A DNA stretch of 64,000 nucleotides from Candidatus Deferrimicrobiaceae bacterium (GTDB lineage Bacteria > Desulfobacterota > Deferrimicrobia > Deferrimicrobiales > Deferrimicrobiaceae), in NCBI GenBank assembly GCA_963792415.1, contig CAWBVY010000001.1, forward strand, positions 256,001-320,000, written 5' to 3'. Positions 1 to 64,000 of this stretch are shown here, piece by piece (positions within the stretch are counted from its first letter, which is position 1; every line of letters starts with the position of its first letter). The notes under the pieces were generated by a model, which saw only the letters and a program-made list of their open reading frames with translations, did not search any database and was not told the DNA's origin. The translations under genes and the position numbers were made by a program.

Positions 1-17
1 CCACGAGGGATTTTTCT

Positions 18-46
18 TTGTGGGTGCGGGGCGGGTGAATTACAAT
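18..46 (+). promoter_or_regulatory. Putative sigma70 promoter of the acs operon
   Basis: TTGTGG (18-23), 17-bp spacer, TACAAT (41-46), about 50 bp upstream of the acsB ATG; RBS AAGGGA at 81-86. Confidence 0.45.
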
Positions 47-95
47 CACTTCCTGTTTGCCCGCCGTGACGCGACCACCGAAGGGAGCCCGCCCG

Positions 96-2216
96 ATGCA
101 CGAACCGCTGTTTTCCGCCTGCCTGCGCGGCGCCGCCGCCGTCCTCTCTCTCACCCGGACCACCCTCGACGCCGCCGCGGCCCGCCGGGGGAAGGACGCG
201 CCGCTGGCGTACCCCGATACCGCCTACGAACTGCCGGTCGCCTTCGGGCTGACCGACCTTCGGGTGGCGACCCTGGCCGACGCGGGGAAGCTGCTCGACC
301 TCGCGGGGACGCTCGTGCGGGACGGCGCCACGGCGGAGAACGCCCTCGACGCCGGCGCGGCCACGCTCCTCGCCGCGGACGTGCTCGGGGCGCTCTCCCA
401 CGAAAAAGGGAACCCGTACCCGCCACCCGCGGTCGGCTTCGTCCCGGACTCCACCCTGCGCAAACTCGGGATCTATCTCGTGGACGGCTCCGTTCCCGGG
501 GTCGCCGTCCTGATCGGGAAGGCGACGGACCCCGCGGCCGCGGCGGCGATGGTCCGGCAGTTCCAGGAGATCGGGCTCCTCGTCTTCCTCGCGGGGGACG
601 TCGTCGCGCAGCTCGACGCGCAGGGCGTGAAGCTCGGGGAGGATTTCAAGACGTTCCCACTGGGGCCGCTCCCCGCGGTGATCCACGCCGTCAACTTCGC
701 CGTCCGCGCCGGGCTCACCTTCGGCGGCATCGGCCGCGGCCAGGGAGCCGCGATGCTCTCCTACCTCGGCAACCGCGTGAAGGCGTTCGTGTGCGCCCTC
801 GGGCCCCTGGACGACGTCGCCCTCGCCATCGCCGCGGGCGCGATGAAGGCGGGGCTGACGGTCCTGTCCGACCAGCCCGTGCCGGAGATCCCCGGGCTGC
901 TCCTCTCGCGCCCAGCGGGCGACGGAATGGTTCAAGCGGGGATGGAGGCGCGGGGCATCAAGGTGAAGATGGTGAAGGTGCCGATCCCGATCGCCTTCGG
1001 TCCCGCCTTCGAGGGGGAGCGGATCCGGAAGTCCGACACGCACATCGAGTTCGGAGGCGGGCGCTCCGTGGCCTACGAACTCGTCCGCAGCGCCCCCCCG
1101 GAAGAGGTGATCGACCGGGAGATCGTCGTGGACGGCCCGGATCTCGGGGAACTGCCGGTCGGGAGCGTCCTCCCGCTGGGAATCGTCGTCCGGGTCGCCG
1201 GCGCGCGGATGCAGCACGACTTCGAATCGGTCCTGGAGCGCCGCATCCACCGGATCGTCAATTACGGCGAGGGGACGATGCACGTCGCCCAGCGGGACAC
1301 CACCTGGATCCGCGTCTCGACGGAGGCGGTGGGAAAGGGATTCTCCCTCGCGGACCTCGGCCTCATGCTCTACGCCAAGCTGCACGCGGACTTCGAGAAC
1401 ATCGTGGACAAGGTCGCGGTTTCGATCACGACCCGGCTCGAGGACGTGCAGGCGGGGCTGGCCGGGGCGCGGGCCGCCTACGCCGAGCGCGACGCGCGGG
1501 CGCGCACGCTGACGGACGACGCCGTCTCCGAGTTCTACTCCTGCACCCTGTGCCAGTCGTTCGCCCCCAACCACGTCTGCATCGTCTCCCCCGAGCGCCT
1601 CGGGCTCTGCGGGGCGATCAACTGGCTCGACGGGAAGGCGGGGTTCGAGATCACCCCGACCGGCCCCAACCAGCCGGTGCTGAAGGGGGCGGTCCGGGAC
1701 GCCGTGAAGGGATCGTTCGACGGGGTGAACGCGTTCGTCCGGGAGAATTCGCGCAACACCGTGACCGAGATGAACCTCTACTCCATCATGGAGGCGCCGA
1801 TGACCTCGTGCGGCTGCTTCGAATGCGTCCTCGCCGTCATCCCCGAGGCGAACGGCGTGATGGCGGTCAACCGGGAGTTCACCGGGCTCGAAACGCCGTG
1901 CGGGATGGGGTTCTCGACCCTGGCCGGCTCCGTCGGCGGCGGCGTGCAGACCCCGGGCTTCATGGGAGTGGGGAAGCATTACCTGCTGAGCCGGAAATTC
2001 CTCGGGGCCGAGGGGGGGCTTCCGCGCGTCGTCTGGATGACGCGGGAGATGAAGGAATACCTCGGCCCGCTCCTGCGGGAGCGTGCGGCGGAGATCGGGA
2101 TGCCCGACCTCGTCGATCAGATCGCGGACGAAACGGTCGCGGTGACGCCCGACGCGCTCGTCGAACACCTGGTGAAGGTGGGACACCCCGCCCTCAAGCT
2201 CCCTCCCCTCCTGTGA
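96..2216 (+). CDS. acsB: Acetyl-CoA synthase (ACS, A-cluster subunit)
   Basis: A-cluster motifs CTLCQSFAPNHVC, PERLGLCGA and PMTSCGCFEC; FGPAFEGERIRK; ATG at 96 follows an RBS. Confidence 0.95.
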   Translation: MHEPLFSACLRGAAAVLSLTRTTLDAAAARRGKDAPLAYPDTAYELPVAFGLTDLRVATLADAGKLLDLAGTLVRDGATAENALDAGAATLLAADVLGALSHEKGNPYPPPAVGFVPDSTLRKLGIYLVDGSVPGVAVLIGKATDPAAAAAMVRQFQEIGLLVFLAGDVVAQLDAQGVKLGEDFKTFPLGPLPAVIHAVNFAVRAGLTFGGIGRGQGAAMLSYLGNRVKAFVCALGPLDDVALAIAAGAMKAGLTVLSDQPVPEIPGLLLSRPAGDGMVQAGMEARGIKVKMVKVPIPIAFGPAFEGERIRKSDTHIEFGGGRSVAYELVRSAPPEEVIDREIVVDGPDLGELPVGSVLPLGIVVRVAGARMQHDFESVLERRIHRIVNYGEGTMHVAQRDTTWIRVSTEAVGKGFSLADLGLMLYAKLHADFENIVDKVAVSITTRLEDVQAGLAGARAAYAERDARARTLTDDAVSEFYSCTLCQSFAPNHVCIVSPERLGLCGAINWLDGKAGFEITPTGPNQPVLKGAVRDAVKGSFDGVNAFVRENSRNTVTEMNLYSIMEAPMTSCGCFECVLAVIPEANGVMAVNREFTGLETPCGMGFSTLAGSVGGGVQTPGFMGVGKHYLLSRKFLGAEGGLPRVVWMTREMKEYLGPLLRERAAEIGMPDLVDQIADETVAVTPDALVEHLVKVGHPALKLPPLL

Positions 2217-3133
2217 GCGTGGCGCTTCCCATCCCGGCCTTTCCCGGGAGGATCCTCGCGGTCACGCTGCCCGCCGGGCCGGGGGGAACCCCCGTCACCG
2301 TGGGGGGGCAGAACGCCTTGCCGCTCCTGCCCGAGGGGGAGCACCCCAACGCTCCCGCGGTGGGGATGGAGGTTCCCACGGGGCCGCTGGAGCTCCCCCC
2401 GGCGCTGGCCGCGGCGATCGGGCCCTTCGCGGGGGACCCCGTCGCGATGGCCCGCAAGTGCGCCGGCGACTGGGGAGCGCGCTTCCTTTTCCTCTCGCTC
2501 GCCGGCTGCCATCCCGACGCGGGGGGGCAGAGCGTTTCGGAAGGCGCGACCATCGTCCGGGAGGTTCTTTCCGCGACGCCCGCCCCGGTGATCGTGGGGG
2601 GATGCGGCGACGAGGAGGTGGACGCCCGGCTCTTCCCCGCCGTCGCGGAGGCGGCCGGACGTCCGGTCTTCCTCTCGTACGCGGAGGAGAAGAACCACCG
2701 TCTCGTCGCGGGCGCGGCGCTTGCGTACGGCCACGGCGTGGTCTCCTGGTCCCCCATCGACATCAACATGGCCAAGCAGATGAACCTCCTCCTCGCCGAC
2801 CTCGGGTTCCCCCCCGATCGCGTCCTCATCGACCCGCTGACGGGAGGCCTCGGCTACGGGATGGAGTACACCTTCTCCATCGTCGAGCGGATCCGCCTTG
2901 CCGGCCTCTCCGGGGATGTGGCGCTCGCCCGCCCGATCTTCTGCCACCTCGGGGACGCGTGGAAGGCGCGGGAGGCGACCGACCCGTCGGAAGGGAGCTG
3001 GGGCGACGCCGGCGCGCGGGGCCCCCGGTGGGAGGAGACGACGGGACTGGCGTGCCTGGCGGCCGGGGCCGACCTGCTCGTCTGCCGCCACCCCTCGAGC
3101 GTGGCGCGCCTGTCGGGGGCAGCGTGGCGCTGA
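2213..3133 (+). CDS. acsD: Corrinoid iron-sulfur protein small subunit
   Basis: C-terminal part of ORF 20..3133: VTVGGQNALP, SPIDINMAKQMN, IDPLTGGLGYGMEYTFSIVERIRLAGL; GTG overlaps the acsB stop. Confidence 0.92.
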   Translation: MSVALPIPAFPGRILAVTLPAGPGGTPVTVGGQNALPLLPEGEHPNAPAVGMEVPTGPLELPPALAAAIGPFAGDPVAMARKCAGDWGARFLFLSLAGCHPDAGGQSVSEGATIVREVLSATPAPVIVGGCGDEEVDARLFPAVAEAAGRPVFLSYAEEKNHRLVAGAALAYGHGVVSWSPIDINMAKQMNLLLADLGFPPDRVLIDPLTGGLGYGMEYTFSIVERIRLAGLSGDVALARPIFCHLGDAWKAREATDPSEGSWGDAGARGPRWEETTGLACLAAGADLLVCRHPSSVARLSGAAWR

Positions 3134-4476
3134 CCGCGATCGACATCTACAAGCTGCTTCCGAAGACCAACTGCAAGGAGTGCGGCCAGCCGACGTGCCT
3201 GGCCTTCGCGATGCAGATCGCGGCCGGGAAGGCGTCGATCGACCTGTGCCCGCCCGCCTCGGAAGAGGCGAAGGAGAAGCTGTCCGCCGCCGCCGCGCCG
3301 CCGCTGCCGAAGGTGACGATCGGAACCGGGGAGCGCGAGGTCGTCCTCGGCGACGAGACGGTCCTCTTCCGGCACGAGAAGACCTTCTACCACCCGACGG
3401 CGATCGCCGTTTCGATCCGGGACGACGCGTCGGACGGGGAGTTCGCATCGCGGCTCGCGGCGATCCGGAGCCTCTCGTTCGAGCGGGTCGGACAGCGGAT
3501 CTCCGTCGACCTCGTCGCCCTCCGCTGCGCCTCCGGGGACGCGGGCCGGTACTCCCGCGCGGCCGCCGCCGCGCTCGAGGCGACGGGACTCCCCCTCGTC
3601 CTCCTCGCACCGGCGGGACCGCTCGCCGCGGCGGTGGAGGCGGTGGCGCCTTCCCGGCCGCTCCTCGCGCCCCCGCCGGAGGACCTCGTCCCCGCGGCGA
3701 AGCTCGCCGCGGAAAGGAAACTCCCCCTGCGGGTGCGGGCCCGGGGAATCGAGGGACTTTCCGTCGCGCTGGCCGACGCCCGCGCCGCCGGGGCCGCCTC
3801 GCTGGTCGCCGACCCCTCCCCGGAAACGCCCCGGGAGGCCGTCTCCCTTTCCACGGACCTGCGACGGCTGGCGATCCTCGGAAGGGTCCGCGACCTCGCG
3901 TACCCATCCGCGTTCGACCTCGGCGGCGGGTTCCCGGACCCGTTCCTCGCCGCGGCGCTCCTCGTGGCGAAGTACGGCTCGCTCCTCGTGCTGGACTCCG
4001 CGGACCCGGCGGACCTGCTGCCGCTGCTCACGCTTCGGCAGAACCTGTTCACCGACCCGCAGCGCCCGATCCAGGTGGAACCCGGCGTCTACCCGATCGG
4101 TGGACCGTCCGAATCGTCGCCCGTCATCATCACCACCAACTTCTCCCTCACCTACTTCACCGTCCGTGGCGACGTCGAGGCGGCGAAGGTCCCCGCGCAC
4201 CTCCTCATCGCCGACGTCGACGGCATGTCCGTCCTGACCGCGTGGGCGGCCGGGAAGTTCACCGGCGAGTCGATCGCGAAGATGCTCGCCGAGTGCGGGA
4301 TCGGGGAGAAGGTGGCCCACCGGACCCTCGTCCTTCCCGGCATGGTCGCGCGCCTCTCCGGCCGGATCGAGGAGCTGTCCGGGTGGCGGGTCCTCGTCGG
4401 CCCGCAGGAGTCGTCCGCCCTCCCGTCGTACCTGCGCCGCCTTCCGCCGGACGCCTTCCTCCCCGTTCATGGTTGA
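3124..4476 (+). CDS. acsC: Corrinoid iron-sulfur protein large subunit
   Basis: LTAIDIYKLLPKTNCKECGQPTCLAFA ([4Fe-4S] motif), ETVLFRHEKTF, TTNFSLTYF, SVLTAWAAGKF. Confidence 0.95.
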   Translation: MALTAIDIYKLLPKTNCKECGQPTCLAFAMQIAAGKASIDLCPPASEEAKEKLSAAAAPPLPKVTIGTGEREVVLGDETVLFRHEKTFYHPTAIAVSIRDDASDGEFASRLAAIRSLSFERVGQRISVDLVALRCASGDAGRYSRAAAAALEATGLPLVLLAPAGPLAAAVEAVAPSRPLLAPPPEDLVPAAKLAAERKLPLRVRARGIEGLSVALADARAAGAASLVADPSPETPREAVSLSTDLRRLAILGRVRDLAYPSAFDLGGGFPDPFLAAALLVAKYGSLLVLDSADPADLLPLLTLRQNLFTDPQRPIQVEPGVYPIGGPSESSPVIITTNFSLTYFTVRGDVEAAKVPAHLLIADVDGMSVLTAWAAGKFTGESIAKMLAECGIGEKVAHRTLVLPGMVARLSGRIEELSGWRVLVGPQESSALPSYLRRLPPDAFLPVHG

Positions 4477-6145
4477 CGGTCGGGGGGCGATCCGCTTCCA
4501 CCCCGAGGGGATCGACGTCCCCTTCGTCCCCGGGGAATCGCTGCTCGCCCACGCAATCCGCGGCGGCGTCCCGCTCCTCTCTCCGTGCGGCGGGGAGGGC
4601 CGGTGCGGGAAGTGCCGGGTCCTGGTGAGCGGCGGGACCCGCGGCGGGGAGGACCCGGGGGCGCTCACCCGGGCGGAAATCGCCGCGGGAATCCGCCTCG
4701 CGTGCCGCTGCATCCCCTCCTCCGGCGACGTCTCCGTGACGATCCTTCCCGGGAGCCGGCCCGCCCGCCTCGCGGCGTACCTCGACGGAAAGGACCTGGC
4801 GGGGGACGAGCCGTTCCTTCCCCTGTCCCGCGCCGCGTCGGGGGGCGCCCCGCTCGGCGTGGCGCTGGACCTGGGGACGAGCACCCTGGCGGGCACGCTC
4901 GTGGATCTCTCGGACGGAACCGTCCTGGCCCGCGCGACGGGGGACAACCCGCAGATGGCGTGCGGCGAGGACCTCATCTCCCGCGTGGTGTTCGCCGAAG
5001 AGACGACCGGCGGGTTCGAACTGCTGCGGGGGCAGCTCCTTTCGGGGGTGGACGGCCTGGTGCGAAGACTCCTCGAAGCCTCGCCGGCGCCGGGGGAAGT
5101 CACCGACGTCGTCGCCGCGGGAAACACCGTCATCTCCCACTTCCTGTACGGGATCTCCCCCTCCCCGATCCGGCGGCCGCCGTACCATCCGGTCCGGAAG
5201 GAGTACCCCGTCGTCCCGGGGGAAACCCTGGGGACCGGCCCGGAGACGGCGCGGGCCCTATGGCGGATCTTCCCGTCCCTCGGGGGATTCGTCGGCGGCG
5301 ACGTGGTGGCGGGGATTCTCGCCTCGGGGATGCACCGGCAGGAGGAGGTCAGCCTGCTCTTCGACGTCGGCACCAACGGCGAGGTGGTGCTGGGGAACCG
5401 GGAGTGGCGGATCGCCTGCTCCTCCTCGGCCGGGCCCGCCTTCGAAGGGGGCGAGGTCGGCTGCGGCATGCGCGCGTACCCGGGGGCGATCGAGTCGGTC
5501 CGGATCGAACCGGGGACCGCGGCGGCGGAGTGGACGGTGATCGGGCGGGGCCGGCCGGCCGGCCTGTGCGGCTCGGGAATCCTCGACCTGTGCGCGGAGC
5601 TGTTCCGGGCCGGGATCGTCGATCGGGCGGGACGGTTCACCTCGCGCGGCTCCGGGGGGCGCCGCCTCACGGAACGCGGCGAAGCGTTCGTCGTGGTCCC
5701 CGGGGAGAAGAGCGCCACGGGGCGCGACGTATCCTTCCGCGAGTCGGACCTGAAAAGCATCCTTCGGACGAAAGCCGCCCTCTGCGCGGCCGCCGAGGCG
5801 CTGCTCGCCGCGGTGGGGCTCCCGCTGGAGGCGGTCGCGCGCGTCTACGTCGCCGGGGGGTTCGGCAACTTCCTCGACCTGCGCTCCGCCCTCACCATCG
5901 GGCTCTTCCCCCCCATCCCCCTCGCCCGGTTCGTTCCGCTGGGAAACGCGTCGCTGGCCGGCGCGCTCGGCGCGCTGCGCAACCGGCGGCGCTGGAAGGA
6001 GGCGCTTTCGCTCGCGACCGGGACGGTGTACCACGACCTGTCGTCCGATCCGGGCTTCATGGAGCTGTACCAGCGCGGCCTCTTCCTCCCCCACACCGAC
6101 GAGGAGAGCTACCGTTCCGTGCTCGCCGCGGAGGTGACGGCATGA
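4469..6145 (+). CDS. acsV: Reductive activator of CoFeSP (RACo/AcsV; 2Fe-2S plus ASKHA ATPase)
   Basis: CGGEGRCGKC ferredoxin motif, DLGTSTL, DVGTNGE, AGPAFEG, GLCGSG, AGGFG. Confidence 0.9.
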   Translation: MVDGRGAIRFHPEGIDVPFVPGESLLAHAIRGGVPLLSPCGGEGRCGKCRVLVSGGTRGGEDPGALTRAEIAAGIRLACRCIPSSGDVSVTILPGSRPARLAAYLDGKDLAGDEPFLPLSRAASGGAPLGVALDLGTSTLAGTLVDLSDGTVLARATGDNPQMACGEDLISRVVFAEETTGGFELLRGQLLSGVDGLVRRLLEASPAPGEVTDVVAAGNTVISHFLYGISPSPIRRPPYHPVRKEYPVVPGETLGTGPETARALWRIFPSLGGFVGGDVVAGILASGMHRQEEVSLLFDVGTNGEVVLGNREWRIACSSSAGPAFEGGEVGCGMRAYPGAIESVRIEPGTAAAEWTVIGRGRPAGLCGSGILDLCAELFRAGIVDRAGRFTSRGSGGRRLTERGEAFVVVPGEKSATGRDVSFRESDLKSILRTKAALCAAAEALLAAVGLPLEAVARVYVAGGFGNFLDLRSALTIGLFPPIPLARFVPLGNASLAGALGALRNRRRWKEALSLATGTVYHDLSSDPGFMELYQRGLFLPHTDEESYRSVLAAEVTA

Positions 6146-7182
6146 CCGCGTTGCCGGGCCTCTTCCCGTGCACGGGCGTGGGGTCCCTGCCGCACCTCGA
6201 TCCCCGCGCCGCCGTGGCGGAGGTCCTGTCCCGTTTCCGGGAAATCCCGTACTGGCCGCAGCTCCCGCGCCGGACGCCGCTCGAGCACATGTACCCGCAA
6301 TTCGCCGCGGCCCTCCCCGGGGCTTCGGTCGTCGGGGAGCGCCTGACGATGAAGAGCGGGGAGGAGCTTCTCCCGGACGCGGAGGCGTTCTACGGGAAGT
6401 TCCTCTCGGACGATCTCTCCCCCTTCGCCGTCCCCGCGGAGCGCGCGGCCGGCCTGCACGCCATGCTGGAAGCCGGCGGCGGCCCCTTCCCCGCGGTGAA
6501 GGGCCAGGTGACCGGGCCCGTCTCCTTCGGGCTCATGGTGTGCGACCGGGAGAAGAAACCGGTCTTCTACGACCCCGTGGGCCGGGACATCCTGGTCAAG
6601 TACCTGCTCCGCGTCGCCCAGTGGCAGGCCGAACAGCTTCGCCGCCTCTCCGGAACCGTGATCCTGACGCTGGACGAGCCGTACCTCGCCTCCGTGGGAT
6701 CCGCCATCGTCGCGCTCCCGCGGGAGGAGGTGATCGCCGCCCTCGACGAGATCTTCGACGGGCTGCCCGGCGTCCTGTGCGGGATCCACTGCTGCGCGAA
6801 CACCGACTGGGGGCTGGTCCTCGCCTCGAAGGTCCGGTACCTCTCCTTCGACGCCTACGAGTACGCCGACTCGCTCCTCCTCTACCCGGAGGAGGTCTCC
6901 GCGTTCCTCGCCCGCGGCGGGGTGCTCGCCTTCGGGGTGATCCCCACCGCGCGCGAGGCGATCGCGGCCGAGACGCCGGAATCGCTCGCCGAACGGATGG
7001 AGCGGATTCTCGACCGGTACGCCTCCCGGGGGATTTCACGGGAAGCGATGGTCCGTGCCTCCGTGATCACCCCGGCGTGCGGTCTCGGGACCTTGCCCGA
7101 GGAGTCCGCGGAGCGCGCGCTGCGGCTGACCGTGGAGCTGTCGGGCCTGCTGCGGACCCGGTACGGGGGGAGCCCATCGTGA
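6142..7182 (+). CDS. mesB: Folate-independent core methionine synthase (MesB/core-MetE type, methylcobamide:homocysteine methyltransferase)
   Basis: TGVGSLPH...IPYWPQLP, KGQVTGPVSFG, LDEPYL, GIHCCANTDW (Zn ligands), ITPACGLG; single-barrel size of 346 aa; ATG overlaps the RACo stop. Confidence 0.8.
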   Translation: MTALPGLFPCTGVGSLPHLDPRAAVAEVLSRFREIPYWPQLPRRTPLEHMYPQFAAALPGASVVGERLTMKSGEELLPDAEAFYGKFLSDDLSPFAVPAERAAGLHAMLEAGGGPFPAVKGQVTGPVSFGLMVCDREKKPVFYDPVGRDILVKYLLRVAQWQAEQLRRLSGTVILTLDEPYLASVGSAIVALPREEVIAALDEIFDGLPGVLCGIHCCANTDWGLVLASKVRYLSFDAYEYADSLLLYPEEVSAFLARGGVLAFGVIPTAREAIAAETPESLAERMERILDRYASRGISREAMVRASVITPACGLGTLPEESAERALRLTVELSGLLRTRYGGSPS

Positions 7183-7930
7183 CATTGCGGATCGCCGTCG
7201 CCGGCAAGGGGGGGGTCGGCAAGACCACCTGCTCCGCGCTGCTGCTGCGCGCGCTGGCGTTGTCGGGCGTCCGTCCCCTTCTCGCCGTGGACGCCGACCC
7301 CAACGCGAACCTGCACCAGCTCCTCTCGCTCCCTCTCCCCGAGGGGCTCGGCTCCCTCCGGGAGGAACAGCGGACGGCGGCGGGCGGGGCGGTTTCCCTC
7401 CCGGACCGGATCGCCTCCGAGGTGGAGCGGCGGGTATCCGAGGGGGAAGCGGTGGATCTCATCGCGATGGGGCGCGGCGAGGGGCCGGGGTGCTACTGCT
7501 ACGTGAACAACCTGCTCCGCGAGGCGCTCGACCGGATCGAGGGCGGCTACCGGGCCGTCGTGGTGGACAACGAGGCGGGGATGGAGCACCTCTCCCGGCG
7601 GTCGACGCGGCGGATCGATCACCTCGTCCTGGTGGGCGACCCTTCCCGGCGCGGCATGGATGCCGTGGCGGCCCTGCGGGAGCTGGCCGCGGAGCTCGCC
7701 CTCCCGGTCGGGAAGACGTGGCTCCTCCTCAACCGCCCGTACGGCGTCCACGGCAACGCCCCGTCGGAGGCCCTCGGGCTCCCGCTCCTGGCGGCGCTCC
7801 CGCACGACCCGCGGCTTCCCTCCTGGGAAACGGAGGGGCGGTCGTTCCTCGCCCTTCCCCCCGGGGAGTCCCCCGCGGCGGACGCCGTCGCGGCCGCTCT
7901 CCGGACCTCCCTTCTCGGATCCGCCCGTGA
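7179..7930 (+). CDS. acsF: CooC/AcsF-type nickel insertion ATPase (3' end ambiguous; the frame runs on to 8639)
   Basis: IAVAGKGGVGKTT P-loop, VDADPNANL, GPGCYC, VDNEAGMEHLSR; no in-frame stop before the next gene. Confidence 0.85.
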
Positions 7931-8607
7931 AGGTCCTCTTCGCGACCCAGGGGAAGTACGGCGAGCGGATCGCGGACTACATCGCCGCGAACCGACCGGA
8001 AGGGTGGGAGACCCTCCGCCTGCCGCTGCGACGAACCCTTCCGTTGGTGATCGACGATCCGGACGAGGTCCTGCCGGCCGCGATTCCCCCCGCCGACCTG
8101 CTCGTCTCCCTCCACGAGTCGGCGGGGGCCGCGGAACTGATCCCCGACATCGCGCGGCGGTGCGGCGCCGCCGCCGTCCTCGCCGCCGTCGACGACCGGG
8201 CCGCCTGCCCGCGCGGGCTGGAGAACCAGATCGGGAAGCGGCTCGGGGCGATGGGGGTGGCGTTCGCCTTCGCCCGGCCCCTGTGCGGGTTCGACGGCGG
8301 GCCCCACCCGCTGCTGTCGGCGTTCGCGGAGCGGTTCGGACGGCCGAGGATGCGGATCGACGCCGACGGGGACCGGGTCGGCCTCGTGACGGTCGAGCGG
8401 GACTGCCCGTGCGGCGCGGGACGGTTCGTGGCGAAGGTCCTGCCGGGGACGCGCCTGTCGGAGGCGGCGGACACCGGCGCGCTGCGGCACCACCACCACC
8501 CGTGCATGGCGTCGATGGAGGTCGACCCGGAATTGTCCGACACGCTGATGCACCTGTCGGGCTACATCTTCCGAGCCGCCATCAACGCGGGTTTGCGGCG
8601 GAAGTGA
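7927..8607 (+). CDS. DUF166-like protein
   Basis: GTG start VKVLFATQGKYGERIAD; LPLVIDDP, PLC, CPCGA and HHHPCMASM resemble the DUF166 family. Confidence 0.7.
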   Translation: MKVLFATQGKYGERIADYIAANRPEGWETLRLPLRRTLPLVIDDPDEVLPAAIPPADLLVSLHESAGAAELIPDIARRCGAAAVLAAVDDRAACPRGLENQIGKRLGAMGVAFAFARPLCGFDGGPHPLLSAFAERFGRPRMRIDADGDRVGLVTVERDCPCGAGRFVAKVLPGTRLSEAADTGALRHHHHPCMASMEVDPELSDTLMHLSGYIFRAAINAGLRRK

Positions 8608-8690
8608 CGGCGATTCGGGACGACGGAAGGGGCGGCTGAGTTCCCTAACCAGATAACGGGTCTACTGGACCGTCACACCATTTTGGGTTG

Positions 8691-8727
8691 AAAAAAAGGA
8701 CGGAGCCTTGCGGCCCCGTCCTTTTTC
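8691..8727. terminator. Bidirectional rho-independent terminator
   Basis: A7-GGACGG...CCGTCC-T5 hairpin between convergent genes. Confidence 0.8.
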
Positions 8728-8760
8728 TTAATCAAGCACGTTAGGAAACAAGCCCTCTTA

Positions 8761-10305
8761 TTACCACCCGACCGCAGCTCCGTCCTTTCTCAGTTCCGAC
8801 CCCGCGCGGTAGATCCCGTTGAGCGGTTCCTGGTGCGCAACACCTTTTCCGCCCTTGCCACCGGGGACCGTCGGCTCCGGCAGGCTGTAATCCCTCTCGA
8901 ACAGGATCCCCTGGTAGCCGCCGCCGAGCCCTCTGGACCGTCTCGTCGTATGCCCCCAGGCCGTCATTTCCGTATTGACGATATCGTACAGGTAATAATC
9001 CAGGCTCACCCTGTCGGATCCCTGGTCGTGATCGAACCGGGCTGCATCAGAGGTGGCCTGCACGTTATAGGCTAGGTCGATCATGTTGACGACGGCGGCG
9101 AGATCAAACGGTTTTGCCTCGGCGCACACCTCGAGGATGTTGAGCATCTCCAGCGCGGCCCACCCTTGGCTCGGGGGCGGCGTTTCGTAGATGTCATACC
9201 CGTGGTAACTGGTCTTGAGAGGGTCCTCCCATCTCGCCTCGTATTTCTTCAGGTCGTCCATGGTCCAAAACTGTTTTACGCCCGGAGGGAGAATGACTCC
9301 CAAAGAATTCGCCTTATTCACGATCGCCTGGGCGATCTCCCCCTTGTAAAAGGCGTCGACGCCTTTTTTCTGGAGCACTTCGAACGTGTGCCCCATGTCC
9401 GGATTCTTGAAGATGCTGTACAACCCTGGCACACTTCCTCCCTTGCAGTACACATTGGGGGTGTCGGGATCGACAGCCGAATTACACAGGGTGTTCCTGT
9501 TACTGTAAAAGTTGGCCGCAAGCACCTCATGCACCGGGAACCCTTCAACGGCACTCTTGCGAGCGGGTTCGAGCACTTCCTTGAAGGTCATGGTGCCGAA
9601 TTCCAATTGCTTCACAAGGCGGCAGAGATGTTGCGGTGTAAGGGCCAGCAGCTGTGCCACCTCCCAATTCTTCAAGATCATTTGAATCTTTATCGGTTTA
9701 TTTTGATCGGACCCGTTTTGGGTCTGGACCAACTTCCAAAGGAACTTCTCCAGGCGGTGTCTTCCGGAGAGGCACGACTTCTCGATAATACCGAGCATGC
9801 TGTATCTCACCGCTCTGCTTAAGAGGATCGATATCCATCGGGAGAATTCCGGATTTGTATCCATCAACTTATTGAACGTTTCTATCGGGACAAAGCACAA
9901 TTTGCTCCGGGTGATCGCCTCGGCAGTAACTGCATAAGGCATCTTTAGAAAGAATGAAACAACACCCAACATAGCCCCCCGCTCCCGTATCCCGACGATT
10001 ATCCGGCTACCATCGGATTCAGTGCGGGTCAGCTTCACCAGTCCGCTGCATATGAAGCATACGGAGTGGGGAGATTCGCCTTGGGAAAAGATCTCGTGTT
10101 CCGGAGAAACGACTCTTACCGTTTTACAGTTGAAAAACTTCTTGAGTTGTCCCAGGCAAGGGAGGTTGGGTTCGCCTCCGTGGGTGTCATGATTATTTTC
10201 AACGGGGCGGAGATTCCCGTTGAAGGACGCTGGGGACGTAGAGGTAGTGGATTCAGGTTGGAGAGCGGGGTCTTTTCCGGGAAAGGAATCCACCATTCCA
10301 GGCAC
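8761..10305 (-). pseudogene. Chimeric ORF: CRP/FNR-family regulator (HTH truncated) fused in frame to internally deleted gamma-glutamyltransferase fragments
   Basis: N-half has a cNMP domain (IFSQGESPHSVCFICSGLVKL) and HTH start (WEVAQLLALTPQHLCRL); then GGT motifs FGTMTFKEVLEPA, GFPV, DAFYKGEIA, YETPPPSQG, RKDGAAVGW; catalytic small-subunit N-terminus is missing; lower GC than flanks. Confidence 0.7.
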
Positions 10306-10495
10306 CCCTGACGAAGCAGATAAGCGGTTGTCTCCAGATTGCCGGAACGGTGACGGGTGATCGGACTGGTTAACTGTCCAGACGAATTCTAACCTTTAGT
10401 CTGGACTGACTATGTTTCGTGTCAAGGGACATTTTTGTCCACCCGGGTTTCCCCCGAACCTCAGGGAAGGATGAGGATGGAAGGAAGCCGACCCC

Positions 10496-13249
10496 TCAGG
10501 CCGGCCGGGGGGTGTCGAGGGCGGAGCGAACGACCTTCGCCAGCGTTTCCGCGCGATACGGCTTCGGAAGGAAGATCGTTCCGGGAACCGGCTCGGGGGG
10601 GGAGCTGCCGCTGGAGAGGATGACCCTTGCGCCCGGGTCGATGTCCCGGATCGCGCGAAGGACCTCCATCCCGGAGCGCTGGGGCATCGTGAGGTCGAGC
10701 ACCACCAGGTCGATCGCCCCCCGGTTCGACCGGAACAGATCGATCGCCCGCATGCCGTCCTCGGCCAGTAGCACCTTGTACCCGTGCATCTCCATCACCT
10801 GGCGGCCAAGGTCGCGGATCAGCTCCTCGTCGTCCGCGAACAGCACGGTCTCCTTCCCTCTTCGGGAAGGGGCGGTCTCCTGTACCACCGGCGCCTCCTC
10901 CGTCTGGCCCGTCGCCTCGGGGAAGTAGACGCAAAAGGTCGTCCCCTTCCCCTCGCGGCTCTCCAGGTTGATCCACCCGTCGTGCTGCTTGATGATGCCG
11001 TACACGGTGGACAGCCCCAGCCCCGTTCCCCGCCCCATCTTCTTCGTGGTGAAGAACGGCTCGAACACCCGCCGCTGCGTCGCCTCGTCCATCCCGGCGC
11101 CGTTGTCGCCGATGGAGAGCCGGATGTAGCGCCCTTTCCGCGCGTACGGGAAGATCCGGCAGTAGTCGTCGTCCACCTCGACGTTCTCCGCCCGGATGTA
11201 GATCCAGTACCCCGTCAGCGGCCGCCCCCCCGCCTTCCCCTCGGCCTCGAGGCTCTCCATGATGGCGTCCCTCGCGTTGACGCACAGGTTCATGAGGACC
11301 TGGTGGACCTGGTTGGGATCGACGAAGGCCGGGAGCAGGTCGTCCGCGATGGAGCAGGTCGTCCCGATCCGGCGGTCGATCGTCTGGGAAAAGAGGGCGG
11401 TCACCTCCCGGACCACGTTCCCGAGGTTCACGGGCCGGCACTCCGCCGGGGCGCGCCGGGAGAAATCGAGGAGCTGGCGCACGAGCTGCACCGCGCGTTC
11501 CGAGGCCTTGATCCCCTCGGCGATCGGGACCGACGCCGGGGAGCCGGGCGGCACGAACCCGCGGGCCATGTCGAGACTGCCGAGGATCCCCGTGAGGATA
11601 TTGTTGAAGTCGTGCGCGATCCCCCCGGCCAGCGTCCCGACGGCTTCCATCTTCTGCATCTCGATCAGCTGCTTTTCGAGGAGTCGCCGTTCCGTGACGT
11701 CGATCCCGGTCACGATGACGGAGAGGATCGTTCCGTCCCCGTCGTGCAGCGGGGCGTGGTTCCAGGCGATCATCCGCGGGTAAGCGTGGGCCGTGGTGGC
11801 AATCGAGGTTTCGAGAGGGGGAGGCGTGCGTCCGGCCGCGACCGCGTGGATGGCGTCGCGGTGGAGGTTCCGGGCCGGCTCCCCGATCACCAGGTCCCAC
11901 ATCCGCTTCCCCGACGCGTCCCGGGCGGCGATCCCGGTCACCTCCTCGCACTGCCGGTTGAAGAGCAGGATTTCCCCGGCCCTGCTCACCTGCAGGACGA
12001 GCGCCCCGGAGATGTCCAGGATCCGGTTCGAGAAATCGCGCTCCTTCCGGAGCTCCCGGAGGACCCGCGCCCTCTCGGCCACGTCGCGGAACACGATCAT
12101 CCCGAGGGGGCCGGATCGTTTCGGGACGAAGGAGTCGTTCCGTTCTTCCCGGGGCGCCCAGGTGATGCGGATCTCCCCGGGGAAGGTCGAGCCGTCCATG
12201 CGCAGAAGAGAGGCTTCCCACTCGCGCCGGGGCTCTCCCGTGCCGGGTTCCCGCAATTCGTCCCGCAGGCCGGCCACCGCGTCGGGCTCCGCCAGAATCG
12301 AAACCGGGTCGGCGTCGAACAGCAGCCCCGGGGAAGCGTACCCGAGCATCTCGGCCGCCGCCGGATTGGCGCGCACCACCTTCCTCTCGCGCACGAGGAT
12401 GACCCCGTCCCGCTGGTTCCGCAGCAGTTCGTCGTAGGACGCCTTCGCGGCGACGAAGACCTCGTGGCGCCTGGCCCCCTGGATTGCGCTTCCCACCCGG
12501 CGGGCCATCGCGGCGAGCGCCTCGATCTCGACCGCGTCGAAGGCGGCGGCGATGTCCGCGTGCACGACGAGAACCTTGTGCGGGAAACCAGGCTGCTCGA
12601 TCCGGGCCGCGGCGCAGCGAACGAGCCCGTGACGCCGGCAACCCTCCTGCCACGCGGCGGGGGGCGTGCCGCCGACCTCCCGCAAGGTGATCGTACCGCC
12701 CGTCCGCAAGGCGTTCCCGGGCGGCGTCTGCCCTTCGGGCGTGTCGTCCCAGCGGAGAGCGACCCCCCGGAGACACTCCGCGGCGTCCCCCGCGCTGCAC
12801 TCCACGCGGATCGTTCCGTCGGATTCGGCGGCTCCCACCCACACGAGGCGGTACCCGCGGGAGCGGGAGAGGATGTCGCACACCAGGGAGAGGATCTTCT
12901 CCTCCTCCAGGACGCCCACCAGGGACCGCTCCACCTCGGCGATCAGGGCGAACCGCGCCTCGAGGCGCTCCCGGAAGCGGAACCATTGGCCGGTGAGGAG
13001 GAAGCCCGCGGCGAGGAGCAGGGAGATGAAGAATTCGGCGATCACGACCGGCTGGTCGGTGACCAGGGTGGCCGTGGACCAGGAAGAGAAGAAGATCCCC
13101 CAGACCGAGAGAAGCCCCTTCAGGAAGAGGGCAAGGGAGACGAAGGACCAGACGCGGCCGAGCCGGCCTGTCGATAGAAACACGACGGACTGCCACGCGG
13201 CGACGAACTGGAAGAAGGCCGAGACGCACTGGATCGCAGGAAGAACCAT
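10496..13249 (-). CDS. Membrane hybrid sensor histidine kinase (GAF-PAS-PAS-HisKA-HATPase-REC)
   Basis: N-terminal TM helices; QKMEAVGTLAGGIAHDFNNIL; FEPFFTTK..GTGLGLS; C-terminal receiver VLFADDE...DLTMP. Confidence 0.93.
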   Translation of the reverse strand: MVLPAIQCVSAFFQFVAAWQSVVFLSTGRLGRVWSFVSLALFLKGLLSVWGIFFSSWSTATLVTDQPVVIAEFFISLLLAAGFLLTGQWFRFRERLEARFALIAEVERSLVGVLEEEKILSLVCDILSRSRGYRLVWVGAAESDGTIRVECSAGDAAECLRGVALRWDDTPEGQTPPGNALRTGGTITLREVGGTPPAAWQEGCRRHGLVRCAAARIEQPGFPHKVLVVHADIAAAFDAVEIEALAAMARRVGSAIQGARRHEVFVAAKASYDELLRNQRDGVILVRERKVVRANPAAAEMLGYASPGLLFDADPVSILAEPDAVAGLRDELREPGTGEPRREWEASLLRMDGSTFPGEIRITWAPREERNDSFVPKRSGPLGMIVFRDVAERARVLRELRKERDFSNRILDISGALVLQVSRAGEILLFNRQCEEVTGIAARDASGKRMWDLVIGEPARNLHRDAIHAVAAGRTPPPLETSIATTAHAYPRMIAWNHAPLHDGDGTILSVIVTGIDVTERRLLEKQLIEMQKMEAVGTLAGGIAHDFNNILTGILGSLDMARGFVPPGSPASVPIAEGIKASERAVQLVRQLLDFSRRAPAECRPVNLGNVVREVTALFSQTIDRRIGTTCSIADDLLPAFVDPNQVHQVLMNLCVNARDAIMESLEAEGKAGGRPLTGYWIYIRAENVEVDDDYCRIFPYARKGRYIRLSIGDNGAGMDEATQRRVFEPFFTTKKMGRGTGLGLSTVYGIIKQHDGWINLESREGKGTTFCVYFPEATGQTEEAPVVQETAPSRRGKETVLFADDEELIRDLGRQVMEMHGYKVLLAEDGMRAIDLFRSNRGAIDLVVLDLTMPQRSGMEVLRAIRDIDPGARVILSSGSSPPEPVPGTIFLPKPYRAETLAKVVRSALDTPRPA

Positions 13250-13434
13250 CCGGCAGTTCCACTCCCCCGTTTTCTCTCGAATAAACCCCCGTGATCCGTA
13301 TCGGCGGAACGCCCTCGGAACTTCACGGGAGTTCCCCGATCCGACGGCATTCTATCAAACCACGGGTCCCTGACGCGATTATGGCGGACAAATCCGAAAA
13401 TATGTACACTGTCGACAATATCATGTAACGGGAG

Positions 13435-14826
13435 ATGCGGATGGCGAACGGGGCACGAAGCGACTCCATCGTGAGGGGATTCGTCCACTCTTCGGTGTTC
13501 TGGCTGCTGGTCGGGCTGGTGGTCGGTCTGTGGCTGGCGGCCGAGATGATCTATCCGGCCCTGAACCTTGCGCCGTGGCTCGCTTTCGGGCGCCTGCGCG
13601 TGGTCCACACCAACGGGCTGATCTACGGGGCCACGCTCGGCGGGATCTTCGCCTGCAGTTATTACATGCTCGAAAAGTTGACCCGGAGCCCGATCGCGTT
13701 CCCGGGCCTCGCGAAAACCCAGCTCTGGCTGTTCAATATCGCGATAGCGCTCGCGGCCCTCTCGCTGTTCGCCGGGTGGAACACCTCCAAGGAGTACGCG
13801 GAGCTCGAGTGGCCCCTCGACATCGTGGTGGTGGCCCTGTGGGTGATGTTCGCGGTCAACGTGATGGGAACGCTCGTCAAGCGGCGGGAGAAGCAGATGT
13901 ACGTCTCCCTCTGGTTCATCATCGCCTGCGTGGTCACGGTGGCGGTCGTCTACATCCTCAACAACCTGGCGATCCCGGTCAGCCTCTCCAAATCGTACTC
14001 GGCGTACGCCGGCGTAAACGACGCCAACGTCCAGTGGTGGTTCGGGCACAACGCCGTCGCCTCGGTCTTCACCTTCCCGATCCTCGCGATGTTCTACTAC
14101 TTCCTCCCGAAGTCCACCGGCCTGCCGATCTACAGCCACCGCCTCTCCATCATCGCCTTCTGGTCCCTCGTCTTCGGCTACCTGTGGACCGGGGCGCACC
14201 ACCTGATGCTGAGCCCGGTGCCCGAGTGGATCCAGACGGTCGCGCTGGGCTTCAGCCTGTTCCTCATCGCCCCCTCCTGGGCCTCGGTCATCAACGGCTT
14301 CTACACGATGAACGGGAACTGGGACCAGATGAAGTCGAACTACCTGGTCAAGTTCTTCATTCTCGGGATCACCTTCTACGGGCTCCAGACGATCCAGGGG
14401 CCGACCCAGGCGATCCGGGCGCTTTCCGCCCACCTCCACTACACCGAGTACATCCCCGGCCACGTCCACATGGGGACGATGGGGTGGGTGACGATGACCA
14501 TCACGGCGTCGATGTATTTCATGATGGCGAAGATCTCCGGCCGGGAGGTCCACAGCGTCAGGCTGGCGAACGTCCATTTCTGGCTGATCCTCGTGGGGCA
14601 GCTCCTGTTCACCGTGACCTTGTGGATCGCCGGCATCGTCCAGGGGGCCATGTGGAAGGCCACCAACCCCGACGGATCCCTCATGTACACGTTCCTCGAC
14701 TCCGTGGCGGCGATGTACCCGTACTGGGCCGTGCGGCTCCTCGGCGGCCTTCTCTACTTCGCCGGGATCGCGGTCTTCACCTACAACCTCTACATGACGT
14801 CACGGCCGAAAGCCCGGGCGGTGTGA
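13435..14826 (+). CDS. ccoN: cbb3-type cytochrome c oxidase subunit I
   Basis: FGRLRVVHTN, KEYAELEWP, QWWFGHNAV, YLWTGAHHL, GHVHMG. Confidence 0.96.
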   Translation: MRMANGARSDSIVRGFVHSSVFWLLVGLVVGLWLAAEMIYPALNLAPWLAFGRLRVVHTNGLIYGATLGGIFACSYYMLEKLTRSPIAFPGLAKTQLWLFNIAIALAALSLFAGWNTSKEYAELEWPLDIVVVALWVMFAVNVMGTLVKRREKQMYVSLWFIIACVVTVAVVYILNNLAIPVSLSKSYSAYAGVNDANVQWWFGHNAVASVFTFPILAMFYYFLPKSTGLPIYSHRLSIIAFWSLVFGYLWTGAHHLMLSPVPEWIQTVALGFSLFLIAPSWASVINGFYTMNGNWDQMKSNYLVKFFILGITFYGLQTIQGPTQAIRALSAHLHYTEYIPGHVHMGTMGWVTMTITASMYFMMAKISGREVHSVRLANVHFWLILVGQLLFTVTLWIAGIVQGAMWKATNPDGSLMYTFLDSVAAMYPYWAVRLLGGLLYFAGIAVFTYNLYMTSRPKARAV

Positions 14827-14829
14827 CCG

Positions 14830-15816
14830 ATGAAAATCGACAGCCTCTATGAAAAGCCGGTTCTCTTCGCCCTCGCGGCGGTGGTCGTCATCTCGGTCGG
14901 GACGCTGGTCACGACCTTCATCCCCCTCTTCCTCCCGTCGACCCAGCCGGTCAGCCCCCTGATCAAGCCGTACACGGCCGTCGAGACGGAAGGGAGGGAC
15001 ATCTACATCCGTGAAGGGTGCAACAATTGCCACACCCAGACGGTGCGGCCGCTGCGCACCGAAGTCGCCCGGTACGGCGAATACTCCAGGGCGGAGGAGT
15101 CGGCCTGGGACCGCCCGTTCCTCTGGGGTTCCCGTCGCACGGGGCCGGACCTCGCCCGCGCGGGGGGAAAGTATCCCGACGCGTGGCAGTATCGCCACAT
15201 GGCGAACCCGCAGTCGATGTTCTCAACGTCGAACATGCCCGCGTACCCCTGGCTCGCGAAAGCGAAGCTCGACACCTCCCTGACGGCCAGGAAGGTGAAG
15301 ACCCTCGGATTCGGCTACGACGAGGCGGAGGTCGCCCGGCAGCTGGCCGACTTCCGGCAGGCGGTCACGGCGCCGACCTATCCGTCCGCGCAGGTCCGCG
15401 CCCAGGTGACGCCGCCCGCCCTTCGGGGGGAGATCACCGAGCTCGACGCGCTGGTGGCGTATCTCCAGAAGCTGGGGCGGGACCTGAAATCGGCGCAGAA
15501 ACCCCCGGCGGGGCCCGCGACCGCCGAGGCGGCGGAGGCGAAGAACCCGTACGCCGGAAATCCCGCGGCCGAGGAGGAAGGCGAGAAGATCTTCGAGCAG
15601 AATTGCCGGAGCTGCCACGGTGAAAAGGGCGCCGGGGGGTTCGGCCCGAAGCTGGCGACGACCGCCCACAAGTTCGGAGGATCGGACGCGGATCTGTTCG
15701 CCTCCGTCGCCGGGGGCCGCCCCGGAGGGATGCCCGCGTTCCTTCCGCAACTGGGGAAGGAACGGGTCTGGAAGGCGGTCGCCTACATCCGGCACCTGGA
15801 ACGGGAAGGTCGATGA
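14830..15816 (+). CDS. ccoO: cbb3 oxidase subunit II with an extra fused C-terminal cytochrome c domain
   Basis: GRDIYIREGCNNCHTQ, LWGSRRTGPDLAR; second heme motif CRSCH...GMPAF. Confidence 0.93.
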   Translation: MKIDSLYEKPVLFALAAVVVISVGTLVTTFIPLFLPSTQPVSPLIKPYTAVETEGRDIYIREGCNNCHTQTVRPLRTEVARYGEYSRAEESAWDRPFLWGSRRTGPDLARAGGKYPDAWQYRHMANPQSMFSTSNMPAYPWLAKAKLDTSLTARKVKTLGFGYDEAEVARQLADFRQAVTAPTYPSAQVRAQVTPPALRGEITELDALVAYLQKLGRDLKSAQKPPAGPATAEAAEAKNPYAGNPAAEEEGEKIFEQNCRSCHGEKGAGGFGPKLATTAHKFGGSDADLFASVAGGRPGGMPAFLPQLGKERVWKAVAYIRHLEREGR

Positions 15817-15992
15817 CGCCGCGCGCGCTGGCGTACCTCCTCTTCACGCTGCTCCTCGCCGGGGTCTTCGCCGGGATCATCGCCCATTATTTCAACCGGA
15901 AGCGGCACGACCGCGTGGAAGCCCCGAAGTACCGGATGCTCGACGACGACGATCCGCCGCCCGACTCGACGGGCGGCCACCGGGAGGGATGA
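15813..15992 (+). CDS. ccoQ: cbb3 oxidase small subunit CcoQ (59 aa, not in the ORF track)
   Basis: Read from sequence: MTPRALAYLLFTLLLAGVFAGIIAHYFNRKRHDRVEAPKYRMLDDD; single TM; lies between ccoO and ccoP. Confidence 0.8.
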   Translation: MTPRALAYLLFTLLLAGVFAGIIAHYFNRKRHDRVEAPKYRMLDDDDPPPDSTGGHREG

Positions 15993-15996
15993 TCCC

Positions 15997-16479
15997 ATGG
16001 ACGAGCCGATCGGGAAGATGGAGGCGCACAACAAGGTTCCCCGCGGTTTCCTCGTCCTGCTGTTCGGGCTGATCGCGTTCGGCGTCTACTACATCGCCGC
16101 GTACACGCCGGAGATCAGCGGCTGGTCGCAGTACAAGGTGCTCTCGAAGGAGATGGAGGCGGAGACGGCGAAAGCCGCCGCCGGCGCCGCGAAGATGACC
16201 GAGAACCCGTACGAGCGGGACGAAAAAGCCGTGGCGGAGGGACAGGGCATCTACGCCGGAAAATGCGCCGAGTGCCACGGAAAAGACCTGAAAGGAACGG
16301 ACGGCCCGTCCCTGGTCGGCCACCTGAAGTTCGGCGAGCAGGATCCCGAAAAATTCGAGTCGATCGCCAAGGGCCGCCCGGGCGGGATGCCCGCGTTCGA
16401 GACGGAACTCGGACGGGAGCGGATCTGGAAGGTGCTGGCCTACATCGACTCGGTCCGGGAGTACGGGAAGAAGCCGTAA
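15997..16479 (+). CDS. ccoP: Short monoheme CcoP-like subunit III
   Basis: N-terminal TM (NKVPRGFLVLLFGLI), CAECH, GRPGGMPAF. Confidence 0.8.
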   Translation: MDEPIGKMEAHNKVPRGFLVLLFGLIAFGVYYIAAYTPEISGWSQYKVLSKEMEAETAKAAAGAAKMTENPYERDEKAVAEGQGIYAGKCAECHGKDLKGTDGPSLVGHLKFGEQDPEKFESIAKGRPGGMPAFETELGRERIWKVLAYIDSVREYGKKP

Positions 16480-16520
16480 CCGGTCCTCCTCCCTCCCCGT
16501 CTCCGGGTTACACTCGACCC

Positions 16521-17624
16521 ATGTGGAAAAACCGCCGAAGGATCGTCGCCCTCCTCGGGGGGGCGGCAATTCTCCTCCTCCCGTTCCTCCGGATCCGCGG
16601 GCGCAGCGCGGCGCGCTTCGACCTTCCCACCCTCTCGCTCCACTTCTTCGGGGCGGTCGTCCCGATCGACGAGTTCTACCTGGTGCTCCTGGGCACGCTC
16701 TTCCTCGTGGCGCTCACCCTCTGGGTGACGGTCGTCTTCGGCAGATTGTGGTGCGGCTGGCTCTGCCCGCAGACGGTGATCCGGGAGATCGGCGAGTGGA
16801 TCGCCTCCGCGCTCCCGGCCCGGTTCCGCCGCGCAGGAAAGACGCTGGTGCTCCTCCCCTTCTCCGCCCTGGTGTCCCTCTCCCTCCTTTGGTACTTCGT
16901 CCCGCCGGCCGAGGCGACCCGCGACCTCTTCCGGTCCCCGGTCCTCCTCGGCTTCTTCCTGTCGCAGTGGGGAGTGATCTACATCATGGTGGCCGTCGTC
17001 GGACCCCGCTTCTGCAAAACGGCGTGCCCGTACGCGATGCTCCAGAACGTCCTCGCCGACCGGGAGACGCTCGCGGTCGCGTACGACCCGGCGCGACCGG
17101 AGTGCCTCCGGTGCGACGGGTGCATCCGGGCCTGCCCGGTGGGGATCGACATCCGTGCGGGCGTGCAGCGGGAGTGCATCGCCTGCGCGTCGTGCATCGA
17201 CGCCTGCCGGGAAGCGACGTCGGGCCATGACATCGCGCCCTTCATCGCCTACCGGGGAACGGTCCTGCGCGGGAAAGCGACCCTCTTCGCGGGGGGGTGC
17301 CTCGCCGCCTCGCTCGTCCTCCTCGCCGCGATGTGGATCCGTCCCGACGTCCGGTTCGCCGTGCAGTGGGAAGGGAAAGCCGGGACGCCGCGGGGGAACG
17401 TCTACCGGTACTCCGTCCGGAACGACTCGGACCGGCCGGTCGCGCTCGCGCTGTCCGTGGGGCGGCCGGCGCGTCTCCTCGACGATCCGGAGGTCGCGGT
17501 CCCCTCCCGGGGGCGCGTGACAGGCACGCTCACGGTGCAGGGGGGGAGCGGGACACCGGGGGAGATCCTCTTCACCGCCGAGGGGCGGGGGTTCCGCATC
17601 GTCCGGAAGGCGGCGTTCCCGTGA
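16521..17624 (+). CDS. ccoG: CcoG/FixG 4Fe-4S membrane protein
   Basis: GRLWCGWLCPQT, FCKTACPY, CLRCDGCIRACPVGIDIR, ECIACASCIDAC. Confidence 0.9.
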   Translation: MWKNRRRIVALLGGAAILLLPFLRIRGRSAARFDLPTLSLHFFGAVVPIDEFYLVLLGTLFLVALTLWVTVVFGRLWCGWLCPQTVIREIGEWIASALPARFRRAGKTLVLLPFSALVSLSLLWYFVPPAEATRDLFRSPVLLGFFLSQWGVIYIMVAVVGPRFCKTACPYAMLQNVLADRETLAVAYDPARPECLRCDGCIRACPVGIDIRAGVQRECIACASCIDACREATSGHDIAPFIAYRGTVLRGKATLFAGGCLAASLVLLAAMWIRPDVRFAVQWEGKAGTPRGNVYRYSVRNDSDRPVALALSVGRPARLLDDPEVAVPSRGRVTGTLTVQGGSGTPGEILFTAEGRGFRIVRKAAFP

Positions 17625-18052
17625 AGCGGCTGATCGGGGGACTGTTCGCCGCCTTCGCGCTCCTGATCGGCGCGACGGTCTACATCTCCTACCATTCCCG
17701 GGACGGCCTCGTCGATCGCCGCCCTTCCGAAACGGCGGGCCTCCTGCGCGGCGCCGTCGGCGGACAGGAGGTCCTCCTCTCGATCACCCCGTGGCCGCCG
17801 GTAACGATGCGTGACGTCGATTTCACCGTATCCCTTCCGGGATACGCGGGAAAAGCCCCACCGTACGTGGACCTGTCGATGGCCGGAATGGAGATGGGAC
17901 GGAACCGCGTCGATCTCTCCCGCGGGGCCGACGGCCGATACCGCGGGACGGGGGTGTTCGTCCGGTGCCCGAGCGGAAGGCACGACTGGGAAGCGACGGT
18001 GGCGGCCCCGGGCGCCGGGAAGGTGGTGTTCCGCTTTGCCGTGGCCGACTGA
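17621..18052 (+). CDS. FixH/CcoH-like protein
   Basis: GTG overlaps the ccoG stop; N-terminal TM, DGLV motif, DLSMAGMEMG; operon position. Confidence 0.6.
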   Translation: MKRLIGGLFAAFALLIGATVYISYHSRDGLVDRRPSETAGLLRGAVGGQEVLLSITPWPPVTMRDVDFTVSLPGYAGKAPPYVDLSMAGMEMGRNRVDLSRGADGRYRGTGVFVRCPSGRHDWEATVAAPGAGKVVFRFAVAD

Positions 18053-18731
18053 CTCCCTCCCGTGGATCCTGTTCGTCACCGGGCTGGTGGGCGGCGCCGG
18101 CCATTGCGTCGGGATGTGCGGCCCGCTGGTCGCCGGATACGCGATCACGCTGCGGAACCGCGCGGCCACCCTTCCGCACCTCCTCTTCCACCTGGGCCGG
18201 GTGACCACGTACGGCATCGCCGGGGGGATCGTCGGGGCGTCGGGCTCCTTCGTCCGCGTCGCGGCGTGGGTCGCCCCCCTCCAGTCGTTTCTCCTCGCCG
18301 CGACCGGCGTGCTGATCGCGCTCATGGGGCTTTCGGTCGGCGGCTGGCTGCCGTGGGCGCGACGGATCGAGGGGAGCGGCCCTTTCCGGGGGGTCCTGGC
18401 CGGGGTCGCGCGACGCGCGGCCGAGGCGGGCGGCCCGGGCGCCGCCTTCCCCCTCGGCATGGCGACGGGACTGCTCCCGTGCGGGCTGGTCTACACCGCG
18501 CTCCTTTCGGCGGCGCGTTCCGGGATGGAGGGAGGCTCCCCGGCCGACGGGTTCGCCAGGGGATTCCTCGCGATGGCCGCCTTCGGGGCGGGAACGTTCC
18601 CCGCCCTGTTCCTGTTCGGCAAAGTGGTCGCGGCAACGGGCCCTCGCCTGCGCGGGGCGCTGGAGAAGGTCGCCGCCGCCCTCCTCGTCGCCGCCGGGGT
18701 GATGTTCACCGCGCGCGCGTTTCTCCATTGA
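18036..18731 (+). CDS. DsbD_2/TauE-like cbb3 biogenesis membrane protein
   Basis: GAGHCVGMCGP, HLGRVTTY, GLLPCGLVY, MAAFGAGTFP. Confidence 0.85.
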   Translation: MPWPTDSLPWILFVTGLVGGAGHCVGMCGPLVAGYAITLRNRAATLPHLLFHLGRVTTYGIAGGIVGASGSFVRVAAWVAPLQSFLLAATGVLIALMGLSVGGWLPWARRIEGSGPFRGVLAGVARRAAEAGGPGAAFPLGMATGLLPCGLVYTALLSAARSGMEGGSPADGFARGFLAMAAFGAGTFPALFLFGKVVAATGPRLRGALEKVAAALLVAAGVMFTARAFLH

Positions 18732-18745
18732 GAGGAGGCCGGGCC

Positions 18746-21151
18746 ATGGCGGTCTGCGCGCACTGCCTACTTGAGGTGTCGGAGGAGTCCGCGACCCGGG
18801 AGACGATCGACGGGAAAGATACGATCTTCTGCTGCCCCGGGTGCCGTGCGATCCACGGCCTCCTGCGCTCCGAGGGGTTGACCGGCTTCTACGCCCGACG
18901 CCACGGGTGGACCCCCGGCCCCCCGGAGAGCGCCCGGGTTCCGCTCGACGCGTTCGACGGGGTCGTCCGCACCTCGGGCCGACAGGCCGAGGCCGACCTC
19001 GTCCTCTCCGGGATCCGGTGCGCCTCCTGCGTCTGGCTCATCGAGCGGTATCTCGGGGGGCGCCCCGGCGTTCTCTCCACGCGCGTCAATTTCGCCACCG
19101 GCAGGGCCCGAATCTCCTGGAACCCGTCGGAAACCGGGATCGGAGACGTCATCCTCGCGATCCGCGCCCTCGGGTACACGCCGTATCCCCCCGACGCGCT
19201 CCCCGTCGGAGACGCCCTTCGGCGGGAAACGTCGGATCTGCTGCTGCGCTTCGGAACCGCGGCGTTCCTCTCGATGCAGGTGATGCTCTTCACCGCCGGG
19301 CTCTACGCCGGCTACTTCCAGGGGATCGACGCGCGGTACGAGCAGCTTTTCCGTTGGCTCTGTTTCCTCCTCTCCACTCCGGTCGTCTTCTACTCCGGCG
19401 CGCCCTTCTTCCTCGGCGCCCTCCGCGGAGCGCGCCACGGGGCGTTCGGGATGGACGCCCTCGTCTTCCTCGGCGCCTTCTCCGCGTACGGCTACAGCAC
19501 CGCCTCGCTGTTCCTCGGGGGGGAGGTGTATTTCGACACGGCCACGATGATCCTGACCCTGATCCTCCTTGGCCGGTACATCGAGGCGGGGGCGCGGTCC
19601 CGCGCCGCCGACGGGATCTCCAGGCTCGTGCGGCTCGCGCCCCTGATGGCCCGGAAGACGGTACCGGGCGGCGGGACCATCGACGTCCCGGTCGCCTCCC
19701 TTTCTCCGGGGGACCTCGTGGAGATCGTCCCCGGGGAGCGGATGCCGGCCGACGGGGACGTGATCGAAGGGAATTCGGAGGCGGACGAGTCGATGCTGAC
19801 CGGGGAGTCGACCGCCGTGTCCAAAATCGCGGGCGATCCGGTCGTCGCCGGGTCGCTGAACGGTACGGGACGGCTCCTCGTCCGCGTCGTCCGGACCGGC
19901 GGGGAGACCGTCCTGTCCCGCGTCGTGCAGGCGGTGGAGGAGGCGCAGGCGCGAAAGGCGCCGATCCAGCGTGTGGCCGATCGCGTGGTCCACTTCTTCG
20001 TGCCGGCGATCCTCCTCGTCGCCGCGGGGACGGTTTTCCTGGGACTTCACGGCGGTTCGCTCCCCCGCGCCGCGCTGATGGCGGGAATCTCGGTGCTGGT
20101 GATCGCCTGCCCGTGCGCCCTCGGGCTGGCCACGCCGCTCGCCGTCCTCGTGGGAACCACCTCCGCGCAGGCGCGCGGGATCCTGGTCCGCGGGGGGGAC
20201 GTTCTCGAGCAGGCGGCCGGGGTGCGATGCGTCCTGTTCGACAAGACGGGGACGCTCACTCTCGGCCGCCCCCGGCTCACCGACGTCGAGGGGATCGGGA
20301 TCGGACGCGAGGACGCCCTCCGGATCGCCGCGTCCCTCGAGGCGTCTTCGGAGCATGCGATCGGACGCGCGATCACGGATGCGCTTCCGGCCGACCGGCG
20401 CCTTCCGGTCCAGGGGTTCCGGGCGCACCCGGGGGAAGGGATCGAAGGGGAGATCGACGGGGTGCGCTACCTGCTGGGCCGCCCGGAACTGCTCGAGCGC
20501 TTCGGGGTCCCCGTGGACGGGGAGGCGTCCCGGGCGTACGCGGCGCATTCGGCCTTGCTTCGGACCGCGGTCCTCCTCTCCGACGGCTCGAGGCCCCTCG
20601 CGGTCCTCGCCACGGAGGACGCCCTCCGGCCGGAGGCGGCCGCGGCCGTTTCCCTCCTGCGGACCTCCGGGACCGCCGTCGCGATGGTCACGGGGGACGA
20701 CCCGGGCGTCGCGGCGCGCGTGGCCGGGGAGGTCGGAATCGGAGAGATCCGCGCCCGCATCACGCCGGAAGGGAAGCGCGAGGAGGTGCGCCGGGCGCGG
20801 GAACGGTTCGGCCCCGTCCTCGTCGTCGGCGACGGCGTCAACGACGCCCCCGCCCTCGCGGAGGCGGACGTCGGGGTCGCGATGGGACGCGGAACGGGAC
20901 TTGCGATCCACAGCGCCGGCGCGACGCTGATGACGGAGGACCTGCTGCGGATCCCCGCCTTCCTCGCGCTCTCCCGCGCCACGATGCGGGTGATCCGGCA
21001 GAACCTGTTCTGGGCTTTCTCCTACAACCTGGTGGCGGTACCGCTCGCGGTGGCGGGGAAGCTCCACCCGATCGCCGCCGCGGCCTTCATGGCCGTGAGC
21101 TCCCTCATCGTGGTGGGGAACTCGCTGCGATTGCGGAGAGGGGGCCGGTAG
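18746..21151 (+). CDS. ccoI: Cu-transporting P1B ATPase CcoI/FixI
   Basis: CAHC..FCCPGC N-terminus, CASC, TGES, CPCALG, DKTGT, GDGVNDAP. Confidence 0.93.
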   Translation: MAVCAHCLLEVSEESATRETIDGKDTIFCCPGCRAIHGLLRSEGLTGFYARRHGWTPGPPESARVPLDAFDGVVRTSGRQAEADLVLSGIRCASCVWLIERYLGGRPGVLSTRVNFATGRARISWNPSETGIGDVILAIRALGYTPYPPDALPVGDALRRETSDLLLRFGTAAFLSMQVMLFTAGLYAGYFQGIDARYEQLFRWLCFLLSTPVVFYSGAPFFLGALRGARHGAFGMDALVFLGAFSAYGYSTASLFLGGEVYFDTATMILTLILLGRYIEAGARSRAADGISRLVRLAPLMARKTVPGGGTIDVPVASLSPGDLVEIVPGERMPADGDVIEGNSEADESMLTGESTAVSKIAGDPVVAGSLNGTGRLLVRVVRTGGETVLSRVVQAVEEAQARKAPIQRVADRVVHFFVPAILLVAAGTVFLGLHGGSLPRAALMAGISVLVIACPCALGLATPLAVLVGTTSAQARGILVRGGDVLEQAAGVRCVLFDKTGTLTLGRPRLTDVEGIGIGREDALRIAASLEASSEHAIGRAITDALPADRRLPVQGFRAHPGEGIEGEIDGVRYLLGRPELLERFGVPVDGEASRAYAAHSALLRTAVLLSDGSRPLAVLATEDALRPEAAAAVSLLRTSGTAVAMVTGDDPGVAARVAGEVGIGEIRARITPEGKREEVRRARERFGPVLVVGDGVNDAPALAEADVGVAMGRGTGLAIHSAGATLMTEDLLRIPAFLALSRATMRVIRQNLFWAFSYNLVAVPLAVAGKLHPIAAAAFMAVSSLIVVGNSLRLRRGGR

Positions 21152-21153
21152 CC

Positions 21154-21309
21154 GTGTGGACGACGCTTCTGCTGATCGCCGTGTCGCTGGCGCTGGGATT
21201 CGCCGCCTGGCTGCTCTTCCTATGGGCGGTGAAAAGCGATCAGTACGACGACGTGGAGCGCCCCAAGCACCGCATGCTCGACGACGATCCGGAGGATCGT
21301 GACCGATGA
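21154..21309 (+). CDS. ccoS: cbb3 oxidase maturation protein CcoS
   Basis: VWTTLLLIAVSL...FLWAVKSDQYDDVERPKHRML. Confidence 0.85.
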   Translation: MWTTLLLIAVSLALGFAAWLLFLWAVKSDQYDDVERPKHRMLDDDPEDRDR

Positions 21310-21396
21310 CGAAAGGGTTCTTCGAGCCGGTTCCGGAAACTTTCCGGCGGTGGAAGGAACCTAATGGGATATTTCGCACAGGAAAGGAGCGAACGG

Positions 21397-22407
21397 ATGA
21401 TTGCCGCGGTGTGTGACGCCTTCGGGAAGCCGCTCACGATCAGGGAAGTTCCGACCCCCTCCCCCGGGCCCGGGGAGCTTCTGGTCAAGGTCCACGCGTG
21501 CGGGGTCTGCCACAGCGACCTTCACCTGGTCGACGGGGACTGGGCGGCGTGGGGAACCCCCCTTCCGATCATCCCCGGACACGAAGTGACCGGAATCGTC
21601 GAAAAGGTCGGCGACGGCGTGACCGCGTTCGCCCCGGGCGACCGCGCGGGAGTGCCGTGGATGCAGTACGCCTGCGGGCGGTGCGCTCCGTGCAAGGCCG
21701 GGGCGGAGATGCTGTGCGCGGCCCAGCGGAGCACCGGGGTGACGGTGAACGGCGGCTATGCCGAGTACGTTTCCGCGCCGGAGGCGTTCGTCCACAGGAT
21801 CCCCGAAGGGCTGGACCTGGTGGAGGCGGCCCCCCTGCTCTGCGCGGGCGTGACTGTGTTCGCCCCGCTGCGGCGGGCGGGGAACCTTGCCGGAAAGACC
21901 GTCGCGGTGGCCGGGATCGGGGGGCTGGGGCACCTCGGCGTCAGGATCGCGGCGGCGATGGGCGCCCACGTGGTCGCCATCGTACGCGGACCGGGGAAGG
22001 CGGAGCTCGCCCGCTCGCTCGGAGCCCACGACGTCATCGACTCCGAGAAGGAGAAGATCGGCCGGGCGTTGACGAAGATGGGCGGCGCCGACGTCATCCT
22101 GCTCACCGCGATCTCCGCACGGCTCTTCGAGCAGTGCATCCCGGGGCTGGGGCCGAACGGGACGCTGGTGATCCTCGCGGCGATCGCCGAGAACGCCTCG
22201 GTCCTCCCGGCGGGGATCATCGCGGGACAGAAGCGGATCGTCGGGTCGCTGATCGGCACCCGGGACGACATGGACGCGATGCTCCGGTTCGCCGCGGACC
22301 ACGGCATCCGGTCGACGGTGGAGCGGCACCCCCTCTCCGCGGTCAACGAGGTGCTCGGGAAGCTGCGGGACGGCAAGGTCCGCCTGCGGGCGGTGCTCAA
22401 CCCGTAG
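21397..22407 (+). CDS. Zn-dependent alcohol dehydrogenase (AdhP-like)
   Basis: CGVCHSDLH, PGHE, CGRCAPC..C, GIGGLG. Confidence 0.92.
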   Translation: MIAAVCDAFGKPLTIREVPTPSPGPGELLVKVHACGVCHSDLHLVDGDWAAWGTPLPIIPGHEVTGIVEKVGDGVTAFAPGDRAGVPWMQYACGRCAPCKAGAEMLCAAQRSTGVTVNGGYAEYVSAPEAFVHRIPEGLDLVEAAPLLCAGVTVFAPLRRAGNLAGKTVAVAGIGGLGHLGVRIAAAMGAHVVAIVRGPGKAELARSLGAHDVIDSEKEKIGRALTKMGGADVILLTAISARLFEQCIPGLGPNGTLVILAAIAENASVLPAGIIAGQKRIVGSLIGTRDDMDAMLRFAADHGIRSTVERHPLSAVNEVLGKLRDGKVRLRAVLNP

Positions 22408-22453
22408 CCCGCCGCTCCGGAGAAGCGCGGCTGCTGCGGGCAGGGGCGGCGGG

Positions 22454-23686
22454 TTACCGCGAGGCGAGGACCGCCAGCGCCTCGACGTGGTGGGTGTTGG
22501 GAAAGAAGTCGTGCATCTCGAGCGAAACGAGATCGTACCGGTCCGACAGGGAGCGGACGTCCCTCGCCAGGGTCGCCGGGTCGCACGAGACGTAGAGGAC
22601 GATTCCGGCGGCGACCTCCCGGACCCGCGCCAGCGCGCGTCCCGAAAGGCCCGCCCGCGGGGGATCGAGAACCAGCGCGTCGAACCGCCCTTCCGGCCGG
22701 AACGTTTCGACGCTCGAGCGGACGATCCGCACGTTCCCGAGGGCATTCTCCCGGACGTTCCCGCGCAGCTCCCGGAACGACCGCGCCTCCCCTTCGACCG
22801 CGACGACCTCCCGGACCGTGGCCGCCAGGGGAAGCGCGAAGTTCCCGGCGCCCGCGTAGAGATCGAGCAGACGCGCTCCCGCGGACACCCCGCGGTCCCC
22901 GAGGATCGCCCCGATCCGGCGCACCATCGCCTGGTTCATCCGCCAGTTCGCCTGGAAGAAGCCGCGGGGCGAGACGGAGTACGAAATCCCGTCCAGCGGG
23001 AGCGTGATCCGTTCCTCCCCCCAGGAACGATCCTCGAACCGCGCGCCGGAGAGGACGCCCCCGGTCCGCCCGGCGAGGTGCTCGAGCATCCCTTTTCCGA
23101 ACGGGACCCCGGGGAAGGCGGCGGACGCCCGGACGCCGTCGGTGGCCACCTGGACCTCGGAGACCTTCGCGAAGCGGCCGAGCCCGCGCAGCCCGGGGAG
23201 GACGGCGTTGATCGCGTCGAGCATCAACGGGCAGCGGGATATCGCCACGAGGCGGTGGGACCTCTCCCCGTGGAACCCGACCGCCTCCCCGTCCACCCGG
23301 AACCTCCCGCGGTACCGGTACCCGAACGGCTCCGACGGGGGTGCGATCTCCGGCGCGACGTCCATCTTCCCGATCCGGCGGAACGCCTCCCGCAGGATCT
23401 CCCGCTTCATCTCGAGCTGATACGGGTAGTCCGAGTGCTGCAGCTGGCATCCCCCGCACAGCCCGTACACCTCGCACGGGGGGGCCACGCGGCGCGGCGA
23501 GGGGGAAAGGACCTCCACCGCCTCGGCGAAGGCGTACTCCCGCTTCCTCCCCACGAGGCGCACCGAGACGATCTCTCCCGGGAGGGCCCACCGGACGAAC
23601 AGGACCCCCATCCCTTCCGGGCGCGCGAGGGCGTATCCCCCGTGCACCGGCGCGCCCGTCGTCACCGTCATCCGGCCTACCGTCAC
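22454..23686 (-). CDS. rlmD: 23S rRNA m5U methyltransferase (RlmD/RumA family, TRAM domain)
   Basis: CGGCQLQH, FFQAN, LDLYAGAGNF, LDPPRAGL, YVSCDPATLARD, FFPNTHHVE. Confidence 0.9.
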   Translation of the reverse strand: MTVGRMTVTTGAPVHGGYALARPEGMGVLFVRWALPGEIVSVRLVGRKREYAFAEAVEVLSPSPRRVAPPCEVYGLCGGCQLQHSDYPYQLEMKREILREAFRRIGKMDVAPEIAPPSEPFGYRYRGRFRVDGEAVGFHGERSHRLVAISRCPLMLDAINAVLPGLRGLGRFAKVSEVQVATDGVRASAAFPGVPFGKGMLEHLAGRTGGVLSGARFEDRSWGEERITLPLDGISYSVSPRGFFQANWRMNQAMVRRIGAILGDRGVSAGARLLDLYAGAGNFALPLAATVREVVAVEGEARSFRELRGNVRENALGNVRIVRSSVETFRPEGRFDALVLDPPRAGLSGRALARVREVAAGIVLYVSCDPATLARDVRSLSDRYDLVSLEMHDFFPNTHHVEALAVLASR

Positions 23687-23855
23687 ACGGTGCCCCCCGT
23701 TATTCCTGCAGTTCCTCCAACGACCGTCATCTTACCGTTTTCGCGGGAAGGAAGCTCCGGACAGCGGGGAGGAAGTGGAGCGCGTCGAGAATACATCGTG
23801 TATACACCGTGCTAAAATCCATAGAATTGTCGGACATTTCGTCAGGAGGATGCGC

Positions 23856-26849
23856 ATGGAAGCCGCCGCCGAACGCAGGATGGACCGGGACGTCCTTCGG
23901 AACCTCCGGGCCACCACCGGAGCCGCCAGGGAAAATCTCGCCTGGCTCCACGCCAACATGGCGCCGATCTTCTTTCACACGATGCGGGAGGAGCCGGAGG
24001 CGGTCGCATCCCTCTGCCTCCACCTGCGCGACCTCTCCCGGAACCGTCACCTGGTCCTCGCCGACCGCGAGAAGGAGCTGATGCTCGCGAGTCTCTCCGT
24101 GCCCGGCTCCCTGTACGAGACGCTGCGGCACCTCAACCGCGAGATCTCCTACGCGCAGATCACCCATTCGTATTCGAACGTCCCGGGGGCGGACAAGGAG
24201 CTCGAGTTCCAGCGGTACCAGTTCGACCGGAAAGCGGAGTCCGAGATCTCCGTCTCGGAAGACCCCGGCATTCCGGACCGGATCCGGCGAGGCATCTTCG
24301 CCTCCCTGCGGAGCTTCTCCCCCCCTGTCCCTTCATCGGCCCGGGAGGATCTGCTGCGCATGCTGTGGTGCAACAACCCGGGGTACGTCCGCGTTTCCCC
24401 GCCGGAGCGCGTTGCCCGGATCCTGTGGCTCCTCCACCAGGCGAAAAGCCGCATGGGGATCCACATCGGGGTGGAGGAAGCCCACACGGGGGGAGGCGAG
24501 GGATCGCGGGAGAGCCGCGTGTACTTCGCCGTCGGGAACCCGCCGCAGAAGGACCACCTGCTCCAGGTGATGGAAGTGTTCAACCGGCTCAACCTCGGCG
24601 TCCGGCGCGCGTACACCCTCACGATCTCCACCGGCTCCTTCCCCTACTTCCTCGGGACGTTCTACGTGATCCGCCGCGAGGGGGGACTCCTCGAGAAGGA
24701 TTCCCCCCTCTTCCGCCGGCTGTGCCGCGAACTCTACAACACGCAGATCCTGACCACCAGCTGGGGGGTGTACCAGGAGTTCGTCCTCACGCGCCTGATG
24801 ACGGGGGAGGAGGCGTCCCTCGTGAACGCCTTCATCGGCTTCTGCCACACGAGCCTCGCCCACAACCAGCCCCACCAGTTCACCTTCGAGGACGTTTCCC
24901 GGGCGTTCCACTCCCACCCCGACATCGCCCTCCAGCTCACGCGCCTCTTCGAGCTGCGGTTCGACCCGGAGATCGCCGACCGGGAACCGGCGTATGAAGC
25001 GGCGCTCGCGGCCGCGACGAAGGAGATCGAGGAGTACAACACGGGCCATCGGCAACTGGACGAGTTCCGCCGGACGATCTTCCGGTCCACCCTCTCCTTC
25101 ATCCGCCGGACGCTCAAGACGAACTTCTTCGTCCCGGAGAAGCACGCGCTCGCCTTCCGCCTCGACCCGGCCTACCTCGACGATCTCGGCCCCGAATTCA
25201 CCTCGGACCTTCCCGCGGGCCGGCCCTTCCGGGTCACCTACTTCTTCGGGCGCAACGGCCTCGGGTACCACATCGGCTTCTCCGACATCGCCCGCGGGGG
25301 GTGGCGGACCCTGGTCACCCGGACCCGCGACGACTACGTCACGGTGGCGAACACCCTGTTCCGCGAGAACTACGTCCTCGCCCACACGCAGCACCTGAAG
25401 AACAAGGACATCTACGAGGGCGGCTCGAAGATGGTGGTCGTGATCAACGCGCCGGACCTTCAGACGAAGGACCGGGTGACCCTGCGGCTCCACAAGGTCC
25501 AGTACGCCTTCATCAACGCCTTCCTCGACATCTTCGTGACGGAAGACGGGAAGGCGAAGGATCCCCGGGTGGTCGACTATTACGGCGAGGACGAGCCGAT
25601 CGAGCTGGGACCCGACGAGAACATGCACGACGAGATGATCGAGATGATCGCGGAGCTTTCCCTCCGGAGGGGGTACCTGCTCGGGATCGGCATCATGTCC
25701 AGCAAGCGGGTGGGGATCAACCACAAGGAGTACGGCGTCACCTCGACCGGGGTGGTGAAATTCGCCGAGATCGCCATGCGCGAGATGGGCGTCGACATCC
25801 GGACCGACCCGTTTTCGGTGAAGTTCACCGGGGGGCCGAACGGGGACGTGGCCGGGAACGCGATGCGGATCCTCCTCGGCCGGTGTCCGAAGGCGGAGAT
25901 CCGGCTGATCCTCGACGGCACCGGCGCCCTCTGCGATCCGGCGGGGATCGACCGCGGCGAGCTCTCCCGCATCGTCCTGAACGGCGACGTCGAGGCGTTC
26001 CGACCCGAGAAACTCCACCCGGGGGGATTCCTCCTCTACCGGAACGAGCGGCGCACGGAAGGGCTGCGGGAACTGTACAAGCGGGTGGACCGGACCGAGG
26101 CGGGCGTCGTTCCGTCGTGGGTCACGGTGGACGAGTTCAACAAGGAGTTCGGGCGGCTCCTCTTCACCGTCCCCGCCGACCTCTTCCTCCCGTCGGGGGG
26201 ACGGCCGGAAACCGTCGACGCCACGAACTGGAAGCGCTTCTTCGGGGAGGACGGGACGCCCACGGCGCGCGTGATCGTCGAGGGGGCGAACTCCTTCCTC
26301 ACCCCGGAGGCCCGGACGGAGCTCCAGAAGCGGGGCATCGTGGTCCTTCGGGACGCCTCCGCGAACAAGTGCGGCGTCATCTCCTCCTCCTACGAGATCA
26401 TCGGCAACCTGCTGATGAAGGAGAGGGAGTTCCTCGCGCACAAGGAGGAGTACGTCCGGGACGTGCTGGCGATCCTCGAAAAGCGGGCGGAGGACGAGGC
26501 GCTCCTCATCTTCCGGCGCAAGAGGGAGGCGGGGGCGTCGCTGTCGTATACCGAGATCTCCGACGCGATCAGCGTGGAGATCAACGGCCACTACGCCCGG
26601 CTGTTCGATTTCTTCCGGTCGCGGCCCGCGCTGGCGCAGTCGCCTCCGTACCGCCGCGCGCTCCTGTCGCACCTGCCGCGGTTCCTCCGCGCGAACGTCA
26701 GGTTCCGGCGGAGGATCGCGAACCTGCCCGTCAAGTACGGGTGGGCGATCCTGGCGAGCGAGATCGCGTCGACGATCGTCTACCGGGGCGGGTTCGAGCG
26801 GGACCTCGAGGGGGACCTGAACCGGTACGCGGAGAAGATGTTCCCCTGA
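23856..26849 (+). CDS. Large NAD-specific glutamate dehydrogenase
   Basis: DIARGGWR, KNKDIYEGGSK, GPDE, INHKEYGVTS, GGPNGDVAGN, VEGANSF, SANKCGVISSSYE. Confidence 0.9.
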   Translation: MEAAAERRMDRDVLRNLRATTGAARENLAWLHANMAPIFFHTMREEPEAVASLCLHLRDLSRNRHLVLADREKELMLASLSVPGSLYETLRHLNREISYAQITHSYSNVPGADKELEFQRYQFDRKAESEISVSEDPGIPDRIRRGIFASLRSFSPPVPSSAREDLLRMLWCNNPGYVRVSPPERVARILWLLHQAKSRMGIHIGVEEAHTGGGEGSRESRVYFAVGNPPQKDHLLQVMEVFNRLNLGVRRAYTLTISTGSFPYFLGTFYVIRREGGLLEKDSPLFRRLCRELYNTQILTTSWGVYQEFVLTRLMTGEEASLVNAFIGFCHTSLAHNQPHQFTFEDVSRAFHSHPDIALQLTRLFELRFDPEIADREPAYEAALAAATKEIEEYNTGHRQLDEFRRTIFRSTLSFIRRTLKTNFFVPEKHALAFRLDPAYLDDLGPEFTSDLPAGRPFRVTYFFGRNGLGYHIGFSDIARGGWRTLVTRTRDDYVTVANTLFRENYVLAHTQHLKNKDIYEGGSKMVVVINAPDLQTKDRVTLRLHKVQYAFINAFLDIFVTEDGKAKDPRVVDYYGEDEPIELGPDENMHDEMIEMIAELSLRRGYLLGIGIMSSKRVGINHKEYGVTSTGVVKFAEIAMREMGVDIRTDPFSVKFTGGPNGDVAGNAMRILLGRCPKAEIRLILDGTGALCDPAGIDRGELSRIVLNGDVEAFRPEKLHPGGFLLYRNERRTEGLRELYKRVDRTEAGVVPSWVTVDEFNKEFGRLLFTVPADLFLPSGGRPETVDATNWKRFFGEDGTPTARVIVEGANSFLTPEARTELQKRGIVVLRDASANKCGVISSSYEIIGNLLMKEREFLAHKEEYVRDVLAILEKRAEDEALLIFRRKREAGASLSYTEISDAISVEINGHYARLFDFFRSRPALAQSPPYRRALLSHLPRFLRANVRFRRRIANLPVKYGWAILASEIASTIVYRGGFERDLEGDLNRYAEKMFP

Positions 26850-28982
26850 TCAGGCTCCTGCCGCCGACGCGCGGAGCAGGTTTCTCCTGCGGATCCACTG
26901 GCTTCCGATCGCCACGGTTCCGAGCCCCAGCCCGACGGAGTCCGTGAGCCACCCGGGAACGATGAGACAGAGCGCGGCCGCGACGAAGACGGCGCGCTCG
27001 TAATGTTTCGCCTGGGTCACGAAGTACCCGATCGACCCCGCCCCCAGGAAGACGATCCCCACGACGGCGGTCAGCGTGATCTCGATCGCGCCGATCGTGG
27101 TCGTGTTGAGGAGAAGAAGCGAGTTGTCGTAGACGAAGATGAAGGGAACCAGGAAGCCGGCCAAGGCCAGTCGGAACGCGATGAGCCCGGTCTTCGTGGG
27201 ATCCGCCTTCGCGATCCCGGCGGCGGCGAAGGCCGCCAGCGCGACCGGGGGGGTGAGATCGGCGAGCAACCCGTAGTAGAAGACGAACATGTGCGACACC
27301 AGGGGAGGCACGGCGAACATCGCGAGCGCGGGCGCGGCCATCGTGGAGGTGATGATGTAGTTCGGGATCGTGGGGACGCCCATCCCCAGGACCAGCGAAG
27401 CCAGCATCGTGAAGCAGAGGGTAAGGAACAGCTTCCCGTGCGCCAGCGAGGTGATGGCGCCGGAGAGCTTGACGCCGAACCCGGTCATGGTCGCCACTCC
27501 CACGACGATCCCGATCACGGCGCAGGCGATCGCCACCCCGAGCGCGCTCCGGGCGCCGTTGTGGAGGCTCCGGATCAGTTCGACCAGGGTTTTCCGGGTT
27601 TCGGGCCGGAACAGACAGAGGGCGATCAGGAACCCGTGGAGGGCCAGGACCCCGGGCAGGTTGTACCGGTAGATCAGGATCCCGCCCGCCGCCACCGCCG
27701 CCGCGGTCAGCCCGCGGAACGCGGCGCCTTTGTGGACCTCCACCAGCTTCCGGACCATGATCAGGGCGACGGCGAGGACGATGCCGTAGAATCCCGCGAA
27801 CAGGGGGGTGTACCCCGCCAGGAGCAGGTAGATCAGCGCCGCCAGCGGGACCAGGAGGAACCACCCGTTCGCGATGACGCGGGAAAACTTCGGCAGGTCG
27901 GCCCGGGGCAGCCCTTTGAGCCCGGTCCTCCCGGCCTCGAAATGGACCATCACCGCCACTCCGAGAAAGTACAGGACGGCGGGGATCACGGCGGCCTTGC
28001 AGATCTCGATGTACGGAATCCCCAGGGTGTCCGACATGATGAAGGCCACGGCGCCCATGACCGGCGGCATGATCTGCCCCCCCATGGAGGCGGTCGCCTC
28101 GACGGCGCCGGCGAACTCCGCCCGGAATCCGGTCCGCTTCATGAGGGGGATGGTGAACGCGCCGGTGGTGACGACGTTGGCGATGGCCGACCCGTTCACC
28201 GTCCCCAGCAGGGCGCTCGAGAAGACGGCGACCTTCGCCGGCCCCCCTTTCGTGTGTCCCGCCAGGCACATCGCGAGATCGGAGAAGAAACCGATGATCC
28301 CCGCCTGCTCGAGGTAGGCCCCCAGCAGGATGAACAGGAAGATGTAGGTGGAGGAGACGCCGAGCGGGATTCCGAAGATCCCTTCCGTCGTCAGGTACAT
28401 GTACTCCGCGATCTCGTTGATCGCGTACCCCCGGTGCCCGAAGATTCCCGGCATGTGGGGGCCGAAGTACGCGTACAGCAGGAAGACGGCGGCGAGGATC
28501 CCCATCGGCAGGCCGACGACCCGCCGGCTGGCCTCCATGACGAGGAGGATGCAGGCGAAGGCCAGGGCCAGATCCGTCGTCGACGGGATTCCGGCGCGAA
28601 GGACGATCTGCTGGTAATCCCAGAAGATGTACAGACCGACCCCGGCACCCGCCACCGCCAGCGCGAGGTCAAAGAGCGGGACCCCTTCGGCCCGGGTCTT
28701 CCGCCCGGGCCGAAGGGGGAACAGCAGGAAGGCGAGCGACAGGATGAAGGCGAGGTGGATCGACCGCTGCACGTGGGCGTTGAGGAGCCCGAACCCCGCC
28801 GTGTAGACCTGGAAGAGGGACATCCCCACCGCGATGGCGAAGACGACCCACTTCCAGACCCCGCCCAGGTCCCGGAAGCGGAACTCCGGGTCGTACTTCG
28901 CGATCGTCCGCTCGATGTCGAGGTGATCGATTTCCGTGACCACCTCGAGGTCCCGGCGAACCTCTTCCCCGAACTCCGTCAT
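26850..28982 (-). CDS. TRAP transporter fused 4TM/12TM permease
   Basis: GGPAKVAV, GSAIANVVTTGAFTIPLMKR, GGQIMPPVMG, LTPPVALAAF. Confidence 0.93.
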   Translation of the reverse strand: MTEFGEEVRRDLEVVTEIDHLDIERTIAKYDPEFRFRDLGGVWKWVVFAIAVGMSLFQVYTAGFGLLNAHVQRSIHLAFILSLAFLLFPLRPGRKTRAEGVPLFDLALAVAGAGVGLYIFWDYQQIVLRAGIPSTTDLALAFACILLVMEASRRVVGLPMGILAAVFLLYAYFGPHMPGIFGHRGYAINEIAEYMYLTTEGIFGIPLGVSSTYIFLFILLGAYLEQAGIIGFFSDLAMCLAGHTKGGPAKVAVFSSALLGTVNGSAIANVVTTGAFTIPLMKRTGFRAEFAGAVEATASMGGQIMPPVMGAVAFIMSDTLGIPYIEICKAAVIPAVLYFLGVAVMVHFEAGRTGLKGLPRADLPKFSRVIANGWFLLVPLAALIYLLLAGYTPLFAGFYGIVLAVALIMVRKLVEVHKGAAFRGLTAAAVAAGGILIYRYNLPGVLALHGFLIALCLFRPETRKTLVELIRSLHNGARSALGVAIACAVIGIVVGVATMTGFGVKLSGAITSLAHGKLFLTLCFTMLASLVLGMGVPTIPNYIITSTMAAPALAMFAVPPLVSHMFVFYYGLLADLTPPVALAAFAAAGIAKADPTKTGLIAFRLALAGFLVPFIFVYDNSLLLLNTTTIGAIEITLTAVVGIVFLGAGSIGYFVTQAKHYERAVFVAAALCLIVPGWLTDSVGLGLGTVAIGSQWIRRRNLLRASAAGA

Positions 28983-29016
28983 TCGCCGCTCGACATCCCT
29001 CGCGGTCCGCGATCCG

Positions 29017-29985
29017 TTACTTTATCAGGCCCTTCTCCCGGTAATACCTCGCCGCCCCGGGGTGCAGCGGCACGGGCAACCCTTTCGTCGCGTTCTCCAG
29101 CTTGATCCCCTTCGCGGCCGCGTGCGCCTGCACGAGCCGGTCGAGGTTCTCGAACATGGCCTTCGTGATCTCGTACACGGTCTGCTCGTCCAGGTCCCCC
29201 CGTACGATCAGGAAGTTCGGGATGCCCACGCTCGACACGTCGTGGTCCTGCCCCTTGTAGGTCCCCTTCGGGATGACGGCGGGCACGAAGAAAGGGGTCT
29301 CCTTGTCCAGGACCTTCAGCAGTTCGCCCTCGATCGGGACGAGCGTGATGTCCTGGGACGTGGCGATGTCCATGATCCCGGGGTTGGGCAGGCCCGAGCT
29401 CATCAGGGTCACGTCGATCGCCCGGTTCTTCATCTGGTCGGCGCTCTCCGTGAAGCTCAGGTAGTCGGTCCGGCCGAAATCCCCGTAGGACATCCCGGCG
29501 GCCGTGAAGATCTGGCGCGCGTTGATCTCGGTGCCGGAGCCCGGCGCCCCGACGGAGACCTTCTTCCCTTTCAGGTCGGTGAGCTTCACGATCCCGGAAT
29601 CCTTGCGCGCCACGATCTGGATCGTGTTCGCGTAGATGTTCGCGAGGACCCGGAGGTTCGTCAGCGGCTTGGTGAAGCCGCCGAGCTTCTCCCCCTTGAA
29701 GCCGTACGACAGCGTGTCGCCCAGCACGAGGGCGATGTCGCTCTTCCCGTCGTTGACCATGATGCAGTTGACCTTCGACGCCGCCGTCACTTCCGCGGAG
29801 GCGTTGTACCCGACAAGCTTCTTGTTGATCACGTCGGCCAGCCCCGCGCCGATCGGGAAGTACGCGCCCCCGGTGCCGCCGGTGGCGATGGAGATGAATT
29901 TCGGCGCGGCCCACGCCGCGGTCGACAGAACCAGAACGCACGCGAGGGCGATCCCCAACACCGTCTTGAACCGCTTCATTGACAA
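29017..29985 (-). CDS. TAXI-family TRAP solute-binding protein
   Basis: Signal peptide; IATGGTGGAYFPIG, GAPGSGTE, PLHPGAARYY. Confidence 0.93.
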   Translation of the reverse strand: MSMKRFKTVLGIALACVLVLSTAAWAAPKFISIATGGTGGAYFPIGAGLADVINKKLVGYNASAEVTAASKVNCIMVNDGKSDIALVLGDTLSYGFKGEKLGGFTKPLTNLRVLANIYANTIQIVARKDSGIVKLTDLKGKKVSVGAPGSGTEINARQIFTAAGMSYGDFGRTDYLSFTESADQMKNRAIDVTLMSSGLPNPGIMDIATSQDITLVPIEGELLKVLDKETPFFVPAVIPKGTYKGQDHDVSSVGIPNFLIVRGDLDEQTVYEITKAMFENLDRLVQAHAAAKGIKLENATKGLPVPLHPGAARYYREKGLIK

Positions 29986-30461
29986 CCCCCTTTTTGTGTT
30001 TTTTCCTGCTCCACCCTTATCGCTACTACGCCTTCACCGAACACGGAATTCAGGTCGACGGCCCGCTCCCCCACGTGGAGGAGGTGCGGGGAAACGTCGG
30101 AAAGCCGCACCCGCAGATCGGCGACCGGAACCCGCCGCCCCTCGATGCGCATCTTCCCGTCCTCCAGCCGGAATACCTCCCCGTCGGCAAGCCGGTCCGG
30201 CAGCCCCGCGCCCGCGGATTCGAACGTCGACGCCGTGAGAAGAATCTCCCCGCCGGGTCCGACGGTGTACGTCTCGCGCCACTCCGTCCTCTCGACGGAG
30301 TGGACCCACGAGAGGTCGAAAACGTTGCAGGGGATCGGAAGGCGTACGCTCTTCCCGGCGCCGTCGATCCGGAGGGTGAACCCTCCGGCGAAGGAAGCGG
30401 CCGCCCACGCCATCGCCGCGATCCACAGGAATCCGGAAGCTGTCGTCTTGCGATTCACCGC
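29976..30461 (-). CDS. DUF1850-like TAXI-associated protein (start approximate)
   Basis: LSWVHSVERTEWRETY...AGAGLP; adjacent to the TAXI genes. Confidence 0.7.
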   Translation of the reverse strand, partial: AVNRKTTASGFLWIAAMAWAAASFAGGFTLRIDGAGKSVRLPIPCNVFDLSWVHSVERTEWRETYTVGPGGEILLTASTFESAGAGLPDRLADGEVFRLEDGKMRIEGRRVPVADLRVRLSDVSPHLLHVGERAVDLNSVFGEGVVAIRVEQEKTQKGGCQ

Positions 30462-30595
30462 AACGATTTCCCGCCCCCGCCGCCACGCGGCGGCACGACG
30501 CATAATACACCATAGGAAACGTCGTTTCAAAAAGTTCGTCACGACCCTTCCCGGAGATTCGCGCTCCCAACCCCGGCACCTGCACACTGTATCCA

Positions 30596-30625
30596 TTGAC
30601 ATCGCCTCGGAGTTCGGCCTATTCT
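30596..30625 (+). promoter_or_regulatory. sigma70 promoter for sdhCAB
   Basis: TTGACA (30596-30601), 18-bp spacer, TATTCT (30620-30625). Confidence 0.6.
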
Positions 30626-30691
30626 TAGCGCATTCCGGCATCTTGTCGCGACCCGATAGGCAGCAGAAATCCACGAAAGAGGGAAGGGCGC

Positions 30692-31357
<666 letters not shown>

Positions 31358-31370
31358 GGGAGGAAACAAC

Positions 31371-33286
<1,916 letters not shown>

Positions 33287-33287
<1 letters not shown>

Positions 33288-34090
33288 TGAGCGCGCACAC
33301 TTCCGAGCACAAGACGATGACCCTGAAGCTGATCGTCTGGCGGCAGAAGGGGCCGGCCGAGCCGGGCCGGTTCGAAAACTACGTCGCCAGGAACATCACC
33401 GAGCACCACTCCTTCCTCGAGATGCTCGACGTGGTGAACGAGGACCTGATCAAGGAGGGGAAGGATCCGATCGCCTTCGACCACGACTGCCGGGAGGGGA
33501 TCTGCGGGATGTGCTCCACCGTCGTCAACGGGGTTCCCCACGGCGGCCAGGAGCGGACCACCCTCTGCCAGCTCCACATGCGGAAGTTCAAGGACGGCGA
33601 CGCGATCTACCTCGAGCCGTGGCGCGCCCGCGCCTTCCCCATCCTCCGCGACCTGGTGGTGGACCGCGGGGCGCTGGACAGGATCATCCAGGCGGGAGGG
33701 TACATCTCGTGTCACACCGGCGGGGTCCCCGACGGCAACGCCATCCCCGTCCCCAAGGCGAATGCCGACTACGCCATGGACGCGGCGGATTGCATCGGCT
33801 GCGGGGCGTGCGTGGCGGCGTGCCCCAACGGCGCGGCGATGCTCTTCACGGGGGCCAAGGTCGCCCAGTTCGCGGCCCTGCCCCAGGGACAGGTCGAGGC
33901 GCCGGAACGGGTCGCCAACATGATGAAGGAGATGCGGGAGTGCGGCTTCGGCAACTGCACGAACCATTACGAGTGCCAGGCGGCGTGCCCGAAGAACATC
34001 AACGTGAAGTTCATCGCCCGCCTGAACCGGGAGTTCCTCAAGGCGCTGTTCCAGGAGAAGGCGGGAACGTTCACCCCGGTCGGGGAATAA
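33287..34090 (+). CDS. sdhB: Succinate dehydrogenase/fumarate reductase Fe-S subunit
   Basis: [39 protein letters not shown]. Confidence 0.95.
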
Positions 34091-34124
34091 CCGCAGCAAC
34101 GACCGGTTCATCCGGGGTGTATCG

Positions 34125-34154
34125 CGGGGCAGGGGCGGGAACGCCCCTGCCCCG
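34125..34154. terminator. GC-rich perfect hairpin after sdhB (terminator or REP-like)
   Basis: CGGGGCAGGGGCG-GGAA-CGCCCCTGCCCCG followed by TTT. Confidence 0.55.
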
Positions 34155-34231
34155 TTTCGTTGACGCCGGCACATGCCGATCGTGTCATCATGGAGAGGGC
34201 GCCGGAGCAAGGTTTTCGAGGAGACACGACC

Positions 34232-35284
34232 ATGCACATGGCGGACGCGCTGCTCTCCCCCGCGGTGGGGGCAACCTTCTGGGCCGGGACGATCGGCACG
34301 ATCGGCTACGCGTCGAAGAAGCTGAAGGAGCATCTCGACGACCGGAAGATTCCGCTGATGGGGGTGGCGGGCGCCTTCATCTTCGCCTCCCAGATGATCA
34401 ACTTCACGATCCCGGGGACCGGGTCGAGCGGGCACATCGGGGGCGGGATGATCCTGGCGGTCCTCCTCGGCCCGCACGCCGCCTTCCTGGTCATGGCCTC
34501 GGTGTTGACGGTCCAGGCGCTCTTCTTCGCCGACGGCGGGCTGCTCGCGCTGGGGTGCAACATCTGGAACCTCGGGGCCTACCCGTGCTTCGTCGCCTAC
34601 CCGCTGATCTACAAGCCGCTGGCGGGGGACGGCCGGAGCGCCCGGCGCATCCTCGTCGCATCGTTGGCGGGCGGGGTCGTCTCGCTCCAGATGGGCGCCT
34701 TCTCGGTCGTCCTGCAGACGTTCCTTTCGCGAAACGCCGCGCTCCCCTTCACCACGTTCCTGCTGATGATGCAGCCGATCCACCTTGCCATCGGGATCGT
34801 CGAGGGGTTCGTCACGGCGGGCGTCGTCAACTACGTCCGGGCGGTCCGTCCCGAGATCCTCGACAGCCCCGCCTCCCCCGCGCCGCTCGCGGCGGGGATC
34901 TCCCTCCGGAACGTCCTGATCGGCTTCGTCGCCCTCGCGGTCTTCACGGGAGGGGCGCTTTCATGGTTCGCGTCGGCCCGCCCGGACGGGCTCGAATGGG
35001 CGATCGCGAAAGTGACGGGCAAGCGGGAACTCCCGGAACAGGAGCACGGGGTCCCGGGGGGGTTGAAGAGCGTGCAGGAGAAGACCGCGTTCCTTCCCGG
35101 GTACGGCTTCAAAACGCCGGCGGACGCACCAAACGCGAAGGAGGGTGCGCCGTCCTGGCCGGCCGTCGACGCGGGCACCTCGGTCTCGGGGCTGCTCGGC
35201 GGCCTCCTCGTCCTCGGGCTCGCCCTCGGGATCGGATGGCTGATCCGGGCGTTCCGCGGGAAACGTTCCGGGAGCCGGATGTAA
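34232..35284 (+). CDS. cbiM: CbiM/NikM ECF Co/Ni transporter S-component fused to a PDGLE (NikN-like) domain
   Basis: MHMAD N-terminus, GSSGHIGG, LFFADGG, PDGLE. Confidence 0.88.
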   Translation: MHMADALLSPAVGATFWAGTIGTIGYASKKLKEHLDDRKIPLMGVAGAFIFASQMINFTIPGTGSSGHIGGGMILAVLLGPHAAFLVMASVLTVQALFFADGGLLALGCNIWNLGAYPCFVAYPLIYKPLAGDGRSARRILVASLAGGVVSLQMGAFSVVLQTFLSRNAALPFTTFLLMMQPIHLAIGIVEGFVTAGVVNYVRAVRPEILDSPASPAPLAAGISLRNVLIGFVALAVFTGGALSWFASARPDGLEWAIAKVTGKRELPEQEHGVPGGLKSVQEKTAFLPGYGFKTPADAPNAKEGAPSWPAVDAGTSVSGLLGGLLVLGLALGIGWLIRAFRGKRSGSRM

Positions 35285-35287
35285 ACG

Positions 35288-35872
35288 ATGACGACGCTCG
35301 CGCTCCTCGGGACGGTGACGGGAATCGCGCTCTTCGCCGGAATCCGTCTCTACGCGACCGTTCTCACGGTCGGGCTCTGCCTTCGCTACGGCCTGCTCCA
35401 CCTGCCGCAGGAACTCGCCTCCCTTTCCGTCCTCGCCCACCCGTATGTGCTGGTCACCGCGGGCGTCTGCGCCGTCATGGAGTTTCTCGCGGACAAGGTG
35501 CCCTGGGTGGACTCCCTGTGGGACGCGGTCCACGCCTTCCTGCGGCCCGCCGGCGCGGCGCTGATCGCGTTCGCGGCCGTCGGCTGGCTCGACCCCGCGG
35601 CCGAGGTCGCCGTCATCCTCCTGTGCGGCGGCGTGGCCTTCTCCTCCCATTCGGCGAAGGCGGGGGCCCGGCTGCTCGTGAATCAGAGCCCGGAGCCGTT
35701 CAGCAACCTCTTCCTGAGCCTGTTCGAAGACGTCGTGGCCGTGGGCGGGAGCTACCTCGCGGTCGCGCACCCGCTCGCGATGCTCGCCGTCGTGGCCGTC
35801 TTCCTCGTCCTGTTCGCCCTCCTCGCCCGGAGGATCTATCGCCGCCTCCGGAGAGACCGCTCGCCTCCGTAG
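35288..35872 (+). CDS. DUF4126 membrane protein
   Basis: GIRLYA, EFLADKVPWVDSLWD, SPEPFSN..LSLFED. Confidence 0.8.
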   Translation: MTTLALLGTVTGIALFAGIRLYATVLTVGLCLRYGLLHLPQELASLSVLAHPYVLVTAGVCAVMEFLADKVPWVDSLWDAVHAFLRPAGAALIAFAAVGWLDPAAEVAVILLCGGVAFSSHSAKAGARLLVNQSPEPFSNLFLSLFEDVVAVGGSYLAVAHPLAMLAVVAVFLVLFALLARRIYRRLRRDRSPP

Positions 35873-36017
35873 AATCCGGGTCCGGGAGAGACGAAACCGG
35901 CTTTTCCCGATGGGGGAACGACGTTTCGCCGCTTGGCAAAGCCGCCGGGGTGAGGTTTACTACCGGGGGACGTTTTTCCGCGATTCTCCGTCCACTACGA
36001 GCCGACCCGGGGGCGCC

Positions 36018-39221
<3,204 letters not shown>

Positions 39222-39377
39222 TCCCCCCTTCGATCCGGGGCGGGGAGCATTTGCATCCGTGCGGGTTGTTTACGCTGCGAGCCGCGGTTTCGCCGCTCGC
39301 CAGAGCCTGTTCCCTGGATTTCCTGCAGACCCTGGCGCAGCACGTTTCCCTGGGGAGCGGCAGCGGATTGACCGCCA

Positions 39378-40373
39378 TCAACCGGCCTGAGGCAACCCTA
39401 TCGCGTTGAAGTCTTCCTGTGTGTGAATCCAACCTTCCTTCCCGTCGAGGCGGACTTTCAGCCAAAGATCCTCTCCAACTCCCAGGCCGATCCACTCGCT
39501 CCCTTCTTCCCAGACCTGTTCCCCCGAGGCTTCCAGGATCTCCACCCTGGAGTCCTTCCTCAGCACGACATGCTCGGCGATCCCTATTCCTTCCTCCGGC
39601 CCCGGATGAAGCCGCACGAAGGACAATTCGCTCCCGGGCGGCCTGCGGTCCGCTTCCACCTTGAATCGGCATTGGGGCTGCCTGCCATGCGCGGTCATCC
39701 GGGAGCATCGCCATGCCGGCCTCACCTTGGCCAGCATCCAGTCCACCCGCACCGGGATAATCACAAAGACATTCCCCGACCAGACGCGGAAGCGCAGCAC
39801 TTCGGCTCGCAGGCCCGGCTCGGCGGAGGTATGCACGACGTTCCCCGTCGGCGGTTCCGGCCGGACCAGACTTCCCTCCATCGAGATCGGCTTGCTGAAG
39901 GGAACCAGCCTGCCGTTGAACGTTCCAAAGACCTGGTAGGATCCGCCTCCGAGCGGCGTAGAAGGCTCCTCGCCGTAAGTAACCAGTAGCCCGCTGCCCT
40001 GGCTCCCCTCCAGCCTCCGCGCCGAGATCCCCATAGTCCCCGCGAAATGGCTCTCTTCCACCTCCCAGGGAAAAGATTTCGCGTAATGAATGCTGCCCGC
40101 ATCGTCCCGGATCTCCATCCGCGTGACGGTCTCCTCGGAACCGGCTGCGCGTGCGCCGGGAACCCGCAAGCGCTTCAGGTGCAGGACCACCGTGAAGTCC
40201 TGTCGGTTGATGTTCAGCGGTCCGATACGGCGCTCGACGTCTTCGGGCGGTGCGGCAGCGGGAGAGGATTCTTGCTGCCCTTGATCCCCCGCGCCGGAAG
40301 CGGATTGCGCCCAGCCGATCGAGGTCGTCACGAGCACGAAACAGAATCCCAGGATACAGGAGGCGATCCTCAC
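39378..40373 (-). CDS. Exported hypothetical protein (separate start inside ORF 39378..42503)
   Basis: GAGGAG RBS before GTG at 40373; signal-peptide-like VRIASCILGFCFVLVTTSIGWAQ; SH3-like C-terminus WLKVRLDGKEGWI. Confidence 0.6.
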   Translation of the reverse strand: MRIASCILGFCFVLVTTSIGWAQSASGAGDQGQQESSPAAAPPEDVERRIGPLNINRQDFTVVLHLKRLRVPGARAAGSEETVTRMEIRDDAGSIHYAKSFPWEVEESHFAGTMGISARRLEGSQGSGLLVTYGEEPSTPLGGGSYQVFGTFNGRLVPFSKPISMEGSLVRPEPPTGNVVHTSAEPGLRAEVLRFRVWSGNVFVIIPVRVDWMLAKVRPAWRCSRMTAHGRQPQCRFKVEADRRPPGSELSFVRLHPGPEEGIGIAEHVVLRKDSRVEILEASGEQVWEEGSEWIGLGVGEDLWLKVRLDGKEGWIHTQEDFNAIGLPQAG

Positions 40374-40446
40374 GCTTCTTCTCCTCGTTGCCGGACATTG
40401 CCGTCGTTCCCGGGCGCGACGGGGTGGTTTCCGCCTGCGCGACGGC

Positions 40447-42445
40447 TTATTCGCTCGGGCGGAAGCGGTTTCCCTGTCCGGCTCGCGACTCTCCGGGCCA
40501 GGCATCGGGGGGGCCCTGTGCCACCGGCTCAGGGTGATCGACTGGGCCGCGGCGGCGAGGCCGAAGGAGAGGACGCTCAACACCAGCGGAACGCCCTTGG
40601 TTCCCAGCAGGTCGGAGGCGGTCTTTACCGCTCCCACCGCGATGACCAGGATGGCCACGTTGCGGATCTCCCGGTTGCGGGCTCGGAAGGCGTAGAGGCC
40701 AAGCCCCAGGGCGGCCAGGTTGATGATGATCGACTGGGTGCACTGGAAGACCTCCGACCCTCCGGGCCCGGCGGGAAGGATGATCCAGGCGGCGATCACC
40801 CGAAGGAGGAAGAAGGAACCGGTCAGGGCGGCAAGGAGAGTGATGGCGCCGCTCAGATCCTGCTTGTCGTAGGTACCGAAGAAGGGGGAGCGGGCGGGCG
40901 GGGGGTGGCGCCGGCACCAACGGTAATGGACCAGGGCCGCCGCCGCCAGCGCGGCGCTGGGGACCGTTCCTGCGATGGGCGAGGCGGGGATCCCGTGGGC
41001 CAGGAAATAGTTGGCCAGAGACACGACGGCGTAGACCTGGAGCAGGTAGGAGGTCACCCGCACGGCGCCGCTCCCCCATCGATCGGAGAGGACGGCCACG
41101 CCGAGGGCCGCAGCCCCGAGAACGGGGGCCGCCGGTGCGCTGCCGAGGGCGGCGGGGAGGGCCAGCCCCAGGAGAGCGGCCCCGGCGACGACGAAGGAGT
41201 TGGTGCCGGGGACGCCGTCGATTTTCCGCATCGCGAGCCAGAAGGCGGCCCCGACGTGGACGAGTGCGAACAGGATCGCCACCAGGTTGAGCGCGAGGGC
41301 GCTTCCGTCGGCCTCGCTCACGACGACCCTGGCGGCCAGGTACGACCCGACGGCGCCGATCGTCGGAAGGCAGAAATCGAAGACGGAAACCTTCACGTCG
41401 CGGCTCCGGACGATTCCCAGGAGGGCGATCGCCAGGAAGGCGGCGCTGGCGGCAGCCAGAACCGGCAGGAACCACCCGGGGGCCAGGGTAGCCGCCGCGG
41501 TGGTCCTGCGGGCGACGACGGCGGCGAGCCGCATCCCCCAGAGAAGGAACATGGCCAGCGTGACGAGAAGCACGGTCCAGCGAAGCCAGCCGCAGCGCTT
41601 CAGGGTCCCCGCGTAGTACCCCAGGAAGTTGGCCGTCAGCAGGATCATGAAAAGGTAGGGGAAGAACGGATTCGGGTAGTCGATCGCCGCGCCGGCCAGG
41701 CACATCCCCAGGGTGCCGACCGACACCGGGAGAAAAACCGAGAACCGGCGGCTGACGAACGCCATGCCGGCGCCGGTGGCCATCAGCGTCCAGTAGGCGG
41801 GAACGAGGGGGAGCGACCCGAGGCGGGCGTGGGTCTCGACGACAATGGTCGACATGAGGATCGCCCCGCAGGCGACGAACACCGGGGCCAGGGAACTCTC
41901 TCGCCGATACTGGTACCAGCCGGCCACCATGAGGGAGGCGGCGTAGCCCATCCCGAGCCCCATGCCGAGGAGGGGCGCGACGATGCCGCTGTCGGTGATG
42001 GTCCGCAGGATCAGGGCGACAACCATCAGGAAGCAGAGGGTCGCCAGGCGGGGAAAGAGCGACGCCCGGCTCGCCCAGTGGATCACCTCGTCGGAGAGGC
42101 TGTCGGACTCCCCGGCGGCTGCCTTCCCTCCGGAGCCTTGGCGGCGATGGGCATGCCCTCCGGAGCCTTGGCGGCAATGGGCATGCCCTCCGGAGCCTTG
42201 GCGGCAATGGGCAAGCCCTCCGGAGCCTTGGCGGCCATGGGCAAGCCCTCCGGAGCCTTGGCGGAGGAGGGCTCCCCGGGACGCGGGAGAATCGTCTCCG
42301 GGCGGGCCGTGGACGCGGCAGCCGATCGGTCCCGGCCGGGCGCCGTCCGTTGTCCCTCGAGTTCCGCGACCCGCCGGCCGAGGCTCTCGACATGCTCGTA
42401 CAGCCGGTCGACCTTCTCCTCGATCGTCAGTTTTTGATTGCGCAT
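40447..42445 (-). pseudogene. Large polytopic membrane protein (DUF2339-like), frameshifted near a tandem-repeat insertion; 3' end uncertain
   Basis: Coiled-coil N-terminus (MRNQKLTIEEKVDRLYEHVESL) lies in frame 42083..42445; the TM body (EVIHWASRASLFPRLATLCFL...) continues in a different frame (39378..42503). Confidence 0.6.
42126..42272. repeat. Five tandem 30-bp copies of a palindromic element (CCCTCCGGAGCCTTGGCGG...)
   Basis: Units start at 42126, 42156, 42186, 42216 and 42246; they translate to AAKAPEG(L/M)P(I/M) on the minus strand. Confidence 0.95.
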
Positions 42446-42603
42446 GCGGGTATCCCCGTGGCTCTGCCGCGGATGTCGGTGCGGGCGGGAGGAGAGCCTT
42501 CATCTATAACGCAGTTTTAATATAATATCAGCGGCGATTGCCGGGATGGCAAGCGAATTCATCCGCCCGGGCGCAACATATTTCCACCGGGACCGGCATC
42601 ACG

Positions 42604-42643
42604 AAAAAAAAGGGAACCCGGCGCGATGCCGGGTTCCCTTTTG
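42604..42643. terminator. Rho-independent terminator downstream of sodA
   Basis: A8-GGGAACCCGGC-GCGAT-GCCGGGTTCCC-TTTT. Confidence 0.9.
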
Positions 42644-42675
42644 AAATTTCGACGGTTCTACCTTGCAGGCGAGAT

Positions 42676-43287
42676 CTACGCCTTGGCCTTCTTGAAGTTG
42701 TCCGCCACCTGCGCCCAATCGACGGTGTTCCACCACGCCTCGATGTACTCGGGGCGTCGGTTCTGATACTTCAGGTAATAGGCGTGCTCCCAGACGTCGA
42801 GGCCGAAGATCGCCTTGCCGCCGTCCATGACGGGATTGTCCTGGTTCGCGGTCGATTCGACGGCGAGCTTTCCGCCACGGATCAGCAGCCACGCCCAACC
42901 GGAACCGAATCGCGTTGTCGCGGCCTGGGCGAAGGTTTTCCTGAAATCCCCGAAGTTGCCGAACGTGGCTTTGATGGCGTCGGCCAGTTCTCCCGACGGC
43001 TCGCCGCCGCCGCCCTTTTTCATGACCTTCCAGAACATGGAATGATTCAAATGGCCGCCGCCGTTGTTGCGCACGGCGGTACGAACGGCCTCGGGCACTT
43101 TGCCGATCTGCGCGAGCAACTCCTCGACCGGAAGTTTCTGAAGCTCGGGGTGGGATTCGAGAGCCTTGTTGAGGTTGTTCACATACGCCCCGTGGTGCTT
43201 GTCGTGGTGAATCTCCATCGTCTTCGCGTCAATGTACGGCTCGAGCGCGTCAAAGGCGTATGGAAGCGGAGGTAAATTGTATGCCAT
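42676..43287 (-). CDS. sodA: Mn/Fe superoxide dismutase (Mn-type signature)
   Basis: [37 protein letters not shown]. Confidence 0.93.
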
Positions 43288-43453
43288 CGGGTAGATCTCC
43301 TTTCCTTCCGGCGCGTGACCGGCAGCATCTTTAACAATACGATGCGTCGAGGACACGGGAACGTTTCCCCCCGCGAGGATTTTTATCCTCCGCACGCTGG
43401 GGGGGGTGCCGCCTCGTCGTCGGGGGGTCGCGTTCCATTCCCGTTGAGGGGAT

Positions 43454-43615
43454 ATGCCCTCCTACGCCCCGCACATATGGAAATGCAGGCGCTTCGGGGC
43501 TACGGAGGGCATCCTTCGCCAGAGATGGCTCGCCATCCGTCTTGTCCTCCGGATCCTTGGCGGAGGAGGAAGCTCGGAACCTCGGGGTTACGATTGCGGT
43601 GAGGAGCGAAGGATG
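43454..43615. repeat. Compound palindromic (REP-like) element
   Basis: ATGCCCTCC...GGAGGGCAT (43454-43512); CATCCTTCGC...GCGAAGGATG (43510-43615); internal CCTCCGGATCCTTGGCGGAGGAGG. Confidence 0.75.
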
Positions 43616-43645
43616 GTGCCGAACAGGCGTCCGAACCGGACCCCT
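43614..43645 (-). repeat. Highly degenerate tRNA-Leu 3'-end copy (possible distal att site)
   Basis: TGGTGCCGAA matches the first 10 + strand bases of the tRNA 3' end, then ...CGAACC; the rest has diverged. Confidence 0.4.
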
Positions 43646-43774
43646 GTGGTGGAGGAATATCGCTTTACTGCCTTATCGTTGTCCCGGGCATGGGGGGGGG
43701 GGGGAATGCCTGAAGGCAGATACCACCCCGATGCGGGTCAACCTCGGCGCCGATCAACGACCTTCAACTGCGAT

Positions 43775-44194
43775 TCAGGTCAATCGGATTCCCTTCTCTT
43801 TCAGGAAAGCGGCGAATGCCTGATCCACAACCCGTATGTGGTTCCTCAGCCAGTTGCCCAGGAAGGTGCCGATGGCTTCGCTCAATTTTTCGGTGACACC
43901 CTCTTCGTTGAAATCCTCGATCAGGTGGTCCAGCGTGCCTTTCAATTCCTCGTGCCTGGCCCTGTGGTCCTCCAGTCCGGAGTAACCGGTTTCCGACATG
44001 GATTTCTCTTCCGTCGAGAAATGGAACTGGGTGTAGTTTATAAGGAAATCCAGCGTGCTCGCTATTTGCGGCATGCCTCGACGAGCCTCTATCGCGGCTT
44101 GCACGTTTTGTATATGCCCGATCCACTTCTTATGCTGTTCGTCGATCAACTCGACGCCGATCGAGAGACTTTCGTCCCAGGTTATCCTGCTCAT
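43775..44194 (-). CDS. Bacteriohemerythrin
   Basis: WDESLSIGVELIDEQHK, HFSTEEKSM, H..RH, WLRNHI..VD. Confidence 0.92.
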   Translation of the reverse strand: MSRITWDESLSIGVELIDEQHKKWIGHIQNVQAAIEARRGMPQIASTLDFLINYTQFHFSTEEKSMSETGYSGLEDHRARHEELKGTLDHLIEDFNEEGVTEKLSEAIGTFLGNWLRNHIRVVDQAFAAFLKEKGIRLT

Positions 44195-44309
44195 GCTCCG
44201 GTTCTCCTGTCCGTGTTTTCGGCGACAACGCGCGGCATGAATCGCCTACTAACGATATACAGGAATCCGGGGCCCGTCAACGGTATCGGCACCCCATGGC
44301 AAAGCCCGC

Positions 44310-44452
44310 GAGCCACTTTTTCGCCGCCCGGGCCGTTTTCAGGAAAAAAGGGATTCCGGCGGGAAGCCGAAATCCCGGCTTGCGTTTGAGATGAGGAGTG
44401 AAGGCCGGTGCCGAAGGCGGGATTTGAACCCGCACGGGTTTCCCCACCACCC
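44310..44452 (-). repeat. att-like unit: tRNA-Leu 3'-half copy (44406-44452) plus terminator/AGCCAC motif (44310-44376)
   Basis: CGGTGCCGAAGGCGGGATTTGAACCCGCACGGGTTTCCCCACCACCC is near-identical to the tRNA; GAGCCAC...AAAAAAGGGATTCCGGCGGGAAGCCGAAATCCC. Confidence 0.9.
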
Positions 44453-44461
44453 GTCGAGGTT

Positions 44462-44914
44462 CTACCGCCCGGGGGCTTTTATTGCCTCAATTTCTGATGG
44501 GGAAAGTTCCTTTTTCCTCTTCAGCGACCAGTTTCCAATCCACTTCTTGAGGATCTCCAGGTTCGCGCTTCTCTCCGCGTCAGTGCTCCCGAGATAGGTG
44601 TGCATGTTGCCCGGTTTGCCGTCCTTGGTGTTCTTCCCGTCGTCCAGCCTTCTCATCAGGGCGCCAGCGTCCGATCCCTTGACCACCACCATCAGGTGCT
44701 CGTAAGTGTCCAACCTCGGTCCCTTCATCTTCTTCTTGAACCCTTCCTTATCCCGCCCGAACTCCTCCATCGTGGGCGACTCCGACCCGTGGCAGGCGAT
44801 GCACCGGTTGGCGATTATCCCCTTGATGTCTTTCTCGTAGGTCACGGCCTCCCCGGCAAAGACCGTAACTGCCACCACCGTGATTATGAACGCCGCAATA
44901 ATCCCCCTGCTCAT
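44462..44914 (-). CDS. Periplasmic monoheme cytochrome c
   Basis: AAGGAGGT RBS; signal peptide; CIACH; distal Met in PGNMH. Confidence 0.85.
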   Translation of the reverse strand: MSRGIIAAFIITVVAVTVFAGEAVTYEKDIKGIIANRCIACHGSESPTMEEFGRDKEGFKKKMKGPRLDTYEHLMVVVKGSDAGALMRRLDDGKNTKDGKPGNMHTYLGSTDAERSANLEILKKWIGNWSLKRKKELSPSEIEAIKAPGR

Positions 44915-45055
44915 TCCCCACCTCCTTCGGTACCTGGTATTTATTATTGATCTTGACAGACCAATCCGGATTTCACCACGGGAAAGATTAACACCTCGTC
45001 CATTCGCCCTCGGGACAGACATCGCTGTGGCATCATTCGTCAGTTACCCCCCCGG

Positions 45056-45188
45056 GAGCCACAAATCAGCCACCCGGGCCGCTTTCAAGAAAAAAGAGGG
45101 CCTGGCGCGAATCCAAAATCCCTTTAGTTATTCGAATGGTGCCGAAGCGGAGACTCGAACCCTCACGGGTCTCCCCGCCACCCCCTCA
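45056..45188 (-). repeat. att-like unit: tRNA-Leu 3'-half copy (45137-45188) plus AGCCAC-repeat/terminator motif
   Basis: GAGCCACAAATCAGCCAC...AAAAAAGAGGG...AAATCCCTTT, then TGGTGCCGAAGCGGAGACTCGAACCCTCACGGGTCTCCCCGCCACCCCCTCA. Confidence 0.9.
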
Positions 45189-45209
45189 GAACGGCAGCGT
45201 CGGAGAAAC

Positions 45210-46241
45210 TTAGAGTGCATCCCGATCGTGAGCTGCGCACAGATGAGTCTCGAACGTTACATGGACCAATCCGAGTTCCTCGGGCAGGAACCTGTAGTAG
45301 GCGTCAGGATCCAACGGGCGGGCGGAGATGATCGCGATCTCCGCCGCATAGATTCCCGGGCCTACGGACCACACATGCATGTCGGAGACTCGATTGTCCC
45401 CCTCCGATTCGATCGCGTTCCGGATCGCCTCTACCACCTCGCGCGGGGCCTGCATATCGAGAAGTACGCGGGCCGACGACCGAAGCAGCCCCCAGGACCA
45501 GCGGGTCACGAGCGCCGCACCCACCAGACCCATGAAGGGATCCAGCCACTTCTGTCCAAGGTATTTGCCTGCGAGGAGAGCAAAGATCGCAAGAACGGAG
45601 GTCAGGGCGTCCGCAAGCACGTGAAGATAAGCGGATCGGAGGTTGTGATCCTTGTGCTCATGGGGGATCGAGGGATGTTGGACATTGTGACGGTGATTCT
45701 TCCCCTCGCCGGCATGGCGGGGATGCTCGTGGGGATGATTGTCGTCCTCACCCTGTTTCCGGTTCCCCCTTCCGAGAGAATGGACGTGTCCGCCGAGGAT
45801 GGCTAGGCACGCACCGTTGACGATCAGACCGATGATCGCGACGAGGATCGCCTGGTCGAACCCGATCGCCACGGGCGAAATGAACCGCCGGACGCTCTCC
45901 CAGGCCATGGCAAACGCGAACAACGCCAACGTCGATGCGCTCGCGAACGCCGCCAGCGAGTTCACTTTCCCCGTACCGAAGTTGAAGCGTGAGTCGCTGG
46001 CGTGGATGCGGGTGTAGCGGTAGGCGAACACCGAGATGGCGAGCGCCGAGGCGTGGCTCCCCATGTGGAGACCGTCGGCCAGGAGCGCCATCGATCCGAA
46101 GGCGAGTCCCGCCACGATCTCGACGACCATCGTCAGGACCGTGACGATGCTGACGATCAGTGTGCGCTTTTCGGCGGACCTTCTCACTTCCTGACCAAAC
46201 GTGTGGTCGTGCACCCAGCGTTCAATGGATTCCGTGTGCAT
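45210..46241 (-). CDS. dmeF: CDF-family Co/Ni efflux transporter with His-rich loop (DmeF-like)
   Basis: HDHTFGQ, SMALLADGLHMGSHA, FGTGKV, His-rich loop, DHNLRSAYLHVLADALTS. Confidence 0.88.
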   Translation of the reverse strand: MHTESIERWVHDHTFGQEVRRSAEKRTLIVSIVTVLTMVVEIVAGLAFGSMALLADGLHMGSHASALAISVFAYRYTRIHASDSRFNFGTGKVNSLAAFASASTLALFAFAMAWESVRRFISPVAIGFDQAILVAIIGLIVNGACLAILGGHVHSLGRGNRKQGEDDNHPHEHPRHAGEGKNHRHNVQHPSIPHEHKDHNLRSAYLHVLADALTSVLAIFALLAGKYLGQKWLDPFMGLVGAALVTRWSWGLLRSSARVLLDMQAPREVVEAIRNAIESEGDNRVSDMHVWSVGPGIYAAEIAIISARPLDPDAYYRFLPEELGLVHVTFETHLCAAHDRDAL

Positions 46242-46349
46242 ATCGATGTCCTTGACTATTTGAGGCAGCGTCCGGTCCCAGCGCTTCGAGATCGGCATGA
46301 TCAGAATACCGGAATATCCGTCGCTTCTTTACACCGCTAATGACCCGCA

Positions 46350-46480
46350 AGCCACAAATCAGCCACTCGGGCCGAAAAAACGAAAAAAGGGACTCCGGAG
46401 GAAAGCCGAAATCCCTTTAAGAATTGCCATGGTGTCGAATGGGGGACTCGAACCCCCACGGGTTTCCCTACCGCTGCCAT
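46350..46480 (-). repeat. att-like unit: tRNA-Leu 3'-half copy (46430-46480) plus AGCCAC-repeat/terminator motif
   Basis: AGCCACAAATCAGCCAC...AAAAAAGGGACTCCGGAGGAAAGCCGAAATCCCTTT, then TGGTGTCGAATGGGGGACTCGAACCCCCACGGGTTTCCC. Confidence 0.9.
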
Positions 46481-46483
46481 CGC

Positions 46484-46870
46484 CTAACAGCAGCCTGCCG
46501 CACGACCCGCAGTTGTTCGTATCAGGCGTTCCGGAATGGCTTCGTATACTGTCCCTTCTTGCTCCACCGTCCGACATGCGACATCTTCTTCTCCGGTCAG
46601 GTCGCAGCAGGATGCGCACGAACTCTCCCCTCCGCTCGCCCCCGGGACAAGGGACTCAATGGGAATCCCGTTGAAGAGGATCTGATTAGATTGCCGGATC
46701 TCACCCGCCCCCAATAACGTTTCCTTGAATGCCACCCGGATGCCGCTCTCCTCGCACTCGCTGGTCAGCACCTTAACCACCTCGGCTAGTGTTCTTCCAG
46801 TATCCTCGCAGCGAATGCAAGTTGCCCCTTCCTTGTCCAGATGCCTCCACTCTATCTCCAAAGTCTTCAT
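46484..46870 (-). CDS. DUF2703-like Cys-rich protein
   Basis: GGAGGTG RBS; LEIEWRHL..TCIRCEDTG, SNQILFNG, CASCCDL..CRTVE. Confidence 0.75.
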   Translation of the reverse strand: MKTLEIEWRHLDKEGATCIRCEDTGRTLAEVVKVLTSECEESGIRVAFKETLLGAGEIRQSNQILFNGIPIESLVPGASGGESSCASCCDLTGEEDVACRTVEQEGTVYEAIPERLIRTTAGRAAGCC

Positions 46871-47303
46871 CCTAATCACCTCCCACCAGGACGGTTAACA
46901 GATGCCCCACAATCAGGATACACCCACCACCCACACAAGATGAGGGAAGTTAGGCCACAACGCAATCCACTCCTATATGACCGAATTAATGGAGAATATC
47001 GCGCACGATGTCTTCCGGATAAAAAGACGGAAATCCCGCCATCAATTTCAAATACATCGGGAAAATTAGATTAAGCGGGTCCCAATTCTGGCTGCCATCA
47101 TGTTCGATGGGGTATGCAAACCCCAAGACGATTATGATCTACGTGTATTTGGGGAAATCGTGCATTAGCTAGCAGAGTGAGAAACTCAATGGTACTCGCT
47201 TGCTCCAGTGACAAAGCCTCTATGATGGTCGTGGGCCGGATTGTGTGATTGCCTTCGGGCGGCGACTTTTCCGGCTTTCGCAATCCGGCCCGTTTACCTC
47301 AGT

Positions 47304-47762
47304 CTACATTCCCCCCTCGGATTTCTTCAGCTCCCCCTTAGCCCATTTTTCCAAAGGTTTCGGGTTCGGTTTGTACCAGTGGGATTTATCGGTCCAGACG
47401 TAGGTGGCATGGATTTTGTTTCCTTGGACCGTTCCCTCCCAGTGAATCTTTCCTTTCTTCTCGCTGGTCGTGTCCGCCACGAACTTTATGGTGTCCCCCT
47501 CTACCGTAGCCATATAAGGAGCTTCACTGAAGCCGTACTGGTCGCACTCGACCGAACGGAATTTTCCATCCTTGAAAACCAGCGTATCCGTTCCTTTCGC
47601 CTCCTTCCCCTTTTCCCCCTGCTGGACCACGAAGGTCTTCCCGTCCAGCGCACCACCCGCCGATTCATGATGTGCCCCGATTGCCAACCTCCCACCACCT
47701 GCCACAAGCAGAAAAACCCCTAAAACCGAAAAAATCCGCTTCAAATAGCCTGTCGATCCCAT
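47304..47762 (-). CDS. Exported hypothetical protein
   Basis: AGGAGG RBS; signal peptide; LDGKTF..DTLVFKDGKFRSVECDQYGF. Confidence 0.7.
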   Translation of the reverse strand: MGSTGYLKRIFSVLGVFLLVAGGGRLAIGAHHESAGGALDGKTFVVQQGEKGKEAKGTDTLVFKDGKFRSVECDQYGFSEAPYMATVEGDTIKFVADTTSEKKGKIHWEGTVQGNKIHATYVWTDKSHWYKPNPKPLEKWAKGELKKSEGGM

Positions 47763-48011
47763 ATCCCGTTTCCTCCTTTAATAGTCGCCCAATTTGTGTT
47801 TTATTTCAGCCACCTTCCCGTTAGACAGAAATAGATCCGCAATTTTCAAAATTAGATTCCTCCAAACTTGATAATGATTCTTTGGAGATAAAAAATCCTG
47901 TCGCGATCATACATGGAGTGACCAGCCCATATTCGAATCGGTCCGTTGAACGATAAACTCTCTCGTTCCCCATGCTTCCCTTGAGGGTATTGGCTTACCG
48001 CAGCAGTGCGA

Positions 48012-48065
48012 TGGTGCCGAAGGGAGGACTCGAACCCCCACGGGTCTCCCCACCACCCCCATCAA
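48012..48065 (-). repeat. tRNA-Leu 3'-half copy (att-like), without the AGCCAC/terminator motif
   Basis: TGGTGCCGAAGGGAGGACTCGAACCCCCACGGGTCTCCCCACCACCCCC. Confidence 0.9.
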
Positions 48066-48367
48066 CACCATCCCCGCCCCCCCCTTTCGCCCCGAAAAAC
48101 GACGATATTTGCAAGGGGTTTGCGATACATCACGAGCGAAGATCCTGGTCACCCACCCCAAGCCCCAGTGCTGCGCGGTTCTCTCTTCCGTGAGCGCGGA
48201 GATCGCCATGCCAGGGCTTACGCACCCTCTCGACGGTGACGTCCGCGTCCTCAGAACTTCCTTTCCCGCAGCACCGGCAGGCAGGTTCCCGCATCAAAAT
48301 ACTGATCCTTCCGGCGACCTCCCGTCGCAGGACTCATAATGGTCCTCAGGACAAGGGGGTAACGAAG

Positions 48368-48808
48368 ATGATGAGAACGTTAGTCGGAACCGTACTGCTG
48401 TTGCTGGGGGCGTCCGCCTTCGCCGCGGAGAGCTCGGACATGCCGAAGGTGCTCTCGAACGCGGACTGGTCGAAGATGGAAACCGTCACCGTGACGATGA
48501 CCGAATACGCCTTCTCGCCTTCCCGTGTTCTCCTGAAGGCCGGGACACCGACGAAGCTCGTACTCCGCAACGAGGGGAAGGAGCACCACTACTTCGTCGC
48601 GGAGAAGTTCTTCGGTACGATCGCCACCCGCAAGGTCCAGGGGTCGGACGGGGAGGTGAAGACGCCGCTCCTGACAGCGGCGGAGGTGTACGCCGGGAAA
48701 AGTCTGGAGTGGTTCCTGGTGCCCACGGAGAAGGGGACGTTCGACCTGGTGTGCACCGTCAAGGGACACGCCGACCGCGGGATGAAGGGGACGATCGAGG
48801 TCCGCTGA
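48368..48808 (+). CDS. Periplasmic cupredoxin (type-1 copper protein)
   Basis: Signal peptide; EYAFSP; NEGKEHH; C-x4-H-x4-M (CTVKGHADRGM). Confidence 0.85.
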   Translation: MMRTLVGTVLLLLGASAFAAESSDMPKVLSNADWSKMETVTVTMTEYAFSPSRVLLKAGTPTKLVLRNEGKEHHYFVAEKFFGTIATRKVQGSDGEVKTPLLTAAEVYAGKSLEWFLVPTEKGTFDLVCTVKGHADRGMKGTIEVR

Positions 48809-48830
48809 CCATCGAGGGCTGTACACCCAC

Positions 48831-48900
48831 GAGCCACAAATGAGCCAGTCGGCCCCTTTTTAGAAAAAAAGGGACTTCGGCGGAAATCCGAAATCCCTTT
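48831..48900 (-). terminator. tRNA terminator hairpin plus AGCCA direct repeats (prototype of the cassette-end motif)
   Basis: GAGCCACAAATGAGCCAG...AAAAAAAGGGACTTCGGCGGAAATCCGAAATCCCTTT. Confidence 0.8.
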
Positions 48901-48911
48901 CATTATTGCGA

Positions 48912-48996
48912 TGGTGCCGAAGGCGGGATTTGAACCCGCACGGGTCTCCCCACCACCCCCTCAAGATGGCGTGTCTGCCAGTTCCACCACTTCGGC
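48912..48996 (-). tRNA. tRNA-Leu(GAG)
   Basis: Reverse complement GCCGAAGTGGTGGAACTGGCAGACACGCCATCTTGAGGGGGTGG...GGGTTCAAATCCCGCCTTCGGCACCA; 85 nt, long variable arm, encoded CCA. Confidence 0.96.
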
Positions 48997-49178
48997 GCGT
49001 TGCTGCGGAGAAATATAGTATCCACCCTCCCGTCGAAAATCAATATGGAGAGTTCGGCGAGCGGCAGGCGCGACTCCGGGTTCCGCCCATCGATGTCCGG
49101 TTGAACGTTTTTCTTCCAAAATCGACCGCATCCCTGTACTCTTTTCCGGGAAATCTCATACCTTAGCGGGGGACGGTC

Positions 49179-51017
49179 ATGGCGGAAGAAGAAGCGCCGC
49201 GTCGCGGCGGCTTGTACCGGAACGTAATCAGTCTTGCCGGGGCGCTCATCTCCGGGGGAAGCATCCTCCTCATCATCTTCGCGCTCGCGCTCGAGTACAG
49301 CGCCAAGCGGCCCAGCCCCTACATCGGCATCTTCACCTACATGCTGTTCCCGATGTTCTTCGCCCTGGGCGCCGCCGTCTTCCTGTACGGGATGCGGCAC
49401 GAGAGCCTGCGCCGGCGCAGCGCGCAGCGCGAGGATGCGCTCGCATACCCCCTGGTCGACCTGAACATCCCGAGGCACCGGAAACGGTTCATCTACGTCG
49501 TGCTCGGGGGAACGTTCCTCTCCGTGTTCATGGCGTTCGTGACGTACAACGCCTTCCTGTACACCGAGTCCGTCCCGTTCTGCGGCACCCTGTGCCACAC
49601 GGTGATGCAGCCCGAATACACGTCCTACCTCGCATCCCCCCATGCGCGGGTGGCCTGCGTGGATTGCCACGTCGGTCACGGCGCCTCCTGGTACGTCAAG
49701 GCGAAGATCTCGGGGCTGCGCCAGGTGCTCGCCGTGGCGACGGGATCGTACCCCACCCCCATTCCCACCCCGATCGAGAACCTGCGCCCGGCGCGGGAGA
49801 CGTGCGAGGAGTGCCACTGGCCCGACAAATTCTTCGGGACCCAGCTGATGCAGAATCCCCACTTCCGGTACAACGAGGCGAACACCGCGGAGCAGATCAG
49901 CCTCGGCGTGAAGACGGGGGGCGGCAGTTCGTCGCTGGGCGGGACCGCGGGGATCCACTGGCACATGATCATCAAGAACCGGGTCAGCTACGTCGCAACG
50001 GACCGGCAGAAGCAGGAGATCCCGTATCTCGAGGTTCGCGACGCGCAGGGGAACCTGGAGGAGACGTACACCAGCCTCGACTACAAGGGGACCCAGGAGC
50101 AGCTCGCGACCCTCCCCAAGGACATCATGGACTGCATGGACTGCCACAACCGGCCGACGCACATATACCAACCCCCGGACACCGCCGTGGACCGCGCCAT
50201 GACCACGGGGCTCATCCCCCGGACGCTCCCATGGGCAAAGAAGGTGGTCGTGGACGCCCTGGTCCGCGAATACCCCACGACCGAAAAGGCCCACGAGGGG
50301 CTCACCGCCGAGATCGAGGGGTTCTACCGCCAGAAGTACCCCTCCGTCTTCCAGGCGCGCAAGGCCGACGTGGAGAAGACGGTCGCCCAGGCGATCGCCA
50401 TCTTCGACCGCAGCGTCTTCCCCGACATGAAGGTGAACTGGAAGACGTACACCTCCAACATCGGGCACCGGAACTGGCCGGGCTGTTTCCGCTGCCACGA
50501 CAGCCGGCACGTGTCCAAGAAGGGGAAGGTCCTCAGCATGGGGTGCACGGAGTGCCACACGATGCCGGAGCGGGGACCCCTCATGCCGCTGGGATCCGTT
50601 TCCCCGGACAGCAAGATGCCGTGGCACCCCGTGCAACTGCAGGGGAAACACGCCCGGATCCTGTGCAACCAGTGCCACTCCGCGGGCTACCGACCGCCGT
50701 CCGAGTGCGCCGAGTGCCACAAGTTCGACACCTCCGCCCCGATGATGAAGATGGCGTGCACGGACTGCCATCAGAAACCGGGGGAGGCGAAACCGTACAC
50801 CGCGTGCAAGGAGTGCCACGACACGGTGCGTGGGCTGCACACCAAGGGTGGACACCCCGAGGCCGCCTGCATGGAGTGCCACAAGCCGCACGAGTGGGCC
50901 GTCGTTGGGCGCGACCCTTGCCTTGCGTGCCACAGCGACATGAAGGAGCACAACGCCGCGAAGGGCGCGTGCGTCTCCTGTCACTCGTTCCGGGAGGGGA
51001 AACAGGCGAAGAAGTGA
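49179..51017 (+). CDS. Inner-membrane multiheme cytochrome c (NapC/NirT- or ImcH-like) with extended heme tail
   Basis: Three N-terminal TMs; one CX3CH (CGTLCH) plus 12 CXXCH motifs; LRPARETCEECHWP; GIHWH. Confidence 0.88.
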   Translation: MAEEEAPRRGGLYRNVISLAGALISGGSILLIIFALALEYSAKRPSPYIGIFTYMLFPMFFALGAAVFLYGMRHESLRRRSAQREDALAYPLVDLNIPRHRKRFIYVVLGGTFLSVFMAFVTYNAFLYTESVPFCGTLCHTVMQPEYTSYLASPHARVACVDCHVGHGASWYVKAKISGLRQVLAVATGSYPTPIPTPIENLRPARETCEECHWPDKFFGTQLMQNPHFRYNEANTAEQISLGVKTGGGSSSLGGTAGIHWHMIIKNRVSYVATDRQKQEIPYLEVRDAQGNLEETYTSLDYKGTQEQLATLPKDIMDCMDCHNRPTHIYQPPDTAVDRAMTTGLIPRTLPWAKKVVVDALVREYPTTEKAHEGLTAEIEGFYRQKYPSVFQARKADVEKTVAQAIAIFDRSVFPDMKVNWKTYTSNIGHRNWPGCFRCHDSRHVSKKGKVLSMGCTECHTMPERGPLMPLGSVSPDSKMPWHPVQLQGKHARILCNQCHSAGYRPPSECAECHKFDTSAPMMKMACTDCHQKPGEAKPYTACKECHDTVRGLHTKGGHPEAACMECHKPHEWAVVGRDPCLACHSDMKEHNAAKGACVSCHSFREGKQAKK

Positions 51018-51030
51018 CCGGAAGGCGAGG

Positions 51031-52275
51031 CTATTCGCCGTCGCGCCTCTCCCGGGGGAGGGCCCCGGGGACGATCCCCCCGGGCCCGAACTTCTCCCGG
51101 ATCCGGTCCACCGCGCGGTTGAGCTTTTCCTTCTTCTCCGGGTCCACGGCGATCGGGGGGCCCGGTTTCCCCGCACGCGGACGGCCGAAGAGACCGAGCT
51201 GCTCCATCCGGTCCACCTTCGGCGGACCCGCCGCCGCGACGAGCTTCGACACCGAGATCCCAAGGAGCCGAACGGGCCGGGCTCCCGCTTCGGTGTCTTG
51301 CAGCAGGTCGAGCGCGCACCGGTAGATCGTTCCACCGTCGTCGGTGGGGTCGGACAGGGTGATCGCCCGGGTCACCTGGACGAAGTCGTGGTACTTCACC
51401 TTCAGCGTGACCGTCTTCCCCCGGATCCCCCCGCGACGCAGGCGCGACGACACCCGGTCGGAGAGCGAGAGCAGCTCCCGACGCATCGCCCCGCGATCGC
51501 GCAGATCGTGGTCGTAGGTGTCTTCGTGACCGACCGACTTCGCCTCGCGCTCCGTCTCGACGGGGCGGTCGTCGATCCCGCGGGCCAGCGCGTGCAGGTG
51601 CTCCCCGTGCGCGCCGAAGGTTCGCACCAGCGTCTCCCGCGGCGAGCGGCGCAGATCGCCGATCGTCCGGATCCCCCGCCCCAGGAGCGCCTCCTCCGTC
51701 ACCTTCCCCACTCCCCACAGCTTCCCCACCGGAAGAGGGTCCAGGAATTCCCGCTCTTTCCCGGGGGGGACGACCGTGAGGCCGTCCGGCTTCCCGAGAT
51801 CCGAAGCGATCTTCGCGAGGAACTTGTTCCGGGCCACGCCGGCGGAGACGGTCAGCCCGGCCTCTTCCCGCACCGCCGCCCTGATCTTGCGCGCCACCGC
51901 TTCCGCGCCCCCGAAGAGCCGTTCGCACCCCGTGACGTCGAGGAACGCCTCGTCGATGGAGAGCGGCTCCACCAGGGGGGAGAATCGCCGGTAGATCGCG
52001 AAGACCGCGTCGGACATCTCCGCGTAGCGGGACATGCGGACGGGAAGGAAGATCCCCTTCGGGCAGAGCCGCTTCGCGGTCGCCGTCGGCATCGCCGAGT
52101 GAACCCCGAACCTGCGCGCCTCGTACGATGCCGCCGCCACGACGCCGCGACGCTCGTCGCCGCCGACGATCACCGGCTTCCCGCGGAGCTCCGGGCGGTC
52201 GAGGACCTCGACCGAGCAGTAGAACGCGTCGAGATCCAGGTGCAGGATGCTCCGGTCCGCGAGAGGCGCGTTCAT
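51031..52275 (-). CDS. dinB: DNA polymerase IV
   Basis: ILHLDLDAFYCSVE, ASYEARRFGVHSAM, SIDEAFLD, NKFLAKIASD. Confidence 0.95.
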   Translation of the reverse strand: MNAPLADRSILHLDLDAFYCSVEVLDRPELRGKPVIVGGDERRGVVAAASYEARRFGVHSAMPTATAKRLCPKGIFLPVRMSRYAEMSDAVFAIYRRFSPLVEPLSIDEAFLDVTGCERLFGGAEAVARKIRAAVREEAGLTVSAGVARNKFLAKIASDLGKPDGLTVVPPGKEREFLDPLPVGKLWGVGKVTEEALLGRGIRTIGDLRRSPRETLVRTFGAHGEHLHALARGIDDRPVETEREAKSVGHEDTYDHDLRDRGAMRRELLSLSDRVSSRLRRGGIRGKTVTLKVKYHDFVQVTRAITLSDPTDDGGTIYRCALDLLQDTEAGARPVRLLGISVSKLVAAAGPPKVDRMEQLGLFGRPRAGKPGPPIAVDPEKKEKLNRAVDRIREKFGPGGIVPGALPRERRDGE

Positions 52276-53126
52276 GCCCGCGATTGCAGGTAGTAGGAGC
52301 TTCGGACGAGAGGGCCGGACAGGACACTGGCGAAGCCGATCCCGCGCGCCTCCTCCGCGAGGAGGTCGAACCGTTCCGGGGAGACATATTCCGACAGCGG
52401 GAGATGGTCCCTTGAAGGCGGCAGGTATTGCCCCACCGTGATCGAGCGGCACCCAGCGGAGAACAGGTCCCGGAAGACCGCCGTCACTTCCTCCCCGGTC
52501 TCCCCGAACCCGACCATGATCCCGGATTTGAGCGGCAGGGAGGGGCGCATCGCGGCGGCGCGGCGGAGAAGATCGATGGACCGGTCGTACGCCGATCCCT
52601 TCCGGACGCTCGGGTAGAGGCGCGGGACGGTCTCCACGTTGTGGGCGAGTACGTCGGGGGCGGCGTCGACGACGCACCGAAGCGCGTCGGCGTTTCCGGC
52701 GAAGTCCGGGACCAGCAGTTCGACGGCGGCCCCCGGCGCTTCCCGCCGGAGCGCGCGGACAACGGCGGCGAAGTGCGCCGCCCCCCCGTCGGGGAGGTCG
52801 TCGCGGGTGACGGAGGTGACGACCACGTGCCGCCAGGAGAGCTCCGCCGCCGCCCTCGCCACGCGGTCGGGCTCGGAGGGATCCGGCGGAGCGGGCGCCC
52901 CCGCGGAAACGAAGCAGAAGGCGCAACCCCTCGTGCAGACGTCCCCCAGCAGGATCACGGTCGCCGTCCCGGCTCCCCAGCACTCCCCGACGTTGGGGCA
53001 CCGCGCTTCGCGGCACACCGTGCGGAGGCCGTGCCGGGCGAGCGTCGCCGACACCTCCTCGACGCGCTTTCCGGAAGGGGCGCGGACCTTCAGCCAGTCG
53101 GGGCGCGGGGCGCGGTCCGGGTTCAC
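52272..53126 (-). CDS. lipA: Lipoyl synthase
   Basis: RPDWLKV, VCREARCPNVGECW, CTRGCAFC, HNVETV, PLVRSSY. Confidence 0.95.
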   Translation of the reverse strand: MNPDRAPRPDWLKVRAPSGKRVEEVSATLARHGLRTVCREARCPNVGECWGAGTATVILLGDVCTRGCAFCFVSAGAPAPPDPSEPDRVARAAAELSWRHVVVTSVTRDDLPDGGAAHFAAVVRALRREAPGAAVELLVPDFAGNADALRCVVDAAPDVLAHNVETVPRLYPSVRKGSAYDRSIDLLRRAAAMRPSLPLKSGIMVGFGETGEEVTAVFRDLFSAGCRSITVGQYLPPSRDHLPLSEYVSPERFDLLAEEARGIGFASVLSGPLVRSSYYLQSRA

Positions 53127-53749
53127 GCGAACCCCTCCAGATGGCGGCTGCAGGCGGCGGCCACCGCCTCGCGCACCGCCTCCATCGCCGGGGCGCTTCC
53201 CGTCTCCTCGGCGATCGACGTCGCTTCCCGCCCCTTCAGGCCGCAGAGGTGGATCCGACGGAACCGGGAAAGATCGGTCGCCACGTTCAGGGCGAAGCCG
53301 TGGTAGGTGACCCACTTCCGGATGCCGACGCCGATGGAGGCGATCTTCCGCTCCCCCGCCCACACGCCCGTCAGCCCCTCGATCCGCCGGGACGCGACGC
53401 CGAACACGCGCACGGCGTCGATCAGCGCCGCCTCGATCGACCGGACGAACCTGTGGACGTCCGGCTTCTCCATCAGGACGATCGGGTAGCCGACCAGCTG
53501 CCCCGGACCATGGTAGGTGATGTCTCCGCCCCGCCCGACGCGCTCCACCGGGATCCCCTCCGCCGCGAGCGATTCCCTCGGGACGAGCAGGTTCGCCTCG
53601 TCACCCGAGCGGCCCAGGGTGTAGACGTGCGGGTGGGTGAGAAGAAGCAGGGTGTCCCCGATCCGCCGGGCTGCCCTGCGGTCCAGCCAGGAGAGCTGGA
53701 GGTCGAGCGCCTCCCGGTACCCGACCTCCCCCAGCCAGACGGTCTCCAC
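53123..53749 (-). CDS. lipB: Octanoyltransferase
   Basis: HPHVYTLG, RGGDITYHGPGQLVGY, KIASIG, HGFALN. Confidence 0.95.
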   Translation of the reverse strand: METVWLGEVGYREALDLQLSWLDRRAARRIGDTLLLLTHPHVYTLGRSGDEANLLVPRESLAAEGIPVERVGRGGDITYHGPGQLVGYPIVLMEKPDVHRFVRSIEAALIDAVRVFGVASRRIEGLTGVWAGERKIASIGVGIRKWVTYHGFALNVATDLSRFRRIHLCGLKGREATSIAEETGSAPAMEAVREAVAAACSRHLEGFA

Positions 53750-53765
53750 GGGGCGCCCTTTCTCC

Positions 53766-55109
53766 CTAGAGGAAATCCCCCGCCTCGAGGATCTCCCGGA
53801 CGCGGTACAGGAAGCCGTTTCCCGCCACGCCGTCGATGACGCGGTGGTCGTACGCGCAGCAGAGGAACATCATCGGCCGGATGACGATGGAGTCCTCGCC
53901 GTCCACGTCGATCACCACGGGCCGCTTCACGATCTGCCCCAGCCGGAGGATCCCCACTTGCGGCTGGTTGATGATCGGGGTGCCGAAGAGGTTCCCCTTG
54001 ATCCCCGGGTTCGTGATGCTGAAGGTCCCCCCCGAGAGCTCGTCCGGGGAGATCTTCCCCGACTTGGCCCGCGCGCCGATGTCGTCCACCGCCGCGGAGA
54101 TCTCCTTCAGGGACATCCGGTCCGTGTGCCGCAGCACCGGGACGAGCAGGCCCTTTTCCGTGTCGACCGCGACGGCGATGTGGATATCCTGTTTCAGCAC
54201 CGTGCTCTCTCCGGACACGGTCGCGTTCATGATCGGGGTCTCCCGAAGCGCCTTCGCGGCGGCGTGGATCACGAAGGGAAGGTACGTGAGGTTCACGCCC
54301 TCCTTTTTCGCCCTGGCCCGCACCCCCGCCACCCTGTGCATGTCCACCTCGGCGAAGATGTGGACGTGGGGAGAGGTGGTCTTGCTCCGGACCATGTGCT
54401 CCGCGATCCTCTTCCGGATCGGCGTCCACGGCACGACCTGGTCCCCCCCAGCGGCCGGGGGAGGCGAAACCTTCGGAGCCCGCGACGGCGCGGCCTTGGG
54501 GGGAGTGGCCGGCGCCGGGGCGGCCGCCGCCTTCGGAATGGGTTTGCCCTCCGTAGCCTTGGCGGAGGAGGGAACGGGCTTGCCCCCGGAGGCGAGGTGC
54601 GCCTCCACGTCTTTCCGCGTCACCCGTCCGTCGATGCCGGTCCCCTGGATCTTCGACAGGTCCAGGCCGTGCTCGGCCGCCATCCGGGCCACCACGGGGG
54701 TGATCCGGACCCGTCCGGTCGCCGGGGGCGGCGAAGGCGCGGGGGCGGACGGTTCGACGCGCGGGGGCGCGGGGATCGGCGGCCCCGACGTCCGGGCCAT
54801 GTGGCCGGGGAACCCCTCGGTCTCCTCGTCCCACTTCGGCGCCGCTTCGGGCGCGGGCCGGGCCGCCGCCGGGTCGGTCTCGATCTTCGCCAGCACCGCC
54901 TGGATGGGGACCGTCTCCCCCGGCTTGACCAGGATCTGCGCGATCCGGCCCGCCGACGGCGAGGGGATCTCCGCGTCCACCTTGTCCGTGGAGATCTCGA
55001 GCAGGGGGTGGTCCTTGGCGACCAGCTCCCCGACCTCCACGAGCCACTTCACCACGACCCCTTCCACCACGCTTTCCCCGAGCTGGGGCATCACGACGTC
55101 GATGAGCAT
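53766..55109 (-). CDS. 2-oxoacid dehydrogenase E2 (dihydrolipoamide acyltransferase)
   Basis: Lipoyl domain EISTDKV, E3-binding domain GTGIDGRVTRKD, catalytic DHRVIDG. Confidence 0.93.
   Translation of the reverse strand: MLIDVVMPQLGESVVEGVVVKWLVEVGELVAKDHPLLEISTDKVDAEIPSPSAGRIAQILVKPGETVPIQAVLAKIETDPAAARPAPEAAPKWDEETEGFPGHMARTSGPPIPAPPRVEPSAPAPSPPPATGRVRITPVVARMAAEHGLDLSKIQGTGIDGRVTRKDVEAHLASGGKPVPSSAKATEGKPIPKAAAAPAPATPPKAAPSRAPKVSPPPAAGGDQVVPWTPIRKRIAEHMVRSKTTSPHVHIFAEVDMHRVAGVRARAKKEGVNLTYLPFVIHAAAKALRETPIMNATVSGESTVLKQDIHIAVAVDTEKGLLVPVLRHTDRMSLKEISAAVDDIGARAKSGKISPDELSGGTFSITNPGIKGNLFGTPIINQPQVGILRLGQIVKRPVVIDVDGEDSIVIRPMMFLCCAYDHRVIDGVAGNGFLYRVREILEAGDFL
54546..54572. repeat. Palindromic element inside the E2 linker (encodes PSSAKATEG)
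   Basis: GCCCTCCGTAGCCTTGGCGGAGGAGGG differs by one base from the last unit at 42245-42271. Confidence 0.8.
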
Positions 55110-55128
55110 CGCTGCACGCTCCTTGCGT

Positions 55129-56103
55129 TTAATACGCGGCGAGTTTCCGGATCGCCTCGGTGATCTTCTCCTGGTTCGGCAGGACGTAGTCCTCCATCGC
55201 CGGGGCGAACGGGGTGTGGACGTCCCGCGCCGCCAGCCGCACGACCGGCCCGTCCAGCTCCTCGAAGCAGTCCTGCGCGATCCGCGCGGCGACCTCCCCC
55301 CCGATCCCTCCGTTCAGGCGCGCCTCGTGGACGATCAGGACCTTTCCCGTCTTCCGCACGGAAGCCTTCACCGTCGCCCAGTCGATCGGCAGGAGGGTCC
55401 GCAGGTCGATCACCTCGATGTCCACCTCGGCCGCCATGTCCCGCGCCGCCTTCATCACCGCGTGGACCGGGGAGCCGTAGGTGATGACGGTGAGGTCCCT
55501 CCCCTCCTTGCGCAGCGCCGCCTTCCCGATGGGGACCAGGTACTCCTCCTCGGGGATCTCTTCCTTGATCCGCCGATAGAGGAACTTGTGCTCGAAGTAG
55601 ATCACCGGGTCGTCGTCCCGGATCGCGGACTTGAGCAGCCCCTTCGCGTCGTACGCCGTCGCGGGGGCCACCACCTTGAGGCCGGGGACGTGGCAGAACC
55701 ACGCCTCCGGGTTCTGGGAGTGGTACAGGCCGCCGTGGACGCCGCCGCCCGACGGGCCCCGGATCACGATCGGGCAGGCGGTCTGCCCGCCGTGGCGGTA
55801 GCGGAGCGTCGCGGCCGTGTTCACGATCTGGTCGAAGCCGCAGGAGATGAAGTCGATGAACTGCATCTCGAGGATCGGGCGCATCCCCTGCACCGCGAGT
55901 CCGACGCCGGCCCCGACGATCAGCGACTCGGAGATCGGCATGTCGACCACCCGGTCGGCGCCGTGCTTCTCCTGGAGCCCCGCGGACGCCTTGAAGGCGC
56001 CGCCCATCACCCCGACGTCCTCCCCCATCAGCAGGACGTTCCTGTCCCGCGCCAATTCCTCGTCCATGGCCTGCCGGATCGCCTCGATGTAGGTGACGAG
56101 CAT
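55129..56103 (-). CDS. 2-oxoacid dehydrogenase E1 beta subunit
   Basis: GEDVG..GGAF, DMPISE, EMQF.DF, YHSQ, FEHK, IDLRTL. Confidence 0.93.
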   Translation of the reverse strand: MLVTYIEAIRQAMDEELARDRNVLLMGEDVGVMGGAFKASAGLQEKHGADRVVDMPISESLIVGAGVGLAVQGMRPILEMQFIDFISCGFDQIVNTAATLRYRHGGQTACPIVIRGPSGGGVHGGLYHSQNPEAWFCHVPGLKVVAPATAYDAKGLLKSAIRDDDPVIYFEHKFLYRRIKEEIPEEEYLVPIGKAALRKEGRDLTVITYGSPVHAVMKAARDMAAEVDIEVIDLRTLLPIDWATVKASVRKTGKVLIVHEARLNGGIGGEVAARIAQDCFEELDGPVVRLAARDVHTPFAPAMEDYVLPNQEKITEAIRKLAAY

Positions 56104-56105
56104 GG

Positions 56106-57083
56106 TCAGCGGGCCTCCGTGTCGATCGGCATGGCGTACAGGTCTTCCATCGCCTCGGGTCCCTCCGGAGACGGGCTCGCCTCCGCGAACGCGACCGCCT
56201 CCTCCACGATCCGCGTCACCTCCTCGGTCGTCTCCCTACGGATGGCGTCGATGTCGTACTTCCGCTGCTTGAGATAGTTCTCCCACAGGAAGATCGGGTC
56301 CCGGCTCTCCCACGTGATGACCTCCTCCTCCGACCGGTAGTCCGCCCGGTCGTGCTCGGAGTGCCCGTGGTACCGGTACGTCTTGCACTCGACCAGCGTG
56401 GGGCCGTCCCCCTTGCGCGCCCGGGCGATCGCCTTCCCGGCCGTCTTCATCACCGCGTGGAGGTCGTTCCCGCTCACCACCTCGCCCTTGAAGCCGTATC
56501 CGACGGCCCGGTCCGCGACGTCGTCGACCCCGAACTGCAATTCGTTCGGGGTGGAGTAGGCGTAGAAGTTGTTCTCGCAGACGAAGATCACGGGGAGCTT
56601 GTGCACGCCGGCGAAGTTCATCGCCTCGTGGACGTCCCCCCGGCTGCTCGCCCCCTCCCCGAAGAAGGCGATCGCCACGCGGTCCTCCTTCCGGATCTTG
56701 AACTTGTACGCCATCCCCGCCGCGACCGGCAGGGTCGCCCCCAGCATGGAGGTGGCGCCGAAGATCCCGTTCGCGAGGTCCCCGCCGTGAAGGTAGGAGT
56801 CCTTCCCCTTCGCGAAGCCGTCCCGCCTGCCGAAGATCTGCGCCATCAGCCGCTTCGGGTCGGCCCCCTTGACGAGAAAGGCGCCCAGGTCCCGGTGCAG
56901 CGGGAAGATCCAGTCGTCCCACCGCAGGTCGTGGCAGAATCCCACCGTCACCGCCTCCTGCCCTTTCCCGGAGTAGACCCCGCCCATGAGCTTCCCCTGC
57001 TTGTCCAGCGCGGAGGTCCGGTCCTCGAACTCGCGGATGAGGCGGAGCCAGCGGTACAGCTCCCGGTCTTTCTGCTCGGCCAT
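56106..57083 (-). CDS. 2-oxoacid dehydrogenase E1 alpha subunit
   Basis: GQEA, TPP motif FGEGASSRG...ENN, TYRYHGHSEHD. Confidence 0.93.
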   Translation of the reverse strand: MAEQKDRELYRWLRLIREFEDRTSALDKQGKLMGGVYSGKGQEAVTVGFCHDLRWDDWIFPLHRDLGAFLVKGADPKRLMAQIFGRRDGFAKGKDSYLHGGDLANGIFGATSMLGATLPVAAGMAYKFKIRKEDRVAIAFFGEGASSRGDVHEAMNFAGVHKLPVIFVCENNFYAYSTPNELQFGVDDVADRAVGYGFKGEVVSGNDLHAVMKTAGKAIARARKGDGPTLVECKTYRYHGHSEHDRADYRSEEEVITWESRDPIFLWENYLKQRKYDIDAIRRETTEEVTRIVEEAVAFAEASPSPEGPEAMEDLYAMPIDTEAR

Positions 57084-57102
57084 GGCGTCCTCTCGTGAAA
57101 AG

Positions 57103-58473
57103 TTATAGGTCGATCGCCTCGCCGCCCAGCATGAGCGCCGCCTCCCGGATCGCTTCCGGGAGGGTGGGGTGCGCGTGGACGGTGCGTCCGATCTCGTGGA
57201 ACGTCGCCTCGAGGGAACGGGCGAGGGAGAGCTCCGCGATCATGTCCGGCGCGCCGGCGCCGAGGATGTGGCAGCCGATCACCTCGCCGTACTTCGCCTC
57301 CGCGATCATCTTGACGAACCCCTCGGTGTGCCCGGAGGCGACCGCCTTCCCCAGCGCGGTGAAGGGGAACTTCGACACCTTGCACTCGATCCCGCGCCGC
57401 TTCGCCTCCTCCTCCGACAGGCCGATCGTGGCCACCTCGGGGCGGCAGTAGACGCACGCGGGGATCCGGTCCGGGTCGGGGCGGCGAACGTCCTTCCCCG
57501 CGATCGCCTCGGCCGCGACGACGCCTTCCGCGGACGCCTTGTGGGCGAGCATCATCCCGCCGATCACGTCGCCGATCGCCCAGATCGTGGGGCAGGAGGT
57601 CCGGAGCCGGTCGTCGACCTTGACGAAGCCGCGCTCGATCTCGACCCCGCACGCCTCCAGCCCCAGCCCGGCGGAGAGCACCTTGCGCCCCACGGCGACG
57701 AGGAGCTTCTCGGCGGTCAGGGTCTCCTCCTTGCCGCCGGAGGAAACCGTCAACGTCCGGGTCACCTTGTCGAACCCCTTCGCCGGGGCGGAGGTCAGCA
57801 CCCGGATCCCCTGCTTTCCGAGCGCCTTCTCCAGCTCCTTCGCCACCTCGCGGTCGGTGCGCGGGAGGAGCTGGTCCTCCATCTCGACGATCGTCACGTC
57901 GGCGCCGAACGCCCGGTAGATGTAGGCGAACTCGACCCCCACCGCGCCGCCCCCGAGGACGATCACGGAGCGCGGAAGCGTCTCGAGCGCGAGGGCGTCG
58001 TCGCTGGTCAGGATCACCCGGCCGTCGGGCTCGATCCCCGGCAGCCCCCGCACCGACGTTCCGGAGGCCACGAGGATGTTCCTCGCCGAGAGCTCCTCCT
58101 CCCCCGCCCGGACGGTGGTGGGCGAGAGAACCGTCGCGCCCGCGGGGAAGAGCTCGATCCCGTTCTTCTTGAAGAGGTACGTGACGCCGCGGGACATCCG
58201 GTCCGCCACCTTCCGGCTCCGGCGGACGACGGCGCCGTAGTCCGCGGAAAGCCCCTGGCACCGGATCCCGTACGCCTCGGCGTTGCGCATCTCCTCGTAC
58301 AGCCCCGCGGAGGTGAGGATCGCCTTGGACGGGATGCACCCCCAGTTGACGCACACCCCTCCGGGCTTGTCGCGCTCCGCGACCGCCACGCGCATCCCCA
58401 GCTGGGCGGCGCGGATCGCCGCCACGTAGCCGCCGGGGCCCGCGCCGATCACCACCAGGTCGAAATGCTTCAT
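57103..58473 (-). CDS. lpdA: Dihydrolipoamide dehydrogenase (E3)
   Basis: GAGPGGYVAAIRAAQLG, GGVCVNWGCIPSK, HAHPTLPE. Confidence 0.96.
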   Translation of the reverse strand: MKHFDLVVIGAGPGGYVAAIRAAQLGMRVAVAERDKPGGVCVNWGCIPSKAILTSAGLYEEMRNAEAYGIRCQGLSADYGAVVRRSRKVADRMSRGVTYLFKKNGIELFPAGATVLSPTTVRAGEEELSARNILVASGTSVRGLPGIEPDGRVILTSDDALALETLPRSVIVLGGGAVGVEFAYIYRAFGADVTIVEMEDQLLPRTDREVAKELEKALGKQGIRVLTSAPAKGFDKVTRTLTVSSGGKEETLTAEKLLVAVGRKVLSAGLGLEACGVEIERGFVKVDDRLRTSCPTIWAIGDVIGGMMLAHKASAEGVVAAEAIAGKDVRRPDPDRIPACVYCRPEVATIGLSEEEAKRRGIECKVSKFPFTALGKAVASGHTEGFVKMIAEAKYGEVIGCHILGAGAPDMIAELSLARSLEATFHEIGRTVHAHPTLPEAIREAALMLGGEAIDL

Positions 58474-58489
58474 CGGGAGACCCCTTCCG

Positions 58490-59692
58490 TCATATCGCCG
58501 ACGCCTCGATGCGCCGGACGACCTCGTTCAGGAACCGCGTCGCCTCCCCGCCGTCCACGATACGGTGATCGAAGGAAAGGCTCAAGTACATCATCTCGCG
58601 GGGGACGATCTCCCCGTCGCGGACCACGGGCCGGGTCACGATCTTGTGCGCCGCCAGGATGGCCGCCTCCGGGACGTTGATGACGGGGTAGCTGAACAGC
58701 CCCCCGATCGAACCGACGCTGGAGATCGTGAAGGTGCCGCCGGTCTGATCCCCGGGGGCGAGGGTCCCCTCCCGGGCCGCCGCCGTCAGCCGTTCGATCT
58801 CCCTGGCCAGTTCGATGACCGATTTCGCGTCGGCGTTGCGGACCACCGGGACGACCAGGCCGTCCCCTGCGTCCACGGCCATGCCGACGTCGACCTTCTT
58901 CCTGCGGACGATCTCCTCGCGCTCCTCGTCGAGAGAGGCGTTGAGGGCGGGGTGCCGCAGGAGGGCCCCGGCGACCGCCTTCATGATGAAGGGAAGGATG
59001 GTGATCCGCACCCCTTCCCGTTCGCCGATCTCCCGCACCTTCGCGCGCTCGGCCAGGAGACCCGAGACGTCGGCCTCGTCGACCAGCAGGGCGTGGGGAA
59101 CGCGGGTCTTGGCGGCCACCATCTTCCGCGCGATCAACCGGCGTTTCCCCTTGAGGGGGATCCGCTCCTCGGACGCAGGCCCCGCGGGGGTGCCCGCCGG
59201 CGGCCTGGACCCCGCCGCCCGCCGCACGTCCTCCCCGGTGACCCGTCCGCCGGGACCGGTTCCAGGGACATCTCCCAGCGCCACGCCGAGGTCCTTCGCG
59301 AGCTTGCGGACGACCGGGGTGGCGAGAGCCGCTCCGCCCGCGCCGGCGGCTTTCCCGGAAGGGGACCCCTGTCCCGGTGTTTCCGCTTCGCGCGGGGCGG
59401 GGGCCGGGCGCCCGGACGGCGCCGTGACGGGATGCGCCGCGGCGTCCTGCCCTGCCGCGGGCTCGATGAGGGCGAGGAGCCCGCCCACCTGCACGACCTG
59501 GCCGGGCGCGGCGACGATCTTCGCCACGGTCCCGCTCACCGGCGAGGGGAGTTCCACGTTCGCCTTGTCGGTCAGGACCTCGACGAGCGGGTCGTCCTCC
59601 TTGACCTGGGCGCCTTCCGCCACCAGCCAGCGGACGACTTCCGCCTCCGCGATCCCCTCCCCCACGTCGGGGAGCCTCAGTTCGATCGGCAT
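58490..59692 (-). CDS. Second E2 dihydrolipoamide acyltransferase
   Basis: LPDVGEGIAEAE, EVLTDKA, ATPVVRKLA, SFDHRIVDG. Confidence 0.93.
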   Translation of the reverse strand: MPIELRLPDVGEGIAEAEVVRWLVAEGAQVKEDDPLVEVLTDKANVELPSPVSGTVAKIVAAPGQVVQVGGLLALIEPAAGQDAAAHPVTAPSGRPAPAPREAETPGQGSPSGKAAGAGGAALATPVVRKLAKDLGVALGDVPGTGPGGRVTGEDVRRAAGSRPPAGTPAGPASEERIPLKGKRRLIARKMVAAKTRVPHALLVDEADVSGLLAERAKVREIGEREGVRITILPFIMKAVAGALLRHPALNASLDEEREEIVRRKKVDVGMAVDAGDGLVVPVVRNADAKSVIELAREIERLTAAAREGTLAPGDQTGGTFTISSVGSIGGLFSYPVINVPEAAILAAHKIVTRPVVRDGEIVPREMMYLSLSFDHRIVDGGEATRFLNEVVRRIEASAI

Positions 59693-59911
59693 TTCCAGCG
59701 CAGCCCCTTTCGGATGTGATCGCGCCTACCGGAAATGATATTCCGAAACCTTGATGCCGGGGCGAAGAATCAGGAGGCTTTCTTCACGTCGACCGATAGT
59801 TTCAGGCCAAGCGCGTCGGGCACGCCCCCTGCTGCGCAATTCGGGGCTCCCTTTTTCAGAGAGCATCGGGATCGGCGGCCGACGGATGGAGAAATCTTCT
59901 TCGACGCCGGT

Positions 59912-60694
59912 TCATTTCCCGGCCCCGTGCGACTTGAGGAGCGCGACAACGTCCTCGTGCCCCCATTGCGACGCCACGTCCGACGGCGTCCAGTTGTTCC
60001 GGGCCTTCGCGTCGACATCCGCCCCCTTTTCGATGAGCAGCAGGACCAGGTCTTTCTGGTCGTTCATCGCCGCGGCGTGCAGCGGCGTCATGCCGTCCGG
60101 ATATTTCGCGTCGAAACCCGGCCTTTTTTTCATGAGGAGCCCCGGGACGTCCTTGTGACACCGGCTGGTGCTGGCCGTAACACGCAACGGCGATGCCGCA
60201 TCTTCGGCACGGGCATTTACATCCGCTCCGTGGGCGAGAAGAACCTTTGCAACGCTCGCGTGCCCCCAGAGCGCCGCCACGTGCAGCGGTGTCCAGCCAT
60301 TCCTCGCCTTCGCGTTGACCGCGGCCCCTTTTTCGACGAGAAGCGCGGAAAGAACCCGATGCTCCCCGTTTGCGGCGAAGTGCAGCGGCGTCATCCCGTT
60401 CCCATCCCTCGCGTTGACATCCGCCCCTTGCGACAGGAGCAGTTCGGCGACGTCCCTGTGTCCCCAGATCGCCGCGGCGAGCAGCGGAGTGATCCCGGCT
60501 TCGGACACCGCGTCGACGCCCACTCCCCCCGCGAGGAGACGGCGAACCTCATCCACCTTTCCGGCTTCGGCCGCATCGTGTATCGGGCCGGCATCGGCCG
60601 CGGTCCACGCGAATACCCCGAGGACGATCAGCATCCCCATCCAGCGGCTTCCCCACACGGAAAGACGGGACCCGCGGGGACATCTTCCCGTCAT
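59912..60694 (-). CDS. Exported ankyrin-repeat protein (in frame with the upstream CpXC ORF)
   Basis: Repeated G.TPLH.AA...GADVNA; signal-like LIVLGVFAWTAADA; ATG at 60694 preceded by GGGGG. Confidence 0.8.
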   Translation of the reverse strand: MTGRCPRGSRLSVWGSRWMGMLIVLGVFAWTAADAGPIHDAAEAGKVDEVRRLLAGGVGVDAVSEAGITPLLAAAIWGHRDVAELLLSQGADVNARDGNGMTPLHFAANGEHRVLSALLVEKGAAVNAKARNGWTPLHVAALWGHASVAKVLLAHGADVNARAEDAASPLRVTASTSRCHKDVPGLLMKKRPGFDAKYPDGMTPLHAAAMNDQKDLVLLLIEKGADVDAKARNNWTPSDVASQWGHEDVVALLKSHGAGK

Positions 60695-61552
60695 GGACGT
60701 CCCCCGGACTCCCGGGAGACCCTTCCGGGATCGAGGGAGCGCAGCTTTCTGGAAACCTTCGAGTTTCCCGAGGCCATCGAAAAACGCGCGCCTTTCCGGG
60801 TACCGGGCCGAAAACCGTTTTGCGTCGATTTTCCGGCAGGCCCACGACTCCGCGAAATCGGCGAATCCGTCGTCGACCCCGTCCAAAGGCTCCTTCTCGC
60901 GAATTCCGTTCCACTTCGACGTCAAACGTTTGCCAAGGAATGAGCTGTAGGGGTTGTGGACGTTCACTCCCTGGGCGTAAAGCTTCAGCCACCTGGTTTT
61001 TTCTTCCCGGCTCGACAAAACGACTCCGCGGGTTTCGGGGTACCGCAAGGGCAAGGACACCCGGACTTTCTTCCCGGTAAACACGATGAATCCCGGATCC
61101 GCGTCTTCCCCCATGCCCCACCAGAAGGCGGGATTTTTTTTCATGGATTTCTCTTCGTTGTTTTTCAGATCCCGATCCTCTTTCCACAACAGTTCCAGGA
61201 GACCGTCCCTGCCGAATACGATGTGCTTCGCGTAGGAATCCCGATCCTCCAGAAAATGACAATCCATGAAGGTGTTTTTTTCGAACAGTTCCTCGATCAG
61301 CGCGTCTCTCGCGGGTTCCTCGCCCTTCCCGCATACCCAGACCCATAACCGGTTTTTTTCGTCCCTGTACAGGAAGCGGTTCTCCACGGACAACCGTTCC
61401 CCGCAGGAGGGACAGGGAACCCGGTTGAACTCCCCGGAAAGGATGGCGTCTTTCAGTTCGGGGTCGTGGTCGACAAAAACATATTCGCAAATGTCCCCCC
61501 TGAAGGCCGACCCGCAGCTGCACCGGATGTCGTAGGTTGCTTTCAGCGCCAT
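60695..61552 (-). CDS. CpXC-domain (zinc-ribbon) protein; no stop codon before the ankyrin gene
   Basis: IRCSCG...PELKDAILSGEFNRVPCPSCG...FLYRD. Confidence 0.65.
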
Positions 61553-61625
61553 GCGCGTCTCCCCGGAAAGATGTGCCGGCGGGGCACGGGTGCTTCCGCC
61601 GGCACCTGAAGGATCCTGCCCCTGT

Positions 61626-62837
61626 TCAGGCCTGCTTCGGTATCAGCAGGGTGTTCTTGTCGGCGTACTGCTTCCCGACGAAATATTCCTTGGGGATCAT
61701 CGCGTGAATGCCCAACGCGTAATCCACGAGCTGGGTGACGTGGAGGTCGACCGCCTGGGAGCAGAAGGCGTAGGCTTCCAGCGGGGGCATGCCGTAATGC
61801 TTGTTCAGGAATCCGATCGCCTGGCGCACGGCCATCTGGCACGACTTGTACAGGTCGGTGTGCATCCCCATCATGATCCAGTGGGTGGGGCTGGAGGCCA
61901 TGGGCCAATCGACCAGTTTCTTGAGATCCTTCCTCACGGTAAACCGCAACGTGATGTTCTTGAACGCCCCCTCCAGCGCGTTGAGGTTCACCTCCCCGTG
62001 CCCCTGGGCCAGATGGGCGTCCCCGGTCTTGAACCCGGCCCCCTTGATCCAGACCGGAAGGTACAGCACGGTTCCGGCCACGAGGTCCTTGTTGTCCAGG
62101 TTGCCGCCGTGCCTTCCGGGAGCGACGTTGCTCCACATCCCCTTTTCCGGCAGTTCCACGCCGATCGTTCCGGGGAACGGCTTGATGGGAACCTTGATTC
62201 CCGGCATGAAATCGTACGTCATGTCCCGCCGGTTGACGGCGTACCACCGGACTTTCCCTTCCGGATAGTCGTCCGCGAGAACCCCCAGTTTCATGAACGA
62301 CGTGGTCGGGTTCAGGTTGAAGGCGTAAGGGCCCGGGTCGATATCGAGGATCTCGACCTGCAGCATGTCCCCCGGTTCGGCGTCTTCGATGTAGACCGGG
62401 CCGGTCAGGTGATGGTGGCCGCCGCCCTTCCGGATCTTTTTCGCACCGGTCGTTTCATCCGGGAAGAAGTACGTTTCCGACGTTTTATCGATGACTTCCT
62501 TGTACCACATCATCCAGTCGTTTATGTCGGCCCCGGGGACCATTTTGCCCATCAGGTGCGTCCCGGTTTCCAGGTACACCGTATCGCCCGATTTGATGTT
62601 CAGGACAGGCTTTGTGGAATTGTCCCAGTATCCGTCCGTGGAGGTCATCTCGTTGCAGCCAAGGATATGTACCTTTCCGGTAATATCCATCCTCTTGAGC
62701 TCGACGGCCCGGGCTTTCGGGAGGACCAGGTCGCTCAAGGCAAACGCCGCACCCGTCGCGCCTGCATATTTCAGGAATTTCCGCCGGTCGATCCCTCCCC
62801 CGCCTTTTCCATCCTTCTTTTCGCTCTCGACGCTCAC
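61626..62837 (-). CDS. Acetamidase/formamidase family protein with Tat signal
   Basis: IDRRKFLK twin-arginine motif; HHLTGPVYIEDAEPGD, PFPGTIGV, HGGNLD, GDAHLAQGHGEV. Confidence 0.85.
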   Translation of the reverse strand: MSVESEKKDGKGGGGIDRRKFLKYAGATGAAFALSDLVLPKARAVELKRMDITGKVHILGCNEMTSTDGYWDNSTKPVLNIKSGDTVYLETGTHLMGKMVPGADINDWMMWYKEVIDKTSETYFFPDETTGAKKIRKGGGHHHLTGPVYIEDAEPGDMLQVEILDIDPGPYAFNLNPTTSFMKLGVLADDYPEGKVRWYAVNRRDMTYDFMPGIKVPIKPFPGTIGVELPEKGMWSNVAPGRHGGNLDNKDLVAGTVLYLPVWIKGAGFKTGDAHLAQGHGEVNLNALEGAFKNITLRFTVRKDLKKLVDWPMASSPTHWIMMGMHTDLYKSCQMAVRQAIGFLNKHYGMPPLEAYAFCSQAVDLHVTQLVDYALGIHAMIPKEYFVGKQYADKNTLLIPKQA

Positions 62838-62965
62838 GATGCACCTCCGAATTGTGAATTTCTCGAGGCTTCAGGCCTTGCAGAGACTTTCTTCCGCGGC
62901 TTGCCCCTTCCCTTCACCTCCTTTCTTCTCATGCGCACGCCGCCCAGGTCGGTGAAGTGAACGGG

Positions 62966-64000
62966 TCACGGCTTGATCATCACCATCTTGATGCTCGTCA
63001 TCTCCTCGCAGGTGAACCGGACGCCCTCGCGGCCCAGGCCGCTCAGCTTGTTGCCGCCGTACGGCATGTGGTCCACGCGGAAGATGGAGGTGTCGTTGAT
63101 CATCACCCCGCCGACGTCGATCCGGTCCACGGCGTACATCGCCTTCCTGAGGTCGTTGGTGTAGACCCCCGCCTGCAGCCCGTACGGGGAATCGTCGACC
63201 ATCGCCACCGCGTCCTCGAACGACTCGTACTCGTAGATCGAGACCAGCGGCGCGAACGCCTCCTGGCACATCACCTTCATCTCCGGTCGGACGTTCACCA
63301 GCACCGTGGGCTGCATCACCCGCCCCTCGCGCTTCCCGCCGGCCAGCACCTTCGCCCCCTCCTTGACCGCCTCCTTCACCCACGCCTCGGCCCGCTCCGC
63401 CTCCTTGAGCTCGATCATCGGGCCCACGTCGCAATCCTTCTCCAGCGGATTGCCCACTTTCAGCTTCTTCGTCTCCTCGACGAACCGCTTCGTGAACTCC
63501 TTCGCGACCGCCTTGTGGACGTAGAGCCGCTGGAGGGAGATGCACACCTGGCCCGAGTTGGCGAAGGAGCTCATCACGCACCGGGGGACCGCCGCCGAGA
63601 GGTCGGCGTCCGGCTCGACGATCGTCCCGGAGTTGTTCCCCAGCTCCATCGTCACTTTTTTCAGGCCCGCCTTGCGGATGATCTGCTCCCCGACGGGGGG
63701 CGACCCGGTGAAGGAGATCTTCGAGATCCGCGGGTCGACGGTCAGCCACTCGCCCACCGTCCCCCCCGATCCGACGACGACGCTGAAGACCCCGGCGGGG
63801 ACCCCCGCCTCCTCCAGGATCTCCGCCAGCGTGATCGCCGACAGCGGCGTCGTGGACGCGGGCTTCAGGACGATCGTGTTCCCCACCGCCAGCGCGGGCC
63901 CCACCTTGTGCGCCACCAGGTTCAGCGGGAAGTTGAACGGCGTGATCGCCGAGACCACGCCCAGCGGCACGCGCAGCCAGTACCCGAGCCGCCCCTCGCC
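62966..64000 (-). CDS. Aldehyde dehydrogenase (5' end outside the window)
   Basis: AITPFNFPLNL, FTGS, MELGNN, GQVCIS, EAFAP, PYGGNKLSGLGREG. Confidence 0.93.
   Translation of the reverse strand, partial: GEGRLGYWLRVPLGVVSAITPFNFPLNLVAHKVGPALAVGNTIVLKPASTTPLSAITLAEILEEAGVPAGVFSVVVGSGGTVGEWLTVDPRISKISFTGSPPVGEQIIRKAGLKKVTMELGNNSGTIVEPDADLSAAVPRCVMSSFANSGQVCISLQRLYVHKAVAKEFTKRFVEETKKLKVGNPLEKDCDVGPMIELKEAERAEAWVKEAVKEGAKVLAGGKREGRVMQPTVLVNVRPEMKVMCQEAFAPLVSIYEYESFEDAVAMVDDSPYGLQAGVYTNDLRKAMYAVDRIDVGGVMINDTSIFRVDHMPYGGNKLSGLGREGVRFTCEEMTSIKMVMIKP

Follow-up and report, generated by a model that had tools for sequence, protein, structure and literature searches.

In the route described in PMC5704250, site-specific integration is followed by decay to a CIME and then by accretion, and the tycheposon preprint describes islands with fragmented integrases and scattered partial tRNAs. 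Integrons are the other obvious comparison. The locus described here, six small gene units behind a leucine tRNA gene in a sediment bacterium that has not been cultured, resembles them in its architecture but in neither mechanism nor family, and the original prediction of an integron-like array stands to that extent only. We consider it rather probable that the array is a stack of six small integrative non-autonomous cassettes that were mobilised in trans.

The array is anchored on an intact tRNA-Leu(GAG) gene (48912-48996, minus strand; ARAGORN; Rfam tRNA score 48.9 bits), which is the one tRNA called by ARAGORN in the window (the whole analysed stretch of 64,000 nucleotides) and the single GAG isoacceptor in a genome with 56 tRNAs. 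The att copies start with its own 3' half (48912-48960), which a repeat search placed (as 48913-48958) in a 46-nt family of five members that are 78-98% identical to the reference copy at 44407-44452 and have nhmmer E-values of 4e-12 to 4e-17, which is far beyond chance. The reference, a displaced half on the minus strand, is the copy nearest in sequence to the resident tRNA (98% identical to its 3' half); the other displaced halves, also on the minus strand, lie at 48013-48058 (87% identity; nhmmer 6e-14), 46431-46476 (78%) and 45138-45183 (83%; nhmmer 2e-12). Thus, the tRNA and the four clear copies that had been predicted were confirmed by ARAGORN, repeat search and nhmmer, and the edge of tRNA homology is indeed found in the anticodon loop. 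The predicted fifth, degenerate copy is real but weaker: within 43497-43650 (minus strand; family D11), the tRNA part at ~43614-43650 is reduced to its last ~10 nt (~43614-43623), which are followed by a 'type B' flank of ~30 nt that is 79% identical to the flank after copy 44407 and 86% identical to the DNA after tRNA-Leu(CAG) (G000:C6:455160-455287). A vestigial tRNA 3' end with a terminal module (42568-42675, minus strand; recognised in the sequence, the module by nhmmer at 1.8e-12) immediately follows the stop codon of the superoxide dismutase (SOD) gene and marks the end of the array; a DUF2339 gene starts at 42503. The five 3' halves, the vestige and six modules all have one orientation. 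Half-fragments of tRNAs are also present at many other tRNAs of the same genome; they had been overlooked in the original prediction, as had the module and the SOD gene as a sixth unit.

After in silico fusion to the 5' part of the resident gene, each of the four clear halves still yielded a tRNA call by ARAGORN, three being called tRNA-Leu(GAG) and one being sliced 1 nt out of register. The T stem of half 46431-46476 is fully compensated (GGGGG/CCCCC), while half 48013-48058, which has no module behind it, is of the TTCGAGT T-loop type, and its T arm corresponds to a 3'-half variant known from sister genera. The T arm GGGGGTTCGAGTCC(C/T)CC is present in copies 48013 and 46431. Since 3' halves of this type occur in 12 of 13 genomes of the sister genus g16 and in 14 of the 19 genera of the class, and in only 5 of 27 other genomes of the host's own genus, the displaced halves appear to have been imported rather than duplicated locally.

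The units are 0.7-1.6 kb long, and the sizes predicted for them match the four measured start-to-start distances (900, 1582, 1293 and 731 nt), just as the predicted cargo matches Pfam. Unit a encodes an exported cupredoxin of 146 aa (48368-48808, plus strand) oriented opposite to the tRNA; its PF13473 match (2.7e-09) was scored on the longer ORF 48236-48808, with the start and the signal peptide read from the sequence, and a 72% identical homologue has the same position and orientation beside tRNA-Leu in metagenome contig L157. Unit b carries an exported 152-aa protein without a Pfam family (47304-47762, minus strand), which has homologues (47-66%) in the arrays of G002, G021, G050 and L193, and a DUF2703 protein (46484-46870, minus strand; PF10865 at 3.8e-33). 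Unit c encodes a CDF (DmeF-like) metal efflux protein of 362 aa (45210-46298, minus strand; PF01545 at 1.7e-37), whose homologues are flanked by modules in G021:C1, G007:C72 and L196. Unit d carries a PccH-type monohaem cytochrome c (44462-44914, minus strand, start read from the sequence; PF22297 at 4.8e-45), and PccH homologues (77-80%) in L222 and L166 are bounded on one side by a 3' half or module and on the other by a module. Unit e encodes a hemerythrin of 139 aa (43775-44194, minus strand; PF01814 at 2.2e-13), with homologues adjoining att sites in L190 and L214, and unit f an Fe/Mn SOD (42676-43287, minus strand; Sod_Fe_N and Sod_Fe_C; 203 aa from the start read as MAYNL), which is also terminal in G005, G014, G011, G021, G012 and L167 and is found elsewhere in G002 and G015. 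Thus PccH, CDF, hemerythrin, cupredoxin and the exported protein all recur as cassettes elsewhere. Cargo stop codons lie close to the next fragment, as had been noticed, for DUF2703 (~4-8 nt), CDF/DmeF (22 nt) and PccH (~10 nt); in the 80 of 120 metagenome loci counted, only 13 of 44 co-oriented upstream genes have their stop within 35 nt of a fragment. The composition of the array is foreign, with a G+C content of 57.4% versus 66.8% for the window and GC3 values of 0.63-0.88 for six cargo genes versus 0.81-0.92 for three flanking core genes, a comparison from which SOD was excluded, its value being off-frame.

Directly behind the tRNA itself and behind four copies lies a conserved module of ~85 nt (repeat families D1 and D2), made up of a terminator hairpin and then a direct repeat with 11-nt spacing. 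Module a (48826-48911, minus strand; D1 and D2; nhmmer 2.2e-22) contains the hairpin, a T run and the direct repeat CTGGCTcatttGTGGCT, with a terminator-like site at 48889-48872 and a covarying stem. Modules c (46344-46428) and d (45051-45133), both on the minus strand and with GTGGCTgatttGTGGCT, were identified by the repeat families, nhmmer and stem covariation. Module e is preceded by a 'type B' spacer of ~30 nt (together 44304-44406, minus strand; terminator-like site 44376-44350), and the terminal module has a terminator-like site at 42642-42608. Four module copies are terminator-like; the stem has 13 bp, with compensatory changes at 3 pairs among the 24 copies compared, and an exact 5-mer is repeated with an 11-nt period in 95 of 127 modules. 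Judging by its sequence, the module is most likely functional DNA, and each cassette appears to come with upstream regions and a terminator of its own instead of relying on one promoter common to all. The direct repeat may provide arm sites for an integrase or act as a regulatory or promoter element; because autonomous elements bear a GGGCAGATT-type repeat at the place where cassettes have the GTGGCT repeat, the latter is only a putative integrase site.

The arrangement would be explained if site-specific recombination had taken place again and again in the anticodon loop of tRNA-Leu(GAG), a gene present in single copy. Each cassette consists of a tRNA-Leu 3' half, the ~85-nt module and one or two genes. 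Once circularised, it would be joined to the resident anticodon loop by a crossover at the 5' edge of its own tRNA half; the incoming 3' half would complete the tRNA, and the former 3' half with everything behind it would be pushed one step away. Since each insertion would displace the earlier 3' half outward, the newest unit should adjoin the tRNA and the SOD unit, the last in the array, should be the oldest. The cassettes themselves carry no recombinase gene, and a tyrosine integrase of ~360 aa, encoded by rare autonomous elements at the same site, would act on them in trans. No excised circle or empty-site junction was seen in public runs, which gave short contigs and no reliable joint, and none of the 120 metagenome contigs has the terminal overlap expected of a circle.

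That the array is integrase-less, as predicted, is borne out: no match to PF00589 was found within it, the seven matches in the genome all lying elsewhere, and a custom integrase profile found none in ORFs of at least 40 aa at 42000-49500, so that neither search detected integrase remnants within the host units. A cognate tyrosine integrase family of ~360 aa does exist in relatives. Its intact genes in L192 and G076:C9 are convergent to, and overlap, the terminator behind tRNA-Leu(GAG), and further intact copies are present in L191, L134 and G071:C4, i.e., in 2 of 77 genomes and 3 of 120 contigs in all; among the matches listed, those with at least 48% identity occur in 12 of the 77 genomes of the class and are mostly partial. 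In the host genome, of which all but 72,000 bases were examined, no cognate integrase that could work in trans was detected, and the protein most similar to the family is a recombinase of 29% identity. The proposal of a trans-acting integrase is therefore supported by the family's position beside tRNA-Leu(GAG) elsewhere and not by the host genome examined. A conserved P arm of ~145 nt, which flanks 38 sites in 31 of the 120 contigs and is also found in several relatives, was found nowhere in the host genome examined. Because it is missing, the host units may now be immobile, as deletion derivatives unable to recombine, and, with no integrase found in the genome examined either, the host array is probably frozen at present.

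Gene order, whose conservation among relatives would have spoken against mobility, varies among the 13 same-genus loci that were mapped: the locus is hypervariable, the stretch from tRNA-Leu(GAG) to DUF2339 ranging from ~1.7 to ~37 kb with differing cargo. Other genera of Ca. Deferrimicrobiaceae show the same architecture. The 120 metagenome contigs contain 126 displaced halves versus 20 intact tRNAs; 88 of the 126 halves start at the anticodon-loop position of the profile and 38 later, and in relatives most copies begin at (C/T)TGAGG, with truncated fragments down to 11-40 nt. The 36 att-to-att spacings in these contigs range from 608 to 5971 nt (median 1080), 31 being at most 2500 nt and 19 at most 1100 nt, the latter clustering at 0.83-1.1 kb. 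No integrase-like ORF was found in the 36 complete units with the custom profile (E <= 1e-3), and phmmer alone revealed one integrase remnant among the first 80 metagenome loci. Individual cassettes recur with the same boundaries. In a three-way alignment, a Gp49/HTH toxin-antitoxin cassette (~83-84% identical in the BLAST pairs tested) is shared from the start of the 3' half to 7-8 nt past the stop codon; in G062 it adjoins the intact tRNA, and in L122 and L112 it lies behind other units. A three-gene unit of 1.8 kb occurs twice in G002 (91.7% identity), its upstream end being the att start at both loci, and homology between L130 and L142 (96% identical) breaks at the att start. The 94-95% identical metagenome contig L167 has DUF2339, SOD, hemerythrin and module e in common with the host locus and then diverges at 44376, on the tRNA-proximal side.

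The main rival is the decay of larger integrase-bearing islands at the tRNA, in which deletion spared a useful gene each time; the array would then be a graveyard of remnants resembling cis-mobilisable elements, whose units never moved as single-gene cassettes. This we regard as possible though unlikely. It has precedent in the two sources cited above, and G021 offers an example: directly behind its tRNA lies an integrase pseudogene with stop codons, frameshifts and an internal gap, and the 7.5-kb unit that contains it is packed with ORFs of low GC3. Pieces of the same family lie in or beside the arrays of G062, G056, G079 and others; remnants inside the arrays of G021, G062 and G056 have PF00589 support, and the 91-92% identical one in G079 was matched by the custom profile and BLAST and has no Pfam family. 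Because of these remnants, some units in relatives are to be counted as decayed autonomous elements, and decay in situ also occurs. The lack of a P arm in the host units and the occurrence of truncated fragments fit decay as well. However, random deletion should produce broad sizes and ragged edges, and what is seen is the cluster of 19 of 36 spacings, the exact anticodon-loop start of 88 of 126 halves and a toxin-antitoxin unit that ends at the same point in three unrelated contexts. The absence of an integrase-like ORF from all 36 complete units, the rarity of intact cognate integrases and the imported T-arm cassettes in the host's genus also argue against it. The original claim of minimal non-autonomous cassettes is thus upheld by the ~1-kb integrase-less units and the toxin-antitoxin recurrence, and it is weakened by the integrase remnants of relatives and the missing P arm.

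It is improbable that the ~130-nt [3' half + module] serves simply as portable homology, with RecA-type recombination or gene conversion adding, removing and reordering units after DNA uptake and no integrase involved. The repeats are long enough and 70-98% alike, breaks in synteny between relatives often coincide with the end of the tRNA, hairpin or module, and orphan arrays exist away from any tRNA-Leu gene (G002:C3, G002:C6 and G021:C1). Yet homologous exchange would neither fix the upstream edge in the anticodon loop so consistently nor bring foreign T-arm variants along with cargo, and neighbouring repeats differ by 15-30%, a high figure for homologous recombination to be efficient. The hemerythrin adjoining the intact tRNA in G014 is 90% identical in amino acids to the array copy, and the nucleotide match (~92%) covers the gene and ~65 nt upstream, the flanks being unrelated; since it was exchanged without its att or module, genes move by other recombination too. 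Finally, the chaining of strain variants, each with one island at the tRNA, through their common repeat during assembly is most improbable, even though the genome was assembled metagenome-style into 11 contigs and two of them, C2 and C3, start with other versions of a tRNA-Thr island also present on C1, a sign of strain variants in the data. The repeats differ by 2-22% with short exact common stretches and flank different genes, which rules out a collapsed-repeat artefact, and the 54.6-kb contig G062:C58 has five units and many metagenome contigs are built alike. Moreover, although no read or contig spans the whole array, one internal junction (44983-45418: PccH start, module, fragment 45138, DmeF end) recurs with 100% identity in a contig from an independent public run, which may come from the source sample.

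Mobilisation of small cassettes in trans therefore remains the reading we favour. The common ~1-kb integrase-less units found across the relatives of this bacterium look like integron-like gene collecting.

The array of the Candidatus Deferrimicrobiaceae genome G000 starts from tRNA-Leu(GAG) (48912-48996, minus strand), the single tRNA of the window found by ARAGORN and the sole GAG isoacceptor among the 56 tRNAs of the genome (2.84 Mb, 11 contigs). Four displaced 46-nt copies of its 3' half lie downstream on the same strand, i.e., at lower coordinates (48013, 46431, 45138, and 44407), and the original prediction, which described the tRNA and these four clear copies, agrees with ARAGORN, with a repeat search, and with a profile built from the copies. 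Copy 44407, which served as the reference, is 98% identical to the tRNA's own 3' half; the halves are 78-98% identical to this reference in the repeat search and match the profile with E-values of 4e-12 to 4e-17. The fifth, degenerate copy proposed at 43614 (minus strand) stands only in part: the flank that it has in common with copy 44407 is a real match, but only the last ~10 nt of the tRNA is left. A sixth copy, reduced to a vestige with a degenerate T-arm and acceptor end, directly follows the stop codon of the terminal superoxide dismutase (SOD) gene. The intact tDNA is accompanied by five 3' fragments on the side and in the orientation typical of tRNA-borne islands, while the units measure 731-1582 nt from start to start, below the 2-200 kb of such islands. 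In order from the tRNA, the units carry an exported cupredoxin encoded in the opposite orientation, an exported 152-aa protein together with DUF2703, a CDF/DmeF transporter, a PccH-type cytochrome c, a hemerythrin, and the Fe/Mn SOD (units a to f).

A module of ~85 nt is present behind the tRNA, behind copies 46431, 45138, and 44407, and at the SOD vestige. It is made up of a 13-bp hairpin that carries a T run and of a sequence directly repeated with a period of 11 nt (GTGGCTnatttGTGGCT). At four module copies the hairpin was called terminator-like, and compensatory double changes occur at three of its base pairs among 24 module copies from G000 and related genomes. The module belongs to no Rfam family (only the tRNA passes the Rfam search), and a sigma-54-like reading of TGGCTnatttgTGGCT was dropped because both half-sites switch together to GGTCCC in five of the 24 aligned modules. 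The neighbouring genes at both ends of the array are core genes, those for a multihaem cytochrome and DinB at one end and that for a DUF2339 membrane protein at the other end; the G+C content of the array is 57.4% compared to 66.8% for the window, and GC3 is 0.63-0.88 in six cargo genes (SOD left out) versus 0.81-0.92 in three flanking genes.

Several local irregularities were also seen. Unit b contains two A+T-rich non-coding stretches (46900-47300 and 47780-47960), has no module behind its tRNA fragment, and may be a composite or partly deleted unit. The 5' part of the DUF2339 gene contains about five tandem 30-nt repeats (42121-42270), and its product is 1041 aa long in G000 compared to ~615-650 aa in relatives. 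A 24-nt piece of this repeat is found again at 43546-43569, in the flank of the fifth tRNA fragment. The ~130-nt flank itself (43497-43623) is 86% identical to a stretch located directly after tRNA-Leu(CAG) (G000:C6:455160-455287) and also follows the intact tRNA-Leu(GAG) in the relative G001; it holds two hairpins and is a candidate small RNA or alternative att arm.

The genus of G000 is represented by 28 genomes in our collection, and the locus was mapped in 13 of them. As the original prediction supposed, the content of the locus differs between relatives: the tRNA-side and DUF2339 flanks are conserved and what lies between them is variable, the interval from tRNA-Leu to DUF2339 being ~1.7 kb in G002 and ~37 kb in G024. 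Hemerythrin is directly behind the tRNA in G014, SOD is terminal in several genomes and located elsewhere in G002 and G015, and between one and three displaced halves, bounding units of 1.1-4 kb with other cargo, are present in six genomes (G004, G017, G001, G008, G012, and G005). The metagenome contig L167, which is 94-95% identical to the window, shares with it DUF2339, SOD, hemerythrin, and the module of unit e; the two diverge from position 44376 onwards in the direction of the tRNA, as would be the case if new units are inserted beside it. Outside the genus, an intact tRNA followed by five units is present on a 54.6-kb contig of G062, and copies of the 3' half with the module, ~1-3.6 kb apart, are found in other genera (G052, G079, G050, G056, and G072). 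Orphan arrays away from any tRNA-Leu gene are present on G002:C3, G002:C6, and G021:C1. A cassette coding for 220 aa is 93-95% identical in G052 and G031 and was not used as proof of transfer between families since the contigs measure only 4.4 and 2.3 kb and could be mis-binned.

A pattern spanning the tRNA end and the start of the module occurs in at least 120 metagenome contigs and has no match in a viral contig collection. The 120 listed contigs (455 kb) contain the intact tRNA-Leu(GAG) in 20 cases and, in 95 cases, a total of 126 displaced halves, 88 of which start at the anticodon-loop position; no terminal overlap was detected in any of the 120. The 36 spacings between successive att copies in these contigs range from 608 to 5971 nt with a median of 1080 nt (19 are at most 1100 nt and 31 at most 2500 nt), and none of these 36 complete units has an ORF matching our custom integrase profile at E <= 1e-3. 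Of the nearest upstream genes in the first 80 of the 120 listed loci, 44 are co-oriented and 28 point the opposite way; 13 of the 44 co-oriented genes have their stop codon within 35 nt of the boundary. Among the cargo of complete units in these 80 loci are Gp49-like toxins of two kinds, accompanied by an HTH antitoxin, as well as HicA/HicB, a single-Cache exported protein, cytochrome P460, and isochorismatase-family proteins. The cargo of G000 itself recurs elsewhere beside a 3' half or module: PccH homologues in L222 and L166, CDF homologues in L196, G021:C1, and G007:C72, hemerythrin homologues in L190 and L214, and homologues of the exported protein of unit b. A cupredoxin homologue occupies the same place beside the tRNA, in the same orientation, in L157.

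Some cassettes could be compared in different surroundings. A Gp49/HTH cassette adjoins the intact tRNA in G062 and lies behind other units in the metagenome contigs L122 and L112. Pairs of these three copies compared by BLAST show ~83-84% identity, and in a three-way alignment they match from where the 3' half begins, across the module and the two genes, and as far as 7-8 nt past the stop codon, the sequences beyond both ends being unrelated. In the contigs L130 and L142, which are 96% identical, homology breaks at the att start, where one contig continues into the tRNA 5' half and the other into foreign DNA. A three-gene unit of 1.8 kb is present in two arrays of G002 with 91.7% identity, and its upstream end is the att start both times. 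Such edges are the signatures that would be expected of a defined unit, composed of the 3' half, the module, and the genes, that recombines at the anticodon loop.

Roughly one in four displaced halves of the listed contigs (38 sites in 31 of the 120) is preceded by a conserved stretch of ~145 nt, the P arm, which contains repeated AAATCT(A/C)C motifs, ends in GGGCTGC|TTGAGGG, and is also found before copies in G005, G017, G001, G008, G062, G056, G050, and G046. Taken together, the P arm, core, and module resemble a complete attP. A search of G000 detected the P arm nowhere at E <= 0.01, and in its place the G000 units, like the Gp49/HTH cassette, end a few bases past a stop codon. It is possible that the tRNA half and the module are all that the enzyme requires, that two element lineages use one site, or that units without the P arm are fixed derivatives. 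Where cassettes have GTGGCT, autonomous elements have a GGGCAGATT-type repeat; possible roles of the GTGGCT repeat are those of an arm site for a different integrase and of a regulatory element or promoter that precedes the cargo.

The absence of an integrase from the array, claimed in the original prediction, was confirmed: PF00589 has no match in G000:C1:298-305 kb, all seven matches in the genome being elsewhere, and the custom profile, built from 13 ORFs, has none among array ORFs of at least 40 aa. One of the 13 ORFs is ambiguous (G000:C6:567609-568628, plus strand): located between two tRNA-Ala(GGC) 3' fragments, this 339-aa ORF has a partial PF00589 match (37 bits), while a 300-aa ORF read from the other strand has rve transposase domains (62 bits; IS3/IS481 by NCBIfam), and the same opposite-strand pairing is seen in the metagenome contig L162. 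The tyrosine integrase that was predicted to accompany the same site elsewhere does exist. The custom profile detects four long integrase ORFs in the 120 listed contigs, and those of L134, L191, and L192 form one family of 358-410 aa with 60-74% mutual identity. In L192 and in the class genome G076, an intact gene of this family stands beside tRNA-Leu(GAG), convergent to it, with its 3' end entering the terminator behind the tRNA; L192 also has a 90-aa Xis-like ORF upstream of the integrase, and an intact copy is located 1.2 kb from an att site in G071. Rare autonomous relatives elsewhere have an inward-facing integrase. Close matches to the family (at least 48% identity) are listed in 12 of the 77 class genomes. 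The cognate integrase was not found in the searched part of G000 (all but 72,000 bases), where the best match is a 29%-identical recombinase. The integrase frames of L192 (440-1672), G076:C9 (L273:1420-2541), and G021 (L047:3851-4393) run antisense into the terminator module, and those of L192 and G021 continue through the tRNA 3' half, so that integration would alter the C-terminal tail of the integrase.

Other recombinases were considered and rejected. A 340-aa Xer-like gene of G000 (C6:355753-356775) is present in 18 of the 27 other genomes of the genus and in almost none outside it, and is unlikely to be the resident trans-acting enzyme since it is absent from the array-bearing genomes G004, G008, G001, G062, and G052. 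XerD and a XerC-like gene of G000 are ordinary. In L118, the stop codon of a P4-type integrase of 426 aa is 18 nt away from the Leu half that follows; its relatives, however, are located at tRNA-Ser, ssrA, and tRNA-Met in seven of the 77 genomes and at other tRNAs in 38 viral contigs that have no Leu att or module, and its specificity for the Leu site is unsupported.

We consider it probable that the array was built by serial integration, at the anticodon loop, of small non-autonomous cassettes that depend on an integrase from rare autonomous elements, and that the array of G000 is now frozen. The strongest alternative, that the units are nothing but decayed larger islands, we hold to be unlikely, although decay demonstrably occurs at the tRNA-Leu(GAG) site. 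Integrase-family remnants, mostly C-terminal pieces, are present in or beside arrays of relatives: those of G062 and G056 were confirmed by PF00589, one in G079 (91-92% identical, beside the tRNA) matches the custom profile and BLAST and no Pfam family, and further pieces are found in G018, G065, G023, G064, G011, and G049. Among ten relatives searched genome-wide, only G021 has PF00589 in the locus, and this integrase, a 48% relative, is a pseudogene that has an internal gap and is interrupted by stops and frameshifts; in G020, 30 residues of the same protein are found at a contig edge. Such remnants show decay, but not that the G000 units arose by it, and decay leaves the size peak, the sharp edges, and the recurrence of one unit unexplained.

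The T arm of copies 48013 and 46431 reads GGGGG TTCGAGT CC(C/T)CC, compared to GCGGG TTCAAAT CCCGC in the resident tRNA, and that of copy 46431 is perfectly compensated. In a search of 77 class genomes, the TTCGAGT type of 3' half was found in 14 of 19 genera and in 12 of 13 genomes of the sister genus g16, and in only five of the 27 other genomes of the same genus as G000. ARAGORN still calls a tRNA for each of the four clear halves after in-silico fusion to the 5' part of the resident gene, three of them as tRNA-Leu(GAG) and the fourth, which was cut one base out of register, simply as a tRNA. This is the behaviour of integrative elements, which bring a replacement half fitted to the host tRNA, and it argues against local duplication; the halves appear to have been imported together with the cargo. 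That homologous recombination alone shuffled the units we regard as improbable, and an assembly artefact as hardly credible. Of 20 matching public runs, the best contained 0.31 of the sampled words, and the short Logan contigs from the runs X1-X4 showed no reliable joint of an excised circle in the parts that they covered; joints such as 44376>48011 and 48040>48957 were rejected as excisions and are read as att sites of other organisms because their sides are shorter than 30 nt and extra letters stand between them.

Displaced half-copies are also found in G000 at many other tRNAs, 0.2-10 kb away, where they bound small gene sets (C9:3546-12261, C9:132218-136246, C8:2094-8572, C1:187859-192632, C6:566120-568923, C6:60688-63598, C7:4750-5919, and C7:214139-217716), the Leu array being the densest example of a pattern that G000 shows throughout its genome. 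The 5' half of tRNA-Arg is repeated up to three times, and 3' halves of tRNA-Lys, Thr, Ala, Arg(CCT), Arg(ACG), Arg(TCT), Met, and Ser are present. At C9:132060-132251, a tRNA-Arg 5' half is followed within ~30 nt by a tRNA-Leu 3' half with a Leu-type module, so that a Leu-type cassette is located inside the tRNA-Arg(TCG) array. Another Leu 3' half (C4:132401-132448) is 1.6 kb away from tRNA-Asn, and at C8:5189-5266 a module comes after a fragment of tRNA-Lys. The same tRNA-Thr(CGT) is found on C2 (1776-4437), C3 (90-4864), and C1 (187859-192632) with islands of different length (2.6 and 4.7 kb) and pieces of an integrase pseudogene (C3:333-470 and C1:188111-188320); these look like strain variants of one locus within the assembly.

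Integration at tRNA genes is textbook knowledge, and the nearest precedents of the array are tandem tRNA islands, accretion of cis-mobilizable elements (CIMEs), and the Prochlorococcus islands littered with partial tRNAs. The tandem islands of Islander/TIGER, produced by tyrosine integrases with the anticodon-loop 'A' sublocation, likewise combine an intact tDNA with 3' fragments in the same orientation and an anticodon-loop crossover, the element supplying the new 3' half and newer insertions pushing older ones away. The array of G000, unlike these, consists of six units of 0.7-1.6 kb without an integrase. As its published description puts it, Islander demands that each island contain an integrase and be at least 2 kb long, and only four arrays of three or more are given among 3919 islands (PMC4383910). 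The standard detection tools set the same two conditions, so that integrase-less arrays of units below 2 kb are lost by design. CIMEs are described in one account as att-flanked units without integration genes, stacked by site-specific accretion, which derive from decayed ICEs or IMEs, are several kb long, and move in cis with a neighbouring ICE (PMC5704250). Each G000 unit also lies between two att copies and has no recombinase, and no ICE was seen beside the array. The units differ from CIMEs in being single-gene, in their compact att-plus-terminator module and fixed edges across genomes, and in far outnumbering their autonomous partners. Partial tRNA repeats between elements, scattered remnants, and ecologically useful cargo are shared with tycheposons. 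According to the text of the preprint bearing on these points, tycheposons use seven tRNA sites with partial tRNA repeats between successive elements and are defined by their own recombinase, usually with a replication module; the Prochlorococcus islands contain scattered degenerated remnants and cargo of ecological use, and their integrase-less material is presented there as remnants rather than as a recurring class of ~1-kb att-module cassettes (bioRxiv 10.1101/2020.12.28.424599). The G000 units, unlike tycheposons, have no tRNA-specific recombinase of their own. Our literature search retrieved no description of ~1-kb integrase-less tRNA cassette arrays, although the supplementary island tables for tycheposons and Islander may hold relevant entries, and nothing on mobile elements of Deferrimicrobia.

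The original prediction likened the array to an integron, and of this likeness the architecture, i.e., small units that vary between relatives, holds, while IntI and attC are not present. As in integrons, especially sedentary chromosomal ones, the units are ~1 kb long and mostly one-gene, each has one ~130-nt site, there is a single insertion point, and the cargo varies between close relatives and includes toxin-antitoxin cassettes, in which chromosomal integrons are rich. The four recombinase-like ORFs of G000 score 18-131 bits compared to NCBIfam integron-integrase cut-offs of 265-435, and none of them is near the array. Folded sites of the attC type are absent, the repeats being tRNA 3' halves with the terminator hairpin and direct repeat. 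Unlike in integrons, the site is at the 5' rather than the 3' end of the unit, the units have their own upstream regions, and the recombinase does not reside beside the array; the likeness is thus one of architecture only. The pdif/Xer modules of Acinetobacter plasmids are small recombinase-less gene modules on which a tyrosine recombinase acts in trans, their sites being inverted pairs of host XerC/XerD sites on plasmids, whereas the G000 sites are tRNA-derived direct repeats on the chromosome. The enzyme acting on tRNA-derived sites is likely a dedicated element-borne integrase family.

A broader proposal, which we offer tentatively and with less confidence than serial cassette integration itself, is that Deferrimicrobiaceae (candidate phylum MBNT15 lineage) possess a second, independently evolved integron-like capture platform. 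The anticodon loop of tRNA-Leu(GAG) would play the role of attI, and the portable ~135-nt combination of tRNA 3' half, terminator, and repeat that of attC; an environmental pool of ~1-kb self-expressed cassettes with toxin-antitoxin pairs and periplasmic redox and metal proteins would be shuffled between genera, and the integrase would be a non-resident visitor on rare autonomous elements. The tRNAs Arg, Lys, Thr, Ala, and Met of G000 may host parallel systems.

Across this bacterial family, the units are the majority form at one site, with fixed edges, a conserved att-plus-terminator module, and recurring cargo. Should they be remnants only, they would still represent an unusually ordered mode of island decay. 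If, however, the cassettes travel in circular form and borrow their integrase, integrons are not alone in capturing genes in cassette arrays, and one integrase, one tRNA gene, and a 135-nt site would make up a compact natural 'landing pad plus cassette' system. Such movement would also explain how bacteria with small genomes living in sediments swap single genes for redox functions, metal handling, and toxin-antitoxin pairs.
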